A stretch of DNA of 64,000 nucleotides from Sulfobacillus sp. GTDB lineage: Bacteria; Bacillota; Sulfobacillia; Sulfobacillales; Sulfobacillaceae. The notes under the pieces are model-generated. The model had not been told where the DNA came from and did no database searches. It worked only from the letters and a program-made list of their open reading frames with translations. Numbering within the stretch: the first letter of the stretch is position 1; every line of letters begins with the position of its first letter. This document shows, piece after piece, positions 1 to 64,000 of the stretch. The position numbers and the translations under genes are program-made. The stretch covers positions 10,939-74,938 of the forward strand of contig DAHWJO010000001.1 of the NCBI GenBank assembly GCA_027344105.1, given 5' to 3'.

Positions 1-92
1 TTGTTGGGTCCCCCGGCTCCATACAGGCCGCAGCCGGCTGCAATGACCGTGACTAAAAGAGCTGTGGCTCCCCAAAGCTTTTTACCTGCCAA
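1..92 (-). CDS. Partial (runs off window) putative lipoprotein, N-terminus MAGKKLWGATALLVTVIAAGCGLYGAGGPN
   Basis: Not in ORF track. SD TAAGGAGGT (109-101) 8 nt before TTG at 92; basic N-terminus, hydrophobic core and lipobox AAG-C. Confidence 0.7.
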   Translation of the reverse strand, partial: MAGKKLWGATALLVTVIAAGCGLYGAGGPN

Positions 93-231
93 AGTGAACG
101 ACCTCCTTAATCTGCCGTCTCCCCAGTGCATGGCTGGGAGACGGTGCCAAAATAAAAGCCGGATCCTGGCGACCGATCCTGTCTTGCCTATCGTGTCCGT
201 AAAAATTTTACCTATACTCCTGAAATGGCCG

Positions 232-261
232 GGATAAAGAACACGGTACCGACTCACACTA
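232..261 (+). promoter_or_regulatory. Possible forespore sigma-G/F-type promoter
   Basis: GGATA-N18-CACACTA versus sigG consensus GHATR-N18-CATWHTA, upstream of the 294 ORF. Confidence 0.3.
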
Positions 262-293
262 GCCAGGACGAAAGCATTGGGGGAGGGATACCT

Positions 294-647
294 GTGAACT
301 GGAAGGGCGCCATTTCGCGATTTGTCATGACATTGCTGCTGCTGGAAATTTTTCGCTATACCTTAAGCCTCTTCCCTGCCATCAGCCTTGCGGAGGCGTT
401 GCTCATCGCGGCGCTTGTGGCAGGGATCGGATACTTGGCTGATGAAGTATTCGGGGGCTACATTTCACCGCCAGGGCGGGGATTTGTGGGATTCGTTGTG
501 ACCACTACTATTGTCAGCATTTACTTCACGCATTACGTCTATCCCATTGTGCATACGTTTGCCTATGTGTTTGACTCCATTGCCATTGGTGTGATTGTGG
601 GAGCCACCGACGCGCTGTGGGGATGGGCATATCAGAAAGCGCACTGA
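294..647 (+). CDS. Small 4-TM membrane protein, weakly DUF2512/YndM-like
   Basis: ORF 225..647; better start GTG 294 after SD GGGAGG; four hydrophobic segments. Confidence 0.6.
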   Translation: MNWKGAISRFVMTLLLLEIFRYTLSLFPAISLAEALLIAALVAGIGYLADEVFGGYISPPGRGFVGFVVTTTIVSIYFTHYVYPIVHTFAYVFDSIAIGVIVGATDALWGWAYQKAH

Positions 648-659
648 CCGCAGAGCCTG

Positions 660-1040
660 TCATAGAGGAAAGCCGTGCACCATAGTGCCGCCGAGCGTGC
701 CGGCCCCCAGAATCGCCAAGGTGGCGGCGAGCCACAGGAGCAGAGAGGGCAGGGTATCGCGGTCAAAGTCAAAATAGAGGTAACAGGCCATGAGCCACCA
801 ACTGACGGCAAAAGCGATGTGTAGCCGCAGCACCGGGGGTGCCGCCGACCAGATTAGGGGGGACGCCGCCAAAAGCCCGGTGCCAATGGCCAAAAAGCCT
901 GTGGCAATGCTGAGCAGCAGCCCTAGCTGGATTAAAGCGGCCGGAATGGTTTTGCTGAATATCCGGGCCGTAGCTGTCAGCAGGAAGAGGACAATGGGAA
1001 AGTGAATGATGGCGGGGTGCAGATGTTGAAGAACATGCAC
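660..1040 (-). CDS. DUF2231-family membrane protein
   Basis: LHPAIIHFPIVL motif, conserved His in RLHI, GGTMVHG C-terminus; SD GAAGGAG. Confidence 0.8.
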   Translation of the reverse strand: MHVLQHLHPAIIHFPIVLFLLTATARIFSKTIPAALIQLGLLLSIATGFLAIGTGLLAASPLIWSAAPPVLRLHIAFAVSWWLMACYLYFDFDRDTLPSLLLWLAATLAILGAGTLGGTMVHGFPL

Positions 1041-1175
1041 GGCGATTCTCCTTCGTTGATATCGTTACGGTCAATTTATGTGGAGGCTTCCCGGGGTAGA
1101 CTGCGCTCCCGCGTCCAGTGAGGCAAAAATTCCTGAAATTCAAGGCAGCATGGCGCTCATTGGCCCGGAACACGC

Positions 1176-1204
1176 TTGACACCGGGAAAGGAGTACCCGA
1201 TAAT
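1176..1204 (+). promoter_or_regulatory. sigma-A promoter for rpe-cbbX
   Basis: TTGACA-17bp-GATAAT. Confidence 0.7.
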
Positions 1205-1227
1205 TAGTGAGAAAATTCACAAGGTTG

Positions 1228-1409
1228 ACCCCACGATTGAATTTAGGGGTGAAGACTGCGGGGCAAGACCCCGGCGCCTGCGGCTAAATATCCCGGCGGT
1301 GGGCGGATGTGCATATTCGCAAGCAATGATAGCATTGGGAAAAGGAGGAGCGGGAGAGGCGCTATCCCTCCCCGGCATGGATGCCGGGCTGTCCCGCGAA
1401 ACTGGATGA
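1228..1409 (+). mobile_element. Internally deleted IscB-type IS200/IS605 relic (3' end of iscB plus right-end hairpin)
   Basis: GCG GAT G/T GCA TAT TCG restores the IscB C-terminal ADGYAYS motif with a 4-nt insertion; then ...ALSLPGMDAGLSRETG* over the CCCGGCAT-GG-ATGCCGGG hairpin; degenerate ACCCC..GGGGT hairpin at 1228-1250. Confidence 0.6.
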
Positions 1410-2116
1410 AACCGACTTTAATCGCTCCATCAATTTTATCTGCAGATTTTTCTCGGCTGGGATCTGAAGTGAATGACGTCCTGGCGGGAGGGGCTGACTG
1501 GATTCATATCGACGTCATGGACGGACAGTTCGTGCCTAACATTACGATGGGGCCCGTTATCGTCCAGTCCCTGCGCCCGCAAACATCTGCGCATCTCGAC
1601 GTGCATCTGATGATCGTCCGCCCCGAACAATACATTCCGGATTTTCTCCAAGCTGGAGCGGACAGCATCTCGGTGCACTATGAATCCACACCGCACGTTC
1701 AGCGTGCGCTGGACATGATCCGCAGCGCGGGCAAGATGGCGGGGCTGGCGCTGACGCCTTCCACGCCCTTGAGCGCTGTTGATTGGGTGCTTAAAGACCT
1801 GGACTACGTGCTCATCATGACAGTGAACCCCGGGTTCGGCGGTCAGCGGTATATCCCGGCCATGTCGGATAAGGTGCAAGCACTGCGAATGAAATTGGAC
1901 GCAGCAGGATATCCGGACATTGCGATTGAAGTGGACGGAGGCATCAACCCGGACACGGCTTTTGAGGTCACCCGGGCCGGAGCCGATATTTTAGTGGTGG
2001 GCAGCGCGATTTTCGGGAAAACTGACCGGCTGTCAGCCATCCAGACCATTCAACAGCGAGCGCGCGACGGCCTGCAGGCACGTGGGGCGCAGACTGGATT
2101 GCATACAGGAATCTGA
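1406..2116 (+). CDS. rpe: Ribulose-phosphate 3-epimerase
   Basis: IAPSILSADF, HIDVMDGQFVPN, LDVHLM, IMTVNPGFGGQ, IEVDGG motifs; start moved to ATG 1406. Confidence 0.97.
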   Translation: MKPTLIAPSILSADFSRLGSEVNDVLAGGADWIHIDVMDGQFVPNITMGPVIVQSLRPQTSAHLDVHLMIVRPEQYIPDFLQAGADSISVHYESTPHVQRALDMIRSAGKMAGLALTPSTPLSAVDWVLKDLDYVLIMTVNPGFGGQRYIPAMSDKVQALRMKLDAAGYPDIAIEVDGGINPDTAFEVTRAGADILVVGSAIFGKTDRLSAIQTIQQRARDGLQARGAQTGLHTGI

Positions 2117-2161
2117 GGGGAGGGAGCGTCTAGGGCGGTAAAAGCCTGAGGATGCGCAATC

Positions 2162-3088
2162 GTGATGGAATCTCATGCGGAAAACAAGGTAGAGACGGCA
2201 GCCCTAGACTTCGACACGGTTCTGGGGGAAACGAAAGTCCTGGATATTTTGGGCCAGCTTGACCAAGAATTGGTGGGACTGGTTCCGGTGAAGACCCGGA
2301 TACGGGAGATTGCGGCCTTGCTGCTGGTGGACAAAATGCGCCGCCAACTGGAACTGTCATCGCAGACCCCGTCCTTGCACATGTCGTTTACCGGCAACCC
2401 CGGCACCGGCAAGACGACGGTGGCGATGCGGATGGCGGAAATTCTCCACCGGCTGGGCTATGTGCGCAAAGGCCACATGGTAGCGGTCACGCGCGATGAT
2501 CTGGTGGGTCAGTATATCGGGCACACCGCGCCGAAAACCAAAGAGGTGCTGAAGCGGGCCATGGGCGGGGTGCTCTTTATTGACGAAGCCTATTATCTCT
2601 ACCGGGAAGAAAATGAGCGCGACTATGGGCAGGAGACTATAGAGATCCTCCTGCAAATTATGGAAAATCAGCGCGATGATCTTGTCGTCATCCTTGCCGG
2701 ATATAAAGACCGGATGGACCGGTTCTTCAAGTCTAACCCCGGCATGCGCTCGCGCATTGCCCATCATATCGACTTTCCTGACTACTCGGCGGATGAGTTG
2801 CTGCTGATAGCCGAGCTGATGCTCGAAGACCAGCACTACAGGCTGAGCCCGGATGCCCGCACGGCGTTTCGCGCCTATCTGGAAAAGCGCATGGCCATGC
2901 CCAACTTCGCGAATGCGCGCAGTATCCGCAATGCTCTGGACCGCGCGCGCCTGCGGCAGGCCAACCGCCTGTTTGCCAGGGGCGGCCGGGTCCAGAAGGA
3001 AGACCTGATCACGATCCAGCCCCAAGATATTCTGGCGAGCCGCGTATTCAGCCAGGGAGTCCCAGACCAGGATCCAGCTCTGGGTTAA
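2162..3088 (+). CDS. cbbX: CbbX AAA+ ATPase (red-type Rubisco activase)
   Basis: [65 protein letters not shown]. Confidence 0.93.
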
Positions 3089-3171
3089 CGGGAAACTCTT
3101 GAGGCGGCGGTTTCCTAAGGGAGCCGGAGTGCTGGCATGCGCACTCCGGCTCCCTTGCCGCGTCTAAGCGG

Positions 3172-3531
3172 CTACCGGCCAATCCACCACAAGGTGGCTA
3201 ATGCCAGCGCGTCTATGCTGAGCACGGCGAGCATGCCGGGCAGCTGGCCGAACATCCCACCTATGGCAAGCAGGGGAATGGAAATGCCCATCAAGGCGAA
3301 TACGGCCAGCCACAGGGCGAGAGGGTGGGGTTTTCGGGCGATGCGGCGCGCTTGCCGCAGCCACCGGCGCATTTGCGCGGGAGAGAGGCGGGAAAAAGCA
3401 GACAGTCCCGCATCGGTGTCGGCTCTCTGGATGGCGGCTGTCACTTGCTCGATCCACTCGTCGTCATATTCCGGGCCAAGGTCCCGGGCGGAGTGGAGAA
3501 AGACCCGCAGGTCATCGGAACTTAGAGGCAT
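3172..3531 (-). CDS. Hypothetical small membrane protein with C-terminal TM hairpin
   Basis: 119 aa, ARDLGPEYDDE N-terminal motif, two C-terminal TM helices, SD GGTGA. Confidence 0.7.
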   Translation of the reverse strand: MPLSSDDLRVFLHSARDLGPEYDDEWIEQVTAAIQRADTDAGLSAFSRLSPAQMRRWLRQARRIARKPHPLALWLAVFALMGISIPLLAIGGMFGQLPGMLAVLSIDALALATLWWIGR

Positions 3532-3822
3532 GGTTTCACCAGTCCTTCTGCAGGCCTGAGAGTTTGCGCCTGAATCGCCAAAATGCTGCCTGTCACCTCA
3601 TTGTATGCCACCATTCGAGGAATGTCATGAACGGGCCAGCATGTTGTGGTGAAATGTGTTTCTCGTGGAAAGACGGCTCTTTGCATCGGAAGTAAGGCGG
3701 TGTGCTGGGGCCCGCCCGTCACTTGTTTGGGATCCCCGCCTATTTTCCTATGAAGTCCGGCTATTGGTGATGTGGAGCGGGAAGGGCACATAAGCATGAG
3801 GAGATAGGGGGGATAATGAGAT

Positions 3823-4329
3823 ATGGATTCCGATGGCAGGCGGCTGGCGCGGCTTCCTCAAACATACCGGGACTACACGGTAGGCCTTGTGCGGTGGCAG
3901 GAGATTGGGCAACTGGCCAGACTCGAAAAAGTCGTGTTTCCCGAACCGATGAGCATCATGGAAGTCAGCCACAAAGTTTTGTCGGCACGCTCGGTGTTCA
4001 TCGCGGTGAGGGACTCATCCCGCGTCGTCGCGTATTGCGCCTTTGAAGTCTTTGGGCGATACGCGCATATCGTTGATAATGTCACTCATCCCTCATATCA
4101 AGGTCAAGGATTGGGCCAATTTGTAGTAACGGCGGTGGAACCGTTGGCCCAGGCGCGCGGGGCTGTAGGGTTTCTCGGCGAAGTGCGGCGTTCCAACACT
4201 GTACAATTGCATGTTGTTGAGAAGATTGGCTGGCAGCGGGTCACCTTGATGCCCCACTTCTTCGGCAACGGTGAAGACGCATACCTTGTTTGGAAGAGCT
4301 TTCCCATGCCAGGCCCTGGCGACCCGTAA
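3823..4329 (+). CDS. GNAT N-acetyltransferase (RimI-like)
   Basis: VTHPSYQGQGLGQ acetyl-CoA motif, EVRRSN, FF.NGEDAYL. Confidence 0.85.
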   Translation: MDSDGRRLARLPQTYRDYTVGLVRWQEIGQLARLEKVVFPEPMSIMEVSHKVLSARSVFIAVRDSSRVVAYCAFEVFGRYAHIVDNVTHPSYQGQGLGQFVVTAVEPLAQARGAVGFLGEVRRSNTVQLHVVEKIGWQRVTLMPHFFGNGEDAYLVWKSFPMPGPGDP

Positions 4330-4330
4330 C

Positions 4331-5786
4331 CTACGACTTCGCAGCCAACAGCCGCGCGGCTAAGGAGAGTCCCCTATCCATTCCAAAAGTGCCTAGCAGG
4401 AGCAGTGTGCCGCGCGGTGGCAGACGGTCCACTGCTGCCGCGATGGCTTCCGGCAGTTGGTGGTACAGTGTGCAAGCAAGGCCCAGCTGACGGGACCGGT
4501 TCATAAAGGCTGCGAGTTCTTCCGGGCGCGCCAGGTAGTCTGCCCCTAAATGCTCAACGTCGGAGTCGCTTGTTGTCACGATGACCGGCGCATAGTGCAA
4601 CGACAGGTCTCACTCAGCTAAGACCTCGGCTCTGCCCCGCGGTTTCCGCGAATGGCCGTCACCACTACTAGCGGCTGGTCAATGGCTTCCATGGTGCGCA
4701 TGACCGCGTCATAACTGCCCCGGTTCATGGCAACGTCACTGATTACGGTGTATTGTCCCATAACCAGTGTTTGCAGCCGGCGTTCGGCAGGACGGAATGA
4801 CTCCAAAGCAACTTTCGATGCAAGGGGAGGGACGCCATAGCTCCAGGCAATGCCCATGGCGGCGAGCGCATTGGAAACATTGTGCAGCCCAGGCAAGGGC
4901 AAACGGACAGTGGCCACGGAGGTCCGCCCCATGAACACGCGAAACTGCGTAGATGTTGGACCGACTTGAAGAATCTCAGCCCTGAGTTGAGCTGCCGGAG
5001 AGAGCCCATATAATATCGCGTCAGCCGCGGAGTCTCGTGCAAATTCCCTGACTGCTGCATCGTCAGCGTTCAGCAGCACGATGCTGTGAGAAGAAAGAGA
5101 CTGGACAAATGCTCTTTTTACCGCACGGTAGGCTCCAAAGTCACCGTGAAAGTCCAGGTGGTCGGGGGTCACGTTGGTCACCGCTGCCGCAGCAAACTCC
5201 AGGCCACCGATCCGGTTCAGGGCAATGGCATGCGAGGATACCTCCAAGATCGCATCCGTTGCCCCCCGCTCCGCTGCCGCCCGCAAAAATCTATGGATAT
5301 GCGGCGCTTCGGGAGTGGTCATGGAAGGGCGGTGGGCCGGGCCTGCTCCTTCCACCGCGTTGGTGCTCCAAAAAGCGACCGTCTGCCCCTAAGTACGCAG
5401 CATGGCGGCCAGCATGTAGACCGTCGTAGTTTTGCCGTTAGTGCCCGTGATTCCTGCCAGCCGAAGTTGGCGCGCCGGATGTTGGTAGAGCCGGGCCGCG
5501 ATCTCAGGCAGAACAGCACGGGGCTCGGCTACAGCCAGGCCGGCAAGGCGGGGGGGAGTGAGAAGGAATGTGACGGCATTTCAGGCATCAAAACAGCATG
5601 GGCGCCGTTGGCCGCGGCTTCCGCTACATAGTCGGCTCCACAGTGATGTTGGCCCGACAAATCTACAAAGAGGCTGCCAGGGACAGCCTGCCGTGAATCC
5701 CAACAGATATCCGTGATGGTGGCACTGGACCAAGGTCCAAAGCGTTGTCCTGGAATTCCTGCGGTCAACTCGGCCAACGTCGTCAT
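4331..5786 (-). pseudogene. Decayed MurE-like Mur ligase
   Basis: DSRQAVPGSLFV, GITGTNGKTTT, EVSSHAIAL, TNVTPDHLDFH motifs; broken by frameshift ~5531, in-frame TAG 5391-5389, frameshift ~4625, TGA 4612-4610. Confidence 0.9.
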
Positions 5787-6083
5787 GAAAAGATCGCCTC
5801 CTAAATAGCGGTGCGCGTGTAAGAGCACGCCTCAACCAGACAGTGGCATCATATCCTCGGAGGAATCACCCGGTGCTTGCCCTCACGGTCAGGGACTGGC
5901 TCCATATAATGGAATGGCGGGGCAGGCAGTGGCGCGGAAGGCGGACTATTCCAAAGCACCGTGGCGGGTGGTGCGCGAATACTCGTGTGCCGTGTCCCTG
6001 TGATGTGCGCGATCCGGATAAGGACTTTGGCCATAAAGTAGATCCCGCGACTGAGCAGGTTCTTCTATTATCTTCTGCTGCCG

Positions 6084-6112
6084 TTGACACGTCACAGCAA
6101 GTATGATAAAAT
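6084..6112 (+). promoter_or_regulatory. sigma-A promoter of rpmG-secE
   Basis: TTGACA-17bp-TAAAAT with extended TGn. Confidence 0.85.
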
Positions 6113-6140
6113 CCTTCCGCATGAGTGGGAGGTAAACGAC

Positions 6141-6290
6141 ATGCGTACAATCATTACATTGGCGTGCTCAGATTGCAAACGACGCAATTACACGACGACC
6201 AAGAACAAGAAGAATGACCCCAATCGGCTGGAACGCCGGAAATACTGTCGGTGGTGCCGGACCCATACTGTTCATCGCGAAACGCGATAG
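6141..6290 (+). CDS. rpmG: 50S ribosomal protein L33 (Zn-binding form)
   Basis: [17 protein letters not shown]...[13 protein letters not shown]; SD GGAGGT. Confidence 0.97.
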
Positions 6291-6317
6291 GTTTCCGGAC
6301 TCGCAGAAATGGGGAAA

Positions 6318-6536
6318 ATGATGGAAGCAAAGGGCAAAACCACCGTATCGACTGCTGACCGGTCCCGCCGCTATCTCCGCGAGGTCCGGTTTGAATTGAA
6401 AAAAGTGGTGTGGCCCACGCCACGCCAGACTTTGTCGTATACAGGGTTCGTGGTGTCTTTTTCTTTACTTGTCGCGCTCATTATCATGGGGCTCGATGCC
6501 CTGTTCAATCTGGGGCTGAACCATTTCGTTCGCTAG
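6318..6536 (+). CDS. secE: Preprotein translocase SecE
   Basis: ELKKVVWPT motif plus TM helix; synteny. Confidence 0.95.
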   Translation: MMEAKGKTTVSTADRSRRYLREVRFELKKVVWPTPRQTLSYTGFVVSFSLLVALIIMGLDALFNLGLNHFVR

Positions 6537-6608
6537 TACAAGCGCCTTGGAGGCCTTACCCTGACGCCGGCTTGGCGCATTTTTTTGTGAGGGAAGGCGG
6601 CTAGTACA

Positions 6609-7139
6609 GTGGAGAAAAGCTGGTACGTGATACACACCTACTCGGGGTATGAGAACAAAGTGAAGGCAAACCTTGAGAAGCGTGTGGAATCTATGAACAT
6701 GGGGGACAAAATCTTCCGGATTATGGTCCCCATGGAAGAAGAGCTTGAAGTGAAAGACGGCAAGAAGAAGCTCGTGAAGAAAAAGGTTTTTCCGGGCTAT
6801 GTCATGGTGGAGATGATCATGACAGATGATTCTTGGTATGTCGTCCGCAATACGCCTGGGGTTACAGGATTTGTGGGCTCAGGGACTCGGCCGATTCCTT
6901 TGCTCGAGCATGAGATTCACATGATTCTGGGGAGCGACCTGTCGGGAGTGCCTGAATTGCCGAAGATCAACTTGGCGGTAGGCCAGGCGGTTACGGTGAC
7001 CGAGGGCCCCTTCGAAGGATTTTCTGGGCGTATTGAAGAAGTCTTGGCCGACCGCGGCAAGGTGCGCGTGACGGTTTCGATGTTTGGACGGGAAACCCCG
7101 CTTGAGGTGGATTATGCCCAAGTGGCCGAAATTGAGTAA
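6609..7139 (+). CDS. nusG: Transcription factor NusG
   Basis: WYVIHTYSGYE, FPGYV, VRNTPGVTGFVG, KOW domain. Confidence 0.98.
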   Translation: MEKSWYVIHTYSGYENKVKANLEKRVESMNMGDKIFRIMVPMEEELEVKDGKKKLVKKKVFPGYVMVEMIMTDDSWYVVRNTPGVTGFVGSGTRPIPLLEHEIHMILGSDLSGVPELPKINLAVGQAVTVTEGPFEGFSGRIEEVLADRGKVRVTVSMFGRETPLEVDYAQVAEIE

Positions 7140-7155
7140 GAAATGAGGGGAAATC

Positions 7156-7581
7156 GTGCCAAAGAAAGTTAGTGCGGTGATCAAGCTGCAGATTCCAGCT
7201 GGCAAGGCGACGCCCGCACCGCCGGTAGGGCCTGCGCTGGGGCAGCATGGCGTGAATATCATGGCGTTCGTCAAAGATTACAATGAACGCACCCAAGCAC
7301 AGGTGGGCCTGATTATTCCTGTGGAAATCACTGTCTATGAAGACCGGTCCTTTACCTTTGTGACCAAAACTCCGCCGGCAGCCATCTTGATTAAAAAGGC
7401 TCTGGGTCTGGAAAGCGGATCTGCCACGCCCAATACCCAAAAGGTGGGCACCCTGACGCGTGATCAGGTGCGGCAGATTGCGGAGACGAAAATGCCCGAC
7501 TTGAACGCGACCACGATCGAAGCCGCAATGCGGATGATTGAGGGAACGGCGCGCAGCATGGGCGTGGAAGTTGCCGATTAA
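7156..7581 (+). CDS. rplK: 50S ribosomal protein L11
   Basis: [14 protein letters not shown]. Confidence 0.98.
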
Positions 7582-7587
7582 AGCTTC

Positions 7588-7615
7588 GTGGGAGGCTACC
7601 AAGCCGCTGTACCAC
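7588..7615 (+). promoter_or_regulatory. L1-binding autogenous control site before rplA
   Basis: GTGGGAGGC-taccaa-GCCGCtgtACCAC next to the SD; matches the Bacillota rplK-rplA L1 target pattern (GUGG/CCAC and GGC/GCC stems). Confidence 0.75.
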
Positions 7616-7629
7616 AAGGAGGGTTTAGA

Positions 7630-8328
7630 GTGAGTCTAGGAAAACGATATGCAGAAGCAAACAGTCAGATTGAAAAAGGCCGTCTCTATGATGCCATTGC
7701 CGCCATACAGCTAGCCAAAGACACCGCGCATGCCAAATTCGACGAAACCGTTGAGGTGGCCATCCGTCTCGGAGTGGACCCGCGTCACTCGGACCAGGTT
7801 GTGCGGGGTGCTGTCGTGCTCCCTCAGGGCATTGGCAAAACTCAGCGTGTGGCAGTATTTGCCAAAGGCGAAAAGGCCAAGGAAGCTGAAGAGGCTGGCG
7901 CCGACGTGGTGGGCGCCGAGGATTTGGCGGAACGGGTGCAGGGAGGGTGGACGGACTTTGATGTGGCCGTCGCCACCCCGGATATTATGGCGCTTGTGGG
8001 GCGTTTGGGAAAGATTCTCGGCCCCAAGGGTCTGATGCCTAACCCCAAGACTGGGACGGTCACTTTTGATGTAGCGACCGCTGTCAAGGAGATCAAGGCC
8101 GGTAAAATCGAGTTCCGGACCGAGAAAGCGGGAATTGTCCATGCTCCTATCGGGAAAGCGAGCTTTGCTCCGGAGCAGCTCGAGGAAAACCTGGCGGTAC
8201 TGGTCGACGCGCTGAACAAGGCCCGCCCGACTACGGCCAAAGGTGTCTACCTGAAGTCGATTACCATCTCCACGACGATGGGCCCGGGAATCCGCGTCAA
8301 CCCGCAGTCCGCCCAGCGTGCCATTTAG
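7630..8328 (+). CDS. rplA: 50S ribosomal protein L1
   Basis: [28 protein letters not shown]; start GTG 7630. Confidence 0.98.
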
Positions 8329-8355
8329 CCAGGCGAGAACGTTCTGCTGCACCAT

Positions 8356-8390
8356 CCAAGAAGCTCCGGCACATTGCCGGAGCTTCTTGG
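8356..8390. terminator. Perfect 16-bp inverted repeat after rplA
   Basis: CCAAGAAGCTCCGGCA-cat-TGCCGGAGCTTCTTGG; no U-tract. Confidence 0.65.
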
Positions 8391-8567
8391 GCATTGTTGA
8401 GGCCGGTGGGATCTTTTGCTGGCCATTTATCTCCCCTCAGGCGTCCTTCGCCACCGTTCGGCGGTGCTCTATGCTATATTGCAAATAATAGGCGGCCAAT
8501 GCTGCAACCTTTTCCTGTTTGCGGGACTGTGTTTGGCCGCAACCCGGAAACTTAAGGAGGAGTGCTC

Positions 8568-8744
8568 ATGCGTGAGCTCGTTAAACTGGCGGCAGTGCTG
8601 GGATCCGTTCTGGCTATCGTGGGGGGAGGGCGCACCGAGCATTTTCACCACATCCTGCAAGGGCTTATCATGGTGTCTGCCGGGATCATCCTCCTGAGCG
8701 TGGCCACGGGGGCGACGACGATGCCTAGATCACCGGAGACCTGA
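8568..8744 (+). CDS. Hypothetical 58-aa two-TM membrane protein
   Basis: Strong SD AAGGAGG 7 nt before ATG 8568; two hydrophobic helices flanking EHFHH. Confidence 0.6.
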   Translation: MRELVKLAAVLGSVLAIVGGGRTEHFHHILQGLIMVSAGIILLSVATGATTMPRSPET

Positions 8745-8764
8745 AAGTCTTCCGCGAAAAATTG

Positions 8765-8793
8765 TTGATTTTTCACGGGCTTCGTGGTACCTT
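8765..8793 (+). promoter_or_regulatory. sigma-A promoter of rplJL
   Basis: TTGATT-17bp-TACCTT with TGn. Confidence 0.55.
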
Positions 8794-8797
8794 TATT

Positions 8798-8913
8798 GCC
8801 GAACCCAAGACAGTGGGTGCCGGTCTCGGCTCAATATCCCGCTTAGGTAGAATTTCGGAGATGTTTTTTTGCTGAGCATATCCTCTGCCGTTCTTGGGTG
8901 GAGGTATTTTTTT
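8798..8913 (+). promoter_or_regulatory. L10 leader with attenuator
   Basis: AAGACAGTGGG..TCAATATCCCGCTTAGGT core; ACCCAAGA can pair with TCTTGGGT; terminator stem CCTCTGCC/GGTGGAGG followed by a T-run. Confidence 0.8.
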
Positions 8914-8932
8914 GTTTAAGGGGGGTGAATGT

Positions 8933-9454
8933 GTGCCAACACCACAAAAAGCGCAAGTCATTGAAGAGACCCGCCAAGAACTGCAAGCGGCGTCTGGCGC
9001 TGTGCTAGCCAATTACCGCGGCTTGACGGTGCAGCAGCTTGGCCAGTTGCGGGAGAATCTTCGCAAAGGCGGCGTCTCTTTCAAGGTTATCAAAAACACC
9101 TTGATCAAGCGGGCCGCCGACGAAGTCGGCATTGACGGACTGGAACCCTACCTTGAGGGTCCTACGGCCGTGGCATTTTCGCACGATGATCCGGTGATGG
9201 CGGCCAAGATGATGACTCAGGCCGTACGGGAATTCCGCAAAATGGAAATTAAAGCGGGAATCTTGGGAAAACAGGCTCTATCGGCGCAGAGTGTCCGCGA
9301 ACTGGCGGACCTTCCCAGCCGCGAAGTCTTGCTAAGCAAGCTGGTAGGAACTCTGAACGCTCCCATCCAGCAGTTTGTCTGGGTGCTGAATGCACCGATG
9401 ACAAATCTGGCGCGCGCCCTCGACCAGGTGCGCCAACAAAAAGAACAGGCCTGA
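8933..9454 (+). CDS. rplJ: 50S ribosomal protein L10
   Basis: YRGLTV, KVIKNTL, GPTAVAF, LADLPSRE; start GTG 8933. Confidence 0.97.
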   Translation: MPTPQKAQVIEETRQELQAASGAVLANYRGLTVQQLGQLRENLRKGGVSFKVIKNTLIKRAADEVGIDGLEPYLEGPTAVAFSHDDPVMAAKMMTQAVREFRKMEIKAGILGKQALSAQSVRELADLPSREVLLSKLVGTLNAPIQQFVWVLNAPMTNLARALDQVRQQKEQA

Positions 9455-9486
9455 GAAACATTCAGGATATCTAAGGAGGAAAATTA

Positions 9487-9870
9487 ATGGCCAAGGTTGA
9501 AGAGATTATTGAAACCGTGAAAGAGATGAATGTGCTAGAATTATCGCAGTTAGTCAAGGCATTGGAAGAAGAGTTCGGTGTGACGGCGGCAGCTCCTGTC
9601 GCCATGGCAGCAGCTCCGGCGGCTGGCGGCGCGGCTCCAGTAGCAGAAGAGGTCGAGCAGACAGAGTTTGATGTGATCCTGACTGCCGCTGGCGACAAAA
9701 AGGTCCAGGTTATCAAAGCCGTTCGTGAATTGACTGGTCTTTCTCTGACAGAAGCGAAAGCTTTGGTCGACGGGGCTCCCAAGCCGGTGAAGGAGAAGAT
9801 TTCGAAGGCGGATGCCGATGCAGCGAAGGCTAAATTGGAAGAAGCGGGAGCAACCGCTCAAGTCAAATAG
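9487..9870 (+). CDS. rplL: 50S ribosomal protein L7/L12
   Basis: [28 protein letters not shown]. Confidence 0.98.
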
Positions 9871-9894
9871 TCGCGCAGTAAGTGTGCCATGTTT

Positions 9895-9942
9895 AGCCCT
9901 CCTCGGGGTCAGGAAATTTATTTCTTGACCTAGGGGTGGGCT
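9895..9942 (+). terminator. Long imperfect hairpin after rplL, overlapping the rpoB promoter
   Basis: AGCCC/GGGCT and GGTCAGGAAAT/ATTTCTTGACC stems. Confidence 0.6.
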
Positions 9943-9953
9943 TGTGATATTAT
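9925..9953 (+). promoter_or_regulatory. sigma-A promoter of rpoBC
   Basis: TTGACC-17bp-TATTAT with TGn. Confidence 0.75.
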
Positions 9954-10060
9954 TTTTAATTGCCATATTTTATAAGCCAATTCATACCAACAGTTGACAC
10001 GTGTCGGCAACGAACCGCGCAACCATTGGGACCTAAATCAGAACAAGGAGCTGACTGTGA

Positions 10061-13000
10061 ATGGCTTATCCTCTCCAAGCCGAGCACCCGCAGCGGGTGT
10101 CTTTTGCGCGCATCAACGAAGTTCTTGACATGCCCAATCTTATTGAGATTCAGCAGAATTCGTACCAGTGGTTTCTGCGCGAAGGATTGCGGGAGATGTT
10201 CCGCGACATCTCCCCTATTCAAGATTTTACTGGCAATCTGATTTTAGAGTTTGTGGATTACAATTTGAAGACCCCAAAATATTCGGTGGAAGAGTGTAAA
10301 GCCCGGGACGTGACCTTTGCAGCTCCTCTGCACGTGCGTGTGCGCCTGATTAACAAAGAGACCGGAGAGGTCAAGGAACAAGATGTTTTCATGGGGGATT
10401 TTCCGCTCATGACGGACAAAGGGACCTTTATCATCAATGGCGCCGAGCGGGTGATTGTCTCCCAATTAGTGCGCTCCCCTGGCGTTTACTTCGGCGAGCA
10501 GATTGACCCGTCGGGCAAGCGGCTGTATTTTGCGACCATGATTCCGAACCGGGGAGCCTGGCTGGAATTTGAATCCGATTCCAACGATGTTTTGTCGGTG
10601 CGGATAGACCGCACCCGGAAACTGCCCGCCACCATTCTGCTCAGGGCTCTCGGCTTTGGCACGGATGCGCAGATTATTGAGGCGGTCGGGGACGACGAGC
10701 GCATCCAGACCACTCTGTCCAAGGACGCGGCCAAGACCCAAGAGGAAGCGCTGATCGAGATCTACAAGCGCTTGCGCCCCGGTGAGCCCCCTACCGTAGA
10801 GAGTGCGCAGAGCCTGCTGCAGTCGCTGTTTTTTGATGCCAAGCGCTACGATCTGGCAAACGTGGGCCGCTACAAATTCAACAAGAAGCTCTCCCTGCGG
10901 CGCCGCATTGTGGGCACAACGGCGATGGAGACTATTGTCCACCCTGACACCGGGGAAATACTGGCCCGCGAAGGCGACCATATTGAGCGGGAGCAGGCCA
11001 TTGCGTTGGACGCGGCCAAGGTCAAGACCATTCATGTCGGGCTCGCCAATGGCGAAGAAGTCATGGTGGTGTCCAACGGGCAGCCTGACGGCACTGTGAA
11101 AACGGTCACCCGTGAAGATATTGTAGCCTGTTTCAACTATTTGACGACCCTGTTTGAGGGGATCGGGACCACGGACGATATCGACCATTTGGGCAATCGC
11201 CGCCTGCGTTCGGTAGGGGAACTGCTGCAAAACCAGTTTCGGGTCGGTCTCAGCCGCATGGAGCGGGTGGTGCGTGAGCGGATGACAATTCAGGACATTG
11301 AGTCCATCACCCCCCAGGCTCTGATCAATATCCGCCCAGTCGTGGCTGCCGTGAAGGAGTTTTTCGGGTCTTCCCAGCTCTCGCAGTTTATGGACCAGAC
11401 CAATCCTCTGGCGGAGCTCACCCACAAGAGGCGGCTTTCCGCTCTGGGGCCGGGCGGTCTCTCGCGTGAGCGGGCAGGATTTGAAGTGCGCGATGTCCAC
11501 CATTCCCATTATGGGCGCATGTGCCCCATTGAGACCCCAGAAGGTCCCAACATCGGTCTGATCGGATCCTTGTCCACATTTGCCCGCATCAATGCCTATG
11601 GCTTTATCGAGACGCCCTACCGCAAGGTTGACAAAGACCATGGCCGGGTCACGGATGAGATTGTTTACCTGACGGCCGACGAAGAAGATGACACCGTTAT
11701 TGCCCAGGCCAACGAGCCGTTAAGCGATGACGGCCATTTCGTGGCTCCACGGGTCACGGTGCGCTCGCGCCATGAGATTCTGGAAGAGACGCCGGAACGG
11801 GTCGACTACATGGATGTCTCGCCAAAGCAGGTGGTCTCGATTGCCACGGCGCTGATTCCCTTTCTGGAACATGACGATGCCAACAGGGCTTTGATGGGCG
11901 CCAACATGCAGCGGCAGGCGGTGCCTTTGCTGGTGCCCGACTCTCCGGTTGTGGGCACAGGCATGGAGGCCAAGGCGGCGCGGGACTCCGGCGTGGTCAG
12001 CATCAGTGAAAAGGACGGGGTGATCGACCGCATCCAGGCCGACCAGATTACCGTGAAAAATGATGACCACACCATGTCCACGTACAAACTGCTCAAGTTC
12101 ACGCGGTCCAACCAGGGCACGTGCATCAATCAGAAGCCCATTGTGCGCAAGGGGCAGCGTGTAGAGGCAGGGGAGATCATTGCGGATGGTCCGTCGACCG
12201 ACAAGGGCGAATTGGCCCTAGGCCGCAATGTGGTGGTGGCCTTCATGCCATGGGAAGGCTACAACTACGAAGATGCGATTCTTCTCAGTGAAAAACTGGT
12301 CAAGAATGACGTATTTACGTCGATTCACATTGAAGAATATGAATGTGATGCCCGTGATACGAAACTCGGACCAGAAGAAATCACGCGCGACATTCCCAAC
12401 GTCGGAGAAGAAGTGCTCAAAGACCTTGACGATCGCGGCATTATCCGCATCGGCGCCGAGGTCCGGCCAGGCGATGTGCTCGTGGGCAAGGTCACCCCGA
12501 AAGGGGAGACAGAGCTCACCGCAGAGGAGCGCCTTCTGCGCGCTATTTTCGGCGAGAAGGCCCGTGAAGTCCGTGACACCTCGTTGCGTGTACCCCACGG
12601 CGAGTCAGGGATCATCGTGGATGTGAAGGTGTTTACCCGTGACCAGGGAGACGAACTGTCGCCTGGCGTGAATCAGCTGGTCCAGGTGTACATCGCGCAG
12701 AAACGGAAGATTTCGGAAGGCGACAAAATGGCTGGGCGGCATGGGAACAAAGGGGTCATTTCCCGCATTCTCCCTGAAGAGGATATGCCGTTCCTTCCAG
12801 ACGGAACTCCCGTGGAAATTGTGCTGAATCCACTGGGCGTGCCAAGCCGGATGAATATCGGACAGGTTCTAGAGACCCACTTGGGCTGGGCGGCGCGGGC
12901 GCTGGGGATGAAGGTGGCGACCCCGGTCTTTGACGGGGCCCGTGAAGAAGACCTCACCCGCATGTTTCAGGACGCGCACCTGCCGGCCTCCGGGAAGACT

Positions 13001-13705
13001 CCCCTGTACGATGGGCGGACCGGGGAAGCCTTTGACAACGAGGTGACGGTGGGAGTGGTTTACATGCTCAAACTGGCCCACCTGGTGGACGACAAGATTC
13101 ATGCCCGGTCCACGGGACCCTACTCGCTGGTGACGCAGCAGCCATTGGGGGGCAAAGCCCAGTTCGGCGGGCAGCGTTTTGGAGAAATGGAAGTGTGGGC
13201 GCTGGAGGCCTATGGGGCTGCTTACACCCTGCAGGAATTGCTGACAGTCAAATCCGACGACGTGGTTGGGCGGGTGAAGACCTACGAGGCTATTGTCAAA
13301 GGGGAGAACGTCCCCGAGCCTGGGGTGCCGGAGTCCTTCAAGGTCCTCATTAAAGAACTGCAGAGTCTTGGTCTGGATGTCAAAATCCTCAACGAGAATG
13401 ACGAGGAAATCGAGATGCGGGAATTGGACGATGAACCGGCTAATGACCAGCGGACATTTGATCTCCTGCCGGAGGCCATTGAGGAGACGGAGGGCCAGGA
13501 CTTGCACCGTCTCATGGAAGACACAGAGGGTGGCAGGCCCGAAGAGTTTGCTCCGGGACGCGGCATGAACTTCGACGAGCAGGCAGAAAACGCCTATGCG
13601 ATTCTCCGCAAGGGGTCCGAGGACTCTGAGTTCGATGAACCGCCCGATGAAGGCAGCAGCGAAGACCCGGACGGAGATGGCAGCGGAGACGGCGAGGATT
13701 ACTAG
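10061..13705 (+). CDS. rpoB: RNA polymerase beta subunit
   Basis: 1214 aa; [33 protein letters not shown]. Confidence 0.99.
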
Positions 13706-13725
13706 ACCGGGAGGGATCCAACTCG

Positions 13726-16700
13726 ATGTTAGATGTAAACCACTTTGACTCGATGCGCATTGCTCTGGCATCTCCTGAACAGATACGGGAATGGTCAAAA
13801 GGTGAAGTGAAAAAGCCGGAAACGATCAATTACCGGACACTGAAGCCTGAGCGTGAAGGACTGTTCTGCGAGAAGATTTTTGGACCGACCAAGGACTGGG
13901 AGTGCCATTGCGGAAAGTATAAGCGCGTTCGCTATAAAGGGGTGGTTTGCGACCGTTGCGGTGTGGAGGTCACGCGGTCTAAGGTGCGCCGGGAGCGCAT
14001 GGGCCACATAGAACTGGCCGCTCCCGTGTCCCACATCTGGTACTTCAAAGGCATCCCGTCGCGCATGGGCCTGATTCTGGACATGTCGCCCCGGGCCTTG
14101 GAGAAAGTGCTGTACTTTGCCGCTTATGTGGTCATTGAGCCGGGAACGACCCCGCTGATGAAAAAGCAGCTCCTGGTCGAGTCGGAATACCGGGAGTACC
14201 GGGAGAAGTATGGTTCCCATTTCCGCGCCGGCATGGGAGCGGAAGCGGTCAAAGAGCTGTTGGCGGAACTTGACCTGGAGGGTCTCTCGCAGGAACTGCG
14301 CGGGGAGCTCAACAGTTCGTCGGGCCAGCGCCGTATCCGCGCCATCCGCCGTCTGGAAGTGGTGGAGGCATTCCGGCAGTCGGGCAACCGTCCCGACTGG
14401 ATGATTCTTGATGTCATTCCGGTCATTCCCCCGGACCTGCGGCCCATGGTGCAACTTGACGGAGGGCGGTTTGCCACCTCCGATCTGAACGACCTGTACC
14501 GCCGGGTTATCAACCGCAACAACCGTCTCAAAAGGCTCTTGGACCTTGGCGCGCCGGACATTATTGTCCGAAACGAAAAGCGGATGCTGCAAGAGGCTGT
14601 TGATGCTCTGATTGACAACGGCCGCCGCGGCCGTCCGGTGACCGGTCCAGGCAACCGTCCCCTCAAGTCGCTGTCCGACATGCTGAAGGGCAAGCAGGGC
14701 CGGTTCCGCCAGAACCTTTTAGGGAAGCGGGTCGATTACTCGGGCCGTTCGGTGATTGTGGTGGGGCCGAAGCTGAAAATGCATCAGTGCGGTCTGCCTA
14801 AAGAGATGGCGCTTGAACTGTTCAAGCCGTTTGTGATGAAGAAGCTGGTGAACGAGGGCTATGCCCACAATATCAAATCCGCCAAGCGCATGGTGGAACG
14901 AGTCCGGCCCGAGGTCTGGGATGTGCTGGAAGACGTCATTAAAGAGCACCCCGTGCTCTTGAACCGGGCGCCAACTTTGCACCGCCTGGGAATTCAGGCC
15001 TTTGAGCCTGTGCTGGTGGAAGGCCGGGCGATTCAAATTCACCCGCTGGTCTGCACAGCCTACAACGCTGACTTTGATGGCGACCAAATGGCCGTGCATG
15101 TGCCGCTGTCGGCGGAGGCGCAGTCGGAAGCCCGCGTGCTGATGCTGTCGACGCAGAACATCCTCAACCCGAAAGACGGGCAGCCTGTGGTCACGCCGAC
15201 CCAGGACATGGTGCTGGGCTCCTACTACCTGACGATGGATAAAGAAAACGTCAAAGGCGAGGGCATGATCCTCGCTGACCTGGCCGAGGGCGAGATGGCC
15301 TATTCGCAGGGAGTACTGGATTTGCATGCCCGCATTACCATGCGCTATGACGGAGTCAAGCAGGTATCGACCCTGGGCCGCTTCCTCTTTAACGACGCGC
15401 TTCCGCAGGGACTGCGCTTCATTGACCACACGGTGGGCCGGAAGGCACTGGCCACTATTGTGGCCAATCTGTTCCGCACCTACGGCAACGATATCACTGC
15501 GGAGACGCTGGACCGGATCAAAGCCTTGGGCTTCAATTTCGCCACCAAGGCCGGAGTGACGATTGCGGTGTCGGATATCGTCATTCCCGGCGCCAAAAAG
15601 CAGATCCTCGCGGACGCGGAGGAAGAGGTGCTGCAGGTTACCCGTCAGTACCGCCGAGGCCTGATCACGGGGGACGAGAGGTATGAACGCGTCATCGGCA
15701 TCTGGACCCGGGCTAAGGAACGGGTGACTCAGGCGCTCATGGATACGCTGGACAAGAACAACTCGGTCTACATGATGGCGACGTCAGGGGCCCGTGGTAA
15801 CGTGCAGCAAATCTCACAGCTGGCGGGAATGCGCGGGCTGATGGCCGACCCGTCAGGACGCATTATCGAACTGCCAATCCGGGCAAACTTCCGGGAAGGG
15901 CTGACCGTGCTCGAATATTTCACGTCGACTCACGGCGCCCGCAAGGGACTCGCCGACACCGCGCTCCGGACCGCAGACTCGGGCTATCTGACGCGCCGCC
16001 TGGTGGACGTGGCCCAAGATGTGATTGTGCGGGAAATGGACTGCGGCACGACTCAGGGCACCCTGGTCTCGGAGATCAAAGACGGCGGGCAAACTATCGA
16101 GGGGCTCTATGACCGCTTGGTCGGGCGTGTGGTTCCCGAAGATGTGCGCCATCCGGAAACGGGCGCGCTGATTATCCAGGCCAACGAGATTATTATGGAG
16201 GATATTGCCCAGGAGATTGTGGATGCCGGGATTAAGGAACTGAGAGTCCGGTCTGTGCAGACGTGCCAGTCCAGGTTTGGCGTGTGTGTGGCCTGTTACG
16301 GCCGCAACCTGGCGCGCGGGGGCATCGTGGAGGTTGGTGAGGCCGTTGGCATCATCGCCGCCCAGAGCATCGGCGAACCGGGAACGCAGCTCACTATGCG
16401 CACCTTTCACATGGGCGGCGTGGCCGGGGACGACATCACCCAAGGTCTGCCCCGTGTTGAGGAGCTGTTTGAGGCGCGCAAGCCCAAAGGCCAGGCCATT
16501 ATTGCGGAGGCGTCCGGAACCGTGAAGATCGGTGAAAACAAGGGACGCCGTGAAATCACCGTCATTCACGATGAGCAGAGCGAGGCCCAGGCCTATATGG
16601 TCCCATTCGGCTCCCGCATCAAGGTGCATGACGGGGACCACATCGCAGAGGGTGGGGAGCTGACCGAAGGCTCGGTCAACCCGCACGACCTCTTGCGGGT

Positions 16701-17199
16701 GCTCGGGCTCCGCGGGGTTCAGAACTACCTGCTTCAAGAAGTTCAGCGCGTCTACCGGCTGCAGGGTGTCGATATTAATGACAAGCACATTGAGGTCATG
16801 GTCCGCCAGATGATGCGGAAAGTGAAAATCGAGGAAGCCGGAGATACCGGGCTCCTTCCCGGCGCTTTGGTAGACCGGTTCGACTTTGAGGACCAGAACG
16901 CGGATGTGCTCATGCGCGGGGGCACCCCGGCAGTGGCTAAGCCCGTGGTTCTGGGAATCACCAAAGCCTCTCTGGCGACCGATTCGTTCCTGTCAGCGGC
17001 GTCTTTCCAAGAAACCACCCGGGTTCTGACCGAGGCCTCGATCAAGGCCAAGAGGGACCCGCTGCTTGGCCTCAAGGAAAACGTGATCATCGGCAAGCTG
17101 ATTCCAGCAGGCACAGGCATGTCGCGATATCGCAACGTGGTGATCGAAGGGGCGGACGACCCCGCGACGGCACCGTTCGAGAACGAACTGATCAAGTAG
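13726..17199 (+). CDS. rpoC: RNA polymerase beta' subunit
   Basis: 1157 aa; NADFDGD active site, Zn-binding Cys motifs. Confidence 0.99.
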
Positions 17200-17209
17200 A
17201 AAGCCGCCA

Positions 17210-17241
17210 AAAGGGGGCGTGTCAATTGACACGCCCCCTTT
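17210..17241. terminator. Perfect 32-bp palindrome after rpoC
   Basis: AAAGGGGGCGTGTCAA/TTGACACGCCCCCTTT. Confidence 0.7.
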
Positions 17242-17254
17242 CCGGTGATAAAAT
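17226..17254 (+). promoter_or_regulatory. sigma-A promoter of the str operon
   Basis: TTGACA-17bp-TAAAAT with TGn. Confidence 0.85.
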
Positions 17255-17297
17255 ACCCTAGTGTGTCTAAGCCTGTAACCGCCGGGAGGCCAGACCA

Positions 17298-17555
17298 ATG
17301 GATATCGACGCGCTGCGAGACAATCGGCGCCGGGTTGTCGGTATGCGGGAGACTTTGAAGAAAATTGCCCATGGGACGGCGCTGCATGTGTACATCGCAA
17401 AAGACGCCGAAGCCCGTGTCATTGAGGACATTGCGACTCAAAGCCAAAACCGCAGCATTCCGATTGACTACGTGGATACTATGGATGAGCTTGGCCGATT
17501 GTGCGGAATCGAAGTAGGTGCTGCTTGCGCAGCACTAGTGCCGGAACGAGCATGA
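17298..17555 (+). CDS. L7Ae/L30e-family RNA-binding protein (YbxF-like)
   Basis: VVG.RET.K, IAKDAE, LGRLCGIEVGAA; position before rpsL. Confidence 0.9.
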   Translation: MDIDALRDNRRRVVGMRETLKKIAHGTALHVYIAKDAEARVIEDIATQSQNRSIPIDYVDTMDELGRLCGIEVGAACAALVPERA

Positions 17556-17585
17556 ATGCCAGACCGGTGAAAGGGGGTCAAGGTA

Positions 17586-17972
17586 GTGCCGACAATTAAT
17601 CAGTTGATCCGCCATGGACGTAAGAAGACGACAAAGAAATCCACGGCCCCTGCGTTGCGCGGAAATCCGCAGAAACGCGGCGTCTGCATCAGCGTAAAGA
17701 CCGTGACACCCAAAAAACCCAATTCTGCACTGCGCAAAGTGGCGCGTGTCCGTCTTACCAACGGGGAAGAAATCACTGCGTATATTCCAGGAATTGGCCA
17801 TAATCTTCAAGAGCATTCCGTTGTGCTGGTGCGGGGAGGCCGTGTGCGAGACTTGCCAGGCGTCCGTTACCACATCGTCCGTGGCACGCTCGATGCGGGT
17901 GGCGTGCAGAAGCGCGCTCAGGGCCGGTCCAAATACGGTGCCAAAAAGAATCAGCCGGCAGGTAAGAAGTAG
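17586..17972 (+). CDS. rpsL: 30S ribosomal protein S12
   Basis: [19 protein letters not shown]. Confidence 0.99.
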
Positions 17973-18003
17973 ACAAGAGTGGCAGTAAGAGGGAGGTAAC
18001 GCA

Positions 18004-18474
18004 TTGCCTAGGCGTGGAGCAGCGGGAGTTCGCCAGATTACTCCCGACGCGGTCTATAATAGCCCGCTCGTCGCGGCCCTGACCAATAAGGTCATGCTCG
18101 ACGGAAAAAAGAACCTTGCAGAACACATTGTGTACCGCGCGTTTGATATTGTGGCCGAAAAGAGCGGAAAAGATGCGATGGAAGTTTTTGACGCGGCGGT
18201 GAAGAACACCACACCCCTGCTGGAAGTAAGACCCCGGCGTGTGGGTGGGGCGACGTACCAGGTGCCGATCGAAGTGCGTCCGCAACGCCGTCAGTCGCTG
18301 GCCATCCGCTGGCTCGTGCAATATGCCCGCAATCGCCAAGAGCGCACTATGGATGAGCGCCTCGCCAATGAAATTCTGGACGCCTCGCAAAGTGCGGGGG
18401 GAGCCGTGAAAAAGCGAGACGAAATGCACCGCATGGCGGACGCCAACAAGGCTTTCGCCCATTATCGTTGGTAA
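18004..18474 (+). CDS. rpsG: 30S ribosomal protein S7
   Basis: [21 protein letters not shown]. Confidence 0.99.
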
Positions 18475-18525
18475 CCCATTTCTGTGGGTAGGACAGCACG
18501 AAGGTAAGAAGGGAGTTTCCCAGTT

Positions 18526-20601
18526 ATGGCTCGAGCGTTTCCCTTGGAACGAACCCGGAATATCGGGATTATGGCCCACATTGACGCCGGCAAGACCACA
18601 ACCACCGAGCGTATTCTGTTTTACACGGGCCGCACCCATAAGATCGGGGAAGTTCACGAAGGCACGGCAACAATGGACTGGATGGTCCAGGAGCAAGAGC
18701 GGGGCATCACCATCACGTCTGCTGCCACAACGGCCGCATGGCGCGAGCACCGTATCAATATTATCGACACGCCCGGCCACGTGGACTTCACAGTTGAAGT
18801 GGAGCGGTCCTTACGCGTTCTAGATGGCGCTATCGCCGTTTTTGACGCCAAAGGCGGGGTGGAGCCACAGTCGGAGACCGTGTGGCGCCAGGCAGACAAA
18901 TACCGGGTGCCCCGCATCGCCTACGTCAACAAGATGGACATCATCGGCGCGGACTTCCAAAACACCATCAACCAGATTCGGGGCCGTCTCGGAGCCAATC
19001 CCGTGGCGGTGCAGTGGCCGTGGGGCGCGGAAGACCATTTTCGCGGGATTGTTGACCTCCTCAAGATGCAGGCTTATCTGTACGAAGATGAATTGGGCAC
19101 CACCGGCGAATACATGGCGATTCCTGAGGAGCTCGAAGCCGACTGCATCGCGCATCGCCAGATCCTCCTGGAGGCGGCGGCGGACATGGATGACGCTCTC
19201 ATGGAAAAGTACCTGGATGGCGAGGAGCTGTCCGAGGACGAAATCCGTGCGGCGCTGCGCAAGGGCACACTGGCCAACCAGCTGGTTCCCGTGCTCTGCG
19301 GCTCGTCCTACCGCAACAAGGGGGTTCAGCCTCTTCTTGATGCGGTGGTGGATTACCTGCCCTCGCCCCTCGATGTTGGCGCTGTGAAGGGCCACGACCC
19401 GGTCACCGGCGAGGAACTCACCCGTGATGTGTCAGATTCGGCAGCGTTTTCGGCGCTGGCGTTCAAAATTATGACGGATCCCTTTGTGGGCAAGTTGGCT
19501 TTCTTCCGGGTATACTCCGGGACCCTCTCGGCTGGATCCTACGTGTACAACGTAACCAAGGGCCGGCGCGAGCGCATCGGGCGAATTCTGCAGATGCACG
19601 CCAACCACCGTGAAGAGCTGGAGACTGTGTATGCCGGCGATATCGCCGCAGCGGTCGGCCTGAAAGACACCACCACCGGCGACACGCTGGCTGATGAGCA
19701 GAACCCAATTTTGCTGGAAACCATGGTCTTTCCGGAACCTGTGATTTCGGTGGCCATTGAGCCGAAGACCAAGGCGGACCAGGATAAAATGGGGACCGCG
19801 CTATCCAAATTGGCCGAGGAAGACCCGACGTTCCGGATGTTCACCGACCAGGAGACTGGCCAGACGATTATCGCCGGCATGGGAGAGCTTCATCTAGAAA
19901 TCATTGTGGACCGCCTCCTGCGAGAATTTAAGGTGCAGGCGGATGTCGGCAAACCGCAGGTTGCATACCGTGAAACCCTGCGCAAAACGGTCGAGGCGGA
20001 AGGGAAATTCATCCGGCAAAGCGGAGGCCGCGGTCAATACGGCCACGTGTGGGTTCGGGTTGAACCCCTAGAACCAGGCCAAGGCATTGAATTCGTCAAC
20101 AAGATCGTCGGTGGCGTCGTGCCCCGCGAGTACATTCCGGCCGTTGAAGCTGGGGTGCGGGAAGCGACGGGCTCGGGCGTGCTTGCAGGATACCCCGTTC
20201 TTGATGTTCGTGTTACACTATTTGACGGCTCTTACCACGAAGTGGACTCGAGTGAAATGGCATTTAAAATCGCGGGCTCTATGGGATTCAAAGCCGCGGC
20301 GCAAAAGGCCAATCCTGTCCTGCTCGAACCCATTATGGCGGTCGAGGTCGTTGTGCCGGATGAGTACATGGGCGACGTGATTGGAGACTTGAACTCGCGG
20401 CGCGGACGCATCGAAGGAATGGACCCGAGACCAGGCGGTGCCCAGGCTATCCGCGGGTTTGTGCCCTTAGCGGAAATGTTTGGCTACGCCACGGACGTGC
20501 GCTCGCGCACGCAGGGCCGCGGAACCTTCACGATGCAGTTTGCCCACTATGATGAGGCGCCCCGCCACGTCACTGAGCAGGTTATTAAAGCCAAGCATTA
20601 A
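18526..20601 (+). CDS. fusA: Elongation factor G
   Basis: [23 protein letters not shown]. Confidence 0.99.
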
Positions 20602-20642
20602 GGTTCAGGCGGCACCACACTGTCAATGAGGAGGATTTACCA

Positions 20643-21845
20643 ATGGCGAAGAAGAAATACGAGCGCACCAAACCCCACGTAAATGTCGGAACGATTGGCC
20701 ATGTCGACCACGGCAAGACGACTTTGACGGCAGCAATTACCCGTGTCCTGTCCACCAAGGGTCAGGCCCAGTACACTGCGTACGACCAAATCGACGGCGC
20801 TCCTGAAGAGCGTGAGCGCGGCATTACCATTGCCACTGCGCACGTTGAGTATGAAACCGACAAGCGGCACTATGCGCACGTCGACTGCCCAGGCCACGCA
20901 GACTACGTCAAAAACATGATTACCGGCGCGGCGCAGATGGACGGAGCGATTCTGGTGGTATCCGCTGCGGACGGTCCGATGCCTCAGACCCGGGAGCATA
21001 TCCTGCTCGCGCGTCAGGTCGGTGTGCCCAGCATCGTGGTGTTCCTTAACAAGTCCGACATGGTGGATGACCCCGAGCTCATGGAATTGGTTGAAATCGA
21101 AGTGCGGGAACTGCTGACCAGCTATGAATTCCCCGGCGACGATATTCCAGTGGTGGCGGGTTCTGCCTTGAGGGCGTTGGAATGCGGCTGCGGCAAGCGC
21201 GACTGCGAATGGTGTGGCAAGATTTGGGACCTGATGGATGCGGTCGATGACTACATTCCTACCCCTGAGCGCGACATCAACCGTCCATTCCTGATGCCGG
21301 TGGAGGACACGATGTCCATTACCGGACGGGGCACAGTTGTTACGGGCCGTGTCGAGCGCGGTACGGTGAAGGTCGGAGAAGAAGTTGAGATTGTCGGTCT
21401 CGTGGCTACGGCCAAGAAAACCGTGGTAACCGGCGTCGAGATGTTCCGCAAAACCCTAGACCAGGCGGTGGCCGGAGACAACATCGGATGTTTGCTGCGC
21501 GGTGTAGACAAAGAGGAAGTCGAGCGCGGCCAGGTGCTTGCAAAGCCCGGCAGCATTCACCCGCACACCAAGTACAAAGCTGAGGTGTATGTGCTCTCGA
21601 AAGAAGAAGGGGGCCGTCACACGCCTTTCTTCAACGGGTACCGCCCTCAGTTCTACTTCCGGACGACGGACGTCACAGGCGTGGTCCAACTGCCTGAAGG
21701 CGTGGAAATGGTGATGCCCGGTGACAACATTCAGATGGAAGTGGAACTCATCGCGCCAATCGCCATGGAAGACGGCTTGCGCTTCGCTATTCGCGAAGGC
21801 GGCCGGACAGTGGGCGCTGGTGTTGTAACCCAGATTTTATTATAA
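20643..21845 (+). CDS. tuf: Elongation factor Tu
   Basis: [32 protein letters not shown]. Confidence 0.99.
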
Positions 21846-21861
21846 GCAAGGGGGACGGACA

Positions 21862-22170
21862 GTGGCCCAGCAAAAGATAAGGATCCGGCTCAAGGCCTTT
21901 GATTACGAGGTTTTGGACCAGTCGGCGGCAAAGATCGTGGATACGGCGCGGCGCAATGGCGCCGCCGTATCCGGTCCGGTGCCGTTGCCGACCGAGAAGA
22001 AAATTTACACCGTCTTGACCGCGCCCAACGGGGAGAAGGATATACGTGAGCAGTTTGAGCGCCGGATCCATAAGCGTCTGATAGACATCATGGATCCCAG
22101 CCAGAAAACGGTCAACGCGCTCATGCGTCTGGATCTTCCGGCCGGAGTCGACATCGAGATTAAGCTGTAG
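21862..22170 (+). CDS. rpsJ: 30S ribosomal protein S10
   Basis: [22 protein letters not shown]. Confidence 0.97.
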
Positions 22171-22183
22171 GCGGGAGGATATT

Positions 22184-22834
22184 ATGAAGGGAATCATTGG
22201 CATAAAGCTCGGCATGACCCAAGTGTTTGATGACGAAGGTCTTGCGGTGCCTGTCACGGTAGTGCTGGCGGAACCCAACCGCGTGGTGCGCCGGCGCACA
22301 GTGGCTAAGGAAGGCTACGACGCCGTGCAACTGGGTGTCGGGGCGGTGCGGCCGCATAAAGTAGCGCAGCCGCAGCGCAAGGACTTTGAACAAATGGGTG
22401 TGGAACCCGTGCGCTACCTGCGGGAGTTCCGCATGCCCGGAGCCTTGGACTTGGAACCGGGAACGTTGCACAAAGTCGAAGAAGCCTTTGCGGCCGGAGA
22501 CATTGTGGATGTGATCGGCACCAGCAAAGGCAAGGGCTTTGCGGGCGTCATCAAGCGCTGGGGATTTCACCGGGGCCCGACGACGCACGGTTCGAAGTAC
22601 CACAGGCGCGTGGGGTCATTGGGAGCTAGGACTTCTGGCGGTGGCGGACGGGTGCACCCGGGCCGCAAGCTGCCCGGACGGATGGGCCACAAGCGGGTCA
22701 CGACACTGCGGCTGCGGATCGAGCGGGTGGATGCGGACCGGAACCTGTTGCTGATTCACGGGGCGGTACCGGGACCCAAGGGGTCACTGGTAATGGTTCG
22801 TGACTCGGTGCGAAACCGGAAAGGGGCGGTGTAA
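22184..22834 (+). CDS. rplC: 50S ribosomal protein L3
   Basis: KLGMTQVF, GTSKGKGFAG, GAVPG. Confidence 0.98.
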   Translation: MKGIIGIKLGMTQVFDDEGLAVPVTVVLAEPNRVVRRRTVAKEGYDAVQLGVGAVRPHKVAQPQRKDFEQMGVEPVRYLREFRMPGALDLEPGTLHKVEEAFAAGDIVDVIGTSKGKGFAGVIKRWGFHRGPTTHGSKYHRRVGSLGARTSGGGGRVHPGRKLPGRMGHKRVTTLRLRIERVDADRNLLLIHGAVPGPKGSLVMVRDSVRNRKGAV

Positions 22835-22837
22835 TCC

Positions 22838-23464
22838 ATGCCAAAAGTCGACGTATATGACTTAAGCGGGCAGATTGTCGGCCAGCGCGAGCTGTTGGAC
22901 ACGGTCTTCGCTGTCCCTGTCAACCGGTCCCTGCTGCATCAGGCCGTGGTTGCGTTTCAGGCCAATCAGCGCTCAGGCACGGCCGACACCAAACGCCGGT
23001 CGGATGTGCGCGGCGGCGGACGCAAGCCGTGGCGGCAGAAGGGCACGGGACGTGCCCGGGCTGGCACCACGAGGTCGCCGTTGTGGCGTCATGGCGGTGT
23101 TACGTTTGGACCGCATCCCCGGGACTATACGCAGAAGTTCCCTCGCAAGATGCGGCGGGCAGCCATCCGGCAGGCCCTCAGCGCCAAGTTGGACGCAGCC
23201 GAATTGAAAGTCGTCACGAAGCTGACTTTCGGCGAGCGGCGGACCAAACAGGTCGCGGAGTTGCTGCGGACCTTGGACTTGGGAACCAACGTGCTATTCA
23301 TCACGGCGCAGCCCGATGAGAACTTCAAGGCTTCGGCGCGGAACTTCAAGAATGTGCATACGGTTACCACGGACAGCCTGAATGTTTATAGCCTGCTCCG
23401 CTATCACCGGATCGTCTTCGACGAAGACGCCATTGCACGGGTGGAAGAGGTGTTCACAAAGTGA
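22838..23464 (+). CDS. rplD: 50S ribosomal protein L4
   Basis: [16 protein letters not shown]. Confidence 0.98.
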
Positions 23465-23748
23465 AGACAGCATATGACATCATCGTCCGCCCGCTGGTGA
23501 CAGAAGCAGCGACGGACCGGATGGGTGAGAACAAGTACACCTTCATCGTGGCGACGTCTGCTAACAAAGTGGAAATCCGCTACGCTATCGAAGAGATTTT
23601 CAAAGTACACGTTACGAAAGTCAACACCTTGTGGCGGCCTAGCAAAGAGAAGCGGCGCGGCAACATCGTGGGGCGGACGGCCCGGCGCAAGAAGGCTATT
23701 GTCACGCTGGCTCCCGGGGACTCTATCGACATTTTCGAGGGCGTGTAA
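23461..23748 (+). CDS. rplW: 50S ribosomal protein L23
   Basis: RPLVTE, KKAIVTL; synteny. Confidence 0.97.
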   Translation: MKTAYDIIVRPLVTEAATDRMGENKYTFIVATSANKVEIRYAIEEIFKVHVTKVNTLWRPSKEKRRGNIVGRTARRKKAIVTLAPGDSIDIFEGV

Positions 23749-23766
23749 CATTAAGGAGGCAGGATC

Positions 23767-24603
23767 GTGGCAGTTCGCAAGATGAAACCGACCTCTCCTG
23801 GTGTGCGGCACATGACTGTGTCTACCTTCGAGGAGATTACCAAAACAGTTCCCGAGAAGTCCCTTACAGAGGGTCGGTCACGCAAGGCGGGACGCAACAA
23901 CTACGGCCGGATTACCACGCGGCACCGGGGCGGCGGCACCAAGCGCGTATACCGGAGGATCGACTTCAAGCGGACCAAGGAGAATATCCCCGCGGAAGTC
24001 ATGTCCATCGAGTACGACCCGTTCCGCACCGCGCGGATTGCGCTGTTGAAGTACACGGACGAGACACTGGCCTATATCCTGGCCCCTGTCGGACTAAAGG
24101 TCGGGGATACCGTCGTGGCGGGGTCCGAGGCAGATATCAAGCCGGGCAATGCCCTGCAGCTGCAGGACATCCCCGTGGGCACTATCGTGCACAACGTCGA
24201 GCTCACCCCTGGCAAGGGCGCCCAGATGGCGCGGTCTGCTGGCACCTCGGCACAATTGGCGGCTAAAGAAGGCAAACATGCGCTTTTGCGGCTGCCCTCG
24301 GGAGAACTGCGCCGAGTGCCGGTCACCTGCCGGGCGACGATCGGGCAGGTCGGCAACGTGGAGCATGAGAACATCAGCATCGGCAAGGCTGGCCGGAACC
24401 GTTGGAAGGGCTGGAGGCCGACGGTGCGCGGAAGCGCAATGAACCCGGTGGACCACCCGCACGGCGGCGGCGAGGGCAAGGCGCCTGTCGGTCACAAACA
24501 CCCGATGACGCCGTGGGGAAAAGTAGCCATGGGCAAGAAGACCCGCAAGCGGCATAAGGCATCAGACCGGTTGATCGTGCGCCGGCGGAATCTAGGGAGG
24601 TAG
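23767..24603 (+). CDS. rplB: 50S ribosomal protein L2
   Basis: [21 protein letters not shown]. Confidence 0.99.
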
Positions 24604-24606
24604 AGT

Positions 24607-24891
24607 ATGAGTCGTTCGACAAAGAAGGGCCCGTACGTCGATGCCAAGCTCCTGAAGAAAATCGAAACCATGAACGCGAAGAATGATAAGCGGGTTTTGA
24701 AGACTTGGGCCCGCGCCTGCACCGTCATTCCGGATATGGTGGGACACACGATTGGCATTCACGACGGCCGGAGGCACGTGCCGATTTACATTACAGAAGA
24801 GATGGTTGGCCACAAGCTTGGCGAATTTGCTCCCACCCGCACCTTTAAGGGTCATGGCGACAAAGCTGAACGGTCCACAGCTCTGAAATAG
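24607..24891 (+). CDS. rpsS: 30S ribosomal protein S19
   Basis: [11 protein letters not shown]. Confidence 0.99.
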
Positions 24892-24895
24892 GGAG

Positions 24896-25258
24896 ATGGC
24901 TATAATGGCAGACGTAGCGGAAGCTCGCGCTTATGTGCGCCATGTCCGCATTTCACCGCGCAAGGTGCGCATCGTTGTGGATCTGATCCGCGGCAAAAAT
25001 ATCGGGGACGCTGAAGCGATTCTGCGGCACACGCCCAAAAGGGCGTCGTCCATTTTGGCGAAGCTTCTGAAGAGCGCTGTAGCGAACGCCCAGCACAACT
25101 TCGATATGGCTGCGGACGATCTATACGTGCATGCAGTGTGGGTGGACGGTGGACCAACGCTGAAACGCATTCATCCACGGAGTCGGGGGCAAGCATTTTC
25201 AATCCTGAAGCGCACGAGTCATATATCGGTTGTGCTGCGACCCAGGCATAACAGCTAG
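24896..25258 (+). CDS. rplV: 50S ribosomal protein L22
   Basis: [21 protein letters not shown]. Confidence 0.98.
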
Positions 25259-25267
25259 GAGGAGATC

Positions 25268-25945
25268 ATGGGGCAAAAAGTACACCCGAAAGGTCTGCGG
25301 CTCGGAATTGTGAAAGACTGGGATTCGCGCTGGTTCGGGACCAAAAAGGACACCCCGCAATTGTTGGGTGAGGATCTGGCTATACGGCGCTACGTAAAGA
25401 AAAGGCATCACACGGCCGGAATTTCGCGGGTAGAGATTGAACGCGGAGCGGCGAACAAGTTGAAGGTGTCGGTGCACACGGGCAAGCCCGGTATGGTGAT
25501 TGGCAAAGGCGGCGTGGGCGTGGAAGCGCTGCGCAAGGAGCTGGAGCGGATCAGCAGCAAGACCGTGAACCTAAACATCCTGGAAGTGAAGGCTCCTGAT
25601 GCGGACGCCCAGCTCGTGGCCGAGAATGTAGCCAGTCAGCTGGAGCGGCGGATTGCGTTCAAGCGGGCGATGAAGCAGTCGCTGACGCGGTCGATGCGCC
25701 AGAGCGGTGTCAAGGGCATCAAGATTATGGTCAGCGGCCGTCTCGGCGGGACAGAAATTGCCCGGCGGGAATGGACATGGGAGGGCTCGATTCCTTTGCA
25801 TACCCTGCGCGCTGATATTGATTACGGGTTTGCGGAGGCTCACACGACGTACGGCATCATCGGGGTCAAGGTCTGGATCTTCAAGGGCCAGGTTCTTCCC
25901 GCCGCCAAGAAACGTGTGGGTGCCGTACCAGAGGGGGTGCGTTAA
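25268..25945 (+). CDS. rpsC: 30S ribosomal protein S3
   Basis: [18 protein letters not shown]. Confidence 0.99.
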
Positions 25946-26380
25946 ATGTTGCAGCCTAAACGGACCAAGTACCGCAAGATGCACCGGGGTCGGATGAAAG
26001 GGCAGGCCCACCGCGGCACTAAGGTCGTGTTCGGGGAATACGGGTTGCAAGCGTTGGAGCCCGCGTGGATTACGGACCGGCAGATTGAAGCGGCGCGAGT
26101 CGCCTTGACACGGTACATCCGCCGCGGTGGCCAGGTATGGATTACCATATTTCCCGACAAGCCTGTCACCAAGAAACCTGCGGAAACCCGGCAGGGCAGT
26201 GGTAAGGGGAACGTGGAATTCTGGGTAGCCGTGGTCAAGCCCCAGCGCATCATGTTCGAACTGGCCGGGGTGCCGGAGGACGTGGCGCGTGAGGCAATGC
26301 GGCTGGCTGCCCATAAGCTGCCCATTAGAACGCGGTTTGTAAAACGCGAGGAGTCAGGGGAGAGTGCGCATGAAGCCTAA
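25946..26380 (+). CDS. rplP: 50S ribosomal protein L16
   Basis: [21 protein letters not shown]. Confidence 0.99.
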
Positions 26381-26573
26381 AGAAATACGGGACTTAAGCC
26401 AGGACGAGCTCACAGGAAAACTGCGGGCGCTGAAAGAGGAACTTTTCCGGCTTCGGTTCCAGCTCGCCACGGCGCAGTTGGACAACCCGATGCGTGTGCG
26501 CCAGGTCCGCAAGGACATCGCGCGGGTGCACACGATTATGCACGAGCGTGAGTTGACGCGGGACGCGGATTAG
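26370..26573 (+). CDS. rpmC: 50S ribosomal protein L29
   Basis: [15 protein letters not shown]; start ATG 26370. Confidence 0.97.
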
Positions 26574-26587
26574 GAGGAGAGAATCTG

Positions 26588-26857
26588 ATGGATCAGCCGA
26601 CAGGCAAGCGGAAGGTGCGCGAGGGCACCGTGGTGAGCGACAAGATGAATAAAACCGTCGTCGTCACGGTCGAGTCTTTAGTGCGGCACCCTCTTTACGG
26701 CCGGACGATGCGCCGGACGAAGCGGTACAAGGCGCATGACGAAGAAAATGAGTGCCGGACGGGCGATAAGGTGCGGATCATGGAAACCCGCCCACTGTCC
26801 AAAGAAAAGCATTGGCGTGTTGTGGAGATTGTGCGGCACGCGGATGACCTGCAGTAG
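26588..26857 (+). CDS. rpsQ: 30S ribosomal protein S17
   Basis: [16 protein letters not shown]. Confidence 0.98.
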
Positions 26858-26893
26858 ATTGTCAGACGGTTTCTAGGGGGAGGAGGAGAAAGA

Positions 26894-27265
26894 ATGATAC
26901 AGCCGCAAACCCGTCTGGGAGTTGCTGACAATACGGGTGCCAAAGAAATTATGTGCATTCGTGTGCTGGGAGGGTCGTTTCGCCGCTACGGAAACATCGG
27001 GGACATTATTGTGGCCGCTGTTAAGGAGGCCGCGCCGGGCGGGGTCGTGAAGAAGGGCGATGTCGTCAAAGCCGTGATTGTCCGTACCAAGACGGGCAAA
27101 CGCCGCACGGACGGGTCGTACATCAAGTTCGACGAAAATGCCGCGGTGATTTTGCGCGGGGAAGAGAAGGAGCCCCGGGGCACGCGTATTTTTGGACCGG
27201 TGGCTCGGGAGCTGCGCGAGCATGACTTCATGAAGATTATTTCCCTAGCACCTGAGGTGCTCTAA
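26894..27265 (+). CDS. rplN: 50S ribosomal protein L14
   Basis: [17 protein letters not shown]. Confidence 0.99.
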
Positions 27266-27298
27266 GGCACGCAGCAAATTCAGGAAGGAGGGACTAGG

Positions 27299-27610
27299 GT
27301 GCACGTCAAAAAAGGTGATTTAGTCAAGGTGCTTGCAGGCAAGGACAAGGGGAAGCAAGGCAAGATCATCCGGTCAATCCCGAAGGAAGACCGGGTTGTG
27401 ATTGAAAAGATCAATTTGATGAAGAAGCATCAAAAGCCAACGCAACAGTATCCGCAGGGCGGGATTATTTCGATGGAAGCGCCAGTGCATGTATCCAATG
27501 TAATGGTGATCTGTCCGTCGTGCAAGAAGCCCACCCGCGTCGGCCACAAGTTTTTGGACAACGGCAAGAAAGTGCGCGAGTGCAAGCACTGCGGGGCTGC
27601 TATAGAGTAG
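27299..27610 (+). CDS. rplX: 50S ribosomal protein L24
   Basis: KKGDLVKVLAGKDKGK, EAPVHVSNV. Confidence 0.98.
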   Translation: MHVKKGDLVKVLAGKDKGKQGKIIRSIPKEDRVVIEKINLMKKHQKPTQQYPQGGIISMEAPVHVSNVMVICPSCKKPTRVGHKFLDNGKKVRECKHCGAAIE

Positions 27611-27640
27611 TGCCAGGAGATATGGAACAGGGGGTTGACC

Positions 27641-28195
27641 ATGGCTGTGGAGTCAGAGCTGAAGGACCGGTACGAACAGGAAATTGTACCGCGTCTGATG
27701 GAGCGGTTTAAATACAGCAATCCGATGAATGTGCCGAAGGTCGTAAAGGTGGTCGTCAACATGGGTGTGGGCGATTCCATCGCCAACCCCAAGCTCATGG
27801 ATGCTGCGGTGCATGACCTGGCAGCCATTACGGGGCAGAGGCCGCTCATTACCAAGGCGAAAAAGTCGATTGCGTCTTTCAAGCTGCGGGAAGGCATGCC
27901 GATTGGGTGCAAAGTCACGCTGCGCGGTCAGAGGATGTACGACTTTATTGAAAAGCTGTTTTTCATGGCGCTGCCGCGGGTGCGGGACTTCCGTGGGGTG
28001 TCCACCAAGGGATTTGACGGGCGGGGCAGTTACACCTTAGGGGTGCGTGAGCAGATTATTTTTCCGGAGGTCGAGTACGACAAAACGGAGAAAGTGCGCG
28101 GAATGGATGTTACGCTGGTGACCAGCGCTACGACCGATGAAGAGGCAAAAGAGCTGCTCGCGATGCTAGGGATGCCCTTCACGCCACAACGATAG
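27641..28195 (+). CDS. rplE: 50S ribosomal protein L5
   Basis: [19 protein letters not shown]. Confidence 0.99.
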
Positions 28196-28205
28196 GAGGG
28201 ATGAC

Positions 28206-28391
28206 ATGGCAAAGAAATCATTAATTGCTAAGGCTAAGCGCACTGCAAAGTACAAGGTCCGCCAGTATCACCGCTGCCAAGTCTGCGGACGTCCGCATGG
28301 CTATATCGGAGATTTTGGACTCTGCCGCTTATGCTTCCGGCAAATGGCCCATCAAGGCGAAATACCCGGCGTGCGCAAGGCTAGCTGGTAA
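28206..28391 (+). CDS. rpsN: 30S ribosomal protein S14 type Z
   Basis: [16 protein letters not shown]. Confidence 0.98.
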
Positions 28392-28408
28392 GGGAAAGGA
28401 GGGTCTAA

Positions 28409-28801
28409 GTGACTGATCCGATAGCAGATATGTTAACCCGGATTCGGAACGCGAACGTGGTCTACCGTGAGCACGTGGATGTGCCTGATTCCAAGATGAA
28501 ACGAGCTCTGGCTCACATTCTGAAGCAAGAGGGATTTGTCCGGGACTATGAAATGGTTGAGGACGGCAAGCACGGAGTGATCCGGCTGCATCTTAAATAT
28601 GGGCCCAACCGCGAGCGCGTGATTACCGGCCTGAAGAGGATAAGCCGGCCTGGACTGCGCGTCTATGCCGGGCATGACCAGCTTCCCCGCGTACTGGGCG
28701 GACTGGGCATTGCGGTGCTGTCGACTTCGCACGGCGTGATGACCGAGAAGCAGGCTCGCGAAGTCCGTGTGGGCGGCGAAGTGCTCTGCTTTGTATGGTG
28801 A
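28409..28801 (+). CDS. rpsH: 30S ribosomal protein S8
   Basis: [21 protein letters not shown]. Confidence 0.99.
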
Positions 28802-28829
28802 GCAGACCAGCTGAAGGGGAGGATACCGA

Positions 28830-29369
28830 ATGTCACGGATAGGTAAGAAGGTTATTGCGGTGCCTGCGGGCGTGACCGTTGTCATTGATGACATGACGGT
28901 CCGCGTGAATGGTCCCAAAGGCCAGCTTCAGAGGACTTTGCGGCCGGAAGTTGAGCTAGAGATGACGGGAAGTGAAATTCGGGTAACGCCCCGCGACGAC
29001 AGTCCGATGGCGCACGCGCAATGGGGTTTGTCCCGGACACTTATAGCCAATATGGTCGAGGGCGTGTCCCAAGGCTTTCAGCGGCATCTGGAGATGGCGG
29101 GGGTAGGATACCGTGCATCCAAACAAGGACAGAACTTGGTGCTGGCGGTAGGGTTTTCGCACCCAGTCAACATTGAACCGCCAGCGGGGATCGAGTTTGA
29201 CGTGCCGAACCCCACCAACATCTATGTCAAGGGATTTGACAAGGAAGCGGTGGGCGCTACAGCGGCCCGAATTCGCGGGGTGCGACCCCCTGAGCCGTAT
29301 AAGGGAAAAGGCATCCACTATCAAGGTGAGAAGATTATCCGCAAGGTCGGGAAGACCGGAAAGAAATGA
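28830..29369 (+). CDS. rplF: 50S ribosomal protein L6
   Basis: [15 protein letters not shown]. Confidence 0.99.
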
Positions 29370-29379
29370 GGGAATAGGC

Positions 29380-29745
29380 GTGTATACACGATTCGACAGG
29401 AACGCGGCCCGCAAAAAGCGTCACTTCCGTATTCGGGGCAAGGTGGTAGGCACGCCGGAACGGCCGCGCCTTAATGTCTATCGCTCCAATCTCAACATTT
29501 ACGCACAGGTTATTGATGACTCCAAGGGGCAGACCTTGGCGGCTGCGTCAACGTTGGAGAAGGTGTTTGGCACGATGGAAGGTCGGCTCACGGTCGCAAA
29601 GGCCCGTGAAGTGGGACGCCTGGTTGCAGAGCGAGCCCGGGCACAGGGCGTCAGCAAAGTGGTGTTTGACCGGGGTGGATACCGGTATCATGGACGGGTG
29701 CAGGCTTTGGCCGACGCGGCCAGAGCAGCCGGTCTTGAATTTTAA
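29380..29745 (+). CDS. rplR: 50S ribosomal protein L18
   Basis: [15 protein letters not shown]; start GTG 29380. Confidence 0.97.
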
Positions 29746-29762
29746 GGAACAGGGGGGACATT

Positions 29763-30296
29763 ATGGCACGGCCAGGAGCCCAGAATCAGGATTCTAGAGC
29801 AGTCAGCGAGTTTAAGGAAAAGGTTGTCGCCATTAACCGTGTCGCCAAAGTGGTAAAGGGTGGACGGCGATTCAGTTTCAGCGCCCTAGTGGTGGTCGGC
29901 GATGAAAATGGGCGGGTTGGGGTAGGCCTCGGCAAGGCTACAGAAATCCCTGAAGCTATCCGCAAGGGTGTGGAGGATGCCAAGAAGTCTATGATTACCG
30001 TGCCGCGCCTTGGCGTGACGGTGCCGCATCAGGTTATCGGGATATTCGGGGCGGGTCGGGTCCTTATCAAGCCGGCGGCGCCCGGAACCGGAGTGATCGC
30101 TGGCGGTCCCGTGCGTGCCGTGCTGGAAGCCGCTGGGGTGAGGGATGTGCTTACCAAGTCCCTTGGCACTTCCAACCCGAACAATGTCGTGGCTGCGACG
30201 ATGCAGGGATTAAGCCAACTGAAGAAGGCGGCGCGGGTTGCCAAGCTGCGCGGCAGGACTGTGCAAGAGGTGTTAGGAGGGGCGCATCGTGGCTAA
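29763..30296 (+). CDS. rpsE: 30S ribosomal protein S5
   Basis: [23 protein letters not shown]. Confidence 0.99.
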
Positions 30297-30492
30297 ACTG
30301 CGCATAACGCTGGTGAAAAGTGCCATCGGCTACGCCCAGGAGCAGAAGGACACAGCGAGCCGCCTCGGGCTTCGCAAGATGTGGCGGACCGTCGAATTCG
30401 AAGACAATGCCTCCATACGCGGGATGGTGCACAAAATTCGGCACCTGGTGAAAGTCGAAGAAGTTCCGGATGGGGAGGAGGGTACGAAATGA
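30289..30492 (+). CDS. rpmD: 50S ribosomal protein L30
   Basis: [20 protein letters not shown]. Confidence 0.97.
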
Positions 30493-30926
30493 GGCTTCAT
30501 GAACTACAGCCAATACCCGGCAGTCATCAAAAGAAGACGCGCCGCGGCAGAGGTTTGGGGTCCGGACTGGGTAAGACAGCGGGACGTGGCAGCAAAGGCC
30601 AGAAGGCTCGTTCCGGAGGAAGCATTCGCCCCGGATTTGAGGGAGGGCAGATGCCCTTGCAGCGGCGCTTACCTAAGCGGGGATTTAAAAATCCCTTTCG
30701 TGTCGAATATGAGATCGTGAACGTGGGCGACCTCGGCAGGTTCGACGCAGAGACTGTGGTGACAGTGGCCCTGCTTAAGCAGCAGCGTTTAGTGCGGCGC
30801 AATTTGCCCGTGAAGATTCTCGGTGAAGGAGAGTTAGACCGCGCCCTGACTGTGCAAGTGAATGCGTTTTCCAAGTCAGCCAAGGAAAAGATCGAGGCGG
30901 TTTCCGGACGAGCCGAGGTGATTTGA
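30489..30926 (+). CDS. rplO: 50S ribosomal protein L15
   Basis: [17 protein letters not shown]; start ATG 30489. Confidence 0.98.
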
Positions 30927-30927
30927 G

Positions 30928-32208
30928 ATGGCTCAAAACATGATGAATGCGTTTCGGTCGTCGCAACTGAACAAGCGGATCTTGTTTACGCTATTGATGC
31001 TGGTGGTGTTTAGAGTGGGCGCCCATATTCCAATTCCGGGCGTCCACGCCTCTGTCATTCAGAGCCTCTTTACACACGGAGCAACCATCTTTGCGTTGTT
31101 AAACCTGTTCTCTGGCGGTGCCACGGCTACGCTGTCCATCTTTGCCCTGAGTATCATTCCATATATCAATGCCAGCATTATCATGCAGTTGATGACCGTA
31201 GTCATCCCCTCCGTGGAAGAATGGTCCAAGGAGGGCGAAGAAGGTCAGAAGAAGATGACGAAGGTCACGCGCTGGCTTTCGTTGGGACTGGGAAGTTTGC
31301 AGTCGCTGGGCATTGCCTATTATCTCTACGGATACTCTTCGCACGGAGAATTTGCGTACATCCATCATGATGTGGGTTCACTGTTGCTGACCGCGATGCT
31401 TTTGTTGACGGGCTCCACCATCTTAATGTGGGTTGGCGAGGAGATCACCGACAAAGGGGTGGGGAATGGCATTTCCCTTTTGGTGTTTTTCGGAATCATC
31501 TCGCGCCTCCCCTATGGGGTTGAGCAACTGTACAAATACATTCAAGCGGGCATTGTGAGCTGGCCTAAAATCATTATCTTTCTCATCATTGCGGTGGCGA
31601 TTATTGCCGCCGTGGTATATGTGAACGAGGGTCAGAGGAAGATCCCGGTGCAGTATCCCAAACGGGTTGTGGGTCGGCGGATGTATCAGGGGCAGTCGAC
31701 TCATCTGCCAATCCGGGTCAACCAGGCCGGAGTCATCCCCGTGATCTTCGCCATTTCCCTATTGATCTTGCCTTACACCGTGGGGCAGTTTTTTAAGGGC
31801 GGATGGGTCACAGCGCTGGAGCACAACTTCGGCTTCACGTCGCCAATCTATATAGCGGCCGAGTTTTTGCTGGTGGTGGTGTTTACGTTCTTCTATACGC
31901 AGGTGGTTTTCAAGGTGGACGATGTGGCTGATAACCTGAAGAAGGGCGGCGGCTACATTCCCGGTATCCGGCCCGGTCGCCCCACGGCTGAGTATCTGGC
32001 GAAAGTAAGCGGGCGCCTGACGCTCATCGGGGCGTTGTTTCTTGGCATCGTCGCTATATTGCCCAGTTTCGTGACCATGGGCATGGGGGTCAGCGGCATG
32101 TATTTTGGAGGAACGTCTCTCCTGATCATTGTCGGTGTGGCGCTCGATACGCTGAAACAGATGCAGGCGCAAATGTTGATGAAGCAGTATCAGGGGTTTA
32201 TGAAATGA
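30928..32208 (+). CDS. secY: Preprotein translocase SecY
   Basis: SIFALSIIPYINASII, GNGISL, PGIRPG, GGTSLLI. Confidence 0.99.
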   Translation: MAQNMMNAFRSSQLNKRILFTLLMLVVFRVGAHIPIPGVHASVIQSLFTHGATIFALLNLFSGGATATLSIFALSIIPYINASIIMQLMTVVIPSVEEWSKEGEEGQKKMTKVTRWLSLGLGSLQSLGIAYYLYGYSSHGEFAYIHHDVGSLLLTAMLLLTGSTILMWVGEEITDKGVGNGISLLVFFGIISRLPYGVEQLYKYIQAGIVSWPKIIIFLIIAVAIIAAVVYVNEGQRKIPVQYPKRVVGRRMYQGQSTHLPIRVNQAGVIPVIFAISLLILPYTVGQFFKGGWVTALEHNFGFTSPIYIAAEFLLVVVFTFFYTQVVFKVDDVADNLKKGGGYIPGIRPGRPTAEYLAKVSGRLTLIGALFLGIVAILPSFVTMGMGVSGMYFGGTSLLIIVGVALDTLKQMQAQMLMKQYQGFMK

Positions 32209-32218
32209 GGTGGTCCAT

Positions 32219-32875
32219 ATGCTGAACTTGGTGATGCTGGGGTCCCCCGGGGCCGGTAAAGGCACTCAGGCAGCCGTGTTGAGTGAGCGCTATGGCATCC
32301 CGCACATTTCCACCGGCGATATCTTTCGCCAGAATTTGGCGGATAATACGGCGCTGGGACAAAAGGCGCGGAACTTCATGAATGAGGGGCTGCTGGTTCC
32401 GGACAACGTGACGGAAGCGATGGTGGAGGACCGCCTCAATCAGGGGGATACCGCCCGGGGATTTATTTTGGACGGTTTCCCGCGCAACATTGCCCAGGGC
32501 TATGCGCTGACCCATATGCTGGAACAGCGGCACGCCGCCTTGCAGGCGGTCATTTATATCAACGTGGCCCACACTCTTCTGGTGAGGCGCCTGGTGGGGC
32601 GCCGGGTCTGTGTGGATTGCGGCGCTGGGTACCATGTCGAGTTTGACGCGCCGGTTACGGCCGATGTGTGCAGTGCATGCGGGGGCCGTCTCGTGCAGCG
32701 TGCCGATGACGAGCCTGACACCGTGGAGACCCGCTTGCGGGTATATCACGAGCAAACTGCTCCGCTGATTGAATTTTACCGGTCGCGGGGCCTGTTGCAT
32801 GAAGTTGACGGGAACGGACCGGTGACGGACGTCACTGCTGCGATCGTCGGGATTGTGGAGGCTGTGGATGATTGA
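32219..32875 (+). CDS. adk: Adenylate kinase with Zn-binding LID
   Basis: GSPGAGKGTQ, LDGFPR, CxxC...CxxC LID. Confidence 0.98.
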   Translation: MLNLVMLGSPGAGKGTQAAVLSERYGIPHISTGDIFRQNLADNTALGQKARNFMNEGLLVPDNVTEAMVEDRLNQGDTARGFILDGFPRNIAQGYALTHMLEQRHAALQAVIYINVAHTLLVRRLVGRRVCVDCGAGYHVEFDAPVTADVCSACGGRLVQRADDEPDTVETRLRVYHEQTAPLIEFYRSRGLLHEVDGNGPVTDVTAAIVGIVEAVDD

Positions 32876-33623
32876 ACTGAAGAGTCACCGTGACAAAGAA
32901 AAAATGCGCCGGGCGGGTCTTGTGGTTGCCGAGGTGTTGCAGATTCTTAAGGCGGCCGCGGTGGCGGGTGTGACCACAAGGGAAATGGATGCCATCGCTG
33001 ATGAGGAGATTCGGGGTCGGGGCGGGGTGCCGATTTTTAAAGGGTACCACGGCTACCCCGCGAGTGTCTGCATCTCGGTTAACCACGAGGTGGTGCACGG
33101 CATTCCTGGCAGCCGTCGGCTGAAGGAGCACGACTTGGTCAGTCTCGACCTTGGCGCGGTCGTTGATACGTTTGTAGGGGATGCCGCACTGTCCACCTTC
33201 GTGGGGGAACCCCCAGATGAAACTGCGGCACTGCTCCTGAAGGTGACAGAGGAATCGCTGTACGAGGGCATCAAAGCGGCTCAGCCAGGGGGACACCTTG
33301 GTGATATCTCACATGCGGTCCAGGCTCATGTGGAGAAATACGGTTTTTCCGTGGTCCGTGATTATGTGGGGCACGGCATCGGGCATCAGATGCACGAGGA
33401 TCCCCAGGTACCCAATTACGGACCGGCGGGGCGGGGGATTCTGCTCAAGCCCGGACTGGCGATCGCGATCGAGCCCATGGTCAACATTGGCCGCTACGAT
33501 GTGGACGTCCTTGACGACGGATGGACCGTGGTGACACGGGACGGGTCTTTGTCAGCGCATTTTGAGCATACCATTTTCATCAATCCCGATGGCCCAGAAA
33601 TTTTAACTCGAATTGAGACGTGA
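32868..33623 (+). CDS. map: Methionine aminopeptidase type I
   Basis: VVHGIP, GHGIG..MHEDP, EPM, SAHFEHT. Confidence 0.98.
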   Translation: MIELKSHRDKEKMRRAGLVVAEVLQILKAAAVAGVTTREMDAIADEEIRGRGGVPIFKGYHGYPASVCISVNHEVVHGIPGSRRLKEHDLVSLDLGAVVDTFVGDAALSTFVGEPPDETAALLLKVTEESLYEGIKAAQPGGHLGDISHAVQAHVEKYGFSVVRDYVGHGIGHQMHEDPQVPNYGPAGRGILLKPGLAIAIEPMVNIGRYDVDVLDDGWTVVTRDGSLSAHFEHTIFINPDGPEILTRIET

Positions 33624-33732
33624 ATTCCGGTATAATAGATCGGATGCTGTATTCATGTTTGTTTTCGGGGCGGTTGGGAAATATAGGAGAACGGGTGTGA
33701 AGCGCCAAGAAGTGATGAAGGGGGGAACTTGA

Positions 33733-33951
33733 GTGTCGAAAGAAGACGCGATAGAGGTCGAGGGGACGGTCATCGAACCATTGCCCAACGCAATGTTCCG
33801 TGTAGAGCTTTCCAACGGACACAAAGTGCTTGCGCACATTTCAGGGAAGATCCGCATGCACTTTATCAAGATCTTGCCGGGCGACAAGGTTACGGTGCAA
33901 CTATCTCCCTATGACCTGACTCGCGGAAGAATCACCTATCGGTACAAGTGA
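33733..33951 (+). CDS. infA: Translation initiation factor IF-1
   Basis: [18 protein letters not shown]. Confidence 0.99.
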
Positions 33952-33976
33952 GGCTATAAGGGAAGGAGTGTTCCAG

Positions 33977-34090
33977 ATGAAGGTCAGAGCATCTGTCAAG
34001 CCTATCTGCGAAAAGTGTAAGGTTATCAAGCGGCATGGCCGGGTGTTGGTCATCTGCGAAAATCCTAAGCACAAACAAGCGCAGGGATAA
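33977..34090 (+). CDS. rpmJ: 50S ribosomal protein L36 (below ORF-track cutoff)
   Basis: Read by hand: [37 protein letters not shown]. Confidence 0.97.
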
Positions 34091-34122
34091 TAGGGCAAAC
34101 CGTCACAAGGAGGAGTTTGAGG

Positions 34123-34494
34123 GTGGCACGAATTGCAGGAATAGATTTGCCCCGCGACAAGCGGGTGGAAGCCGCATTGCCATACATTTACGGGATTGGG
34201 TTGTCGGCATCCCGTAAGATTTTAACGAGGACCCAGGTCGACGGGGACACGCGTGTCCGGGACTTGACAGAGGATGAAGTCGCGCGGATCCGGCAAATCG
34301 TTGATACGGAGTACCGGGTAGAGGGTGACCTGCGGCGGGAAGTGCAGCTGAACATCAAGCGCCTCATCGACATTGGCACGTACCGGGGCCTGCGTCACCG
34401 CCGCGGATTGCCGGTGCGGGGGCAGCGGACCAAAACCAACGCCCGAACGCGCAAGGGGCCGCGGCGCACCGTGGGCGCCAAACGCAAGAAATAG
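34123..34494 (+). CDS. rpsM: 30S ribosomal protein S13
   Basis: [17 protein letters not shown]. Confidence 0.99.
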
Positions 34495-34529
34495 GGAAAC
34501 AGACAGTTTAGGAGGGAATCCAAGGAAAT

Positions 34530-34922
34530 ATGCCTAGCCGACGCACACAGAAGACAAGGCGCCGTGATCGGCGTCACGTGGACAGGGGCACCGCGCACAT
34601 CCGCTCCACGTTCAACAATACGATCGTGACCATTACGGACACACAAGGGAACGCGCTGTCATGGGCCTCATCAGGTCAGGCCGGGTTTAAGGGTTCTCGG
34701 AAGAGCACTCCTTTTGCCGCGCAGATGGCGGCCGAGACGGCTGCGAAAGCGGCCATGGAGTATGGACTAAAGGAAGTGGAAGTGCTTGTCAAAGGACCCG
34801 GTTCGGGACGAGAGGCGGCCATCCGGTCGTTACAGGCGGCGGGACTTGAAGTCAGCATGATCAAGGACGTCACGCCCATTCCTCACAATGGTTGCCGTCC
34901 TCCCAAGAGGCGGAGAGTCTAA
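34530..34922 (+). CDS. rpsK: 30S ribosomal protein S11
   Basis: [19 protein letters not shown]. Confidence 0.99.
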
Positions 34923-34949
34923 ACAAATAGAAAGGAAGGAGGCGCACGA

Positions 34950-35573
34950 ATGGCACGTTATACAGGACCTGCTTGCCGGTTGTGCCGGCGTGAAGGTGTC
35001 AAATTGTATTTAAAGGGAGATAAGTGCTTTACTGACAAGTGTCCAGTCTCGAGGCGGGCTTACCCCCCGGGGCAGCATGGGCAGGGGCGCCGTAAACTTT
35101 CTGAATACGGGGTGCAGCTGCGGGAAAAGCAAAAGGCCCGCAGAACCTACGGAATCATGGAGGGCCAGTTCTCACGGTACTTCGAGAAGGCTTCGGCGAA
35201 AACAGGTGTCACCGGTGAGCTTTTGCTTCAGTTATTAGAGCGTCGCCTGGACAATGTGGTGTACCGGATGGGCTTTGCCTCATCGCGGGCCGAGGCACGG
35301 CAACTGGTGCGCCACAATCACTTCGCGGTCAATGGCCGCCGAGTGAATATCCCTTCTTTTTCGGTCAAACCCGGTGACGTCGTCGAAGTGCGGGAAGTCA
35401 GCCGGCAAAAGCCGCGATTCAAGGCTCTTCTGGAGAGTCCGGTGCGCACCATCCCCGCATGGCTCGACGTACAGCGCGACGAGTTTAAAGGGAGCATGGT
35501 GAGGATGCCGAACCGTGACGAGATTGACACGCCCGTTCAGGAACAGCTGATTATCGAGTACTACTCGCGGTAA
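34950..35573 (+). CDS. rpsD: 30S ribosomal protein S4 (Cys-containing form)
   Basis: [22 protein letters not shown]. Confidence 0.99.
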
Positions 35574-35623
35574 GCATTAGGGATCTGAAAGGGGGGGCGC
35601 CTGCATTTGCAGGCAGATCGTAT

Positions 35624-36571
35624 ATGACCGAGGTTGAAAAGCCAGAAATTCGGCGGGTTGACGATGGCGCCGACGCAAATTACGGTGAATTTGCAGTGGA
35701 ACCGCTAAACCGGGGCTATGGCATTACGCTCGGAAACTCGCTGCGGCGGATACTCCTGTCGTCCTTGCCGGGGACTGCTGTCACATCAGTGCGGATTGAT
35801 GGGGTGTTGCATGAGTTTTCCGTGGTGCCGGGAGTGCTTGAGGATACAGCGGATATCATCCTCAATCTCAAACGGCTGGCCCTACGGCTGTGGTCTGACG
35901 AGCCTCACAGTTTGCGCATTGACAAAGAGGGGCCCTGTGAGGTGGTCGCAGGCGATATTATCGGCGACGCCGATGTGGATATTTTAGACCCGGAGCAGCA
36001 TATTGCCTTCGTCGATGAGGGCAGTGCGCTGCGCATGGAGCTGAATATCGAGCGGGGCCGCGGGTACGTGTCAGCCGACAAAAACAAACGTGCGGACCAA
36101 GCCATCGGGGTCATCCCTGTGGACTCCATTTTCAGCCCAGTCACTAAGGTCAACTGGCGGGTGGAGGACACGCGGGTAGGCCATATTACCGACTATGACC
36201 GCCTTCTGGTCGAGGTGTGGACGGATGGGTCGCTGAGCCCCGAAGAAGCGATCTCACGGGGGGCCAAAATCCTTTCAGATCACCTGAAGCTGTTTATGGA
36301 GCTGACAGATTCCGGGTCCGGCATCGAAATCGGGGCCCAAAGAGATGAAGATTCCCGTGACAGACTGCTGGAAATGCCTATTGAAGAACTAGACTTGTCT
36401 GTTCGGTCCTTCAACTGCCTCAAGCGGGCAGGGATCAATACCGTAGGGGAACTGACAAACAAGACGGATGACGATATGATGAAGGTCAGAAATCTTGGTA
36501 AAAAGTCCCTGGAGGAAGTCAAGGAAAAATTAGTGGCTTTAGGGGTTGGCCTCAAGCCGACTGAAGAGTAG
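35624..36571 (+). CDS. rpoA: RNA polymerase alpha subunit
   Basis: [24 protein letters not shown]. Confidence 0.99.
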
Positions 36572-36592
36572 CCATTTTGGAGGGAACGATTT

Positions 36593-36937
36593 ATGCCAGG
36601 CATGCACCGCAAGTTGGGGCGCATAGGGGGACATCGACGGGCCATGCTCCGAAATCTGGTCACGTCGACCTTGCGTGAGGAACGAATTGAAACGACAGTG
36701 ACGCGGGCTAAAGAGGTAAACCGCGTGGTCGAGCACATGATTACCTTGGCCAAGCGCGGGGATCTAGCGGCGCGGCGCCAGGCGCTGGCTTATGTGTTGG
36801 ATGAGGACGTTGTCACCAAGCTTTTCACCAGCATCGGGCCGCGCTACACAGAACGGGCCGGAGGGTATACCCGGATTATGCGAACAGGCTTTCGCCGCGG
36901 AGATGCCGCGCCGATGGCCATTCTCGAACTGGTGTAA
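36593..36937 (+). CDS. rplQ: 50S ribosomal protein L17
   Basis: [23 protein letters not shown]. Confidence 0.98.
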
Positions 36938-37713
36938 TGACGGCGGTCATCTTTGAGGGCGTAGGCACGGACTACGGCAAGGACTCACATTATGCACTTG
37001 GCTCCCTGGATTTTACCATTCAGGGAGGCGAGTGTATTTTTGTCTCGGGACCGAATGGTGGGGGCAAAACTACCCTAGCGAGGCTTTTAGCGGGAACGGT
37101 CAAGGCTGTCCAGGGGAAGATTATGTTGGCAGATGGGCCGGAACGTGGGGAATGGCCGCCGACCCTTGTCGGGTGGGTGCAGCAGGAGCCTGAACACCAG
37201 GTTATTGCTGAGCGGGTGGGGGAAGATGTGGGGATCTCGCCCAGCTGGTACGCGGGTTCATACCAGGAATACCAGAATGCCAAGGATGGCGCTCTGGCGG
37301 CGCTGGGCCTGACGGCAATGTCCCAGCGCGTGGTTCAGAGCCTATCCGGAGGAGAGTTGCACCGCACCGCGATGGCAGCCATTGTGGCGCAGAGGCCCGA
37401 GGTGTGGGTCATGGATGAGCCCGAGGCCATGATGGACCGGGCGGGTCAAGTAGCCCTCTGGGAACTCGTGGGTCAACTGAAACAGAAACAGGCAACCGTG
37501 GTGATGATCAGTCATGACGCGAGGTGGCTGGCGGTGGCGGACCGCTTTTTATGGATTGCGGGCGGGCACGCACTGTGGCTGGGCCATGAAGACATGGCCG
37601 CGCGTCTCGCTGACCCGTGGCACGAATTCTGGGAGATCATGGAGTCCCAAGTGGCTGGAGCCGGGGGCAGGGACAAGAGCCCGGGAGAGGTGGCGCGGAT
37701 GCTGTGGCCATGA
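36937..37713 (+). CDS. ecfA1: ECF transporter ATPase EcfA1 (divergent)
   Basis: GPNGGGKT, LSGGE, MDEP, ISHD; position after rplQ. Confidence 0.85.
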   Translation: MTAVIFEGVGTDYGKDSHYALGSLDFTIQGGECIFVSGPNGGGKTTLARLLAGTVKAVQGKIMLADGPERGEWPPTLVGWVQQEPEHQVIAERVGEDVGISPSWYAGSYQEYQNAKDGALAALGLTAMSQRVVQSLSGGELHRTAMAAIVAQRPEVWVMDEPEAMMDRAGQVALWELVGQLKQKQATVVMISHDARWLAVADRFLWIAGGHALWLGHEDMAARLADPWHEFWEIMESQVAGAGGRDKSPGEVARMLWP

Positions 37714-38480
37714 CCGTGCAGGGGGTGACGCTGCCCTATTCCGGTCTGTTCATCGAGCACTGGCAGGCGCCTGCAGCAGGCGTGTACGCGGTGATGGGCC
37801 CGAATGGCGCGGGAAAGAGCCAGTGGCTGTCTCTTCTGGCCGGGCAGCTGAAGGTGCGGGGGGGAACAGTGAAGCGTGGCAGGCACCGGATTGGATTGGT
37901 GATGCAGCACCCCGAGCACCAGATCGCAGAAGACCTGGTCAGCACCGAAGTGCTCTGGCCTTATGGGGCAACCCGCCGCACTGCGCCCGAGTTTTTGGCA
38001 TCGGTGGCGCAGGTAAAGGACCGGTGGGCCTTGGATGGCTTCTGGGACGATTCCCCTTGGACACTGAGCACAGGGCAGAAACGCCGCCTGGTCTTTGCCG
38101 TGTATGACCTTCTGAACCCTGACGTGCTCCTGCTGGATGAACCGAGCGAGTCCCTGGACGGCGAGTGGAAGGACCGGACCCGGAGATGGGTGGCTGAACG
38201 GGCGCGGGACCATTTGGTTCTGATAGCCAGCCATGACTGGCCGTGGGTGCTGTCATTTGTGGACCAGGGCTACTGGTGCGAGGGCACACTCGACAACAAG
38301 CCCAAGGATCTGGGAGAATTGTGGTATGAACGCCAGGTGCCGCCGAGCGGGCGCCTTGAAGAATTGTGGCGGGAGCTGTTGGACCGCAGCGCGCCGGTGG
38401 GGCTGCGGGAGTGGATAGATCCCCAGATTGCGGCGGGTCAGGCGGTGAAGCTATGGCACTGGAAGCACGGCGCACACTGA
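37710..38480 (+). CDS. ecfA2: ECF transporter ATPase EcfA2 (divergent)
   Basis: GPNGAGKS, QHPEHQI, LSTGQKRR, LLDEP. Confidence 0.85.
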   Translation: MTVQGVTLPYSGLFIEHWQAPAAGVYAVMGPNGAGKSQWLSLLAGQLKVRGGTVKRGRHRIGLVMQHPEHQIAEDLVSTEVLWPYGATRRTAPEFLASVAQVKDRWALDGFWDDSPWTLSTGQKRRLVFAVYDLLNPDVLLLDEPSESLDGEWKDRTRRWVAERARDHLVLIASHDWPWVLSFVDQGYWCEGTLDNKPKDLGELWYERQVPPSGRLEELWRELLDRSAPVGLREWIDPQIAAGQAVKLWHWKHGAH

Positions 38481-39163
38481 ACGCCCTAGTGGTGGTGCAA
38501 GCGTTGGCTATCGGGATTGCCGTGATTTATATGTCGGCCGACATATGGGCCATGGGACTGTGGCTCGTCCTTCTGGTGGTGGCCCAGTGGCGGTTGCGCC
38601 AGCCCATGACCGCCCGGCAGGGCTTGGCCCTGCTTTCGGGGGCAGCGCTGTGGGGGATTCTGGCCTATGTCAACCGGCCATTGGAGCCCATGCGAACGCG
38701 CGAGGCACTGGCGGCATGGACGTTTATCCGATTTTTTGCGGTGTTGTGGTTCAGTGTGCTGATATTGCGCGCCACGTCTTTATGGGCGTTGGTGAGTCAT
38801 CTGGAATGGGCGCTGAAGCGCGTGATAGGGCCGAGAGCGGCTGCGGGGGAACTGGCGTTGATGGCGCTCGTGGCCATGCGCTTTATTCCCGTGCTTGGGG
38901 CATCGGCCCGCCACTTGCGGGCCGATGCCCGCATGCGCCGGCAACTGGCCGGAAACCCAGCGCGCTGGAACGATGCTCTGCGATTCGTGATGCCACTGGT
39001 GATGGCTAGCATCCTGCGCAGCGAGAACGTTGCGGAGGCCTTGTGGACCCGTGGCTGGCGCGCCGGGGTGACGCCGTGGCCAAAACCGTGGACCGCCCGC
39101 GACTGGGCCGCGACCGGGGCCTTGTGGCTGTTTCTCATCATCGCTTGGAAAGAGAAGATTTGA
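38453..39163 (+). CDS. ecfT: ECF transporter transmembrane subunit EcfT
   Basis: MRFIP, ARM.R and ALWTRG coupling-helix motifs. Confidence 0.85.
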   Translation: MALEARRTLNALVVVQALAIGIAVIYMSADIWAMGLWLVLLVVAQWRLRQPMTARQGLALLSGAALWGILAYVNRPLEPMRTREALAAWTFIRFFAVLWFSVLILRATSLWALVSHLEWALKRVIGPRAAAGELALMALVAMRFIPVLGASARHLRADARMRRQLAGNPARWNDALRFVMPLVMASILRSENVAEALWTRGWRAGVTPWPKPWTARDWAATGALWLFLIIAWKEKI

Positions 39164-39164
39164 T

Positions 39165-39908
39165 ATGCTGTTAAAGATGATTGTCAGCTACGACGGTACT
39201 GATTTTTCCGGATTCCAAAGGCAGCCGGGACAGCGCACGGTACAAGGCGTACTGGAAGAATCATTTCAAGGTCTTTTGGGTTCTGGCGCAATCGTAGGCG
39301 GCAGCCGGACGGACTCCGGAGTCCATGCCCGGGGCCAGGTGGTGACGTGGTCTGGCCCCGTGCCTGTGCCGCTGGACCGGGTGGCGGCGGTGTTAAACCG
39401 CCGGCTGCCGCGAGACATCCGGGTAGGCGGGGCAAAGTGGGTGGCTGACAGCTTTCACCCGGTTCGCGCTGCGCGTGCCAAGTACTACAGCTACACGGTG
39501 GCGAGGGGCCCTGAGCCCTTGTGGCCGGGACTGGCGAGGTATGCTTATACCGTTCGCCAGCCTTTGTCCTGGACGCATCTCAACCGGGCCGCCCAACTCC
39601 TGCTCGGTGCCCACGACTTTTGGGCATTCCGGGCCGAAGGGTCCACCGCCAAGACCACAGAACGCCGCATTCTGGTGAGCCGCTGGTCCATGCTCGAGCA
39701 AGGTGCGGTCTGGCGGTATGACGTGGGCGCAACAGGATTTCTTTATCACATGGTGCGCATTGCCGTGGCAGCGATGCTGCTCGCAGCCGAGACCCAGAAC
39801 CTGGACCCGGTGAGGCGGGCACTGGAGAATCCCCGGGAGAAGAAGGTGGGAGTGCTGGCGCCCGCCAGGGGCCTCACACTGGAGCACATTGAATATGACC
39901 GGCCCTGA
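39165..39908 (+). CDS. truA: tRNA pseudouridine(38-40) synthase
   Basis: YDGTDFSGFQ.Q, SRTDSGVHA, GFLYHMVR. Confidence 0.96.
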   Translation: MLLKMIVSYDGTDFSGFQRQPGQRTVQGVLEESFQGLLGSGAIVGGSRTDSGVHARGQVVTWSGPVPVPLDRVAAVLNRRLPRDIRVGGAKWVADSFHPVRAARAKYYSYTVARGPEPLWPGLARYAYTVRQPLSWTHLNRAAQLLLGAHDFWAFRAEGSTAKTTERRILVSRWSMLEQGAVWRYDVGATGFLYHMVRIAVAAMLLAAETQNLDPVRRALENPREKKVGVLAPARGLTLEHIEYDRP

Positions 39909-40035
39909 AGGGGCGCACAATCCTTCTGGCTCCATGGAGAAAACGGGCCGACCCGGCGCATCGGGGGAGTGTGCAAGACGCGGTGACTTCTGAAACAGTG
40001 AGCAGAGGGCATGAGGTATAGGAAGGCGGTGGAGC

Positions 40036-40947
40036 GTGTTTAAGCAGATCATATTGGGGGTCGGGAATAACAGTTTGGTGTCGCGCACCGTACAGCAATA
40101 CGGCATGCAGATGGGAGCCGCGCGATTTGTGGCGGGCTCTACCCTCGGTCAAGCGATAGCGGCGGTGAAAGAACTCAATGAGCGGGGCATCGCCGCGACA
40201 CTGGATCATCTAGGAGAGTCCGTCACCCGCATTGAAGAGGCCCAGGCGGCGCGGAACAGTTACCTGGCGATGCTGGATGCCATCGCCAAGGAACAGGTTC
40301 GCTCCCACGTGTCTCTCAAACTCACGATGATGGGGCTGGCAATTTCGGAAGAGGCTTGCCTCGGAAACTTGCTGGAAATTTTAGACCGGGCACATCAGTA
40401 CGGAAATTTTGTGCGCATCGACATGGAAGACTCGCATTTTACCGCCGCGACCCTGAACATGTTTCAAAAAGCTTGGGATAAGTATCCGGAAAATGTCGGC
40501 GTCGTGCTCCAGGCTTACTTATACCGAACTATGGAGGACTTGAATAGCCTCTCTCAGCCTCCAAAGAATTTCCGCATTGTCAAAGGCGCCTATCAAGAAC
40601 CGGCCAGCCTCGCCTATCCATCCAAGCCGGATGTGGATGACAACTACGTGGCCCTGGTGCAGGCCAGTTTGCAGCATGGCAATTTTACCGCCGTGGCGAG
40701 CCACGATGAAGTGGTCCTCGGCAAAGTGGTGCGCTTCCTGGAATCCCAACATATTCCGCAGTCGCAAGTGGAATTTCAAATGCTCTATGGGGTAAAGCTA
40801 TCGGTGTTGGAAGACCTGGCGCGACGGGGCTTTGCCGCCAGGGTCTATGTGCCGTGGGGACGGGACTGGTATGCGTACTATCTGCGCCGCATTGCAGAAC
40901 GTCCAGCCAATCTGCTGTTCTTTGCCCGCTCGCTGGCCAAGCGTTAA
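40036..40947 (+). CDS. Monofunctional proline dehydrogenase
   Basis: RFVAG, VRIDMED, LQAYL, RIVKGAY, ASHD, FQMLYG, RRIAERPAN. Confidence 0.96.
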   Translation: MFKQIILGVGNNSLVSRTVQQYGMQMGAARFVAGSTLGQAIAAVKELNERGIAATLDHLGESVTRIEEAQAARNSYLAMLDAIAKEQVRSHVSLKLTMMGLAISEEACLGNLLEILDRAHQYGNFVRIDMEDSHFTAATLNMFQKAWDKYPENVGVVLQAYLYRTMEDLNSLSQPPKNFRIVKGAYQEPASLAYPSKPDVDDNYVALVQASLQHGNFTAVASHDEVVLGKVVRFLESQHIPQSQVEFQMLYGVKLSVLEDLARRGFAARVYVPWGRDWYAYYLRRIAERPANLLFFARSLAKR

Positions 40948-40960
40948 GACTTGGGGCACG

Positions 40961-40986
40961 CAAAAGCCGCCTAAGGGCGGCTTTTG
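40961..40986. terminator. Intrinsic terminator
   Basis: CAAAAGCCGCC-taag-GGCGGCTTTTG. Confidence 0.85.
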
Positions 40987-41000
40987 GTGTCTGTGGAGAC

Positions 41001-41052
41001 TTGACACTCAAGATTGTTAGTACTAAGATTACGTCTTGTTGATAGTTAACAA
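41001..41052 (+). promoter_or_regulatory. sigma-A promoter with probable MarR operators
   Basis: TTGACA-17bp-TAAGAT; palindrome TTAGTACTAA (41017-41026) over the -10 and TTGTT-N7-AACAA (41036-41052). Confidence 0.7.
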
Positions 41053-41078
41053 TACGAATAATCAAGAAGGTGAAGTGT

Positions 41079-41522
41079 TTGGCCGACCGAGATCAATACA
41101 TCGAGAATTTGGACCGGATTTTTTCTCGAATTGGCCGCCGGTTGCGCCATGCTGCGGCAGAAGACACGCTGACGCTGGGACAGTATTCTTTGCTGAAGTT
41201 GCTTTTCGACCACCACTCCATGGCCGTGGGCGAGATTGCTGAACAGCTCGGTGTCTCTTTAGCGGGGGCGAGCGGCATGATTGACCGTCTGGTTCACGCG
41301 GACCTGATCATTCGCACGCGTTCAGAATCGGATCGCCGGGTGGTCACGGTGACTTTGACCGAGGCGGGATGGCGTAAAATTGAGAGCCATTATACCCAGC
41401 GCAAAGATTTCTTGCGGCATCTGTTTGTGAATATGTCTGAGGAGGATCTGAGGACCTTGCTATCTTTGATTGAGCGCATGGAGGAAACCGCAGGCCAGGC
41501 AGAGGGCAAGCCTCAGCCATAA
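41079..41522 (+). CDS. MarR-family regulator
   Basis: LTLGQY, IAEQLGVS...S.MIDRLV, SDRRV. Confidence 0.93.
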   Translation: MADRDQYIENLDRIFSRIGRRLRHAAAEDTLTLGQYSLLKLLFDHHSMAVGEIAEQLGVSLAGASGMIDRLVHADLIIRTRSESDRRVVTVTLTEAGWRKIESHYTQRKDFLRHLFVNMSEEDLRTLLSLIERMEETAGQAEGKPQP

Positions 41523-41583
41523 AGGGCAGCGCAACGCTCTTTTTGCTGGCGGCAATTATTGCAATGCAGGGAGACAACGTCGT

Positions 41584-42390
41584 ATGGGTCTTTTGATTTC
41601 TGGAATCGTCGAGTCGTTGGTGGCTATTATCCTGGGGATATTTCTCCTGGTGGCGGAACCCTCTCTCAGTGCCGTCTGGGGATTTGGACTAATCGGGGTG
41701 GGCGTGGTGACGGGAGTGCTGACCCTGTCATTTGGCCGTCTGGGACGATCGAAACCCGAAACGGCTGCCCAGCCGGATGATGTTGCGGAAGCTCCTGAGG
41801 AGGAACCGGAGGCCGATGGGGAAAGGGGACCGCAGCGATCCCTGCCGGAATACCGTCCGCAGGAAAATACCGGGCTGATGCCTGTGCCCCATCACCTCCC
41901 GCAGCGGATTGACGTGCTCAGGGAAGAGGTGTCACGGGCACGCTGGCGGTACAAAGCCAAGGAGATTCAGTCCCGGGCAGCGGAAATGGCTGAATTGGTG
42001 CTGCAGGGCAGTGAGGACGCAGGCACCGTGGACGAGAGGCCCCGGCAGCTGCGACGCTTGCTGGAACTATTCATCTTGTCCCAGGGCTATGAAGCTTGGG
42101 CCAATGGGGCGGAACCGGCGTTCCATGTGGAGCGTTACCGCCGCGTGCTGACGGAGACGGACATTCATGAAAGGTTGGCGGATCTGACCGCCGAATCCGA
42201 CATGCTGTGGCAGGAAATCAGCCGGGGCGTTCCGCCCAAGGCGCCAGAAGATGATGCCTACCGGCAGACGATTGATATCCGCATTCGCTTGGAGCGGATT
42301 ACGGCGGCCGAAGAACGGCTGGAAGAAATAGAAATCCTCCGCCTGGGCTACCAGAGTCTGGTGGAATCGGAAAGAGAAGAAGGTGAGTGA
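41584..42390 (+). CDS. Hypothetical protein: two N-terminal TM helices, acidic linker, helical/coiled-coil C-terminus
   Basis: Start ATG 41584; stop abuts the next ATG. Confidence 0.75.
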   Translation: MGLLISGIVESLVAIILGIFLLVAEPSLSAVWGFGLIGVGVVTGVLTLSFGRLGRSKPETAAQPDDVAEAPEEEPEADGERGPQRSLPEYRPQENTGLMPVPHHLPQRIDVLREEVSRARWRYKAKEIQSRAAEMAELVLQGSEDAGTVDERPRQLRRLLELFILSQGYEAWANGAEPAFHVERYRRVLTETDIHERLADLTAESDMLWQEISRGVPPKAPEDDAYRQTIDIRIRLERITAAEERLEEIEILRLGYQSLVESEREEGE

Positions 42391-43011
42391 ATGCCCCGAT
42401 GGATATTAGGGGTGGTCGCGTTGATTGGCGTTCTGGTGATGGGCGGCATTGCGGGTTATGACGCCTACTACCAGGCCAACTACGTCAATACGGCGTACGC
42501 CTATGTCACGGCCCCCTACGACTGGGTCAGCATCTCGTCGCCAGCGACGGTGACGGGTCTGATGGTGCACACCGGCGACCGCGTCAAGGCGGGAGCCGCC
42601 CTGATGCGCGTGAAGACGTGGCAAGGCCAGCAGAAAACCATTATGGCGCCGGCCAGCGGGACAGTGGGCTCCATTGGCGTGGCGCCCGGTGCCAGCATCG
42701 AGCCGAAAGAAGATTTGATGGCGCTGGTGCAAGCGGGTCGGTCCACGGTGGTGGCGGATTTTCCCGAATCCCAGGCGCACCGCATTGCGCGGGGACAGAC
42801 CGTGACCGTGACCCTGAGCGCGTATCCCGGGACGACTTTTACGGGCACGGTGTCCCATATCGGGGCGGTGACCCTGAGCGTCCTGTCACCCTTGCTGAAA
42901 GTGGGGAGCTTCGCCAAAGAACGCCAGTGGGTACCGGTCACGGTACAGGTCGACACCGGTTCGAACACATTTATTCCGGGGGAAAATGCCTCGGTGCGTG
43001 TTGACGTCTAG
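42391..43011 (+). CDS. Short EmrA/HlyD-type adaptor (membrane fusion protein) 1
   Basis: N-terminal TM, lipoyl-like halves with no alpha-hairpin, QWVPVTV..PGENASVRV. Confidence 0.85.
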   Translation: MPRWILGVVALIGVLVMGGIAGYDAYYQANYVNTAYAYVTAPYDWVSISSPATVTGLMVHTGDRVKAGAALMRVKTWQGQQKTIMAPASGTVGSIGVAPGASIEPKEDLMALVQAGRSTVVADFPESQAHRIARGQTVTVTLSAYPGTTFTGTVSHIGAVTLSVLSPLLKVGSFAKERQWVPVTVQVDTGSNTFIPGENASVRVDV

Positions 43012-43035
43012 TTTGCGGGAATGAGGAGGAACAAG

Positions 43036-44592
43036 ATGGCGACAGAACAACCAACAACATCCCGGCACTGGGGAGTCGCCCTATCCGTGTTGATTCTGGG
43101 AGGCTTCATGGCGATTTTGGACACCTCCATTGTCAACATTGCCATTCCCAAATTGGAGAGCGTCTTTTCAGTCGATACCGCCGAAGTGCAGTGGGTGGTC
43201 ACGATCTACATGCTGACCCTGGGGGTCGTCGTGCCTCTGGCGGGCTATCTGGGTGAGCGGTTCGGCTACCGGCGGATCTACGTGGTGTCGCTGACAGTCT
43301 TCACGATAGGGTCGGCGCTGTCAGGGCTGTCGTGGAGTCTAGAGGTACTGACAATTTTTCGTGTGTTTCAGGCTTTGGGCGGTGGCCTTATTATGCCGAT
43401 TACCATGGCTATGGTGTACCGGATTGTTCCTCGCGACCGGATAGGAACCGCCATGGGATTTTGGGGACTCGGGATCATTGTGGCGCCAGCCATTGGCCCG
43501 ACCCTTGGGGGCTGGCTGGTCGAGTATGTGAACTGGCGGCTCATCTTTTACATCAACGTGCCGATTGGAATCGTCGGCGTTCTGCTGGCCCTAGGCTATG
43601 TCCCCAAATTTCCGAGCCGCCGTCTGGGCTCTTTCGACTTCGTGGGGTTTTTGCTTTCGGCGGCGGGATTGTTCGGGCTGCTGCTGGCACTCTCCGAGGG
43701 CCAGACCTGGGGATGGGGATCCGAGCCCATCGTGCTGCTCCTTGTGGGATCGGTGCTGCTGCTGACCCTGTTCAGTCTGTGGGAGCTCAGCATTCCTCAC
43801 CCGCTCCTGGATTTAAGAGTATTTAGCCGGGGCTCGTTCACCATGGCGAATATTTTGGTCGTCGTGATTACCGTGTCCATGTATTCCGGACTGTTTTATG
43901 TGCCGCTTTTCTTGCAAACGGTCGTGGGTTACGGGGCGTTGCAGACGGGGCTGATGATGATGCCGGCCGCCTTGGCGTCGGCGATTATGATGCCCATCTC
44001 GGGCCGGCTGTACGACAAGATCGGCGCGCGGCCCGTGGTGGTGGTGGGCCTCGTGATCTTGGCCTACACGACATTTCTGCTGCACCGGCTGTCCACCACC
44101 ACCCCCGTCGGCGACGTGGTGTTCTGGCTGACTCTGCGGGGCTTTGGGATGGGCATGGCGATGATGCCGGCCACCACGGCAGGCATGTCGTCCCTCCCCA
44201 CGGAAATGGTGGGCTCTGGCTCGTCCATCAACAATGTGATGCAGCGGGTGGCGGGATCCTTTGGCTTGGCGTTCATGACCGCCGTGCTGGAATCGCAGTC
44301 CAGTCTGCATGCGGCCAATATTGCCGCATCCTATACTCCCACCTCGCGGCCGTCCGTGCAGTTTATCCAGCAGATGACCGGGTACTTTGCCCACCATGGA
44401 TTAGCGGCGGGCCAGTCCCTGTCCGTAACGACAACGACCTTGTATGACCTGATCCAACAGCAGGCGTTCGTGATGGGGATTGACGATGTCTTTGTGCTGG
44501 GAGCGGCGATCACCTTATTTGGGGCGTTTCTGGGTCTGTTCCTCAAAACCTATCACCACAAGAAAGGCGCGCCTCAGATGATGGCTGATTAG
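43036..44592 (+). CDS. DHA2 (EmrB/QacA) 14-TM MFS efflux pump
   Basis: FMAILDTSIVNIA, FRVFQALGGG, PAIGPTLGG, LIFYINVPIG. Confidence 0.95.
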   Translation: MATEQPTTSRHWGVALSVLILGGFMAILDTSIVNIAIPKLESVFSVDTAEVQWVVTIYMLTLGVVVPLAGYLGERFGYRRIYVVSLTVFTIGSALSGLSWSLEVLTIFRVFQALGGGLIMPITMAMVYRIVPRDRIGTAMGFWGLGIIVAPAIGPTLGGWLVEYVNWRLIFYINVPIGIVGVLLALGYVPKFPSRRLGSFDFVGFLLSAAGLFGLLLALSEGQTWGWGSEPIVLLLVGSVLLLTLFSLWELSIPHPLLDLRVFSRGSFTMANILVVVITVSMYSGLFYVPLFLQTVVGYGALQTGLMMMPAALASAIMMPISGRLYDKIGARPVVVVGLVILAYTTFLLHRLSTTTPVGDVVFWLTLRGFGMGMAMMPATTAGMSSLPTEMVGSGSSINNVMQRVAGSFGLAFMTAVLESQSSLHAANIAASYTPTSRPSVQFIQQMTGYFAHHGLAAGQSLSVTTTTLYDLIQQQAFVMGIDDVFVLGAAITLFGAFLGLFLKTYHHKKGAPQMMAD

Positions 44593-44666
44593 TCCGGACT
44601 CGGCCGCGGTGTTCCGTGCCGTAAACTTTATCCCCCCTGGGGGCATATGTGAGGAGAGATTAATCC

Positions 44667-45356
44667 GTGAAGCAAAGTCGAGTCATTCTCATTAACGTGT
44701 TGATCATTGTGGCTTTAATATTGATAGGGGGGATTGTCGCCTATTACTGGACCCAGAGCTACGACTACGTGTCGACGCAGGACGCGGCGATTTCTGCCCC
44801 TACCATTCCTATTGCCGCGCAAAGCAACGGAACGGTGCAAGACTTGTCAGTGGCCGTCGGCCAGCGGGTCAGCCAGGGCCAGACGATTGCGCAAGAGACG
44901 GTGGCGGCAGCACCGGTCACCACCGCCAAGGGGAGCAAGACCACAGCGGCTGCGGGCACGACCCTCATCAACATCACAGCGCCAGTCGCCGGCTACGTGG
45001 CTAACGTCTCTGTGGCAAACGGGCAGGCCGTGGCTGCGGGAACGCCGCTCTTCACATTGGTCCAGCTCTCGAAGGTCAATGTGATCGCGAACATTCCGGA
45101 AACAAAAATTCGGAACGTATCCGTGGGGCAGAGCGCGACGATCTACGTGGATGCGCACCCAGGAGTGTCGTTTACCGGCACCGTCGAAGCGATGCAGCCT
45201 ACCACGCAGTCATTCTTTTCGCTGATTCCCACCGCGGCCACGTCGGGAACCTATACCAAAGTCACGCAGCGGGTGCCGGTGGAACTGTCCATTGACGCGG
45301 CGGGCTATTCCCTGCTGCCCGGCGAAGATGCAGAAGTGCGGATTACCATTCATTAA
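44667..45356 (+). CDS. Short EmrA/HlyD-type adaptor 2
   Basis: YVSTQDA, ITAPVAG, GTYTKVTQRVPV, LLPG. Confidence 0.9.
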   Translation: MKQSRVILINVLIIVALILIGGIVAYYWTQSYDYVSTQDAAISAPTIPIAAQSNGTVQDLSVAVGQRVSQGQTIAQETVAAAPVTTAKGSKTTAAAGTTLINITAPVAGYVANVSVANGQAVAAGTPLFTLVQLSKVNVIANIPETKIRNVSVGQSATIYVDAHPGVSFTGTVEAMQPTTQSFFSLIPTAATSGTYTKVTQRVPVELSIDAAGYSLLPGEDAEVRITIH

Positions 45357-45416
45357 CGGGGAAACCTCTAGCCACCGTGCCGCCGGAACCCTATGATGAA
45401 AGCGAGGAGGCGGGCT

Positions 45417-46271
45417 ATGCGCATTCTGATCACAGGGGGGACCGGTTATCTCGGGCAGGCCGTGGAGCAGGCTTTGCACCGCCATCATCACGACGTTGTC
45501 GTGCTCGCCCGGCGCTGCCCAGCGGCGCGGGTGGAGGGGTGCGTGGCCGGGGATATCAGTACGGCGGACCTCTCCCGCCTGTTCCAGGGATTCGACGGTG
45601 TGGTGCATCTTGTTGGCATCATCCAGGAACACCGCTCGCAGGGGATTACGTTTGATAAGATTCACCGCCAGGCAACGAAACGCGTGGTGGACGCCATCGC
45701 GGGGGCCGGGGTGCCGCGGCTTGTGCATATGTCTGCGCTGGGCACGCGCGAAGGCGCCGCCAGCCAGTACCACCTGACCAAATGGCAGGCTGAGCAGTAT
45801 GTTCGGGCCTCCTCGTCACAGTGGACTATTCTGCGGCCTTCCCTGCTGTTTGGGGGAGGGTCTCCTTTTTTTGCGACCCTTGAGAGTCAGGTCCGGTGGC
45901 CACTCGTGCCCGTTCCCGGGTCGGGAAAAACCCTGTTCCAGCCAGTGGCCAGAGACGATGTGGCGGAGCTTGTCGCCCAATTGGTTGAGGGATCCCAGGC
46001 AGTCGGGCAGACATGGGAGGTGGGGGGGCCCGACCGCTATAGCCTGAATGCGCTGTACCGCCGTGTGGCACTGGCGGTGGGGCGTGACAATCTATCTTTG
46101 GCGCACATTCCCCTCGGTGCCCTGATGCTGGCCGCACGACTTGGACAGAATGTGCCTGGGTTCCCCGTCAGCGTGGACCAACTCCTGATGCTCAATGAGC
46201 CGAATATCACCAGCGATGAGAGGTGGCGGCAACTGGTCCCGGAGGCGCGCAAGATGGGGACGGATCTTTAA
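45417..46271 (+). CDS. Atypical SDR / NAD-dependent epimerase (NDUFA9-like)
   Basis: ITGGTGYLG, HLVGII, YHLTK, LRPSL. Confidence 0.9.
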   Translation: MRILITGGTGYLGQAVEQALHRHHHDVVVLARRCPAARVEGCVAGDISTADLSRLFQGFDGVVHLVGIIQEHRSQGITFDKIHRQATKRVVDAIAGAGVPRLVHMSALGTREGAASQYHLTKWQAEQYVRASSSQWTILRPSLLFGGGSPFFATLESQVRWPLVPVPGSGKTLFQPVARDDVAELVAQLVEGSQAVGQTWEVGGPDRYSLNALYRRVALAVGRDNLSLAHIPLGALMLAARLGQNVPGFPVSVDQLLMLNEPNITSDERWRQLVPEARKMGTDL

Positions 46272-46296
46272 AACCGGGGCGCATGCCCATCATTTC

Positions 46297-46725
46297 TCAA
46301 AGGAACTCTCTTTGGTGATCGAGCAGGTGGTCGATTTTGGTATGGCCGTAGTAGTCGAGCCACGAAGGAAAAGGGGCATGGCAGTCGGGGCACGTGCGAA
46401 ACGCCCGGGCCGGAAACAGCTTGTGCGCCTGAGCCTCGTCATCGGGAGTGGCCAGAGCCCCGTTGATGCCAATGGTGAGCAGGGCCAAAGCCCGCTGGTA
46501 GAGGAGCGGTCCGTAGCCCCTGTGGTCAGTGACAAACAGCTCCCAGTAAACCACCGCGCCGTCTGACACCCGGTAGAATGGATAAAGGGTCGGAACGCGG
46601 GGGACCGTCCAACTCACGTCAAGATGGTGATGGACCATCTCCGCCAAGCTGGGGCTGCTCAAAGAGGCCTCGACAAGAGTATTGACGAGTTTGCGCAGTG
46701 AATAGGTTGCCAACATTTTTCTCAT
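46297..46725 (-). CDS. Hypothetical protein with C-terminal classical C2H2 zinc finger
   Basis: Start ATG 46725 after SD AGAGGA; CPDC-HAP-F-PSWLD-Y-YG-H-TKID-H. Confidence 0.75.
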   Translation of the reverse strand: MRKMLATYSLRKLVNTLVEASLSSPSLAEMVHHHLDVSWTVPRVPTLYPFYRVSDGAVVYWELFVTDHRGYGPLLYQRALALLTIGINGALATPDDEAQAHKLFPARAFRTCPDCHAPFPSWLDYYGHTKIDHLLDHQREFL

Positions 46726-47003
46726 GGCCGTTCCTCTCTTTCTTTGGGAGTGCGGCGTTGCCGCAACAAGGACAGGGCAATTCGCCGGGGAGCGCATTTT
46801 CCACCAATATACGAAACGATGGGCTGCCTGATGATCACCCCCCTCTTTTTACCAATGAGCAAGATGCCACCGATTAGAAGCCGTGAAGGCCGGTTCCCAC
46901 CCATTGCTGCGGAGAACCCCGTCGCACTGTCTTGCGGGCGCGCCATATAATAGTGGCAGAACAGCATGGAGAAGGCAGTACATTGCAATGGGGGGGAGCG
47001 CTG

Positions 47004-47627
47004 ATGACATCCCGGCAAGCTTTAGTGAAGAGCGCCCAGCGCTGGGAGACCGCTTCGGCGATCTGGATGGTGCTGGAGGCGGCAGGCGCTCTCACCGCGG
47101 GTTGGCGGTCCCATTCGGTGGCGCTGGGAGGATTTGGGGCTGACAGCTTGATTGAGCTGCTGTCAGCCGGGGTTCTTCTTTGGCGTCTGCACCGGGAACT
47201 GGTTGCGCCCGACTCTGAAGACGCTGGGCGAGTTGAGCGCCAGGCGGCGCGGGTTTCTCTTTTTCTGCTGACTATTCTGGCCGCCGTTCTGGTGATATCC
47301 GCCGCCGCAGCCTTTTGGCGTCATATCCCGGAGAGTCCCTCCCCGCTCGGTCTGATGATCACCGCCGTGTCGAGCGTGCTCATGATCGTGTTTGCCCGCG
47401 CGAAGCGGCGCTTGGGCATTGCGCTGGGGAGCCAGGCACTGCAGGCGGACGCGGTGGAAGGCTGGGTCTGCGCCTACATGGCCTGGGCTGCATTGGGCGG
47501 TACGGCTGCGGTCATGCTGTTTCACTGGGGTTGGGCAGATTCCTTGGCCGCGCTGCTCATTGCCTATTGGGTAGGCAAAGAAGTGTGGGAGATCCGCGAA
47601 GAGCTTGAAGAAAAAAAGCCAGAGTGA
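47004..47627 (+). CDS. CDF-family cation efflux protein lacking the C-terminal domain (TMEM163-like)
   Basis: GFGADSLIELLSA and LQADAVEGWVC metal-site helices, WGWAD; about 6 TM. Confidence 0.8.
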   Translation: MTSRQALVKSAQRWETASAIWMVLEAAGALTAGWRSHSVALGGFGADSLIELLSAGVLLWRLHRELVAPDSEDAGRVERQAARVSLFLLTILAAVLVISAAAAFWRHIPESPSPLGLMITAVSSVLMIVFARAKRRLGIALGSQALQADAVEGWVCAYMAWAALGGTAAVMLFHWGWADSLAALLIAYWVGKEVWEIREELEEKKPE

Positions 47628-47650
47628 GCCGTCCGGGCCGCCTGCTGGTG

Positions 47651-48346
47651 TCAGGAAGTGGGCCCGGACACTCCGGTCCCCCGTGTGGCGATATCTTGGA
47701 TTCTGGCCAGACTTTGCTTCCAGTTGACTTCAATGCACCGGACTGCTTCAGCCGCGTCGCGGCGGCGCAGGGCTTCTAGAATCGCATCATGTTCGGCTAA
47801 AGACTCACGCGATGACCACATCTCGTGGTAATAGGCGATTTCCACGCGGGACAGAGACGTCTTGAGTTGCCTCAAGGTCGCGCTAAGTTCAGGATTGCCC
47901 GCCTTATCAATGAACACGCGGTGAAAGAGGTCATCCGCTGAAGCGGCCAGGACGGCGTCGCGATCTTGAATAGCCTGGCTCAGCTGCTGATTGTATTGCT
48001 CCATTTGGGAGAAATCTTGGGAACTCCAGTCATCCAGAGAATTGACTGTGATGGAATAACTTTCCAACGTCCATATGATCGGGTAGCGGCGCATGACGCC
48101 TTCGATGTCGAGGGGAGCCACCTGGGTCCAGCGATTGGCTTTTGTGACGACCAGGCCTTCGGTTTCCAGGCGGAGCAGGGATTCCCGCACGGGAGTGCGG
48201 CTGACGCCGAACTCCTGGGCCAGTTCCTGATCGCGCAGAAATGTGCCCGGAGCCAAGTGGCCTTCAATGATCCACTGGCGCAGGCGCTGGTATACGGAAT
48301 CATTGACAAAACGGCGCCCAATAGGGCCGTCGTGGCGTGCGGTCAT
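47651..48346 (-). CDS. GntR-family regulator (FCD domain)
   Basis: LAQEFGVSRTPVRESL, D..FH, EHDAIL. Confidence 0.95.
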   Translation of the reverse strand: MTARHDGPIGRRFVNDSVYQRLRQWIIEGHLAPGTFLRDQELAQEFGVSRTPVRESLLRLETEGLVVTKANRWTQVAPLDIEGVMRRYPIIWTLESYSITVNSLDDWSSQDFSQMEQYNQQLSQAIQDRDAVLAASADDLFHRVFIDKAGNPELSATLRQLKTSLSRVEIAYYHEMWSSRESLAEHDAILEALRRRDAAEAVRCIEVNWKQSLARIQDIATRGTGVSGPTS

Positions 48347-48377
48347 TGCTCGGAGCCTCCCCGGTAGTTCAATGTGT

Positions 48378-48388
48378 TATACCGTATA
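48378..48388. promoter_or_regulatory. Candidate GntR operator
   Basis: Palindrome TATAC-C-GTATA 32 bp upstream of gntR. Confidence 0.45.
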
Positions 48389-48521
48389 TCACCTGTCCCG
48401 TGCCAGTCAAGACGGGCACAACCCGGTAATGGGCAGGGCCTGAACTGGGAGGGGGCCGGAGGGAGTTTCATGTCCTGCCTAACTGAAATTCCCCCGCATC
48501 CCCAATTTCCGGTCTTGCTGT

Positions 48522-49418
48522 TTAGGGCAGATCTTCCGCAATCTCGCCATAGGTGTCTGTGCGCCTGTCCCGGTAAAACTGCCAGTGCTCGCGCGCCTGC
48601 CGTATTTGCGACAGGTCCAGATCTGCTGTCACCAATGCATCGTGATTGCGCGGACCCTGCGCTACCGTCCGGCCCTCAGGGTCGCAGAAATAGCTCTCGC
48701 CGAAAAATTCGCCAATATTCCAGGGAGATTCCTCCCCGACGCGATTCAAAGCGCCCACAAAATAGCCATTAGCGATGGCGTGCGCCGCTTGTTCGATATG
48801 CCAGAGATGGTCGGCATGGCCAGCGGTAGTGGCGGAAGGGTTAAAGACGATCTCGGCGCCGTGCAATCCCAAAATGCGGGCGCCTTCCGGAAAGTGGCGG
48901 TCATAGCAGATATAGACACCGATTTTTCCCCACTGCGTGTCAAAAACCGGGTAGCCTAAATTGCCGGGCCGAAAGTAGAATTTTTCCCAAAATCCGTAGG
49001 CCCCTGGAGCGCTGCCGTGAACCTGAGGAATGTGGATCTTTCGGAACTTGCCCAGGTAGGTGCCGTCGGCGTCGATAACGGCTGCGGTATTGTAATAGAC
49101 CCCGGCCATGGCTTCCTCATACAGGGGAACGATCAGCACCATGCGGTAGTTTTTGGCCAGAGTCTTCATCAAAGTCACGGTGGGGCCATCTGGCACGGCT
49201 TCAGCCGCTTGGTACCACCGCCTGTCCTGTTCGGCCGCAAAGTAAGGGGCAAAGAACAGCTCCTGCAGGCATAAGACATTGACAGACTGAGCGGCGGCTT
49301 TCTTTATCCACTCTACGTGTTTTTCAATGGCAGCCTCCTTATGGACTGCGATATCCAGCTCTCCAGGCAATTCGTGATGCAACTGCAAGAGCCCTGCGCG
49401 CACTATCATCTGTTGCAC
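48522..49418 (-). CDS. Nitrilase-superfamily hydrolase, beta-ureidopropionase-like
   Basis: Glu-Lys-Cys triad (LQELF, RKIHIP, ICYDRHFPE); FWEKFYFRPGN, FYRDRR. Confidence 0.9.
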   Translation of the reverse strand: MQQMIVRAGLLQLHHELPGELDIAVHKEAAIEKHVEWIKKAAAQSVNVLCLQELFFAPYFAAEQDRRWYQAAEAVPDGPTVTLMKTLAKNYRMVLIVPLYEEAMAGVYYNTAAVIDADGTYLGKFRKIHIPQVHGSAPGAYGFWEKFYFRPGNLGYPVFDTQWGKIGVYICYDRHFPEGARILGLHGAEIVFNPSATTAGHADHLWHIEQAAHAIANGYFVGALNRVGEESPWNIGEFFGESYFCDPEGRTVAQGPRNHDALVTADLDLSQIRQAREHWQFYRDRRTDTYGEIAEDLP

Positions 49419-49424
49419 TCCTCC

Positions 49425-49463
49425 ATTGATTTCGTATAGTATGTAGTATATTATACGATCAAT
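49425..49463. promoter_or_regulatory. Inverted repeat in the divergent promoter region
   Basis: TCGTATA-N13-TATACGA flanked by ATTGA/TCAAT. Confidence 0.5.
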
Positions 49464-49496
49464 CTCACTTAATCAAGGTCGAGGCAAAGGAGTCGG

Positions 49497-50717
49497 GTGC
49501 ATATGGCCAACACGGTGGAATGGATAGAGAACGTCCAGGCAGACTATCAGGATGTGCCGCTACTGGCGCATCTCACCCCTGCCATTGCGGAAGAAATCTT
49601 GGCTTACCACCGCACGTGGCCGGAATACCGGGAAACGCCGATGCATAGCCTGCCGCATCTGGCGGCTTATGCGGGGGTACGCAGCATTTATGTCAAAGAC
49701 GAAGCCAAGCGGTTTGGGATTCACTCATTTAAGATACTGGGTGGCACTTGGGCCGTTGCCCGCGCCTTGGCTGAACGCTGGCGTTTAGAAAGCCCTGTGA
49801 GCGCAAGCTCCCTAAAAGCCGCTGCGTCGTGGGCGCCTTGCGTGACCCTGGCGGCGGCCAGTGACGGAAATCACGGCATGGGAGTGGCGTGGACAGCCCG
49901 GGAACTCGGTCAGCGGGCGGTGATCTTTTTGCCTGCTGGCACCCGTTCGTCCCGTGTCGAGCGAATTGCTGCGCTGGGTGCCGAAGTGCATGTGACCGAC
50001 ATGAACTATGACGACACCGTGCAGCATGTGGCCCAGCAAGCCGCTGAGCACGGCTGGCTGCTGATCCAAGACACCTCGTGGCCAGGCTATGAGCAGATAC
50101 CCCGGTGGGTGACTCAAGGATACCTGAGCATGGCTCTGGAAGCTTTCCAGCAGTTGGGTGCCCAGGGGATGGAACCTCCCACGCACGTGATTTTGCAGGC
50201 AGGAGTGGGTTCCCTGGCCGCTGCCGTCACGGGGTTTTACGCGAATCGCTATGGGGCTGCCAACTGCCCCACCATTCTCATCGCCGAGCCAACCCTGGCG
50301 CCGGCGCTGTTGGAGTCGGCCCGCAGGTCAGATGGCCAGCTGGCAAAAATCGGGGGCCCGATGGAAACAGTGATGGCCGGGCTGGCCTGTGGGGAGCCTA
50401 ATCCCTTGGCGTGGCCGCTGCTGCGATCATGGGCCGGTTTCTTTGTGGCGTGCTCCGATTCTGTTGCCGCGCGCGGGACCCGCATTCTCTCCAATCCCCT
50501 TGGGGAGGATCCCAGAATTTTGGCCGGAGAGTCTGGAAGCATGCCGCTGGGCCTCTTGGTGTCGCTCATGGATGACCCGCGCTTCCATAAAGCCCGCGAG
50601 GCTTTTCGCCTGACATCCCAGTCGCGAATTCTCCTCTTCAATACCGAAGGCATCCCGGATCCCGGGCTGTTCTTGGATATTGTCTGGAACGGGGACTATT
50701 GCGCTGAACCAAAATAG
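49497..50717 (+). CDS. dpaL: Diaminopropionate ammonia-lyase (PLP)
   Basis: KDEA.RFG..SFKILGG, ASDGNHG, QDTSW.GY, QAGVGS, MAGLACGEP, GESG. Confidence 0.92.
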   Translation: MHMANTVEWIENVQADYQDVPLLAHLTPAIAEEILAYHRTWPEYRETPMHSLPHLAAYAGVRSIYVKDEAKRFGIHSFKILGGTWAVARALAERWRLESPVSASSLKAAASWAPCVTLAAASDGNHGMGVAWTARELGQRAVIFLPAGTRSSRVERIAALGAEVHVTDMNYDDTVQHVAQQAAEHGWLLIQDTSWPGYEQIPRWVTQGYLSMALEAFQQLGAQGMEPPTHVILQAGVGSLAAAVTGFYANRYGAANCPTILIAEPTLAPALLESARRSDGQLAKIGGPMETVMAGLACGEPNPLAWPLLRSWAGFFVACSDSVAARGTRILSNPLGEDPRILAGESGSMPLGLLVSLMDDPRFHKAREAFRLTSQSRILLFNTEGIPDPGLFLDIVWNGDYCAEPK

Positions 50718-50887
50718 CCGGGCCGCAGAAGTGCCAGAGTCTAAGATTAGGCTGCGGGCGCGACTGATGAACTGGCACTTGGCCCCGTACGGCCGGATGG
50801 AGCCAAGAGGCTGACGGGATGTTCGGGGCCGGAATCGGGCCAGGGAATTCCAGCCACCGCGGAGTGTCTGCGACAGGTGATCTGTCC

Positions 50888-50916
50888 TTGACATTAGACC
50901 AGCGAGCCCGTAAAAT
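50888..50916 (+). promoter_or_regulatory. sigma-A promoter of rplM-rpsI
   Basis: TTGACA-17bp-TAAAAT. Confidence 0.85.
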
Positions 50917-50972
50917 ACTAATGTTCGGTTGTCGGCAGTGTCGCCGGCACACAGAGGTAGGAGGTAAATTTC

Positions 50973-51407
50973 ATGTCCACTTATATGGCCCGGTCTCAAG
51001 ACGTTGATCGCAACTGGTATGTGATTGACGCCGCCGGATTGCCGCTGGGTCGTGTTGCTACTGTTGCAGCAACATTGCTTCGCGGAAAGCATAAACCCAC
51101 ATATACCCCTCATGTTGATACAGGTGATTATGTGATCATTGTCAACGCTTCAACAGTACTATTGACTGGCCGCAAGCTGGATCAAAAAATTTATTTTCAT
51201 CATTCCGGGTACTTGGGCGGATTGAAGCGGACTGTCTACCGCCAGTTAATGCAAAAGAAACCCGCTTTCGTTATGGAAAAAGCCGTGCGCGGAATGCTTC
51301 CGCATAACCGTCTCGGTCGGGCGATGTACAAGAAGCTCAAAGTGTACGCACAGGGAGAACATCCTCACAGCGCACAGCAGCCGCAAGTATGGGAGGTTAA
51401 AATTTAA
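50973..51407 (+). CDS. rplM: 50S ribosomal protein L13
   Basis: [21 protein letters not shown]. Confidence 0.99.
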
Positions 51408-51799
51408 TGGCAGTTGCGCAATTCTGGGGAACAGGACGCCGCAAGAATGCCGTTGCGCGTGTTCGCTTGGTGCCAGGCACCGGCAGGGTTTTAATTAATG
51501 GGCGGGCGATGGAGGACTATTTTCCGCTTTTGACATTGCAAAAAGGGATAATGGCTCCTCTTAATTCGGTAGAGCTGGTAGGGCGGTTTGATGTCCTCGT
51601 GCGGGTTGAGGGTGGCGGGGTGTCGGGACAGGCTGGCGCGGTGCGTCACGGGATTGCGCGCGCTCTTCTGTTGGTCGATACGAATTTACGTGTATCTTTG
51701 AAGCAGCGGGGATTCTTAACACGGGACCCGCGTATGAAGGAACGGCGGAAATATGGATTGAAGAAGGCACGGAAAGCTCCGCAATTCTCAAAACGCTAA
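51407..51799 (+). CDS. rpsI: 30S ribosomal protein S9
   Basis: [18 protein letters not shown]. Confidence 0.99.
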
Positions 51800-51824
51800 A
51801 AAAGCCCTTTTGGGGGCTTTTTTT
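51798..51824 (+). terminator. Intrinsic terminator after rpsI
   Basis: AAAAAAGCCC...GGGCTTTTTTT. Confidence 0.85.
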
Positions 51825-51852
51825 ATTGCCGGTGAGTGGACGCGCATCATCG

Positions 51853-51890
51853 AAAAAGCCCGGGGCGCAGATGCATGCCTCGGGCTTTTT
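51853..51890 (-). terminator. Terminator for the HTH-TPR gene
   Basis: AAAAAGCCCGGGG...CTCGGGCTTTTT. Confidence 0.75.
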
Positions 51891-51904
51891 GGGAAGCCGG
51901 AAAG

Positions 51905-53233
51905 TCAGCTGATGCCGACGCCAACCAGTTCGGGCGCCGAAATGACAGGAAGGCGGGGAGTGAATTTCCGCGGTTCCGACGCGTCATTGCCGGCATCGCT
52001 CAAATGTGCCCATAAATGCGTGAGCGCATGGGCATCGCCTAATTGGCTCTGCACAATATAATATTCACATTGCAGGTCGCGCTGCCCGCTGGACGGGGCT
52101 ATGGCCAAGGCGCGGCTTAAATAATCTTTAGCCAGTGCGAAATCCTCTACCGCCACTGCCCGGCGGGCGAGAACCCTCAAAGCAAAGATTTTTGTGTCCT
52201 GCCAGGGCCAACTGTCCGGGGCGTTCAGCACGCGCGTGGCATAGCGGTCCAGAACAATTTCAGAGTCAGCGGTGCGCAGCAGCCCTTCCAAAATCACCGC
52301 CTGCCCTTCTTGAAAATGCACGCGGTCGAATACCGCCAGCGAGGACTCCAGCAACTCCCTGGCTTTCTCGCCACGCCCCAAGTCCGTCAGCACCTGCGCG
52401 ATGTCCGCTTGAAGCGCTGCGCGCTCTTCATTGCCGCGTATCTCCGGCAAAAGGGTCAGGGCTTCCTCAATAGCACCAGCAGCTTCCGGCTGGTGCCCCA
52501 GACGCCATTCGGCCGCGGCAATCCGGGTTAGCAGTTCTGCGCGCCGGGGAGGGCTGATGAGTTTCTGCGGCTCGTCTAAGGCTGTGCGGTACAGTTCCAG
52601 GGATGAGACCCACTGTCTTTGGCTGTAACAGAAGTCGCCGTAATGCTGGGCGGCCTCGGCGCGAATATTCGGCCCCTCGCGCGTCGTCAGCCGCTCCGCA
52701 TATTCTAGAGCCTGCTGAAATGAATTCATGGCTTTGTGAAAAGAGCCGTGGCGCGCCGCGGCCATCCCCAAAGTGTTGGCGATTTCAATGGCTTGCACAG
52801 GATGGTCATCCGGGTGGATGAGCAGGAGACTCTCTTCGAGGTGAGCCAGTGCGGCATCGAGATTGCCCTGCGACATTTCCAGCCTGCCCATCGTCGCTTT
52901 AATGCGGGCGAGAATGTCCTCGCGCCCCGTCCGTTCCGCCAAGGTCAAGGCCTCTTGCAGTCCGAGCATGCCGTCTTCAAGACGTCCGCTGTTCCATAAT
53001 GCCTGGGCGGCTTTCAGCAGCACTTCGATGGTGCGCATATCGTCACCGTTCTCCAAAAAGAATCCCAAGGGTTTGCCCAGGCGACCGGCCATGATATCCA
53101 AGGCTTTGTGGGATGGATGGATACGGCCCAACTCAACTTGACTTACATAACTTTTGGTCAACTCGTCGCCTGCGAGCTGCTCTTGAGTTAACCCCAGCTT
53201 CTTTCTCAGGTCACGGATCTTTGTACCCACCAT
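51905..53233 (-). CDS. XRE HTH + TPR regulator (RRNPP-like architecture)
   Basis: KIRDLRKKLGLTQEQLA...SYVSQVELG N-terminus followed by TPR-like helical repeats. Confidence 0.9.
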   Translation of the reverse strand: MVGTKIRDLRKKLGLTQEQLAGDELTKSYVSQVELGRIHPSHKALDIMAGRLGKPLGFFLENGDDMRTIEVLLKAAQALWNSGRLEDGMLGLQEALTLAERTGREDILARIKATMGRLEMSQGNLDAALAHLEESLLLIHPDDHPVQAIEIANTLGMAAARHGSFHKAMNSFQQALEYAERLTTREGPNIRAEAAQHYGDFCYSQRQWVSSLELYRTALDEPQKLISPPRRAELLTRIAAAEWRLGHQPEAAGAIEEALTLLPEIRGNEERAALQADIAQVLTDLGRGEKARELLESSLAVFDRVHFQEGQAVILEGLLRTADSEIVLDRYATRVLNAPDSWPWQDTKIFALRVLARRAVAVEDFALAKDYLSRALAIAPSSGQRDLQCEYYIVQSQLGDAHALTHLWAHLSDAGNDASEPRKFTPRLPVISAPELVGVGIS

Positions 53234-53562
53234 AATTCATCCCTCCTAGATGATAATGTACCACAAGTAAAACAAATAAACATCAGCGTGAGGGCCAAGA
53301 TCTACTAAAAACTTCTGTGATGTCAAATAAGTGAAGTGATTGGGTGCGGTTTTATATCGAAGTTACTTAACTAAACTGCGTACCGAGCAGGGTGATTGCT
53401 GTAGGCGGATAGAACTAGGCAATAGATACCTGACAAAATTTCTCGTGTATATTCCGCGGCCATTCATAGTCTCCGACCATCTCGCTCACACTACCCGCAG
53501 GGCGCCGAATATCAATAGCCAGAAAAAGAGGATAAGGATCCAACAGGAACAGGGGGAAAGAT

Positions 53563-54306
53563 GTGAACAAGGAAGGCGGGGCCGTACGCAGGGTCGGACG
53601 GTGGATTATGGCGTGGATAGCGGCAGCCGTCATGGGTGTGTTGCTCGCAGGCGCAGGGACCGTGCCGGCAGCGCCAATAGGAATCGAGGGGGCCCTGCTG
53701 CGGGGCCGGACGATTGTGATTGACCCCGGCCATGGGGGATACGACCCTGGGGCCAAGGGACGGATTGCGCGCGAAGACCAGGTCAATTTAGCGGTGTCGT
53801 TAGCGCTCCGGCAGTGGTTTGAGGCGGCGGGAGCCAGGGTGGTCCTGACATGGGATGAACCGGGAAAGATTCCTCCGAACAGAAAGTACCGTGTGCAGCA
53901 GCGGGTCGCGTGGATCAACCAGACGGAAGGCAACGTGCTGATCGACATTCACTGCAATTCGGCGGGGCCCCGCTGGCGGGGCCCCCAGACTTTTTACTGG
54001 GATGGCAAAGGCTCATATCATCTAGCCCATGACGTGCAAGAAGAGTTGCAGTATTTTACCAATACCCGGCGCCGGGTGACCCGCATTGACCAGTATGTGC
54101 TGCGCCATGCCCAGATGCCCGCCATCAATGTCGAGGTGGGATTTATCACCAACCGCAAGGAAGAGCGTCTGCTCGTGAACCCTGCCTACCAAAGGAAGCT
54201 GGCGTGGTATATATTTTTGGGAACGGAGCGGTGGTTTCTTAAAGGCCGCTGGCCTGAAAAACTTTTGCAGGCACCCCCTCCGACCCACTTATTGGTCCGG
54301 GATTGA
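53563..54306 (+). CDS. cwlD: N-acetylmuramoyl-L-alanine amidase (Amidase_3), probable spore-cortex CwlD
   Basis: IVIDPGHGG.DPGA, E..NL, IHCNS, VEVGFITN; N-terminal anchor; near rpsI as in Bacillus. Confidence 0.8.
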   Translation: MNKEGGAVRRVGRWIMAWIAAAVMGVLLAGAGTVPAAPIGIEGALLRGRTIVIDPGHGGYDPGAKGRIAREDQVNLAVSLALRQWFEAAGARVVLTWDEPGKIPPNRKYRVQQRVAWINQTEGNVLIDIHCNSAGPRWRGPQTFYWDGKGSYHLAHDVQEELQYFTNTRRRVTRIDQYVLRHAQMPAINVEVGFITNRKEERLLVNPAYQRKLAWYIFLGTERWFLKGRWPEKLLQAPPPTHLLVRD

Positions 54307-54357
54307 GCCCGCCTCCGGTATAATAGAAAGATATGACAGCAGCAGAGAGGAGCCCTT

Positions 54358-55260
54358 ATGGAATCGAAGACCGTACGCATTATCGGGGTGCCATTGGATT
54401 ACGGGGCTGACCGGCGCGGGGTGGACATGGGGCCTAGCGCCATACGCTATGCCGGACTGCACGAAAAACTGCGGCAGGCCGGCCATCAGGTGGTGGATTT
54501 AGGGAATTTGCCCGTGCCCGTGCCAGAGAGCCGGGAAATGGCGCACGGCGGCAACTTGAAGTATCTGGACGAAATTGTCAAGGTCAGCCGCGTTTTAGCC
54601 CGGGCGGTGGAAAAGGCTTTGGAGGAAAATTGTTATCCACTGGTGCTCGGGGGGGATCACAGCATTGCCATCGGCACTATCGGCGGGCTGGTGCGCCGCT
54701 ATGAAAACCTTGGCGTCTTGTGGTTTGACGCCCATGGCGACTATAACACGGACCAGACATCGCCTTCCGGCAATATTCACGGCATGCCGGTGGCCACTGC
54801 GGTGGGACTGGGACATGAGGCGCTTCGGGCCCCATTTCACGGAAGGTTTGTCGATCCCGCCAAAGTGGTCTATGTAGGAGTCAGGACGCTGGATGCGGAT
54901 GAGGCGGAGGCCCTGCGGCATTCCGGGACCACCGTGTTTTCCATGCACGAAATTGACCGCTACGGCATGCGCGACGTGATGGCTAAGGCCATCGATCTTG
55001 TCACGGACGGCACCGATGGCGTCCACTTGAGTTTTGATATCGATGCGGTAGACCCTCTGTACGCACCGGGGTCTGGCACCCCATTTTCGGGGGGACTGAC
55101 AGAGCGGGAAGCACATCTCGCACTGGAGCTTCTGGCGGAGAGCAATATTCTCTCCTCGATGGAAATGGTCGAGGTAAACCCGATACTCGACGAACATAAC
55201 CGGACTGGGCAGCTGGCTGCGAATCTCATTGCATCAGCCTTGGGACACCGGATTATTTAA
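54358..55260 (+). CDS. rocF: Arginase
   Basis: GGDHS, DAHGD, SGNIHGMP, SFDIDAVDP, EVNP. Confidence 0.96.
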   Translation: MESKTVRIIGVPLDYGADRRGVDMGPSAIRYAGLHEKLRQAGHQVVDLGNLPVPVPESREMAHGGNLKYLDEIVKVSRVLARAVEKALEENCYPLVLGGDHSIAIGTIGGLVRRYENLGVLWFDAHGDYNTDQTSPSGNIHGMPVATAVGLGHEALRAPFHGRFVDPAKVVYVGVRTLDADEAEALRHSGTTVFSMHEIDRYGMRDVMAKAIDLVTDGTDGVHLSFDIDAVDPLYAPGSGTPFSGGLTEREAHLALELLAESNILSSMEMVEVNPILDEHNRTGQLAANLIASALGHRII

Positions 55261-55280
55261 CTGAGGAGGATTGATCATAC

Positions 55281-56411
55281 ATGGCGTGGGATACCGATAT
55301 CATTACATACCGCCGCGATTTGCATAAAATTCCTGAACTGGGTTTTCAGGAGCGGCAAACCCATGACTATCTGGTGAGAGCACTGAAGCAAATGGGTCTG
55401 GATCCGGTCGAAGTGGCGGGGACCGGAGTCATGGCGGATATCCGGGGCACGCGGCCGGGCAAGACGATTGCAGTCAGGGCGGACATTGACGGGCTGCCGC
55501 TTGACGAGGAGACGGGACTGGAATTCAGTTCGGAACATCCGGGTGTCATGCATGCCTGCGGGCATGACGGGCACATGGCCATCGCACTGGGACTGGCGCA
55601 GAGGCTGTCTGCCAGCCGCGACTTCCCCGGGACCGTGCGGGTATTCTTCCAGCCAGCAGAAGAGAAGCCGCCGGGTGGGGCACCGGCTATGATTGCGGCG
55701 GGCTGCCTCGACGGGGTGGATGAAGTGTTGGGACTGCACGTGTGGGCCAATGACCCAGTGGGAACTGTCGGCATCCGCACGGGCGCTCTGATGGCTAATG
55801 CCGATGAGTTTACGATCCGGGTGACCGGGAAGGGCGGCCACGGCTCAGAGCCGGCAGACACTAAGGACGCCGTCCTGATCGCATCCCAAATCGTGGTGAA
55901 TCTGCAGACGATCGTGTCCCGGCGCCTTAATGCGTTCGATCCGGCCGTCGTGTCGTGCGGGACCATCCGTTCGGGGGTGACCTTCAATATCATCGCGGAA
56001 ACGGCGGAGATCACGGGTACAGTGCGGACATTGTCGGCGGCGGTCCAGCAGAAGATTGTTCGGGAAATTGGACACATTGCAGAGACCACGGCGGCGATGT
56101 ATGACGCGCGCGCCGTGCTCGAATACGTCTACGGCTATCCTGCGGTGATCAATCACGCAGCGAGTGTCGCGCGTCTTGAGCAGGCCCTTCAAGGCGTGGT
56201 GGAGATAGTGCACCCCGACCCGGCTATGGGCGGGGAAGACTTTGCCTACTACCTGCAGGAACGGCCTGGCGCGTTTTTCTTCCTGGGATGCCAGCCGGAC
56301 GACGCCGAGACCTTCCCGCACCATTCCCCCCACTTCCTCCTGAACGAGAAGGCGCTGCCGCTTGGGGTGGAAGTGCTATACCGCGGGGTGATGAGCTTTC
56401 TCACGGCCTGA
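55281..56411 (+). CDS. M20D amidohydrolase (N-acyl-amino acid hydrolase family)
   Basis: RADIDGLP, HACGHDGH, FQPAEE, GGEDF. Confidence 0.93.
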   Translation: MAWDTDIITYRRDLHKIPELGFQERQTHDYLVRALKQMGLDPVEVAGTGVMADIRGTRPGKTIAVRADIDGLPLDEETGLEFSSEHPGVMHACGHDGHMAIALGLAQRLSASRDFPGTVRVFFQPAEEKPPGGAPAMIAAGCLDGVDEVLGLHVWANDPVGTVGIRTGALMANADEFTIRVTGKGGHGSEPADTKDAVLIASQIVVNLQTIVSRRLNAFDPAVVSCGTIRSGVTFNIIAETAEITGTVRTLSAAVQQKIVREIGHIAETTAAMYDARAVLEYVYGYPAVINHAASVARLEQALQGVVEIVHPDPAMGGEDFAYYLQERPGAFFFLGCQPDDAETFPHHSPHFLLNEKALPLGVEVLYRGVMSFLTA

Positions 56412-56426
56412 CGGGCATCATTGGAC

Positions 56427-56470
56427 TCCGCTGTCTTGTGCCCTTAGGGGTGGGGACAGCGGATTTTTTT
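56427..56470 (+). terminator. Intrinsic terminator after the amidohydrolase
   Basis: TCCGCTGTC/GACAGCGGA stem plus T7. Confidence 0.8.
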
Positions 56471-56502
56471 CACGTGAAGGGGGCGAAGAATTTTCTCGAG
56501 TA

Positions 56503-56537
56503 TTGAATAATTATCCCTGTCGATGTATAGTAATGCG
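56503..56537 (+). promoter_or_regulatory. argF promoter overlapped by tandem ARG boxes
   Basis: TTGAAT-17bp-TATAGT; TGAATAATTATCCC (56504) and TGTATAGTAATGCG (56524), 20 bp apart. Confidence 0.7.
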
Positions 56538-56553
56538 GTAGGGGGCGGTAACA

Positions 56554-57513
56554 GTGGTAGAGCGGGTATCGGCAAAAGAGATGCGGGTGCAGGGACGTTC
56601 GGTGATTTCTCTTAAAGAATGGACGCCGACGGAAATCAAACAGGTGTTGATGACGGCGCAGTGGATGAAGGCGAATCCAAAAATTGCTGAGATCCAGTAC
56701 GCATTGCGAGGGAAGTCCGTGGCGATGATCTTTGAGTTGCCTTCCACCCGGACTCGGGTATCATTCCAAGTCGCCATCCAGTCGCTGGGCGCAGCGCCCG
56801 TGATTTTGGATTGGGAGAACAGCCAACTGGGCCGTGGCGAACCAATTGAGGATACTGCGCGCGTGCTTTCCCGCTACGTCGATGCGATGGTGGTGCGGGC
56901 GAAGAGCCACGAGATGGTGCAGGTGTTGCAGAAGTGGGCCACCGTGCCGGTGTTCAATGCGTTGACGGATGCCGCCCACCCTTTTCAGGTGCTGGCGGAT
57001 GCGCTGACCATTTGGGAGCACACGGGCTATTTGGCTGGCGCCAAACTGGCCTACGTGGGAGATGGAAACAATATGGCCAATTCCTACCTCGTGATTGGGG
57101 CGAAACTGGGAATGCATGTCAGTGTGGCCTGTCCTGCCGGATGGATGCCGCCGGCGGACGTCGTGGCCTATGCCCAGCAGGAGGCTGCCATGACGGGCGG
57201 GTCGATTCACGTGACCACGGATCCGGAACAAGCCGTATTTGGCAGCGACGCCGTGGCGACGGATGTGTTTGTGTCGATGGGCGATGCGGAGAGCGGCGAG
57301 AAGCGGAAGGCTCTGGCGCCATATCAGGTGAATGCCCGCCTGCTCGCAATGGCCAAGTCTAGTGCGGTATTCCTGCACTGTCTGCCGGCACACCGGGGTG
57401 AAGAGGTGACAGCAGACGTACTGGAAGGGCCGCAGTCCGTCGTTTTCGATGAGGCGGAAAATCGCCTTCACGTGCAAAAAAGCGTGCTCTACCATACTCT
57501 GGCCGAATTTTAG
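56554..57513 (+). CDS. argF: Ornithine carbamoyltransferase
   Basis: STRTR, HPFQ.LAD, GDGNN, SMG, FLHCLPAHRG, EAENR. Confidence 0.95.
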   Translation: MVERVSAKEMRVQGRSVISLKEWTPTEIKQVLMTAQWMKANPKIAEIQYALRGKSVAMIFELPSTRTRVSFQVAIQSLGAAPVILDWENSQLGRGEPIEDTARVLSRYVDAMVVRAKSHEMVQVLQKWATVPVFNALTDAAHPFQVLADALTIWEHTGYLAGAKLAYVGDGNNMANSYLVIGAKLGMHVSVACPAGWMPPADVVAYAQQEAAMTGGSIHVTTDPEQAVFGSDAVATDVFVSMGDAESGEKRKALAPYQVNARLLAMAKSSAVFLHCLPAHRGEEVTADVLEGPQSVVFDEAENRLHVQKSVLYHTLAEF

Positions 57514-57532
57514 CGGAGACCGGCGCGATAAG

Positions 57533-57560
57533 AGGCCCACACTTGTGGGCCTATTTTTTT
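57533..57560 (+). terminator. Intrinsic terminator after argF
   Basis: AGGCCCACA/TGTGGGCCT plus T7. Confidence 0.85.
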
Positions 57561-57691
57561 GTCCCGCTGGAACCCGACGATCATGATGAAAAAAACAGGA
57601 GAAATTTCTGACCTTGGCAGGGTTATCGCGCAATACAGGGGGAGTGCCGTGATAGACTATTCTCAAGGACTTGAGAACGGGGGGGATGCAC

Positions 57692-58135
57692 ATGGTACAT
57701 CTATCATCCGTCTACCGGAAGCTGGAAGAGGGATCGAAACGGCTGACTCCCCAGCGGGAGCTTGTGATCCGCATATTTTCAGAACACCCCGGGGAACACC
57801 TTTCCGCGGAGGAAGTGCACCAGCTCGTCAAGAAGAAATTCCAGGATATCGGACTGGCCACCGTATACCGGTCACTGGAACTGTTGACGCAGCTGGAAAT
57901 CCTGACCCGCATCAATTTTGACGACGGACGGTCCCGGTATGAGTTCAATCAGGAGGAAACGCACCGCCACCACCATCTGGTGTGTGTGCGCTGCGGACGC
58001 GTGGAGGAATACGGTGAAGACTTGCTGGACACCCTTGAAACACGGATCCTGAACGAGCGCGGCTTTGCGGTTTTGGATCATGAACTCAAATTTTACGGGG
58101 TATGCCGCGCGTGCGCTCTAAAAAAGAAAAACTGA
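57692..58135 (+). CDS. fur: Ferric uptake regulator family protein
   Basis: RLTPQR, GLATVYR, HHHLVC..C, HELKFYGVC..C. Confidence 0.92.
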   Translation: MVHLSSVYRKLEEGSKRLTPQRELVIRIFSEHPGEHLSAEEVHQLVKKKFQDIGLATVYRSLELLTQLEILTRINFDDGRSRYEFNQEETHRHHHLVCVRCGRVEEYGEDLLDTLETRILNERGFAVLDHELKFYGVCRACALKKKN

Positions 58136-58153
58136 GAGAGAGGAGGAGATCTG

Positions 58154-58510
58154 GTGACGAGACTGTTTTGCTATAAGCGGTGAAGCACGTGTGCCAAAGC
58201 GCGAGCGTGGCTCAGCGCACACCAGGTGGAGGCGGCGGAGCGGGACCTCATCTTAGAGCCGCTCAGTGCAGACGAGGTTAGCGCGCTGGCGGCTGAAGCC
58301 GGGGGAGTTGGTGCGCTGCTTTCCAAAAAAAGTCCGGCCTATAAAATACATCAACCGCTCGTCCAGACGGAACAGGACTGGATCCGCGCGATGGCGCAGG
58401 AGCCCCGCCTGATCCGCCGCCCCGTGTGGCAGATTGGCCGCCGGTGGCTCATCGGATTTCAGCCCGATGCGTGGCAGGCAGCCTTGGACGAGGAGACAGC
58501 GGACCGCTGA
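58154..58510 (+). CDS. ArsC/Spx-family thioredoxin-fold protein with in-frame UGA (candidate selenoprotein, UxxC)
   Basis: SD GAGGAGGAG, GTG 58154; MTRLFCYKR*STCAKARAWL...EPRLIRRP...LIGF; TGA 58181-58183 at the first Cys of CxxC. Confidence 0.8.
58189..58222 (+). promoter_or_regulatory. Candidate bacterial SECIS element
   Basis: GUGU/ACAC, GCGC/GCGC and GAGC/GCUC stems with apical loop GUG 23 nt after the UGA. Confidence 0.65.
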
Positions 58511-58526
58511 GGGAGGCGGATTTCCG

Positions 58527-59615
58527 TCAAATTCCCCTGTAGGATCCCCAGTAGGCGTCCTCCGGGTAGCCGCGCTGTTCCCAATAGCCCAGAATATCCC
58601 GGTCCGACCATGATATCCGGACGAGCCATTTCAGCGATTTGTAGCCATACATCCGGGGCACCAGCAGGCGCAGAGGGTAGCCTTGGGACTGGGCCAAGGG
58701 GCGGGAATCGAGCTCATAGGCGAGCAGCGGCCGGTAGGCGGCGATTTGCCGGGCGCTTAAGGATTCCGTATAGACACCGTCTCCGGAATAAAAGAGGATC
58801 CATGGAGTGCGGCGGGGATCCCATCCTTGCGATAATAGAAACCGCGAGAGGTCAATCCCCGTCACTTCGACGCCGTCTACGGCCCACCCTGTCACGCACT
58901 GAAAGTCGATGTGGCGCTGTTCCGGCCCGAATCGGCGCAACTGCGGCAGGGTGTACTGGGCAGATCCTGCCCCACCCCTGTCCAGGGTCAGGCGCCATGT
59001 ATCGACAGAGAGGTCTGGATAGCCACCGACCACGGTATAGGGGACAAAACCGGGCAGAGCTCCCGAATTGCGGCCTCTGTGAAACACTCTGCCGCTCACC
59101 ATCGTCAACACACTGGGGACGGCCAGCAGGAAGGGCGCTGTGGCCGCCGTGGCCGCCAGCCACCTGAGTGCGCGCCGGCGGGACACATCTACTTTGGGGG
59201 AGGCGGGTTTCCCTGCCGCTCTTGGCCGGTGCGCCACCAAATGGTAGGCTACCCACAGCACAAAGCCTGCGGCGCTGGCGGCGTGGACGACAGTCGCAAT
59301 CGCCCGCGTTGAGGATGGGCCGACCAGCAGTCCGACGCCGCTGGCCAATAGCAGGACCAAGAAAAACAGAGCCCACCGCCCCAAGGCAGGGGCCCTTTGG
59401 GAGTTTGGCGAATGGGCAGGCCGCGGGTAAAAGCGCGCAGACCAGCCCGCCAAAGCCGCGCCGTAGAGCACCCCTCCCCATTCGTGCACAGCCTGTACCG
59501 CCGGCATGAACGGCCCCAGAGCGCTGCGCCAACTGGCCAGGTACAAGCTGAATCCTGTGGCTGCCAATAACCCGACAATGATTGCGTGCCGCCAGTGGCG
59601 CTGGGAAAAGGACAA
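58527..59615 (-). CDS. Membrane cytochrome-b-like domain fused to a sulfite-oxidase/MsrP-type molybdopterin domain, with internal Tat motif
   Basis: Four His-bearing TM helices, SRRRALRWL, DFQCVTGW (Mo ligand Cys), GYPLRL.VP..YGYKS.KW, GYWE.RGY. Confidence 0.9.
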   Translation of the reverse strand: MSFSQRHWRHAIIVGLLAATGFSLYLASWRSALGPFMPAVQAVHEWGGVLYGAALAGWSARFYPRPAHSPNSQRAPALGRWALFFLVLLLASGVGLLVGPSSTRAIATVVHAASAAGFVLWVAYHLVAHRPRAAGKPASPKVDVSRRRALRWLAATAATAPFLLAVPSVLTMVSGRVFHRGRNSGALPGFVPYTVVGGYPDLSVDTWRLTLDRGGAGSAQYTLPQLRRFGPEQRHIDFQCVTGWAVDGVEVTGIDLSRFLLSQGWDPRRTPWILFYSGDGVYTESLSARQIAAYRPLLAYELDSRPLAQSQGYPLRLLVPRMYGYKSLKWLVRISWSDRDILGYWEQRGYPEDAYWGSYRGI

Positions 59616-59701
59616 TGCACCTGACCTCCTTGTTACACGATCCTGGATTCATCGAGCAGGCTGCCCCGAAACTTTTCCAGCGGCGCGGCCGGAAGATCTT
59701 G

Positions 59702-60541
59702 TCAAGCCCAGTGGTCGGGGCTGATAAAGTGGTCAAACACGAGACGGGTGAGACGGGGCAAGATTCGCTGAGCTTCGTTGTCGATGTGAAACCGCAAATC
59801 TTGGCAGCCGGCGCTCAGCAGGGCCACCGTGTAGTCGCCCCAGGGAGACTGGACAATGCCGACGTCGTTGCGAATTCCTTCCAGCGACCCGCTCTTGCTT
59901 CCAATTTGCACAGGGGCTGGCTGTCCAGCCTCTTCGTCCAGCAGGGCATAGGGCAGATCCCGGGTCATGAGAGTATTGTACTGCTGGCGGGTCAGGATAT
60001 CCCACATGACGTCACAGGCCCAGGGACTGACCAGCGTGCGGTCGTGCAGGCGCTTTAGCAGTGCGGACAGTTCATCGGCGCGCGCCAGTCCAATGGGGCC
60101 GGGCGCCGTGAAGTCAATGCGCTTGAAAATCTGAATGTGCGGGAAAGACCATGCCTGCATGGCAGCATTGACCGTCTCGAGTCCCACCAGGCGCAGCACC
60201 ATGTTGGTGGCGGTGTTGTCGCTTACGGTAATCATGAGCATCAATGCGTCGTGGAGGGAGAGGGACAGCCCCGGGGTCAGATTTTGCACAACCCCTGATC
60301 CTTCCACAAGATCCGCTTCCTGCAACACGAGGTCCATGGCCAGGTCAAGATGGCGCTCCTCAATCTGCTGCATGACGGCGGCAAGTACCGGCAGTTTGAT
60401 AACGGAGGCAGTTTCCATGAGCAGGGAGGGCTGAAACCGGATGACCTCGTGTGTCTCCATGTGTTCTGCGTATAGGCTGATGCGGCCGGAAAAATTTTGG
60501 GCCACCTGTGCGATGGCGCGGTCGAGATCACTGGAGGGCAT
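59702..60541 (-). CDS. Cytoplasmic serine hydrolase of class-A beta-lactamase fold
   Basis: SVIK (SxxK), SDN and KSG motifs; no signal peptide. Confidence 0.85.
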   Translation of the reverse strand: MPSSDLDRAIAQVAQNFSGRISLYAEHMETHEVIRFQPSLLMETASVIKLPVLAAVMQQIEERHLDLAMDLVLQEADLVEGSGVVQNLTPGLSLSLHDALMLMITVSDNTATNMVLRLVGLETVNAAMQAWSFPHIQIFKRIDFTAPGPIGLARADELSALLKRLHDRTLVSPWACDVMWDILTRQQYNTLMTRDLPYALLDEEAGQPAPVQIGSKSGSLEGIRNDVGIVQSPWGDYTVALLSAGCQDLRFHIDNEAQRILPRLTRLVFDHFISPDHWA

Positions 60542-61778
60542 TGTCTACATCCTTTCGGGGAACCCAATTGAGGCGCTCGTGACCGAGCCCGGGAATTTTT
60601 CTTCCCTCTACAACCGAGCCGGCTGCCAGGGGCTCGCTGCCCCGGGGAATCACGGCCAGGACATCACAGGCGTCATATGTGGTGATGCGGTCTGATGCCT
60701 GGGGGATATTGGTGTCAAAATAGGTGCCCTGATCCTCCTGCACAACGCGCGCCCGCAAGAAGCGAGTTTCGCGGGTTTTTTTAGGGAAGGGCTGCAGCAG
60801 GCGGCCTTGAATGTGTTCTACCGGAAGGTGCCCGTGCAGCAGGGAGGCCAGGAAAGGCAGCCCGATGTTGTACCAGGACATCAGGGCGGCTCCGGGATTG
60901 CCAGACAAGGCCAGTATGGTGGTGCCATGGTGGCGGGCTGCGGCGATGGATTTGCCGGGATGCATGTCAACGTGCCAAAACAACACCTCCGTGTGGCTGT
61001 GCAAAAACTGCACCATGCGGTCTTTGTCCCCTACGGACACTCCGCCCGTGGTCAGGACCACGTCATACCCGGAAAGGTCGGGGGCAAACAGGTCAGCTAC
61101 GGCAGATGGATCGTCCGCCAAGGTTGGCCAAAGACTGACATGCGCTCCCATTTCGTGCAGCAGGGCGCTGAAGAGCGATACGTTGACATTGTAAATCTGC
61201 CCGGGTCCCAAAGCATCTCCCGGGGCCTTGAGTTCATCGCCGGAACTGACCAGCAGCACGCGCGGCTTGCGGAAGACACTGACCTCGCGGTAGCCGGCAA
61301 GGGCCATCAGGCCGACTTGCAGCGGACCTATGCGCTGCCCGGGGTGCAGCAGGGCAGTGCCCGCCATAAACTCAGACCCCAGAGCCGTGACATTGCGGCC
61401 GGCCTTGACAGCGTGGGGTAGGCAGATGAGGTCTCCCAGGGGTTCGGCGGCTTCTTGCTCGGCGACCGCATCCAGACCCCGGGGCACAGGAGCGCCCGTC
61501 ATGATCCGCACTGCCTCGCCCGCTTTGATGGTGCCGGTAAACACTTCGCCAGCGTTGACCCGCCCCGCCACCCGGAAGGAGCCGGGCGTCTGCGACGACA
61601 CCACGGCGTAACCGTCCATGGCGGAGCGGGCAAAGGGCGGGGCAGGCTGAACGGCTGTGACCTCCATGCTGAGGGTCCTCCCCAGGCTGTGTGCAACCGG
61701 CACGGTTTCAGTGTCCGTGACAGGGGGCGTGTGCTGCCGGAGCGCGGCCAGGGCGCCCGCAACAGTGATATACTCCAT
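60528..61778 (-). CDS. moeA: Molybdopterin molybdotransferase
   Basis: PPFARSAMDGYAV, IMTGAPVP, SSGDE, TGGVSVG, LSGNP. Confidence 0.95.
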   Translation of the reverse strand: MEYITVAGALAALRQHTPPVTDTETVPVAHSLGRTLSMEVTAVQPAPPFARSAMDGYAVVSSQTPGSFRVAGRVNAGEVFTGTIKAGEAVRIMTGAPVPRGLDAVAEQEAAEPLGDLICLPHAVKAGRNVTALGSEFMAGTALLHPGQRIGPLQVGLMALAGYREVSVFRKPRVLLVSSGDELKAPGDALGPGQIYNVNVSLFSALLHEMGAHVSLWPTLADDPSAVADLFAPDLSGYDVVLTTGGVSVGDKDRMVQFLHSHTEVLFWHVDMHPGKSIAAARHHGTTILALSGNPGAALMSWYNIGLPFLASLLHGHLPVEHIQGRLLQPFPKKTRETRFLRARVVQEDQGTYFDTNIPQASDRITTYDACDVLAVIPRGSEPLAAGSVVEGRKIPGLGHERLNWVPRKDVDNALQ

Positions 61779-61807
61779 CGATCTTTCCATCCTTTCGGGT
61801 CCGCTCG

Positions 61808-62332
61808 CTATTCTGAGGCGGTTGGCGTAGTGGCTGCCGGGATCTGCGCAGCGGAAAAAGTCAAGGACGCCTGGTGCTGCTCTATCCAGCAGGCTGCCTG
61901 ACGGGCAGTCTCCACACTGAGAGGAAGCGCGGCCTCAAACCAGAGGATCCCGGAAATGGGGGGGGGCGAGGGGCCGATAACTGCTCTCACACTGGGCAAG
62001 ATGGAGACGAGGGGGCCAAGGTCCAGCACAATTTTCGGCGTGGGGGAATGTTTGGCCCCTTCCCAAATGATCCAGGGATACCACGACAGAGCCTGGACCC
62101 AGTCGATGGGGAGGGGGTGCTGGCCGCGCCAAGTGGCCTGGCCTGGCTGCATTAGCAAAGTTTCCGCTCCAGCTGCCGCGAACCGTTCTGAATCGGACCC
62201 CGTCCGGTCTGGGGCGCCTCCATGGTGGGAGAATTTCACCACGAGGACGGGACCCGGGAGGCATGCGCACAAGGCTTCAACCAGGCGCGTCTTGCCTGTA
62301 TCGGAAAAACCAGAGACCTGCATAATCGGCAT
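61808..62332 (-). CDS. mobB: Molybdopterin-guanine dinucleotide biosynthesis protein B (divergent)
   Basis: SGFSDTGKT, K..HH, GSDS.RF..AGA, EGAK. Confidence 0.8.
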   Translation of the reverse strand: MPIMQVSGFSDTGKTRLVEALCACLPGPVLVVKFSHHGGAPDRTGSDSERFAAAGAETLLMQPGQATWRGQHPLPIDWVQALSWYPWIIWEGAKHSPTPKIVLDLGPLVSILPSVRAVIGPSPPPISGILWFEAALPLSVETARQAACWIEQHQASLTFSAAQIPAATTPTASE

Positions 62333-62932
62333 CTACCGGCCCCCTCCCTGGGATGGTGAATCTCCGCCGCCACTTTCCCACAGCGACCACTCCTCCAGCG
62401 TATTGATGTTGGCAATCCATTTCTGTTGGGGGACAGGGATCCACCGGACAGGGTGTCCTGCCAGGAACGACCGGACACGGTGGCCTCCTCCCCGGCGGAA
62501 CCGCTCGAGATCGGAGAGCAGACGGGGAGACCAATATCCGGCCAAAGGCTGCGCATCTTCGTGCCAGACAGGCAATACGCACAAAGTGCCAGCGCTGAGG
62601 TGGGGAGCCAAATACGAAAACAGTGCAGGGCCGGCGCCGACCAGGTCAGAGGCGAGAACGGCCAGGTAATCGGCAGATGTGGCATTCAGGCCCCGCTCAA
62701 TCCCCGCTAGCGGACCCTCTTGGGGACGCAGGTCCACCAGGTCGTCTGGGGAGGGATTTCCATAGCCGCAAGGTCTGGAGATCCACACTGTGGCACACCC
62801 CGCCGCGAGCAGCGTGCGCCTGGCATGCTCAACCCATGTGCCGCCGGCCGGATGGGGCAGCAATCCCTTATCCTGCCCCATCCGGCGGGAAGCCCCCCCG
62901 GCCAGCACCAGACCGTCTAGGCGGATTGTCAT
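62333..62932 (-). CDS. mobA: Molybdenum cofactor guanylyltransferase
   Basis: LAGGASRRMGQDK, GPLAG, ASDL, QPL, NINT; SD AAGGAG before ATG 62932. Confidence 0.92.
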   Translation of the reverse strand: MTIRLDGLVLAGGASRRMGQDKGLLPHPAGGTWVEHARRTLLAAGCATVWISRPCGYGNPSPDDLVDLRPQEGPLAGIERGLNATSADYLAVLASDLVGAGPALFSYLAPHLSAGTLCVLPVWHEDAQPLAGYWSPRLLSDLERFRRGGGHRVRSFLAGHPVRWIPVPQQKWIANINTLEEWSLWESGGGDSPSQGGGR

Positions 62933-63566
62933 CGGTCTTGGCTCCTTTCCGTATATTATAACTCGCATTTCGGTGCGCCAAGCAAAGCTGACCATTGCGG
63001 TGCGCTGCAACTCCGTTCTCCGCACGGATTAGCCCTCCACGGAGAATCGGGTTTTGAATGCGCGTCGCGACCGCCAGACCAAAAACTGCTCAATAATAGG
63101 TTAAAATTTGATGGCTCCTAACGCAATCAGAATTGCTCGCGGTTCTCGGCAGCAGCATAGTACGCTCTCTTACCTGCTCAATACTTGTAACCAACAACAA
63201 ATTCTCACGTTATTTCTAATATATCAAGATGTTCGTGACGGCGGACGTGCTCTTTTCGATGCACGGTGTGAAGGATGGAGGTTGTAACTGAGCGCCTGGG
63301 CTCGGATTAAACGGATCATGACGAAGACGTTGGCATCGCACCATCAGTATTTGAGTGCCTGGTTAGGGTATCGCAAGCGTTATTCTTCGAATGACCAACA
63401 TCTCATTCCCCCGTCGCCACCACGTGGCGAAAGGAGCGACGGGGCATCTTGACGAGGGCCGGGTAACACCCGGGCCGAGGGCACCACCAGACGGACACCA
63501 GGACGGTCAGCCGTTCTCTTCTCCGTCTGGGCTCCTCGGCGGTGAGCTTTCTAACCAGGAGCAGTC

Positions 63567-63917
63567 ATGACAGGAGTATTTTGTCCCAAATATCGGCGAC
63601 CAGTGCTGATCAACGGAGTCGATACGCGACTGAAAGAACTACTCCACACCAAAGCGCATGAACTCCAGACCGCCATCATGGACATGGACGTCATGCCCGA
63701 TCATGTGCATCTCCTCATTCAATGCGACCCGCAATTCGGGATTCATCGGGTGGTCAAACAACTGAAAGGCTATACGTCCCATGTTCTTCGTCAAGAGTTC
63801 CCATCACTGAAACGCCGATTGCCATCGCTTTGGACGAATTCGTATTTTGTGGCCACCGTCGGTGCGGTGCAACTCGATGTAGTCCAGCGCTATATCGAGG
63901 ATCAGAAAGGACAATAA
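63567..63917 (+). CDS. tnpA: IS200-type Y1 HUH transposase, N-terminally truncated
   Basis: FCPKYRR, DHVHLL (HUH), LKGYTS, LWTNSYF, YIEDQK. Confidence 0.92.
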   Translation: MTGVFCPKYRRPVLINGVDTRLKELLHTKAHELQTAIMDMDVMPDHVHLLIQCDPQFGIHRVVKQLKGYTSHVLRQEFPSLKRRLPSLWTNSYFVATVGAVQLDVVQRYIEDQKGQ

Positions 63918-63919
63918 GC

Positions 63920-64000
63920 ATGCGCCAGTCGTGTAAATATCGTCTGTACCCCAATAAGGCACAGCAACAGATAATCGAGGATCCGTTGGAACACTGCCGG
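63920..64000 (+). CDS. tnpB: TnpB (RNA-guided endonuclease family), partial
   Basis: MRQSCKYRLYPNKAQQQ resembles the TnpB HTH start; runs off window. Confidence 0.75.
   Translation, partial: MRQSCKYRLYPNKAQQQIIEDPLEHCR

Follow-up and report, generated by a model that had tools for sequence, protein, structure and literature searches.

A left-end stub of an IS200/IS605-family OMEGA element in front of rpe-cbbX of Sulfobacillus and its possible role in translation initiation

The leader of the rpe-cbbX operon in the Sulfobacillus sp. DNA analysed here (64,000 nucleotides, hereafter the window) very probably contains the terminal stub of an IS200/IS605-family OMEGA element, inserted between the native Shine-Dalgarno sequence (SD) and the start codon of rpe. 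On balance we favour the explanation that this left-end (LE) stub displaced the native SD and that a GGAGG motif of the stub took over as a makeshift SD, brought close to the start codon by a fold; the bridging step is the more tentative part of this explanation (see below).

Results

rpe lacks a normally placed Shine-Dalgarno sequence

The operon and its leader have the following features:

1176-1204, + strand: promoter-like site of rpe-cbbX (TTGACA, 17 nt, GATAAT; 11/12 matches)
1205-1222, + strand: palindrome-like motif TAGTGAGAAAATTCACAA, directly after the -10 box, in invariant columns of the relatives' alignment
1233-1326, + strand: lineage-specific leader, absent from relatives and hypervariable between strains
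1406-2116, + strand: rpe, ribulose-phosphate 3-epimerase, 236 aa (Pfam PF00834, E = 7.8e-81)
2162-3088, + strand: cbbX, AAA+ Rubisco activase type (Pfam AAA and AAA_lid_6), downstream in the same operon

The promoter hexamers, from which a transcription start at about 1211 is predicted, were kept in all Sulfobacillus relatives compared. The motif following the -10 box deviates at 2 positions from the pattern TTGTGAA-N4-TTCACAA and looks like an operator, with a putative link to the Rex/CRP type. Synteny of rpe and cbbX was conserved in all relatives, which were collected through homologous proteins. Exact-protein look-ups of the rpe and cbbX products of the window returned no record, and the matches listed in a contig scan with rpe were relatives at no more than 60% identity. 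A metatranscriptome contained rpe and cbbX of a related strain, the leader having no coverage there. When rpe was compared with that of the sister strain L081 (codons 1-215), 17 of the 23 differences were at third codon positions; the gene is under purifying selection and still in use.

Sulfobacillus Rpe homologues start with MK(R/P)xLIAPSILSA, so that ATG 1406 is the true rpe start; one 98%-identical homologue on record has been called from an internal GTG. At normal spacing from this ATG the anti-SD duplex energy was +0.1 kcal/mol, i.e. there is no SD. For comparison, the 55 ORFs of the window had a median of -9.9 kcal/mol (-6 or lower in 87%), and the values for rpe of the relatives were between -11 and -12.6 kcal/mol. 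The sole strong SD-like run, AAAGGAGG at 1341-1348, is 57 nt 5' of ATG 1406. The start codon forms an ATGA overlap (1406-1409) with TGA 1407-1409, which closes an open upstream frame ending in ...ALSLPGMDAGLSRETG (...AVGGCAYSQAMIALGKGGAGEALSLPGMDAGLSRETG). The missing SD, the distant run, the frame end and the overlap are all as described in a first-pass annotation of this DNA, as are the coordinates of the stems discussed below.

The relic is the left end of an OMEGA element

The segment in front of rpe was resolved into two overlapping features:

1305-1405, + strand: decayed 3' end of an iscB frame (GCAYSQ...ALSLPGMDAGLSRETG), from tblastn and a C-terminal profile
1327-1405, + strand: LE terminal module of the IS200/IS605 family, GATAGC...GGAGG-P1-(H1 missing)-GCGCTATCCCT-hairpin-P1'-tail

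Blastn with 1325-1425 matched 34 plasmid records, the best with 88.5% identity over 52 nt (window 1359-1410, E = 2e-9) and in unrelated phyla. One match (L093) is the extreme 3' end of an annotated iscB, which has a HEARO omega RNA just upstream (positions 861-1091, 114.5 bits; positive control), and another (L095) is located about 50 nt past an RRXRR-domain (IscB-type) gene. Scans of metagenome and viral sequences yielded 32 further copies, and dozens are spread over plasmids, viral contigs and metagenomes. An alignment of 34 copies, counting those of the window and L081, comprised 32 distinct sequences; in it 1327-1405 aligned with the 33 others (31 distinct) as a short form without hairpin H1. 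In mine-drainage metagenomes the read depth over exactly the relic stretch was ~6100x versus 37x, a ~170-fold rise, and 1263-1340 was not repeated; H1-less short forms were present there as independent copies, and the copies in these metagenomes were not assignable to this organism. Since a divergent full-length tnpB begins beside it elsewhere in the family, the module is the LE; its last ~85 nt are common to TnpB-carrying elements.

That the relic is the end of an iscB gene had been proposed in the first-pass annotation, and this was right in substance, being supported by the DNA matches to iscB 3' ends and relics of these and by a profile of 100 IscB C-termini, for which the relic frame was the best six-frame match in the window (last 16 residues, E = 0.0024). 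Tblastn with the IscB protein P0155 extended the similarity across the GYGYS motif (GYGYS...ALSLPGINAGVSR on window 1305-1397; 17/35 identical, E = 0.074). This alignment has one in-frame gap of 4 residues, located where H1 (HASRAA) is missing, and the IscB frame is otherwise uninterrupted, so the 4-nt repair previously introduced to read ADG[Y]AYSQ is not needed. The best DNA similarity of the upstream part of the relic was to the IscB-type copy L093 (z = 2.7).

What is left of iscB corresponds to its last ~16-35 residues. No further iscB was found upstream with a profile of the last 140 residues, full-length tblastn or Pfam, and no other iscB piece or TnpB N-terminus was found near the relic. 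No Rfam family of any kind matched at the locus. There was no Rfam match to the omega RNA (HEARO, RF02033) in the window, nor in 1000-1500 at E up to 10, and 1256-1300 had no similarity to right-end (RE) or HEARO 5' sequences. The 64-kb window contains no second copy of the relic; the hairpin of a tnpA-tnpB element at 63567-64000 is unlike that of the relic. The 77-aa relic ORF had no match in Pfam, PDB or a word-indexed protein search. Single-sequence protein searches were blank because the relic is too short for them; DNA similarity and the family profile succeeded. A phmmer search of the relic peptide against 1.84 billion representatives gave two hits, which were discarded as unrelated proteins with scores inflated by internal repeats.

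Judged by sequence comparison, 1327-1405, and probably the segment from about 1305 on, is the terminal LE stub of an IS200/IS605-family OMEGA element.

The assignment to IscB in particular is weakened by the ~85 nt shared with TnpB carriers, by the marginal IscB signals upstream of them (E = 0.074, z = 2.7) and by the absence of a right end, omega RNA and iscB body. CCCCGGCATGRATGCCGGG is a candidate for the sequence that a cognate TnpA would bind.

The element displaced the native SD and left the start codon in place

Directly outside the LE is the target motif:

1406-1410, + strand: ATGAA, transposon-adjacent motif (TAM; TTCAT on the - strand), including both the start of rpe (1406-1408) and the stop of iscB (1407-1409)

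Passages of Meers et al. 2023 (PMC10055086) give TTCAT, located 5' of the LE, as the TAM of GstIscB and describe an omega RNA that precedes iscB and has the RE as its boundary. Six copies of the same element (L144, L150, L217, L218, L221 and L231) diverged from each other right after AT[GA]A. Empty sites were found in five Sulfobacillus lineages, which have the promoter, the operator and a short leader of the form AAAGGAGG-nnGCG-ATGAAAC, that is, a strong SD and 5 nt, with GCG directly followed by ATGAAAC. This comparison, which had been suggested together with the first-pass annotation, decided against its claim that the transposon supplies the start codon: the relic cannot be the source because ATGAA is already present in relatives without the insertion and is a TAM outside the element. 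These alignments indicate that the relic displaced the native SD and that the rpe start codon is native.

The lineage-specific leader upstream of the stub (1233-1326) differed from that of L081 by 13.8% plus indels, and strain contigs had one 22-nt deletion and one 6-nt insertion in it. It had no similarity to IS copies, RE or HEARO. As a weak lead, AGGGGTGAAGACTGCG at 1244-1262 may be a remnant of the native ribosome-binding site (RBS).

In this family iscB is read from the right end toward the LE, which makes up its last ~25 codons, and the TGA that ends it is supplied by the target motif, directly beyond the edge of the element. The insertion history is very probably as follows. The element entered the leader of rpe-cbbX in the same orientation as transcription, immediately 5' of ATGAA. 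As the local ATGAA consists of the start codon of rpe followed by AA, the element landed between the strong native SD and the ATG. All but the LE stub was lost later: the right end, the omega RNA and the greater part of iscB. Identity and insertion history, taken jointly, are in our view very likely correct.

Two other constructions of the junction were rejected. GATGA is not the element's own end supplying the ATG, as the TnpB-type copies mark the LE and the TAM is outside it; an ancestral AAAGGAGG-A-GCG followed by an insertion of 53 nt does not hold either, since GGAGG-GCGGGA belongs to the LE module.

Folding of the left end could bridge the distant SD to the start codon

The elements of the predicted structure are:

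1344-1348, + strand: GGAGG, core of AAAGGAGG (1341-1348), adjoining the 5' base of P1
1350-1397, + strand: three-helix fold (P1, small hairpin, subterminal hairpin), MFE fold of 1330-1420
1367-1371, + strand: CCUCC within the invariant TATCCCTCC, competing for GGAGG in an SD-sequestering helix

Helix P1 is formed by GCGGGA 1350-1355 and TCCCGC 1392-1397, the small hairpin by GAGG 1356-1359 and CCTC 1367-1370, and the subterminal hairpin by CCCGGCAT 1371-1378 and ATGCCGGG 1381-1388. These are exactly the stems of the three-way junction drawn in the first-pass annotation, and they are the MFE fold of 1330-1420. The order GGAGG, 1 nt, P1 ... P1', 8 nt, AUG would bring the SD-like run to ~9 nt from the start codon, and with 1350-1397 looped out the anti-SD duplex reaches -11.8 kcal/mol.

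An identical layout was found in four transposon copies (L094, L144, L151 and L156), and GGAG(G) is present 5-7 nt 5' of P1 in 15/32 distinct copies. P1 varies between subfamilies of the element (GCGGGAA/TTCCCGC and GCGAGAG/CTCTCGC), the H1 pairs show 3-9 double changes across copies, H1 and P1 covary, and the near-invariant subterminal hairpin marks the ends. Comparison of the copies thus identifies the three-way junction as inherited LE architecture of the transposon family. The GGAG found across the family may do no more than pair with the invariant CCCTCC within the DNA structure of the transposon.

The stability of the fold did not exceed that of dinucleotide shuffles (z = -0.12 for 91 nt, -0.81 for 75 nt). 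In ensembles of the whole 5' UTR, P1 had a pair probability of 0.12 for the window and 0.03 for L081; for GGAGG:CCUCC the values were 0.5 and 0.93, respectively, so that ensemble folding makes the P1-closed junction a minority conformer. The MFE fold of L081 is the SD-sequestered one, which is favoured by the change G1391T, and the change C1351-to-U retains the P1 pair as G.U in this comparison of two relic-carrying strains.

According to the favoured explanation, rpe initiation would still occur at AUG 1406, and GGAGG 1344-1348 would act as a makeshift SD whenever P1 closes, in competition with the GGAGG-CCUCC fold. Because the folds compete, translation of rpe is probably weaker than in the relatives and structure-dependent. 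That the GGAGG of the LE reaches AUG 1406 through P1 is a tentative model, possible rather than probable. Structure-bridged RBSs are known from phage T4 (genes 38 and 25; Nivinskas 1999 and Malys & Nivinskas 2009, as cited in the review PMC3014915). As in those genes, the SD of rpe is linearly too far from the start and a fold could reduce the distance, to ~9 nt compared with 5 and 11 in T4. The rpe leader would, however, need to bridge 57 nt with a three-helix junction, in contrast to the 22-27 nt and one hairpin of genes 38 and 25 (PMC3014915). The structure was imported by a transposon, whereas those of T4 evolved in place; bridging in rpe is a prediction and thermodynamics favour the SD-sequestering fold.

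Copies at the start codons of other genes

An unexpected observation was that in many copies the same LE adjoins the true start codons of unrelated genes (small sample). The TAM TTCAT reads ATGAA on the opposite strand, a start codon plus AA, which is a pointer to dwelling at start codons. The iscB gene lacks a stop codon of its own and terminates at the TGA within the TAM; the resulting ATGA overlap would couple iscB to the host gene. The LE carries an outward GGAG(G), which is found 6-7 nt in front of the ATG of the TAM in one arrangement and next to the foot of P1, 7-8 nt away once folded, in the other. The LE family would, on a speculative view that we consider distinctly unlikely, be built to live at start codons, the rpe stub being a fossil whose LE-borne SD still serves. 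If this were true, insertions between SD and ATG would be nearly neutral, and the element would sit behind an active promoter, as the omega RNA of IscB requires.

Alternative explanations

The relic may be mere baggage, neutral or slightly deleterious; AUG 1406 would then function with no SD contact, and the output of rpe would be below that of the relatives. Initiation of this kind relies on an unpaired A/U-rich start, and the AUG was indeed unpaired in local folds (P at least 0.94), with +0.1 kcal/mol at 1406 and GGAGG mostly sequestered. In the 240-nt context, however, it was partly paired (P unpaired 0.07-0.3), and SD-less initiation would be unusual for an organism in which 87% of the window ORFs have a well-placed SD. 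The relic differs from that of L081 by 3.8% and third codon positions by 5.5-7.9%, with too few sites to measure constraint; no conservation of the relic above synonymous sites was detectable between the two carrying strains, which speaks for this alternative. Purifying selection on rpe argues in the other direction. We regard this alternative as doubtful, though by no means negligible.

The stub could also derive from a TnpB-carrying or a gene-less miniature (PATE-like) element with the same LE and not from an IscB element. This would fit the sharing of the last ~85 nt with divergent-tnpB elements (L144, L221, L100), in which the 'ALSLPGMNAGVSR' frame is non-coding, as well as the independent copies of H1-less forms in the mine-drainage metagenomes. 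Against it, the IscB alignment is collinear across GYGYS with its gap exactly at the missing H1, the upstream DNA is most similar to the IscB-type L093, the opposite strand has no TnpB N-terminus, and the segment 1263-1340 is not repeated in the metagenomes. Such an origin seems unlikely.

A different start codon was considered as well:

1307-1309, + strand: upstream ATG in frame with rpe, no stop between, adding 33 residues

With this start, Rpe would have a 33-residue N-terminal extension and translating ribosomes would melt the structure of the relic. No stop codon interrupts the frame between 1307 and 1406 in the window or in L081, all strains seen have ATG or GTG at this position, and in the window GGCGGTG 5 nt upstream scores -9.5 kcal/mol, about the window median. 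This SD-like run is lost in L081 (-2.0), however, its flanks are the most variable part of the leader, all homologues begin at the MKxxLIAPS position, and the extension would be junk read from a frame other than that of IscB; the extended protein is improbable.

The full reading of the first-pass annotation, by which a domesticated IscB end provides the start codon plus a split RBS or translational coupling and so controls translation of Calvin-cycle genes, is now very doubtful. Its relic identity was right, it described the ATGA overlap and the remote SD correctly, and its three-way junction is the MFE fold of the local segment. But the ATGAA is a native target present at empty sites, the junction is inherited, unexceptional and a minority conformer, and selection on the relic was not seen. 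As for coupling to the mini-ORF 1326-1409, position 1326 is the only ATG of the iscB frame within the transcript, has an SD score of only -1.4 and is ACG in L081; although the ATGA overlap is present, no translated upstream ORF ending at the start codon was found. It is for the intact iscB that coupling through the overlap would have operated.

Chance resemblance of a GC-rich leader hairpin without transposon ancestry, which would agree with the blank single-sequence protein searches (Pfam, PDB, word-indexed, phmmer) and the near-zero z-score of the fold, is practically excluded, being refuted by the 52-nt DNA matches in unrelated phyla (E = 2e-9), the dozens of copies with conserved flanks ending at one motif and the ~170-fold rise in read depth.

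Discussion

Hybrid or outward promoters of IS1, IS2, IS10 and ISAba1 alter the expression of adjacent genes. The relic resembles them in that a transposon end provides or replaces expression signals of a neighbour; it differs in that the signal, an SD-like run together with a fold, acts on translation, the promoter being native and conserved. Palindrome-associated transposable elements and REP-like IS200/IS605 derivatives presumably have the same kind of subterminal hairpin as the relic, and CCCCGGCATGAATGCCGGGG recurs in several metagenome repeat classes. In contrast to palindrome-associated elements, the relic is a single copy of one end, with no second one in 64 kb. Palindrome-associated transposable elements are mentioned in passages of PMC10055086.

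Among the closest known systems are IS605-family IscB elements such as ISGst5 of Geobacillus stearothermophilus, which, according to passages of Meers et al. 2023 (PMC10055086), has the TAM TTCAT 5' of the LE, an iscB running from the RE (omega RNA side) toward the LE, co-orientation with host transcription, and ends with a subterminal hairpin common to IscB and TnpB carriers, all as in the relic. Unlike ISGst5, the relic is reduced to the final ~80-100 nt on the LE side, with no omega RNA, iscB body or RE, its host is a Sulfobacillus-like acidophile, and its TAM is the start codon of a gene. An iscB stop codon in the TAM and an LE adjoining start codons were not found in those passages of Meers et al. 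2023 (PMC10055086).

The insertion accounts for the loss of the RBS of a conserved Calvin-cycle/pentose-phosphate gene in one Sulfobacillus lineage, and for the mis-starting of rpe by gene callers. The locus is a dated, natural SD-displacement experiment, for which the sister species provide empty-site controls. The copies compared in this analysis point to a frequent location exactly at gene starts for IS200/IS605 elements whose target is of the TTCAT type, and they show that it is the target motif that closes the reading frame of IscB. Should this arrangement be genome-wide, it bears on the choice or survival of OMEGA insertion sites, on how read-through transcription is secured for the OMEGA guide RNA, and on the effects of OMEGA elements on expression of the following gene.

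The leader and start codon of rpe

To judge from its sequence, the source of the window is a Sulfobacillus-like bacterium; its rpe (1406..2116, + strand) is 84% identical to that of Sulfobacillus sp. hq2 and 82% identical to that of S. thermotolerans, and the same DNA is also present in mine-drainage and related metagenomes. ATG 1406 is taken as the true rpe start because homologues begin MK(R/P)xLIAPSILSA; in a 98%-identical homologue the gene caller had placed the start at an internal GTG. An open frame ending in AVGGCAYSQAMIALGKGGAGEALSLPGMDAGLSRETG and a stop runs into the gene, its TGA (1407-1409) overlapping the rpe ATG (1406-1408), and AAAGGAGG (1341-1348) lies 57 nt 5' of this ATG. The anti-Shine-Dalgarno (anti-SD) duplex energy 5' of ATG 1406 was +0.1 kcal/mol, against a median of -9.9 for 55 ORFs of the window and -11 to -12.6 for rpe of five relatives. 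The absence of an SD at rpe is real and unusual for the organism.

Every Sulfobacillus locus fetched has the same gene order: two small membrane genes, rpe, cbbX ... secE-nusG-rplK. All these relatives keep a promoter-like TTGACA-17-GATAAT and, downstream of it, the invariant motif GATAATTAGTGAGAAAATTCACAAGGTT, which a mere 24-45 nt separate from a strong SD placed 5 nt before the start codon.

SD-start arrangements in the relatives
AAAGGAGG-CTGCG-ATGAAAC
AAGGAGG-TTGCG-ATGAAAC
AAAGGAGG-TAGCG-ATGAAAC

In place of this short leader the window and L081, a sister strain with a 98%-identical Rpe protein, have about 170 extra bases. The window junction, GCG/ATGAAAC, is the same as the empty sites.

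An 18-nt palindrome-like motif, TAGTGAGAAAATTCACAA (1205-1222), follows the -10 box (1199-1204), and the predicted transcription start falls on it. None of the Sulfobacillus rpe-cbbX upstream regions fetched departs from this motif, although the leader around it varies, and it is the sole site in the window matching, with 2 mismatches, TTGTGAA-N4-TTCACAA, which we take to be a Rex/CRP-type operator pattern. That a redox- or cAMP-type regulator may act on rpe-cbbX through 1205-1222 is a testable idea. For cbbX the start could be either GTG 2162 or ATG 2165, with no more than a weak SD-like GAGGA (-5.6 kcal/mol; window 2152-2165), and gene callers disagree on it in relatives, giving products of 300-314 aa.

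Identity of the extra DNA

The peptide of the relic alone, used as query, gave either no useful match or repeat-inflated artefacts. Metagenome contigs aligned on 1000-1600 reached a depth of about 6100x vs 37x, in a spike restricted to 1341-1410, to which numerous short contigs contributed whose flanks are unrelated. When 1325-1425 was compared with plasmids by blastn, 34 records were found, the best 88.5% identical over window 1359-1410 (E = 2e-9). The match in Cupriavidus basilensis pRK1-2 is the extreme 3' end of an annotated iscB, whose product ends in RGDGYGYSLVAQSTKESGHRGDASRRALSLTGLKADVSRAN and which has a HEARO omega RNA directly upstream; that of Acidithiobacillus caldus comes after an RRXRR-domain gene, and those in Pseudomonas plasmids are a gene-less relic reading AALSLPGMNAGVSREN and a stop. 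The relic frame ranked top (E = 0.0024) when all six frames of the whole window were searched with a profile built from 100 IscB C-termini, and in tblastn with one IscB, GYGYSFNMDSNISAGAGHASRAALSLPGINAGVSR was aligned to GCAYSQAMIALGKGGAGEA and, after a four-position gap, LSLPGMDAGLSR at 1305-1397 (E = 0.074). The plasmid matches, the profile and tblastn thus bear out the IscB identity that the first-pass annotation had proposed; its frameshift repair proved unnecessary, as the tblastn alignment stays in frame. The relic is supported as a left-end (LE) stub of an IS200/IS605 element of the IscB-encoding kind, and IscB is likely, but not certain, to have been the cargo of the original element.

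In locus L093 a group II intron D1-D4 match (RF02001, 55.4 bits, 4598-4749) adjoins a tyrosine recombinase gene; it lies downstream of the IscB element of Cupriavidus, at a distance of about 2 kb.

The LE module and its target

Hairpin scans of metagenome and viral contigs yielded 33 further copies of a module of about 90 nt.

Layout of the module
(GATAGC)...GGAG(G), P1 5' arm, hairpin H1, GCGCTATCCCT, hairpin CCCCGGCATGAATGCCGGGG, P1 3' arm, 7-10-nt tail, AT[GA]A

Since iscB ends in the module in some copies (L093, L104, L107) and in others a full-length tnpB, encoded on the other strand, begins at a distance of about 110 nt, the module is the left end. This agrees with Meers et al. 2023 (PMC10055086), according to whom the right end bounds the omega RNA upstream of iscB and the transposon-adjacent motif of GstIscB, TTCAT, lies 5' of LE.

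Near-identical elements (L144, L150, L217, L218, L221, L231) diverge right after ...GAACG/ATGA, and other copies have ATAA at this point. Therefore the target motif, AT[GA]A(A) (top strand T[CT]AT / TTCAT), lies outside the element, its TGA or TAA terminates the iscB frame, and the element in the window ends at 1405, with ATGAA 1406-1410 as native target. It follows that the start codon was not brought by the relic. The first-pass annotation had proposed that it was; the comparison of rpe upstream regions that it suggested yielded relatives without the insertion in which ATGAAAC is already present, and these empty sites and the target-motif logic refute the proposal. In L093 (2546-2548), L234 and IscB proteins P0123-P0221 the frame has no stop inside the element and ends on the target-motif TGA (or TAA); the conserved HASRAA of the IscB tail is encoded by H1.

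The element was inserted between the native rpe SD and ATG in the same orientation as the rpe promoter, which fits an element whose guide RNA depends on read-through transcription (Meers et al. 2023, PMC10055086). The LE stub is its sole surviving part: at the locus we found no HEARO omega RNA, no iscB sequence beyond the stub and no recognisable right end. For 1233-1326 no homologue was found anywhere searched. Nowhere else do the strains differ as much (13.8% plus indels; the relic differs by 3.8%, rpe by 3.2%); the comparison with L081 and contigs of near-identical strains (runs X1-X5) reveals an indel of 7 nt and, in strain contigs, 6 nt inserted after 1246 and 22 nt deleted at 1270.

The hairpin CCCCGGCATGAATGCCGGGG (20 nt) was also found in several distinct repeat classes beyond the LE module (loci L096-L215, e.g. 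L098, L105, L108, L126). One class, starting with GTCAACCCCTCGACT, the hairpin and CTTGTTCGGGGTTAAC, resembles HEARO/omega RNA at its 5' end, which in IscB elements is the right end; REP-like arrays make up further classes (L113, L145). Elsewhere, the window has a ribosomal protein L10 leader upstream of rplJ (RF00557, 51.7 bits, 8786-8919, +), expected in a ribosomal gene cluster, and a second IS element, whose upstream hairpin CCCCGTCGC...GCGACGGGG (~63410-63444) is unlike that of the rpe relic.

The second IS element
63567-64000, +, IS605-type element; tnpA at 63567-63917 (Y1_Tnp, E = 1.8e-37)
63921, +, tnpB start, MRQSCKYRLYPNKAQQ..., extending past the window end

The three-helix fold and translation of rpe

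The observations of the first-pass annotation (frame end, ATGA overlap, distant AAAGGAGG, three stems) were all correct in position, and the stems are the exact minimum-energy fold of 1330-1420. Its predicted stability is not exceptional (z vs shuffles, -0.12 for 91 nt and -0.81 for 75 nt). Across the LE family, double compensatory changes number 3-9 per pair in H1 and 8 in the short SCGC/GCGS helix, and P1 varies between GCGGGAA/TTCCCGC and GCGAGAG/CTCTCGC; the 'three-way junction' is evidently the end structure of the transposon itself. The window and L081 have a short form without H1, the HASRAA-coding segment of IscB, and additional short-form copies occur in the same metagenomes.

Of the 23 rpe differences between the two relic-bearing strains 17 are at third positions; rpe is under purifying selection in both, so it is expressed. 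How it is translated is a matter of hypothesis. The GGAGG of the LE might serve ATG 1406 across the fold, since it lies 1 nt from the 5' arm of P1 (1350-1355/1392-1397) and the AUG 8 nt from the 3' arm, and with 1350-1397 looped out the SD, then some 9 nt from the AUG, would form a duplex of -11.8 kcal/mol. The same GGAGG-P1-AUG layout recurs in several LE lineages, and bridged SDs have a precedent in T4 genes 38 and 25 (reviewed in PMC3014915). However, in the 240-nt UTR the predicted pair probability of P1 is only 0.12 (window) or 0.03 (L081), whereas GGAGG pairs with the LE CCUCC (1367-1371) with a probability of 0.5 (window) or 0.93 (L081), and the sequestered form is the L081 minimum-energy structure. 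In-silico support for this bridged site is thus mixed, as it is for the relic as a 'domesticated control element'. Alternatively, initiation at 1406 may be independent of an SD, or Rpe may be N-terminally extended from the in-frame ATG 1307, whose SD-like GGCGGTG scores well in the window (-9.5) but is gone in L081 (-2.0). Coupling to a mini-ORF (1326-1409), also put forward in the first-pass annotation, is unlikely because the ATG of the latter lacks an SD and reads ACG in L081. Metatranscriptome searches found no RNA sequence that covers the leader.

LE copies at gene starts

Of the 22 distinct LE copies with enough sequence, 15 have an ORF of 58 codons or more beginning at the target-motif ATG, compared with a background of 41% for ATGA sites in the same loci (p = 0.01). 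Compared with random ATGA sites, the LE-adjacent ATG is far more frequently a gene start. Alignments to DUF488, GcrA, DUF1833, NlpC/P60 and DUF1064 begin at profile positions 1-11, within the first residues of the ORFs; two junction ORFs open with typical signal peptides, and in three plasmids an annotated CDS, one of them for a lipoprotein, begins at the LE junction. The junction ORFs are thus real genes starting at the target-motif ATG, of which the rpe of the window is a further case. Junctions at gene starts were seen in L100, L104, L107, L128, L156, L216, L218, L220, L221, L226, L233 and L235; their genes (DUF488, GcrA, DUF1833, NlpC/P60, DUF1064, secreted proteins, lipoproteins) are mutually unrelated.

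GGAG(G) stands in the LE tail, 6-7 nt before the target ATG, in nine copies, and at the base of P1 in fifteen. Start-codon insertions might merely survive better, in which case GGAG would be there to pair with the invariant CCCTCC; alternatively, residence at start codons, with the downstream gene kept translated, may be an adaptation of the LE family. This start-codon habit of the LE family is the aspect most worth pursuing.

Follow-up and report, generated by a model that had tools for sequence, protein, structure and literature searches.

A clade-specific Sulfobacillus protein with a predicted classical-type C2H2 zinc finger and an orphan N-terminal domain

The stretch of 64,000 nucleotides analysed here (the window) matches a Sulfobacillus sp. 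MAG and contains, at positions 46297–46725 of the minus strand (stop codon included), a gene for a two-domain zinc-finger protein of 142 aa. On the whole, the data favour the following description: a real gene found in a single clade encodes an orphan domain joined to a classical-type finger, which would act as a zinc clasp; the protein functions independently of the cation diffusion facilitator (CDF) gene next to it and may be a small binding protein. The family is restricted to Sulfobacillus and related acid-mine Bacillota. All homologues come from Sulfobacillus or related MAGs, in agreement with the Firmicute host proposed in an earlier sequence-only reading of this DNA.

Gene, reading frame and promoter

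The open reading frame at 46297–46725 is, with near certainty, a real gene. The homologues form 59 clusters at 90% identity, each about 140 aa long. The pN value is 0.07–0.09 with synonymous sites saturated, and dN/dS, where estimable, amounts to 0.04–0.19, which indicates strong purifying selection. The Shine-Dalgarno sequence GAGAGGA (46732–46738, minus strand) is located 6–7 nt 5′ of the ATG at 46725; this element, AGAGAGGA, with the core GAGG at 46736–46733 and a distance of 7 nt from core to ATG, backs the 142-aa start. A GGAGG-like site and the same aligned start are present in all orthologues examined except the one at locus L012, which has no identifiable start codon. The ORF can also be read from an ATG at 46797, giving a protein of 166 aa. 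This longer option was rejected, the aligned start of the orthologues being that of the 142-aa form, downstream of a Shine-Dalgarno sequence.

The gene is predicted to possess its own promoter with the extended −10 element TGATAGAAT, conserved 40–46 nt 5′ of the start in six lineages. Another candidate −10 box, TATATT (46806–46811, minus strand), lies approximately 80 nt 5′ of the ATG. The block surrounding it, ATCGTTTCGTATATT, is conserved in the window, in the conspecific MAG L013 and in S. thermotolerans (L015); the box itself fails a strict promoter scan. According to a k-mer search of the upstream regions of orthologues, −10-like elements are the sole motif common to all of them. A sigma-70 scan of 46200–47700 scored no promoter, and neither the window locus nor six orthologous ones have an Rfam family, the L13 leader included, close to the gene. 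The gene is contained in no RNA run, and four metatranscriptome contig sets from the same studies showed zero coverage throughout the 3.8-kb region 44600–48400, neighbouring genes included, a result that carries no information on expression.

Zinc finger and N-terminal domain

The protein ends with the sequence FRTC112PDC115HAPF119PSWLDY125YGH128TKIDH133LLDHQREFL, which includes the C2H2 motif C112-x2-C115-x12-H128-x4-H133 (46327–46392, minus strand). It fits both the extended form C-x2-C-x3-F-x5-Y-x2-H-x4-H and the ligand pattern C-x2-4-C-x12-H-x3-5-H. The sequence-only reading had placed this motif at 46392–46327 in a 142-aa protein, and these coordinates are exact. The four ligands are invariant in 54 of 54 homologues that are otherwise 42–65% identical. 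W122 and F104 are likewise invariant, and F109, R110, Y126 and G127 are conserved in at least 90% of the sequences. The hydrophobic core of a classical finger is formed by F109, F119 and Y/F125. The aromatic residue ahead of the first cysteine, F109, is found in 53 of the 54 homologues, at position −3 rather than −2; F119 is retained in 39, with about a quarter carrying a substitution, and Y/F125 (helix position 4) occurs in 53.

Translation of the whole 64 kb in six frames yields a single instance of the C2H2 pattern. Shuffled windows gave an expectation of 0.18 for the loose pattern and no occurrence of the strict one (0/50); the conservation of the motif is stronger evidence for the finger than these statistics. 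Of 10 finger-bearing members tested, all matched Pfam zf-C2H2_4 and 6 matched zf-C2H2, each in register; the alignment of the window protein spans model positions 2–23 of 23. None of the members attains a Pfam gathering score (best E = 0.0092): the window protein scores 13.5 bits with zf-C2H2 (gathering score 25.2) and 13.1 bits with zf-C2H2_4 (27). Positions 103–133 of the family profile matched multi-finger proteins in an exhaustive search of 1.84 billion representative proteins, and the S. harzensis orthologue bears the automatic UniRef name 'C2H2-type domain-containing protein'. The ROS_MUCR model (PF05443) produced no match at E up to 10 in 11 members.

A confident AlphaFold model was built with 54 sequences, zinc being left out (pLDDT 92, pTM 0.84; an earlier run with 8 sequences gave a pLDDT of 70). 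The finger is modelled as strands 110–111 and 118–119 followed by helix 122–132, with a mean pLDDT of 84–90 over 10-residue blocks covering residues 101–130. This beta-beta-alpha prediction, the invariant cysteines and histidines and the Pfam matches, in register though under the curated cut-off, are the outcomes of the structure, conservation and HMM checks proposed in the sequence-only reading. Its emphasis on the 12-residue C-to-H spacing was also justified, as the conserved finger is of the classical type and not of the Ros/MucR type. A classical-type zinc finger is therefore a probable prediction. The sub-threshold Pfam scores would be consistent with a chance Cys/His pattern that binds no zinc; given the invariance of ligands and core residues at such sequence divergence, the confidently predicted fold and the low expected number of occurrences per window, this explanation is hardly credible.

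The N-terminal orphan domain (residues 1–103; 46417–46725, minus strand) is predicted to adopt the order beta-alpha-beta-beta-beta-alpha-alpha, with a mean pLDDT of 94–98 over 10-residue blocks covering residues 1–100. Its invariant residues are T7, N15, V18, P25-S26-L27, E29, H34, D67, A81-L82 and N88-G89. No match to the domain was found in Pfam, NCBIfam, PDB sequences, Foldseek-PDB or BFVD, and no relatives beyond the family were found in the 1.84 billion representative proteins. The family profile had no match among PDB sequences at E up to 10. Foldseek searches with the 8-sequence model against PDB and BFVD and with the 54-sequence model against PDB (best E 0.31) returned nothing significant. 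Matches of the domain in three giant proteins (P0013, P0022 and P0026) proved to be short beta-strand repeats and were discarded as spurious. The resemblances to nucleotidyltransferases, SRP14, dsRBD and VOC proteins are all insignificant and are for this reason held as weak leads at most. The N-terminal domain is likely a new fold. The protein is predicted to be a single compact globule in which the alpha/beta N-terminal domain is capped by the C-terminal C2H2 module.

Chromosomal neighbourhood

The finger gene is single-copy and vertically inherited. Its place is fixed, with truA, ProDH, MarR and SDR genes on one side and rplM-rpsI on the other; the SDR gene is NmrA-like, and a MarR/efflux cluster is near. 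The retention of the same chromosomal position throughout the clade, at identities down to about 42%, testifies to vertical descent. The ancestral upstream neighbour, rplM-rpsI, is located at 50973–51796 (plus strand; tblastn with L13 and S9 of S. thermosulfidooxidans, 87% identity). The finger gene and rplM face each other directly in S. thermosulfidooxidans and S. benefaciens, and at L012 the finger gene lies 163 nt upstream of rplM-rpsI. In many lineages, unrelated insertions interrupt the neighbourhood and the finger gene is retained. The most persistent neighbour is the NmrA-like, NAD(P)-binding SDR ('epimerase') gene (45393–46271, plus strand; Pfam Epimerase, NAD_binding_10 and NmrA), which is found within about 3 kb in essentially every locus with enough flank and, in the window, is convergent with the finger gene across a gap of 25 bp. 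Such proximity could simply reflect synteny, the clade being narrow. IS66 and IS605/TnpB mobile elements occur near the finger gene at some loci.

The sequence-only reading had considered a viral origin of the finger protein. A recent acquisition, whether from a virus (archaeal viruses included) or from a eukaryote, is very unlikely. Eukaryotes possess most classical C2H2 fingers, and those of Crenarchaeota are virus-linked (PMC3541406); Sulfobacillus shares acidic habitats with such archaea, and the mobile elements at some loci would also fit a transfer. Against this, no relatives of the finger protein were found in IMG/VR contigs or BFVD, and PHROGs returned only noise. The gene keeps its place beside ribosomal-protein operons across the divergent clade, and the eukaryote-like part is confined to the 23-residue finger, the N-terminal domain being unique to the family. 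A PADLOC search likewise returned nothing for the finger protein.

On its upstream side in the window, the finger gene is followed by an inserted block specific for the species (46932–50717; Pfam assignments and gene order compared with relatives). It comprises the CDF transporter gene (47004–47627, plus strand), a GntR/FCD regulator (47651–48346, minus strand), a nitrilase-like CN-hydrolase (48522–49418, minus strand) and a PALP enzyme (49497–50717, plus strand). These four genes are an insertion between the finger gene and rplM, present in the window species only.

The CDF transporter, 207 aa from the ATG at 47004, matches PF01545 Cation_efflux with 51.6 bits (cut-off 26.6); its score with TIGR01297, 62 bits, is under the cut-off of 82. 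In a phmmer comparison it aligned with residues 11–199 of the 296 residues of Shewanella YiiP/FieF, that is, with the membrane domain only. Nothing aligned to residues 200–296, and the protein stops about 10 residues past TM6. The transporter therefore lacks a C-terminal domain, as the sequence-only reading had stated. At site A, the CDF has D-x3-E in TM2 and E-x3-C in TM5, whereas YiiP has D-x3-D and H-x3-D; the positions in the alignment are those we take to be site A from YiiP numbering. The six-helix Cation_efflux membrane domain without a cytoplasmic C-terminal domain is the same as in other CTD-less bacterial CDFs, which have been reported previously (PMC7926707).

With the CDF start at ATG 47004, the two divergent genes are separated by 278 bp (46726–47003), as reported earlier. 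The TATAAT noted upstream of the CDF gene is indeed there (46946–46951, plus strand), but it stands alone: the hexamer 17 nt 5′ of it, CGCACT, matches TTGACA at 2 of 6 positions, no acceptable −35 element is available, and the promoter scan was empty.

The head-to-head arrangement, the TATAAT ahead of the CDF gene, and the metal-binding motif and HHH run of the finger protein would fit the regulator/exporter pair of the sequence-only reading, with a Zn-sensing transcription factor controlling the divergent exporter. The genomic comparison speaks against such a pair. The CDF gene lies beside the finger gene only in the window and in L013, and is missing at 27 other loci (about 20 distinct lineages), so that the linkage of homologues to CDF genes, set beforehand as a check, fails. 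Two frameshifts interrupt the CDF gene in L013, whose finger protein has the same sequence as that of the window (100% identity). Inverted repeats of 8 nt or more are absent from 46700–47030, and the finger protein has no Pfam or NCBIfam match to ArsR/SmtB, MerR, Fur, CsoR, CopY, NikR or DtxR. Moreover, structural C2H2 sites do not typically serve as exchangeable sensing sites. The Zn-sensor explanation thus has a very low probability, and the finger protein is very probably not functionally tied to the CDF; the adjacency of the two genes is an accident of local insertion. No new metal-homeostasis circuit is to be seen here, and that part of the earlier finding should be dropped.

Possible function and comparison with known systems

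The net charge of the family is neutral to acidic (median −2, range −7 to +3). In the finger helix, positions −1, 2, 3 and 6 are occupied by G/R/S, L, D and G, and positions 1, 4 and 5 by invariant W, Y and Y. The base-reading positions are atypical for the DNA-binding subclass, though still compatible with DNA binding. The charge and the hydrophobic helix favour a zinc clasp in a new fold over a Krüppel-like DNA reader. The four invariant ligands would bind one structural Zn(II). Residues F104, F109, W122, L123, Y125 and Y126 would pack the finger helix onto the N-terminal domain, as read from conservation and the pTM value; packed in this way, the finger would serve as a zinc clasp within a larger fold, similar to Ros, and not as a free helix reading the major groove.

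As a tentative guess, this small protein may be expressed constitutively and bind a nucleic acid or a protein partner as its regulator or adaptor. Binding could involve the conserved basic residues R11, K/R12, R41, R110 and K130 as well as the invariant polar cluster T7/N15/S26/E29/H34/D67/N88.

Other roles have been considered for the same two domains. The finger might be purely structural and the N-terminal domain a single beta-alpha-beta-beta-beta unit, dimerising and binding or converting a small molecule like VOC, glyoxalase or bleomycin-resistance proteins, working together with the detoxification-type genes nearby (MarR, MFS/HlyD efflux, NmrA-like SDR and SAM methyltransferase). The order of elements in the domain agrees with this. 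A site for a metal or a ligand could be made up of the invariant residues E29, H34 and D67, SDR, methyltransferase and efflux genes are persistently close, and VOC proteins such as FosA/FosX, glyoxalases and bleomycin-binding proteins are numerous among the low-ranking Foldseek matches. All these matches are, however, insignificant (E ≥ 0.3, TM ≤ 0.3, probability ≤ 0.44), no VOC model in Pfam matched even at E up to 10, and no operon is evident because gene orientation and intervening genes vary. A VOC-like function is therefore rather unlikely.

Still less probable is a role in RNA binding or in association with the ribosome, in which an alpha-beta-beta-beta-alpha core would be combined with a zinc finger and the function linked to the location within the translation genes truA ... 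rplM-rpsI. The ancestral site directly beside rplM-rpsI, so close at L012, several conserved basic residues and weak Foldseek neighbours including SRP14 and DGCR8-type alpha-beta-beta-beta-alpha folds point in this direction, but none of these fold matches reaches significance, the protein as a whole is acidic to neutral, the gene is kept in many lineages where insertions split the neighbourhood, and no Rfam element is nearby. By analogy with the fungal NmrA-AreA arrangement, it is conceivable, at a low probability, that the NmrA-like SDR senses the redox or dinucleotide state, binds the finger protein and so controls the transcription of targets such as the neighbouring MarR/efflux island. 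Were that true, bacteria of this whole clade would use a classical-type finger, set in a fold not seen before, as a regulator, and the case would be relevant to whether the origin of the beta-beta-alpha finger predates eukaryotes or is independent of them. In comparison with these roles, the binding protein with an integrated zinc clasp is retained as the working model.

The classical C2H2 finger is the commonest DNA-binding module of eukaryotes. To our knowledge, it is very rare and essentially uncharacterised in bacteria, where Ros/MucR, different from it in spacing and fold, is the sole studied family. Approximately 0.003% of bacterial proteins are annotated as classical C2H2 (PMC3541406). 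The present family is a clean case, with a 12-residue spacer, conservation across a clade, vertical inheritance and fusion to a confidently predicted domain that has no structural neighbour. It is therefore tractable for studying how bacteria use a classical finger, as well as for the structural genomics of a likely new fold.

Known metal-sensor/exporter pairs include ArsR/SmtB-type CzrA with a CDF and MerR-type ZntR with ZntA. The finger and CDF genes resemble them only in the head-to-head geometry of one window; their pairing is not conserved, and there is neither an operator palindrome nor a sensor family.

With the TFIIIA/Krüppel finger (PF00096/PF13894), the family shares the spacing, the aromatic residue 4 positions past the second cysteine, the hydrophobic helix position 4 and the predicted beta-beta-alpha fold. 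Unlike classical finger proteins, it has a single C-terminal finger in a bacterial protein, apparently packed in a larger globule, with no TGEKP-type linker and no tandem array; it is acidic to neutral, and its Pfam scores remain below the cut-offs. The helix residues (G/R/S, L, D and G, together with W, Y and Y) are unlike those of DNA-reading classical fingers.

The Ros/MucR proteins (PF05443) are also bacterial, with a single C2H2-type site in a larger globular domain and an extended hydrophobic core, and an extra histidine past the second histidine ligand in some members, here H137, is a further shared feature. The Ros spacer of 9 residues (C-x2-C-x9-H-x3-4-H), compared with 12 in the classical finger (PMC9779718), had been cited correctly in the sequence-only reading. 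In addition to its 12-residue spacer and the missing ROS_MUCR match, the Sulfobacillus family differs in lacking the basic C-terminal region, in its Bacillota rather than Alphaproteobacteria host and in an unrelated N-terminal domain.

The archaeal virus protein AFV1p06 (PDB 2LVH; PMC3541406) likewise combines a single classical-type finger with terminal extensions in a prokaryotic setting and an acidophile habitat. For single fingers of archaea and their viruses, it has been proposed that specific binding depends on partners (PMC3541406). AFV1p06 was not among the matches, by sequence or by fold, in the PDB-sequence profile search or Foldseek-PDB. It is about 59 aa long and has Glu as the fourth ligand, whereas the Sulfobacillus family is chromosomal and carries a folded N-terminal domain of 100 residues.

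The finger gene and its C2H2 module

The finger gene, an ORF of 142 aa, occupies positions 46297–46725 on the minus strand, and the C-terminus of its product reads ...LFPARAFRTCPDCHAPFPSWLDYYGHTKIDHLLDHQREFL. The motif C112-x2-C115-x3-F119-x5-Y125-x2-H128-x4-H133 (46392–46327) agrees exactly, in coordinates and pattern, with the sequence-only reading. A Shine-Dalgarno sequence, AGAGAGGA, is located 6–7 nt ahead of the 142-aa start. In the orthologues examined, the alignment begins at this start with a GGAGG-like site ahead of it, the exception being locus L012, in which the start codon is unidentifiable. Hence, the 142-aa start is right, and a longer reading of 166 aa from the ATG at 46797 was rejected. 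Translated in all six frames, the window contains a single match to the C2H2 regular expression; in composition-matched shuffles, the chance expectation was 0.18 for a loose pattern and 0/50 for the strict one.

The HMM search and structure prediction proposed in the sequence-only reading both came out in favor of the finger. Pfam zf-C2H2 and zf-C2H2_4 match residues 111–133 in register (profile positions 2–23 of 23), with a score of only 13 bits, under the 25–27 bit cut-offs, which places the protein formally outside the Pfam families. Among the finger-bearing members tested, zf-C2H2_4 was matched by 10/10 (best E 0.009) and zf-C2H2 by 6/10, and these models outrank every zinc-ribbon model. 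In the reverse direction, positions 103–133 of the family profile match multi-finger proteins of the type ...TCPHCxRTFTSRIGLVGHLRIH..., with 3–6 matched stretches each. The AlphaFold model from a 54-sequence alignment (pLDDT 92.2, pTM 0.84) features strands 110–111 and 118–119 and a helix from residue 122, a predicted beta-beta-alpha unit whose hairpin carries the two Cys and whose helix carries the two His. The Ros/MucR family does have the shorter, 9-residue spacer attributed to it (PMC9779718), and the ROS_MUCR profile gave no match up to E 10 with the finger protein or its family members; a Ros/MucR identity is thereby excluded. Judging by the profiles and the model, the module is most probably a classical-type finger with a predicted zinc site and would work as one. 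Fingers of this type are rare in bacteria, yet recorded (PMC3541406).

An extended −10 element, TG(A/C)TAGAAT, located 40–46 nt ahead of the finger gene start and common to six deeper lineages, suggests a simple promoter of the gene's own. A conserved block, TGCAAn–17 nt–TATAAT, faces the finger gene about 340 nt upstream of its ATG in L001 (5600–5660), L003, L006 and L016, loci of S. thermosulfidooxidans, S. benefaciens and relatives, and is kept in L006 despite a displaced rplM. The block implies a putative 5′ leader, about 330 nt long and conserved in places, that matched no Rfam family. On the other side, the finger gene and the SDR gene (NmrA-like NAD(P)-binding protein, 45393–46271, plus strand) are convergent and separated by only 25 bp (46272–46296), a gap in which no terminator-like hairpin was detected.

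Family range, constraint and the N-terminal domain

A word-indexed search returned 7 homologues and an exhaustive HMM scan across 1.84 billion representative proteins only 4 family representatives. A profile-seeded search yielded 59 clusters (90% identity), of which nearly all are 135–149 aa long and nearly all unnamed. The named sources are S. thermosulfidooxidans, S. benefaciens, S. harzensis and MAGs labelled Firmicutes, Alicyclobacillaceae or Clostridia bacterium; a GTDB scan added S. thermotolerans Kr1, a MAG of S. acidophilus and a mine-drainage Sulfobacillus sp. MAG that represents the species of the window itself. The S. harzensis orthologue carries the UniRef label 'C2H2-type domain-containing protein', so the motif had already been caught by automatic annotation. 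The family is uncharacterised and restricted to Sulfobacillus and relatives.

All four ligands (C112, C115, H128 and H133) are invariant in the alignment of 54 sequences (42–65% identity to the query), as are W122 and F104; F109, R110, Y126 and G127 reach 90% conservation or more. Non-synonymous divergence is 0.07–0.09 where synonymous sites are saturated, and dN/dS equals 0.04 and 0.19 in the two estimable pairs. Judging by this conservation, the finger gene is genuine and under constraint, and its family is narrow. Homologue P0011 (118 aa, on a contig of 1036 nt) has no finger, its C-terminus diverging past residue 100, probably owing to a frameshift or the contig end. Another member, P0098 (127 aa, JGI), is named 'diadenosine tetraphosphatase ApaH/serine/threonine PP2A family protein phosphatase', which looks like a mis-annotation and is supported by none of the searches.

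Residues 1–103 have a confident predicted fold (AlphaFold mean pLDDT 94–98 over 10-residue blocks) in the order strand 2–5, helix 7–20, short helix 27–31, strand 36–40, strands 50–55 and 58–65, helices 73–91 and 94–103. This domain matched nothing in Pfam or NCBIfam, nor among PDB sequences up to E 10. Foldseek found nothing better than E 0.31 or TM 0.3 in PDB for the finger-protein model and no match in BFVD for an earlier model. Matches of the N-terminal profile outside the family were short beta-strand repeats in giant proteins and were discarded as spurious.

Gene order and the neighboring metal exporter

The window comprises a ribosomal super-operon (rpoB, 10061–13705; rpoC, 13726–17199; then fusA, tuf ... 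rpoA, truA), followed by an island. Over 10061–46271, ProDH, MarR and an HlyD-MFS-HlyD efflux cluster conserved across Sulfobacillus come after the super-operon. The order in S. thermosulfidooxidans and S. benefaciens is ProDH-MarR-(unknown)-HlyD-MFS-HlyD-SDR> <methyltransferase <finger gene, ~570 bp, rplM> rpsI>, and in deeper lineages ProDH> MarR> SDR> (<methyltransferase) (ABC transporter) finger gene> ... rplM> rpsI>. The SAM-methyltransferase gene, which lies between SDR and the finger gene in other Sulfobacillus species, is absent from the window. Genes adjoining the promoter side are variable: rplM, a PhoH-like gene, an MFS transporter, IS66, methyltransferase, an ABC transporter or SDR. 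Mobile elements repeatedly adjoin the finger gene or rplM, namely an IS607-type serine recombinase with TnpB in L019 (7220–9073), with a Transposase-2 RNA (Rfam RF03015, 64 bits) at the tnpB 3′ end, a resolvase with Cas12f1-like TnpB in L001 (1–1827) and IS66 in L012 (959–3273).

The finger gene keeps a constant place in the chromosome and is deeply diverged, both of which indicate probable vertical inheritance within the clade. The suggestion of a virus-derived finger protein is unsupported in view of these two features, and searches of IMG/VR, PHROGs and BFVD for viral relatives and of PADLOC for defence relatives found none.

The CDF gene (47004–47627, plus strand) scores 51.6 bits against Pfam Cation_efflux. 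Its best solved relative is Shewanella YiiP/FieF, of which only residues 11–199 of 296 align, and the protein stops about 10 residues past TM6; hence, it lacks the C-terminal domain, as the sequence-only reading had it. The site-A positions aligned to YiiP form an unusual quartet, D-x3-E in TM2 and E-x3-C in TM5, in contrast to the YiiP transport site, D-x3-D (TM2) and H-x3-D (TM5). Bacterial CDFs without this domain are already known (PMC7926707).

The 278-bp gap between the finger gene and the CDF ATG at 47004 is present as described. The TATAAT upstream of CDF is likewise there (46946–46951), but a usable −35 is absent and a promoter scan of 46200–47700 reported no site. CDF, a GntR/FCD regulator, a nitrilase-like CN-hydrolase and a PALP-dependent enzyme form a block (46932–50717) that, by comparison with other Sulfobacillus species, is an insertion between the finger gene and rplM, since rplM-rpsI lies at 50973–51796 in the window. 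Outside the window and L013, a conspecific MAG locus (DAIDDL010000015.1), Pfam calls on the annotated loci contained no CDF, and a tblastn search of 29 loci (291 kb in total; E up to 1) found it only in these two. The finger protein of L013 is 100% identical to that of the window, and the alignment fails about 170 nt upstream of the finger gene ATG. In the L013 CDF (100–780, against window 46990–47640), a +1 insertion and a −1 deletion produce three ORFs, reflecting either a real pseudogene or misassembly of the MAG. Taken with the failing alignment, this would mean gene decay beside a recombination boundary, unless both are assembly errors. No inverted repeat was found in the intergenic region. 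Co-occurrence with CDF was the check that the sequence-only reading set for the regulatory link, and the outcome is negative. The proposed Zn-sensing regulator/exporter pair is unsupported; the adjacency is an accident.

Possible use of the finger

The protein is most likely, on sequence and model, a classical-type C2H2 finger joined to an orphan domain in a zinc-clamped single fold. Finger-helix positions 1, 4 and 5 are W, Y and Y, and these three residues, like F104 and F109, vary little or not at all; pTM over the whole chain is high. These features lead us to infer that the helix N-terminus would be buried against the N-domain and that the Zn site would clamp one compact fold, offering no free recognition helix.

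A small binding or regulatory protein is our leading, if tentative, guess. Proteins of the family are acidic or neutral (net charge −7 to +3 with a median of −2; pI of most members about 6–7), and a few conserved basic residues, R11, K/R12, R41, R78, R/K84, R110 and K130, could provide a surface that binds nucleic acid or phosphate. An RNA- or ribosome-associated factor is improbable. The invariant polar residues of the N-domain include T7, N15, S26, E29, H34, D67 and N88, and SPSLAEMVxHHL is the best-conserved stretch outside the finger. A ligand-binding or catalytic function of the N-domain, in connection with the neighboring detoxification-type genes, is unlikely, if less so than an RNA-associated role. 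At the DNA-reading helix positions −1, 2, 3 and 6 of Krüppel-type fingers, the family has G/R/S, L, D and G. Conceptually, its zinc-clamped single fold would resemble the enlarged domain of Ros.

Follow-up and report, generated by a model that had tools for sequence, protein, structure and literature searches.

A Sulfobacillus locus combines a nitrilase-superfamily hydrolase, a divergently encoded diaminopropionate ammonia-lyase (DAPAL) and a GntR-type regulator. It is probably a regulated two-enzyme module, in which a hydrolase derived from the bacterial beta-ureidopropionase PydC would make 2,3-diaminopropionate (DAP) from a mono-ureido derivative of DAP, most likely 2-amino-3-ureidopropionate (albizziin), for use by DAPAL.

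Locus organization

Three open reading frames were confirmed in the window, a stretch of 64 kb from a mine drainage Sulfobacillus: a GntR/FCD regulator of 231 aa (47651-48346, minus strand), a nitrilase-superfamily carbamoyl-amidohydrolase of 295 aa (48522-49409, minus strand) and a DAPAL of 404 aa (49503-50717, plus strand). Coordinates and domain searches agree with an earlier, sequence-only reading of the locus, which had described divergent nitrilase and DAPAL genes with a GntR gene downstream of the hydrolase. The spacer between the divergent genes measures 78-93 bp, depending on the start codons chosen, and the distance from the hydrolase to the downstream GntR gene is 175 bp. A longer reading of the hydrolase, from GTG at 49418 (48522-49418), gives 298 aa; the true start is likely the ATG at 49409, since the resulting 295 aa is the length of a 100% identical database protein (P0001), with a GGAGGAG ribosome-binding site 8 nt ahead of this ATG. 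Read from GTG at 49497 (49497-50717), DAPAL has 406 aa; its likely start is the ATG at 49503, preceded at a distance of 10 nt by an AAGGAG ribosome-binding site (49487-49492).

A tblastn search of the 64-kb window with proteins of two related clusters (L018 and L015) revealed no hydantoinase, Amidohydro_3, SsnA or Xdh homologue, the matches being unrelated ABC ATPases. From the reductive-urate marker set (SsnA, XdhD/XdhAC, YgfK/UacX, HyuA, YgeW/UacY, YgeY, YgeX) only a YgeX homologue is present in the window, and by gene content the locus resembles the end of that pathway, not a full reductive urate cluster. A search for riboswitches and leader RNAs gave no Rfam match at 46500-51500. Sequencing runs containing the locus sequence, sought as evidence of co-expression, were DNA metagenome runs only.

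Diaminopropionate ammonia-lyase

DAPAL (EC 4.3.1.15) converts DAP to pyruvate and 2 NH3. The window lyase is a member of the YgeX/DpaL family, scoring 464 bits with NF006058 (cut-off 276) and 423 bits with TIGR01747 (cut-off 274); with the narrower model TIGR03528 it stays short of the cut-off (447 vs 532 bits). It matches E. coli YgeX (PDB 4D9G) at 2.6e-106 with 44% identity, and the PLP lysine and both catalytic aspartates are kept (K79, D123 and D192, corresponding to K77, D120 and D189 of YgeX). Its setting differs from that of YgeX/DpaL (E. coli, Salmonella): where the latter goes with ygeW, ygeY and hyuA genes under the sigma-54 regulator YgeV, the window DAPAL has a nitrilase and a GntR regulator as partners.

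Hydrolase family, clade and substrate-tail loop

The hydrolase belongs to the CN_hydrolase family (PF00795, 6.6e-60; 203 bits vs cut-off 23.2), and its catalytic residues E53, K127, E145 and C171 are invariant or nearly so in the family alignment. Within the nitrilase superfamily it is closest to beta-ureidopropionases, its closest PDB matches being the fly enzyme 2VHH (4e-56) and the human enzyme (6FTQ/8PT4, to 6e-53). With PydC and human UPB1 (EC 3.5.1.6) it shares the fold, the catalytic Glu-Lys-Glu-Cys and the proposed chemistry, in which a beta-ureido group is hydrolyzed to give amine, CO2 and NH3; the N-terminal extension of about 70 residues of the animal beta-ureidopropionases is missing. 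An assignment as N-carbamoylputrescine amidase (AguB, TIGR03381) was rejected at 233.5 bits against an equivalog cut-off of 410.25, and D-carbamoylase was rejected because the match is far weaker (4e-31) than that to beta-ureidopropionase.

Identity of the hydrolase to PydC from true Pyd clusters is 58-66%, and the CYDRHFPE motif and the catalytic residues are shared with these enzymes. Of the 80 outgroup hydrolases nearest to it (58-65% identity), almost every one has as neighbors genes for dihydropyrimidinase, PreA/PreT, an NCS1 permease or beta-alanine aminotransferase, a reductive-pyrimidine setting that marks the group as canonical PydC; DAPAL is nearby in 0 of the 80. The DAPAL- or purine-linked hydrolases form a clade of their own, monophyletic in 49 of 50 neighbor-joining bootstraps (a fast distance method), and the sister group in this tree is PydC of Bacillales/Alicyclobacillus.

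The clade also differs in the loop that follows the NPS strand. The window hydrolase reads NPSAT-T-A-G-H-A-D (T198-A-G-H201-A-D203) instead of the NPSAT-V-A-G-L-S-E of Pyd-linked homologues, in which the three diagnostic positions are V in 81/81, L in 80/81 and E in 78/81; human and fly beta-ureidopropionase have I-G-x-L-S-E here. The PydC loop NPSAT-[VI]-x-x-L-S-E is absent from the window hydrolase when aligned with the 81 Pyd-linked homologues, and the clade loop is NPSAT-T-x-G-H-x-D, with T198, H201 and D203 in 11 of 11 members. T198 and H201 also occur in a hydrolase from Polyangia (L079). The role of the loop was read from alignment to a liganded structure of N-carbamoylputrescine amidase, whose loop residue Glu187 binds the substrate at its non-reacting end and determines specificity (PMC4812014). 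In the window hydrolase the position aligned to Glu187 is G200, adjoining H201; the missing equivalent of this tail-amine glutamate also speaks against an N-carbamoylputrescine amidase. The three-residue signature separates pyrimidine-type enzymes from those that would be DAP-type. The hydrolase is best read, from these comparisons, as a neofunctionalized offshoot of the bacterial nitrilase-type beta-ureidopropionase PydC.

Conserved linkage and neighbors in relatives

The sequence-only reading had called for a survey of nitrilase-dpaL neighborhoods. The trio of hydrolase, DAPAL and GntR was found in 8 further loci of 7 other Sulfobacillia genomes (L001-L007, L009), which with the window makes 9 loci in 8 genomes. 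Across the 8 further loci identity drops to 45-56% for DAPAL and to 44-55% for GntR, and in L003-L009 the gene order is rearranged, DAPAL being divergent from a GntR-hydrolase pair. This arrangement goes beyond coincidence, the linkage having outlasted both rearrangement and divergence.

In relatives the module is accompanied by hydantoinase homologues and importers (ECF, NCS1 or amino-acid permease). Immediately downstream of the hydrolase, L002, L003, L004 and L018 have an Amidohydro_3 gene; in L006/L015 it comes further downstream within the cluster. The best PDB relatives of these Amidohydro_3 proteins are D-aminoacylases (1M7J, 3GIP/3GIQ, at 1e-61), a homology also reported for UacY (PMC12507026), and the proteins are 33-39% identical to those in Clostridia DAPAL-YgeY-HyuA-SsnA clusters. 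HyuA-like and UacY-like genes occur in L004 and L006. SsnA-like and XdhD-like genes join the module in Hydrogenisulfobacillus and in a Polyangia MAG. L018 encodes a protein above the cut-off of the selenium-dependent xanthine dehydrogenase model, with SsnA-like, HyuA-like (hydantoinase-like) and UacY-like genes near the hydrolase, and L079 combines XdhD-like, SsnA (37% identical to E. coli SsnA), hydrolase and Amidohydro_3 genes. As assigned by homology, these neighbor genes correspond to the lower half of reductive urate degradation. DAPAL is absent within 10 kb in L018, and none from Hydrogenisulfobacillus filiaventi was identifiable among the top 120 DAPAL homologues. A scan of Sulfobacillus genomes for hydantoinase homologues, which detects very close relatives only, returned the loci already known.

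A reverse survey of 79 other DAPAL loci found the hydrolase only in the one that repeats L006, and 20 of the 79 carry DAPAL, a YgeY-like M20 peptidase and Amidohydro_3 together, so the nitrilase occupies a slot held elsewhere by M20. In L004 an intact YgeY-like M20 is encoded in the operon as well, and L003, L020 and L184 encode carbamoylase-family M20 enzymes; through this coexistence in L003, L004 and the L020 group the nitrilase is not a simple one-for-one replacement everywhere.

Proposed function and alternatives

Elucidation of the reductive urate pathway dates only from 2025. In its published versions YgeW (or UacY) takes the first ureido group off 2,3-diureidopropionate and the M20 peptidase YgeY takes off the second to give DAP (PMC12507026; bioRxiv 10.1101/2025.04.24.650524; PMC12990295). 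The last steps are disputed, namely which ureido group leaves first and whether albizziin is an intermediate; in the order of Liu et al. the last intermediate is 3-amino-2-ureidopropionate, not albizziin (PMC12990295). The sequence-only reading had let the hydrolase act on ureido-DAP to feed DAPAL, and this part has strong comparative support from the conserved linkage, the separate clade, the changed tail loop and the UacY-, HyuA-, SsnA- and XdhD-like neighbors. Its premise that YgeW converts albizziin to DAP was wrong, as neither published version has YgeW doing so; nor would the hydrolase replace YgeW: the YgeW/UacY-type Amidohydro_3 adjoins it in relatives and the two co-occur. The hydrolase is best read as a functional analogue of YgeY, not of YgeW.

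With YgeY it would share the role of removing the last ureido group to supply DAP to YgeX (PMC12507026; bioRxiv 10.1101/2025.04.24.650524), and in relatives it has the same place beside DAPAL and a UacY-type Amidohydro_3. The folds are unrelated, a nitrilase with a cysteine mechanism as against an M20 metallopeptidase with a metal mechanism. The step of UacY (C. difficile) or YgeW would be represented in relatives by the Amidohydro_3 at or near the nitrilase, a gene absent from the window itself. The arrangement in relatives also follows the logic of the "hydantoinase process", with a nitrilase-superfamily decarbamoylase coming after a hydantoinase homologue; the D-carbamoylases of that process, however, are much more distantly related to the window hydrolase and act on alpha-ureido groups, while here the product would feed an ammonia-lyase.

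Acting on a mono-ureido derivative of DAP, the hydrolase would strip off the carbamoyl group, which leaves as CO2 and NH3. The substrate that we infer as most likely is albizziin, the 2-amino analogue of 3-ureidopropionate and 3-ureidoisobutyrate. Beta-ureidopropionase (EC 3.5.1.6) accepts the C2-methyl substrate 3-ureidoisobutyrate, formed from thymine, so a C2-amino substrate would be a small chemical step. The DAP released would be cleaved to pyruvate and 2 NH3 by the divergently encoded DAPAL, for a net yield per albizziin of pyruvate, CO2 and 3 NH3. The hydrolase would thereby stand in for YgeY in the lower reductive urate (2,8-dioxopurine) pathway, of which the window organism would at this locus retain no more than the terminal two steps. 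More tentatively, and with somewhat less than an even chance, the whole T-x-G-H-x-D clade may consist of dedicated albizziin amidohydrolases that arose from PydC, forming a third, nitrilase-based variant of the lower reductive urate pathway.

It is unlikely, though the strongest of the alternatives, that the hydrolase cleaves another ureido-DAP, either the 2-ureido group of 3-amino-2-ureidopropionate or, with a further enzyme to complete the task, the 3-ureido group of 2,3-diureidopropionate; DAP and DAPAL would remain the end of the module, and albizziin would drop out as substrate. The literature offers two orders of ureido cleavage (PMC12990295; bioRxiv 10.1101/2025.04.24.650524), the superfamily includes the N-carbamoyl-D-alpha-amino-acid hydrolases that match the window hydrolase at about 4e-31, and the coexistence of Amidohydro_3 and M20 partners in relatives leaves the order of action unfixed by gene content. 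Against this, the hydrolase is much nearer to the beta-ureidopropionases (4e-56) and branches inside the diversity of PydC, whose members cleave beta-ureido groups. Moreover, the nitrilase is the sole hydrolase adjoining DAPAL in 5 of the 9 loci, the window included, so that its product should be DAP and 2,3-diureidopropionate is ruled out as the only substrate.

An ordinary pyrimidine-catabolic beta-ureidopropionase, near DAPAL through shared regulation of nitrogen scavenging or lineage-specific synteny, is improbable. The high identity to Pyd-cluster PydC, with the same catalytic residues and CYDRHFPE motif, would suit it, as would L189, where a 60% identical DAPAL stands with a GntR gene and without a nitrilase. 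Canonical PydC was nevertheless judged unlikely from gene context, phylogeny and loop motif: Pyd genes (dihydropyrimidinase, PreA/PreT) are absent from the 64-kb window and, to a distance of 10 kb, from the 9 DAPAL-linked loci, although such genes flank nearly all of the 80 outgroup members; the linkage has survived rearrangement and deep divergence; the tail loop is altered in every clade member; and some relatives sit in SsnA/Xdh/UacY-type clusters. Were the hydrolase an ordinary PydC, the finding would shrink to lineage-specific synteny.

Equally improbable is that the extended clusters of relatives degrade a cyclic ureide of other than urate origin, such as an imported 5-substituted hydantoin, the nitrilase and the PLP enzyme then handling a beta-substituted alpha-amino acid, not necessarily DAP-based in every lineage: the dedicated importers and hydantoinase homologues would fit this, as would the L020/L183/L184 group, in which the PLP enzyme after the hydrolase is a cysteine-synthase-like protein of 504-519 aa, not DAPAL, and three decarbamoylase types occur together (L020 group), exceeding the needs of ureidomethylhydantoin degradation, but in Sulfobacillia the hydrolase is clearly partnered by a DAPAL whose catalytic residues are all present, which fixes DAP as an intermediate, and the SsnA-like and XdhD-like neighbors in L018 and L079 point to purines.

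If the formation of DAP from albizziin by the PydC-derived hydrolase is true, an unrelated second enzyme family would have taken over the formation of DAP, a plain instance of non-orthologous displacement. The beta-ureido hydrolase ancestry offers an independent, testable handle on the disputed last steps; given this ancestry and the direct coupling to DAPAL, the specificity of the hydrolase would be independent evidence for albizziin, not 3-amino-2-ureidopropionate, as the last ureido intermediate. The variant would lie outside the gut anaerobes, in acidophilic mine-drainage Sulfobacillia and in Polyangia, so that acidophiles with an aerobic or facultative lifestyle would have parts of the pathway, and the stand-alone two-gene form of the window would let the organism scavenge intermediates from neighbors. 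Within the literature library searched, no publication links beta-ureidopropionase or nitrilase with albizziin or DAP, and neither of the two pathway papers mentions a nitrilase; the variant is apparently undescribed. Database annotations of clade proteins vary between "acyltransferase", "N-carbamoylputrescine amidase" and "beta-ureidopropionase", and would be corrected.

Regulator and control sites

The GntR protein is a regulator of the FadR-like (FCD) subfamily, with an N-terminal winged helix (PF00392, 1.6e-20, 72.9 bits) and a C-terminal FCD domain (PF07729, 3e-18, 66.9 bits). Its orthologue is tied to hydrolase and DAPAL in 8 of 8 related loci (44-96% identity). The divergent control region contains a 39-bp inverted repeat, ATTGATTTCGTATA-N11-TATACGATCAAT (49425-49463), with the core TCGTATA-N13-TATACGA (49432-49458). 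The repeat is found once in the window, is overlapped by a promoter-like site for the lyase (TTGATT-17-TATTAT, 49426-49454, promoter scan) and is the presumed GntR operator. A core TGT(A/G)GTATAT(T/C)A(C/T)A is kept in the DAPAL-divergent spacers of 8/8 related loci; part of this conservation may reflect the -10 region alone. As to the targets and effector that we infer, the FCD-type regulator would probably repress both promoters through the AT-rich spacer palindrome until an effector binds, which would be the substrate or DAP. A putative second operator, GTGTTATACCGTATATCAC (48374-48392), occupies part of the gap that separates the hydrolase stop from the GntR start, and by this position the regulator may control its own gene. 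The site occurs once in the 64-kb window, contains the perfect palindrome TATAC-C-GTATA (48378-48388) and resembles the GTGATATA...ACAC motif kept in divergent spacers of related loci.

Genes of the module

The three open reading frames named in the sequence-only reading are present at their coordinates: a GntR regulator on the minus strand (47651-48346, 231 aa) with a GntR winged helix and an FCD domain, a nitrilase-superfamily hydrolase on the minus strand (48522-49418; PF00795, 6.6e-60), and a diaminopropionate ammonia-lyase (DAPAL) on the plus strand (49497-50717; NF006058, 464 bits vs. a cut-off of 276). Ribosome-binding sites favour ATG starts at 49409 for the hydrolase, giving 295 aa, and at 49503 for the lyase; database protein P0001 is 100% identical to the hydrolase and has the same 295-aa length. 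The best solved relatives of the hydrolase are the beta-ureidopropionases of Drosophila (4e-56) and human (6e-53), followed by N-carbamoylputrescine amidase (3e-48) and N-carbamoyl-D-amino-acid hydrolases (~4e-31). Residues E53, K127, E145 and C171 are all in place. AguB was the top NCBIfam model, yet was rejected at 233 bits, far under its 410-bit cut-off. The lyase matches E. coli YgeX (2.6e-106), with K79, D123 and D192 corresponding to YgeX K77, D120 and D189. The host Sulfobacillus originates from mine-drainage metagenomes.

Conservation of the linkage

The nitrilase-DAPAL pairing on which the earlier reading was built recurs elsewhere: seven other genomes, namely Sulfobacillus sp., S. 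thermotolerans Kr1 (CP019454.1), S. benefaciens and four Bacillota MAGs, together contain eight more loci in which the genes for hydrolase, lyase and regulator are linked, despite changed gene order. Across these loci identity to the window proteins is 73-98% for the hydrolase and drops as low as 45-56% for DAPAL and 44-55% for GntR. In the window and in loci L001 and L002 it is the hydrolase gene that is transcribed divergently from the lyase; in L003-L009 the GntR gene lies between the two, as first gene of a GntR-hydrolase operon. A linkage that has outlasted changes on this scale, in sequence and in gene order, argues for a common function and not for chance.

One MAG, TL1-4.bin73, holds two paralogous DAPAL / GntR-hydrolase-Amidohydro_3 modules (L003, L004). 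One copy is accompanied by a YgeY-like M20 peptidase-family gene, an NCS1 permease and a hydantoinase. Beside the other copy lie genes for an amino-acid permease, a remote homologue of hydantoinase, a carbamoylase-type M20, an IclR regulator and an MmgE/PrpD protein. The gene immediately 3' of the hydrolase in loci of the S. benefaciens type encodes a PDZ-domain-containing M61 glycyl aminopeptidase (L005 11045-12856, L007 11029-12828, L009 11023-12822). A further locus (L189 5578-7671) has a DAPAL 60% identical to that of the window and a divergent GntR/FCD gene, without a nitrilase; GntR and DAPAL may have formed a unit first, with the hydrolase joining later.

Regulation

The divergent spacer between hydrolase and lyase contains a 39-bp inverted repeat (49425-49463, core TCGTATA-N13-TATACGA) that occurs once in the window and is overlapped by a promoter-like site for the lyase (TTGATT-17-TATTAT). 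All eight related loci have the repeat core TGT(A/G)GTATAT(T/C)A(C/T)A in the corresponding spacer, a conservation for which the -10 box may partly account. A second palindrome, TATAC-C-GTATA, lies upstream of the GntR gene (48378-48388). As expected of an FCD regulator, GntR would repress the module and be relieved by the substrate or by 2,3-diaminopropionate (DAP).

Origin of the hydrolase

When 185,579 species-representative genomes were scanned with a profile, the 80 closest other family members obtained were 58-65% identical. None has a DAPAL within 10 kb, and nearly all adjoin dihydropyrimidinase, PreA/PreT, an NCS1 permease or beta-alanine aminotransferase; they represent PydC, the nitrilase-type beta-ureidopropionase of bacteria. 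Neighbour-joining placed the hydrolases of the 11 loci with linked DAPAL or purine-type genes in one monophyletic group in 49 of 50 bootstraps, with Bacillales/Alicyclobacillus PydC as sister group. Given this separate clade, the window hydrolase is, judged by sequence, a PydC offshoot now outside the pyrimidine context. A Rhizobiaceae MAG (L008 2727-4497) carries a tandem pair of related nitrilases, 57% and 53% identical to the window protein, next to a carbamoylase-family M20 gene.

Compared column by column, clade and PydC differ most sharply directly after the NPSAT strand, in a loop that has the form T-x-G-H-x-D in the clade. T198, H201 and D203 are present in 11/11 clade members, where PydC has V (81/81), L (80/81) and E (78/81), and the human and fly beta-ureidopropionases read I-G-x-L-S-E. 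In liganded structures of the Medicago N-carbamoylputrescine amidase, the substrate's non-reacting amine is bound by Glu187 of this loop, a residue that decides specificity (PMC4812014). Glu187 aligns with window G200, the neighbour of H201; two hydrophobic residues have thus given way to polar ones at the very place that reads the distal end of the substrate. Beta-ureidopropionase accepts the C2-methyl substrate 3-ureidoisobutyrate, of which albizziin (2-amino-3-ureidopropionate) is the C2-amino analogue. We infer that the pocket may have been retuned for a 2-amino group, a chemically modest step.

Relation to the reductive urate pathway

In the reductive urate pathway, urate is converted to 2,8-dioxopurine by XdhD or XdhAC, the ring is reduced by YgfK or UacX and opened by SsnA to ureidomethylhydantoin, and HyuA forms 2,3-diureidopropionate; YgeW or UacY takes off one ureido group, the M20 enzyme YgeY takes off the other to give DAP, and YgeX converts DAP to pyruvate (PMC12507026; bioRxiv 10.1101/2025.04.24.650524; commentary PMC12990295). 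The neighbours of the hydrolase in its relatives point to this pathway. An Amidohydro_3 gene directly follows the hydrolase in L002, L003, L004 and L018 and lies further downstream in the same cluster in L006/L015. Its best PDB relatives are D-aminoacylases (1M7J, 3GIP/3GIQ; 1e-61), the same homology as reported for UacY. L004 and L006/L015 additionally encode an NCS1 or ECF importer together with a homologue of hydantoinase.

In Hydrogenisulfobacillus filiaventi (L018; LR778114.1, 412742-433629) a hydrolase of 79% identity lies between SsnA-like and hydantoinase-like genes in a large purine-type cluster (L018 1-18675). The cluster holds two Xdh-like molybdoenzymes, one passing the selenium-dependent xanthine dehydrogenase model, together with XdhC, a FAD_binding_4 protein, an 8-oxoguanine-deaminase-like amidohydrolase, Amidohydro_3, an NCS1 permease and adenine deaminase. 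It contains no YgfK/UacX homologue, and DAPAL is absent from the surrounding 10 kb; this cluster may represent another variant of the pathway. In a Polyangia MAG (L079 1-15100; DATNAQ010000135.1) a 60%-identical hydrolase with T198 and H201 but E203 adjoins Amidohydro_3, with an SsnA gene (37% to the E. coli protein) and an XdhD-like gene close by. This myxobacterial locus independently ties this type of hydrolase to urate-pathway markers in a lineage outside Bacillota. The 64-kb window has none of the upstream pathway genes; either another part of the genome encodes them or the intermediate is imported.

Proposed function

The sequence-only reading had cast the hydrolase as a replacement for YgeW, taken to convert albizziin to DAP. 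That reaction is in neither published version, where the diureido compound is the substrate of YgeW/UacY and DAP is the product of YgeY; the UacY-type enzyme co-occurs with the nitrilase and is not displaced by it. Since YgeY is the published DAP-forming enzyme, the nitrilase would be its counterpart.

A reverse survey covered 79 other DAPAL loci (41-48% identity). A YgeY-like M20 was found in 31, together with Amidohydro_3 in 20 (sometimes plus HyuA and SsnA), and a nitrilase in one, which repeats L006. By these counts the usual set is DAPAL, M20 and Amidohydro_3, and the Sulfobacillia set is DAPAL and nitrilase, in some loci joined by Amidohydro_3, as would be expected if YgeY had undergone non-orthologous displacement. 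L004 has an intact YgeY-like M20 inside the same operon as the nitrilase, and carbamoylase-family M20 enzymes occur in L003 and the L020/L184 group.

Although the YgeW premise falls, the hydrolytic route from a ureido-amino acid through DAP to pyruvate stands as the best reading: the nitrilase would hydrolyse albizziin to DAP, which DAPAL would convert to pyruvate. If the order of Liu et al. is right, the last intermediate is 3-amino-2-ureidopropionate, a possible substrate to which a PydC-derived enzyme seems less suited. From sequence and gene context the hydrolase quite likely produces DAP from a ureido-DAP species of one kind or another; the specific albizziin-DAP-pyruvate route is somewhat favoured. 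On this reading the module carries out the last steps of the reductive urate pathway by means of a PydC paralogue recruited for the purpose. Full-text literature searches found no paper connecting a nitrilase or beta-ureidopropionase with albizziin or DAP, and neither reductive urate pathway paper mentions a nitrilase variant.

A second T-x-G-H-x-D hydrolase lineage has a fixed architecture (L020 1-10411, L183 1-6268, L184 1-8897), in which the gene after the hydrolase encodes a 504-519 aa cysteine-synthase-like PLP enzyme, not DAPAL. Divergent from this GntR-hydrolase-PLP operon are an ECF transporter (S component, CbiQ, two ATPases), a hydantoinase homologue, a carbamoylase-family M20 and Amidohydro_3.

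Other genes in the window

Beside the GntR gene, a cation-diffusion-facilitator (CDF) reading frame on the plus strand (46932-47627) has only 231 aa and aligns just to positions 8-190 of the CDF profile, which has 285 positions; the C-terminal cytoplasmic domain seems to be missing, and the protein may be truncated. The 255-bp spacer 5' of rplM-rpsI (50718-50972) contains a strong promoter-like site (TTGACA-17-TAAAAT, 50888-50916) and gave no match to the Rfam L13-leader; a 228-aa reading frame overlapping it on the minus strand (50427-51113) looks spurious. Adjoining rplM-rpsI is a 442-aa HTH_3 and TPR regulator on the minus strand (51905-53233), whose position is conserved in L001 and in S. 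thermotolerans (L002).

Follow-up and report, generated by a model that had tools for sequence, protein, structure and literature searches.

Selenoproteins that carry selenocysteine (Sec) in the active site of the ArsC/Spx fold have been described previously. Specifically, 'ArsC-like' selenoproteins were reported by Zhang et al. 2006 (PMC1794560), an 'Arsenate reductase 2, UxxC' family (CDD cd03032, ArsC_Spx) was presented by Zhang and Gladyshev 2008 (PMC2398784), and the latter is listed in 14 organisms in Table S3 of Peng et al. 2016 (PMC5029168); both UxxC and UxxS ArsC-like families figure in the literature of 2006-2016. As summarised in its published description, the UxxC family combines an ArsC/Spx fold with Sec as the first residue of UxxC, in place of the CxxC seen in homologs, as in the protein studied here, and was predicted by the same logic of a conserved TGA, Cys homologs and a SECIS element. 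Sec use is likewise documented in the genus Sulfobacillus. Table S2 of PMC5029168 lists S. acidophilus and S. thermosulfidooxidans as users of Sec and credits them with 7-8 selenoproteins; a Sec-containing formate dehydrogenase occurs in all Sulfobacillus genomes, AMDSBA genomes included (PMC4378227); and the selenoprotein PrxU has been detected in the proteome of S. thermotolerans (PMC7409299). The supplements of the Sulfobacillus genome paper make no mention of sel genes. The window, by which we mean the whole 64-kb stretch of Sulfobacillus DNA analysed here, holds no tRNA genes, and so no tRNA-Sec, and selA, selB, selC and selD are absent from it; in 1.9 Mb of loci, ARAGORN returned one tRNA-Sec, in an unrelated Roseiflexaceae chance match.

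Against this background, our results revealed that positions 58154..58510 (plus strand) very probably constitute an intact selenoprotein gene that is misannotated as truncated in databases. Its predicted product is a 118-aa protein of Spx/ArsC-related fold with Sec at residue 10, in the motif U-S-T-C. A UxxC in a Spx-type ArsC domain is the mark of the 'Arsenate reductase 2, UxxC' selenoproteins (cd03032), and the window protein bears it, with Spx as its closest relative; the likeness is to the family description rather than to member sequences. The window protein thus belongs to an already described selenoprotein kind, and our finding therefore refines existing knowledge and does not overturn it. 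The preliminary description of this DNA had noted that ArsC-like Sec families exist, and the high novelty that it assigned to the gene does not stand, as UxxC and UxxS families were already published. Modest novelty lies in the link to fur, in the unusual degree to which the SECIS is fixed and in a clade that has Sec but lacks Cys; the family descriptions of 2006-2016 appear to carry no account of a fur context, of the near-invariant GAGC-GUG-GCUC SECIS or of the Cys-less U-x-x-A/S clade. Further, NCBIfam has one model whose name refers to a selenoprotein of this family, NF041106 ('ArsC family (seleno)protein'), and this model does not recognise the window protein (33.2 bits vs a cut-off of 85; best of 14 members, E 6.5e-9).

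The in-frame UGA and the candidate SECIS hairpin

The UGA that we read as Sec (58181..58183, plus strand) aligns with Cys10 of Spx and Cys12 of ArsC. An in-frame TGA is kept at this codon in 22 distinct gene sequences, which have diverged to 30-60% protein identity. Most of these represent separate species-level genomes, in Sulfobacillus and in related Bacillota (among them those of S. benefaciens AMDSBA1 and AMDSBA4), and one is from a Dehalococcoidia MAG. This set was assembled from database homologs and from searches by DNA pattern and by profile; 13 of the 22 came from a DNA pattern that fixed the 5' arm of the hairpin described below, and about nine came through their proteins. The consensus around Sec in the set is x-[LF]-Y-x-Y-[KR]-[RK]-U-[STV]-[TS]-[CAS], and the codons 5' of the TGA vary synonymously with the peptide pattern maintained. 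Natural Cys counterparts exist: P0012, encoded at locus L186, reads MNQFLEYSK-C-VTC (codon TGC) where L071 and L094 read MNQFLEYSK-U-VTC, L132 has its Cys counterpart in P0036, and CxxC occupies the Sec position in more distant homologs too. The TGA showed no variant in four independent metagenomes, and in run X1 the contigs that stem from other species align solely over 58168-58213, an interval covering both TGA and hairpin. Neither a first protein-based scan of genome contigs nor one that used fragment P0042 of S. thermosulfidooxidans gave any match. An alignment-based scan returned distant Cys homologs only; its peptide pattern contained a Cys codon, and it is therefore useless as an unbiased test for Sec. 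For cultured S. thermosulfidooxidans, we infer the TGA solely from truncated annotations.

The stem of a candidate bacterial SECIS hairpin (58199..58218, plus strand; -11.8 kcal/mol) begins 15 nt after the UGA. It consists of a 5' arm at 58199-58206 (GCGCGAGC), a GUG loop at 58207-58209, 23 nt after the UGA, and a 3' arm at 58210-58218 (GCUC-A-GCGC), overlapping the codons Ala16-Arg-Ala-Trp-Leu-Ser-Ala22 and thereby coinciding with those of the conserved peptide ARAWL. These two distances, together with a loop opening in G then U, fit the bacterial SECIS model, as known from the bSECIS model of Zhang and Gladyshev (2005) and from SelB-SECIS structures. The folding energy of the single hairpin is unremarkable (z -1.5; z +0.9 for its 73-nt context), no Rfam family matches the hairpin at the gathering or the E-value threshold, and its significance stems from comparative data, not from folding energy.

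The comparative data are of several kinds. A TGA with the hairpin core at fixed spacing occurs once in the window vs 0.05 expected. In homologs found regardless of their DNA sequence, at ~60% protein identity, the stretch GCG CGA GCG TGG CTC is identical, whereas other conserved motifs of the same homologs differ at synonymous sites; CGA accounts for 3% of Arg codons in window genes, and Cys homologs that share the ARAWL peptide encode it by other codons. The apparent invariance of the 5' arm in the 13 of 22 sequences recovered by DNA pattern is mostly ascertainment, because the pattern fixed that arm, and independent support for the hairpin comes from the roughly nine sequences found through their proteins. 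Three members found in this way (L188, L190 and L191) carry compensatory pair changes. In a register control, 75.6% of cells were paired vs 30-42% with the register slid, and the three double-sided changes observed were reached in 0 of 500 shuffles. Finally, in the TGC ortholog L186 the hairpin is degraded, the loop G and the 3' arm being lost.

Taken on these comparisons of sequence, selenocysteine insertion at UGA 58181-58183 is highly probable. The alternative that survives best is that read-through of the UGA involves no selenium, the codon being decoded by a near-cognate tRNA for Trp or Cys and the hairpin serving as no more than a generic stimulator. It gains some room from the fact that Sec decoding is documented in the literature for the genus rather than for the source genome, and from the evident ability of Cys to work at this site, as Cys orthologs exist. 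However, the hairpin geometry matches the bacterial SECIS model, the genus is documented as Sec-decoding, and replacement by TGC coincides with hairpin loss, as in known Sec/Cys families, all of which make selenium-free read-through improbable relative to Sec insertion. A reassigned genetic code was also considered and was rejected because TGA serves as the normal stop of both fur and the selenoprotein gene itself.

Relationship to Spx, YffB and arsenate reductases

Spx is a thiol-stress regulator that binds the RNA polymerase alpha-CTD, and YffB (PA3664, PDB 1RW1) is an ArsC-family putative thiol reductase whose function is itself poorly defined. With U read as C, the window protein matches Pfam ArsC (PF03960) at 47.1 bits against a gathering threshold of 24. 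Among PDB sequence matches, Spx is best (1.6e-13), YffB follows (2.8e-11) and ArsC lies about eight orders of magnitude behind Spx. TIGR01617 (Spx/MgsR) is the best NCBIfam model for 14 of 14 members tested (best E-value 7e-26), and the window protein falls below the cut-off of every NCBIfam subfamily model, including TIGR01617 (62.2 vs 75.05) and NF002459 (55.2 vs 123). An AF2 model built on the natural Cys ortholog P0012 (pLDDT 95.5) gave TM values of 0.86-0.87 to Spx and YffB, with Spx the best match in structure as in sequence; the fold search does not separate Spx-like from YffB-like. Overall, the protein appears closest to Spx, then to YffB.

Residues U10 and C13 of the window protein align with C10 and C13 of B. 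subtilis Spx (YjbD/SpxA), the motifs KARAWL, EPLS, LxSxxS and LIRRP are common to both, and a Gly aligns with Spx Gly52, though it is not invariant in the family. Several features set the proteins apart. First, Sec stands where Spx has Cys10. Second, the window protein terminates near residue 118, without the C-terminal tail of Spx, an extension of ~12-15 residues that is used for proteolytic control; members of the family stop 0-9 residues past the last shared helix, whereas Spx proteins run on (alignment A6). Third, R60 of Spx is Lys, Arg, Thr or Gln in the family. Fourth, the CxxC of Spx has a second Cys, which the U-x-x-C clade of the window protein retains, whereas a sister clade with U-x-x-A/S, found in the same fur context, is without any Cys in the protein. 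The host alpha-CTD reads RSFNCLK, with Phe at the position of B. subtilis Tyr263, a residue with a role in the Spx context. YffB likewise has ~115 aa and no C-terminal tail (TM 0.86), but the window protein scores far below the NF008107 cut-off (32 vs 121).

Several databases name the truncated ORFs 'arsenate reductase', and the preliminary description offered a Sec-dependent arsenate reductase as one reading of the gene, a suggestion that our results do not bear out. A glutaredoxin-coupled ArsC of this kind would be in keeping with the Pfam ArsC fold, with Sec at the catalytic Cys12 position and with an arsenic-rich habitat. The catalytic set of R773 ArsC comprises Cys12 and the triad Arg60/Arg94/Arg107. 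The E. coli/R773 enzyme and the window protein have the fold in common, and alignment to E. coli ArsC (NC_000913.3, alignment A6) matches the nucleophile Cys12 to Sec10 and Arg94 to Arg89, but puts Ser57 in place of Arg60 and Phe102 in place of Arg107. Arsenate reductase function is very unlikely, because two of the three catalytic arginines are missing. The glutaredoxin-coupled ArsC model TIGR00014 also scores the protein at 28.4 bits vs a cut-off of 106, PDB matches to ArsC trail those to Spx by the margin given above, and the locus has no ars operon, with neither arsR, arsB nor acr3 near the gene, leaving the Sec-dependent ArsC with a very small share of the probability.

Reading frame and annotation

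A Shine-Dalgarno sequence, GGAGG (58142..58146, plus strand), was read directly from the sequence 7 nt before a GTG start at 58154, which lies 18 nt past the fur stop. The frame opened there reads VTRLFCYKR*STCAKARAWL... and closes at TGA 58508-58510, giving 118 codons with a single internal TGA at 58181-58183. The mechanical ORF list, in contrast, begins the gene at GTG 58226 (a 94-aa ORF), a start with no Shine-Dalgarno in front of it. Orthologs carry a purine-rich GGAGG, GAGG or GGGG ahead of a start codon 8-11 codons 5' of the TGA, the sole exception being L132 (Dehalococcoidia). The closest five database homologs (61-95% identity) are all annotated as ORFs of 90-94 aa with a truncated N-terminus, and their contigs all have the in-frame TGA at the same codon, with a Shine-Dalgarno and start 8-9 codons 5' of it. 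More widely, RefSeq and gene callers handle the gene as truncated, with annotated downstream starts that differ between species and called products of 80-106 aa.

The preliminary description had anticipated much of this, namely a hidden gene for a UxxC selenoprotein in the ArsC/Spx family, read from the Shine-Dalgarno and GTG 58154 as a full 118-aa protein rather than from 58226, interrupted only by a TGA at the first Cys of its CxxC, followed 23 nt later by a hairpin loop starting GU, and missed by standard annotation. Each of these points was upheld, by the frame as read, the conserved in-frame TGA, the Sec/Cys pairs, the covarying hairpin and the truncated database entries. It had also named three outcomes that would speak against the gene. 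The first, a genome without Sec machinery, is countered at genus level by the published Sec use in Sulfobacillus. The second was a sequencing error, with TGC or TGT in reads; the metagenome contigs carry TGA and neither of these. The third was a lack of conservation in relatives; TGA and hairpin are both conserved, and the hairpin is lost in a Cys ortholog.

Two further explanations concern the frame itself. One takes the 94-aa ORF from GTG 58226 as the real product and the nine upstream codons as a separate leader peptide, with translation coupled from fur through termination-reinitiation. Its appearance in the mechanical ORF list and the regulatory role that short upstream ORFs can play lend this explanation a starting point, but the start at 58226 is without a Shine-Dalgarno and is not conserved, the nine upstream codons encode strand beta-1, and the 14 codons from the TGA to 58226 encode, in frame, the family's conserved helix-1 motif xTCxKARAWL. 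Loss of beta-1 and alpha-1 would remove the active site together with some of the fold core, and we consider the 94-aa product hardly credible. The other explanation, a pseudogene or assembly error in which a nonsense mutation or miscalled base struck an ordinary CxxC ArsC/Spx gene, has in its favour that one in-frame stop in one assembly is its usual signature and that annotation treats the gene as truncated, and is effectively refuted by the conservation of the TGA across 22 divergent sequences and four metagenomes, alongside 5' substitutions that preserve the peptide pattern and retained Shine-Dalgarno and start codons.

The fur context, a proposed mechanism and its significance

Upstream of the selenoprotein gene, fur (57692..58135, plus strand) encodes a 147-aa Fur-family regulator that is closest to Bacillus-type Fur (Pfam FUR 130 bits; NF051892 176 bits, below its cut-off of 220; PerR 91 bits). 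A terminator-like hairpin after argF (OTCase), at 57533..57552 (plus strand), with an 8-bp stem of 6 G-C pairs followed by the T-run ATTTTTTTGT, likely marks the upstream boundary of the fur/Sec-gene transcription unit. In each of the 21 Bacillota loci examined, the gene directly upstream, in the same orientation, is a fur homolog, at Fur identities of 40-99%; in the L001 clade, the fur stop overlaps the selenoprotein start as ATGA, and in L186, fur and the Cys-ortholog gene overlap by 17 nt. The selenoprotein gene is very probably co-expressed with fur, and we infer co-transcription. Metatranscriptome runs yielded no contigs on fur or on the 5' part of the Sec gene, with its UGA and SECIS; the only coverage, of the 3' end from 58405, comes from two 151-nt contigs of low depth in a run whose RNA status is uncertain.

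On the other side, a molybdoenzyme gene (58527-59615, minus strand) is convergent with the selenoprotein gene, as the preliminary description had noted. Together with beta-lactamase-like genes, it forms an insertion confined to the window and L010, its closest relative, and moeA-mobB-mobA are neighbouring convergent genes that belong to a long stretch with conserved gene order. A functional molybdenum link was rejected on these grounds, and the connection of Fe, Se, Mo and As drawn in the preliminary description was an over-reading, while its surmise of an acid-mine organism agrees with the nearest genome, the MAG Sulfobacillus sp. clean5091, and with the presence of the DNA in mine-drainage and tailings metagenomes.

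We propose that ribosomes would initiate at GTG 58154, with the fur mRNA as the probable template, and that the hairpin at 58199-58218 would recruit SelB with Sec-tRNA(Sec) to UGA 58181-58183, SelB dependence being presumed, such that Sec would be inserted in place of termination. The predicted 118-aa Spx-type product would combine a thioredoxin-like fold with an inserted helical domain and would present Sec10 at the N-terminus of helix 1, matching Spx Cys10 and ArsC Cys12, where it would presumably act as a redox nucleophile. In the clade with U-x-x-C, to which the window protein belongs, cycling may proceed via a Sec10-Cys13 selenenylsulfide; in the U-x-x-A/S clade, Sec10 would be resolved by an external thiol, because the protein has no Cys. 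As to the function served, we give about an even chance to a thiol/disulfide oxidoreductase or redox relay that is based on a selenol and works together with Fur. A true Spx-like RNA-polymerase-binding regulator is a possible, less favoured role. More tentative still is a fuller version, in which such a regulator would use Sec as its sensing residue and be co-translated with Fur, its SECIS having been exapted from a hairpin latent in the ARAWL codons. If the Sec-sensing, polymerase-binding reading were true, the protein would be the first selenoprotein transcription factor, and iron control in iron-oxidising acidophiles would be tied to an ultra-sensitive selenol redox switch.

Whichever function applies, the whole clade is deposited as truncated proteins of 80-106 aa named 'arsenate reductase', 'ArsC/Spx/MgsR family protein' or 'hypothetical protein'. 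Affected entries include WP_053961123.1, WP_051351133.1 and PSR28481.1 in the cultured bioleaching species S. thermosulfidooxidans and PSR30581.1 in S. benefaciens, and re-annotation is due, as full-length selenoproteins and not as arsenate reductases. The SECIS, GAGC-GUG-GCUC, is unusually fixed and is made from the codons of a peptide motif that Cys-type Spx proteins share, and the Sec forms, compensatory variants and decayed Cys ortholog together provide a natural series for the origin and decay of a SECIS. Finally, the pairing with fur and the Sec-only clade suggest that, in organisms that make their living by oxidising iron and sulfur, a redox step dependent on selenium is attached to iron regulation, and, as Sulfobacillus is culturable, such a step is testable.

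Reading frame and conserved TGA

Directly behind fur (57692-58135, forward strand) lies what is very probably a selenoprotein gene, at 58154-58510 on the same strand. A Shine-Dalgarno sequence, GGAGG (58142-58146, +), precedes a GTG at 58154, from which 119 codons run to a TGA at 58508-58510; the sole interruption is an in-frame TGA at 58181-58183 (+), in the context L-F-C-Y-K-R-*-S-T-C-A-K-A-R-A-W-L. Direct reading bore out this arrangement as set out in the preliminary description. The GTG at 58226, the start in a mechanical ORF list, has no Shine-Dalgarno sequence. TGA ends both fur and the gene itself and is therefore an ordinary stop in this host.

Gene calling gave N-terminally truncated ORFs of 90-94 aa for each of the five closest database homologs (61-95% identity); on their contigs the corresponding codon is likewise an in-frame TGA, with a Shine-Dalgarno sequence and ATG or GTG 8-9 codons upstream. 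A profile search returned 1245 relatives, with a mixture of truncated ORFs of 80-106 aa (S. thermosulfidooxidans RefSeq entries among them) and full-length Cys forms at the top and bona fide Spx proteins after them; three truncated matches picked blind to their DNA sequence (loci L188, L190 and L191) all proved to have the upstream start and in-frame TGA. Scanning DNA for a TGA followed after 15 nt by the 15-nt core of a downstream hairpin gave 81 matches, 17 of them this gene in other species-level genomes, including S. benefaciens AMDSBA1 and AMDSBA4, several hot-spring or sediment Bacillota MAGs and one Dehalococcoidia MAG. Over 22 distinct sequences, the pattern x-[LF]-Y-x-Y-[KR]-[RK] is preserved in the seven codons ahead of the TGA, with many synonymous codons in use.

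A sequencing error hiding TGC or TGT can be set aside, since the TGA was invariant in contigs of four independent metagenomes, where the only nearby polymorphism was a synonymous A-to-G change at 58198. In the mine-drainage metagenome run X1, contigs of at least three other organisms match the window only at 58168-58213, spanning the TGA and hairpin; one X1 contig encodes MTQLYCYRR ahead of the TGA, as in locus L136. At the sequence level, the TGA is conserved, not accidental.

Both Cys and TGA occur at this codon: TGA in the 22 sequences, and Cys in proteins P0012 (locus L186) and P0036. The MNQFLEYSK-C-VTCKKARAWL of P0012 is matched in L071 and L094, which share the fur context, by MNQFLEYSK-U-VTCKKARAWL; the Dehalococcoidia Sec form L132 has P0036 as its Cys counterpart. 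Distant homologs (Alicyclobacillus, lactobacilli, Spx included) have CxxC at the UGA position. The conserved TGA, these Sec/Cys pairs and a SECIS-like hairpin together support the proposal of a hidden selenoprotein.

No tRNA gene lies within the 64-kb window. For Sec use at the genus level, Peng et al. (PMC5029168) list S. acidophilus and S. thermosulfidooxidans as Sec users with 7-8 selenoproteins. Justice et al. 2014 (PMC4378227) report selenocysteine-containing formate dehydrogenases from every Sulfobacillus genome, AMDSBA bins included, and two of those bins carry the gene described here; PrxU, a selenoprotein, has been identified in the proteome of S. thermotolerans (PMC7409299).

A candidate SECIS hairpin

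Downstream of the TGA, at 58199-58218 (+), the transcript can form the hairpin GCGCGAGC-GUG-GCUC(A)GCGC (-11.8 kcal/mol), which alone is thermodynamically ordinary (z -1.5). Its geometry (stem 15 nt and loop 23 nt after the UGA, loop opening G-U) fits the published bacterial SECIS model; an Rfam search gave no model covering the element. Because 13 of the 22 sequences were retrieved by a pattern fixing the 5' arm, the independent evidence comes from protein-found members, compensatory variants and Cys controls.

Protein-found members, about 60% identical to the window protein, all have the same 15 nt, GCG CGA GCG TGG CTC, and synonymous sites vary in the other conserved peptide motifs of these genes. 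Only 3% of Arg codons in genes of the window are CGA, and Cys homologs with the ARAWL peptide use GCG CGG GCG TGG CTC or GCG CGG GCC TGG CTT. Three protein-found members show compensatory changes preserving the stem and GUG loop: L188 (GCGAAAGC-GUG-GCUUUCGC, eight perfect pairs, with two G-C/C-G pairs changed to A-U), L191 (CACGAGC-GUG-GCUCGUG) and L190 (GUG(A)GAGC-GUG-GCUC-CAC). An ungapped 21-sequence alignment has pairing in 75.6% of cells, versus 30-42% with the register slid, and double-sided changes at three pairs, a number reached in none of 500 shuffles. The hairpin, kept in Sec members, is degraded in the TGC ortholog L186 (GCG CGA GCA TGG TTG), where the first loop G is gone and the 3' arm broken. 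By these comparative patterns, the hairpin behaves in a SECIS-like manner.

Genomic context, distribution and annotation

Each of the 21 Bacillota loci with flanking sequence has fur as the immediate upstream neighbour on the same strand, at Fur identities down to 40%. The two genes are 18 nt apart in the window, share an ATGA stop/start overlap in the clade of locus L001 and overlap by 17 nt in L186; this fixed adjacency, with a terminator-like hairpin after argF upstream of fur, strongly suggests co-transcription. Metatranscriptome runs gave no contig over fur or the 5' part of the Sec gene. Without an adjacent fur, the same gene and an identical apical SECIS sequence are present in L132 (a MAG outside Bacillota) and L190 (a 2.3-Mb contig), which suggests horizontal transfer of gene and SECIS, or convergent constraint.

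In other members the gene's convergent neighbours are moeA-mobB-mobA or moaA, inside a long block of shared gene order, L13-S9-cwlD-arginase-M20-fur. The convergent molybdoenzyme gene pointed out previously is real (58527-59615, reverse strand; 362 aa), encoding a multi-helix N-terminal membrane region (a weak cytochrome b561-type match) fused to an Oxidored_molyb domain of the MsrP/SoxC/SorA molybdopterin oxidoreductase type. The functional link to Mo and As drawn from it is not supported, since it is only in the window and in L010, its closest relative, that this gene and an adjacent class A beta-lactamase-like gene (59702-60541, reverse strand) separate the Sec gene from moeA; their absence from other syntenic loci gives the pair the look of an insertion of recent date. 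Hot-spring Bacillota relatives carry, some 5 kb downstream, a ferritin-like gene followed by a Linocin_M18 (encapsulin) shell gene (L001, 14747-17042; also L002-L006), a pair that resembles an encapsulin system for iron storage close to fur.

Among genomes, the MAG 'Sulfobacillus sp. isolate clean5091' is the closest (96-99% protein identity for fur, the Sec gene, moeA and the M20 hydrolase), and window DNA is present in metagenomes of mine drainage, mine tailings and sediment. The rpoBC, ribosomal-protein and rpoA block takes up most of the window, with a ribosomal protein L10 leader upstream of rplJ (8786-8919, +; Rfam RF00557, 51.7 bits), as expected for such a block.

Selenoproteins of this kind are already known, as they were reported in 2006 (PMC1794560), listed from ocean metagenomes in 2008 as 'Arsenate reductase 1 (UxxS)' and 'Arsenate reductase 2 (UxxC, cd03032, Spx subfamily)' (PMC2398784), described as two UxxC ArsC-like families from 14 and 12 sequenced organisms by Peng et al. 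2016 (PMC5029168), and tabulated in a 2022 review. The gene is best classed among the known ArsC-like selenoproteins, as a member that is new or at any rate unannotated. The passages and supplementary tables examined from these papers mention neither the invariant fur pairing, nor the near sequence-fixed SECIS on ARAWL codons with its natural decay series, nor a Sec-without-Cys clade. As anticipated, annotation misses the gene: all deposited products are truncated, and none carries a selenoprotein label. Misannotation of this selenoprotein almost certainly accounts for the S. thermosulfidooxidans entries WP_053961123.1, WP_051351133.1 and PSR28481.1 and S. benefaciens PSR30581.1 (P0041, P0042, P0124, P0129), which are N-terminally truncated at 80-92 aa and labelled 'ArsC/Spx/MgsR family protein' or 'arsenate reductase'.

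Fold and possible function

With the stop read as Cys, the product matches Pfam ArsC (47 bits, cut-off 24); among NCBIfam models, Spx/MgsR TIGR01617 (62 bits, cut-off 75) and Spx NF002459 score best, and NF041106, the only one whose name refers to an ArsC-family selenoprotein, reaches 33 bits (cut-off 85). The closest solved structures by sequence are B. subtilis Spx (1.6e-13) and YffB (2.8e-11), with ArsC-like chains at ~1e-5, and the AF2 model of a natural Cys ortholog (pLDDT 95.5) has TM 0.86-0.87 to Spx and YffB.

We give a redox enzyme roughly an even chance; a Spx-like regulator is a more doubtful reading. The Sec family lacks the Spx C-terminal tail, and Gly52 and Arg60 of Spx are not strictly conserved. 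The host RpoA alpha-CTD has RSFNCLK (36380-36430, within rpoA, 35624-36571) versus RSYNCLK in B. subtilis, with Phe in place of Tyr263, a residue contacted by B. subtilis Spx; this is neutral on Spx-like binding, neither for nor against, and would matter if the protein binds RNA polymerase. Arsenate reductase, also proposed initially, is unlikely: although catalytic Cys12 and Arg94 of E. coli ArsC (NC_000913.3) align with Sec10 and Arg89, the positions of its Arg60 and Arg107 are taken by Ser57 and Phe102, as in Spx, and the arsenate reductase model TIGR00014 scores 28 bits against 106.

In a sister clade with the same fur context (L001, L006, L007, L009, L096, L106, L191), U-[ST]-T-[AS] replaces U-x-x-C and cysteine is absent; the L001 product has zero cysteines, so that selenocysteine is its only redox-active residue and the sole universally conserved redox residue of the family. 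This argues for selenocysteine acting as a nucleophile that would be resolved by an external thiol, rather than as part of an obligatory intramolecular CxxC-type switch.
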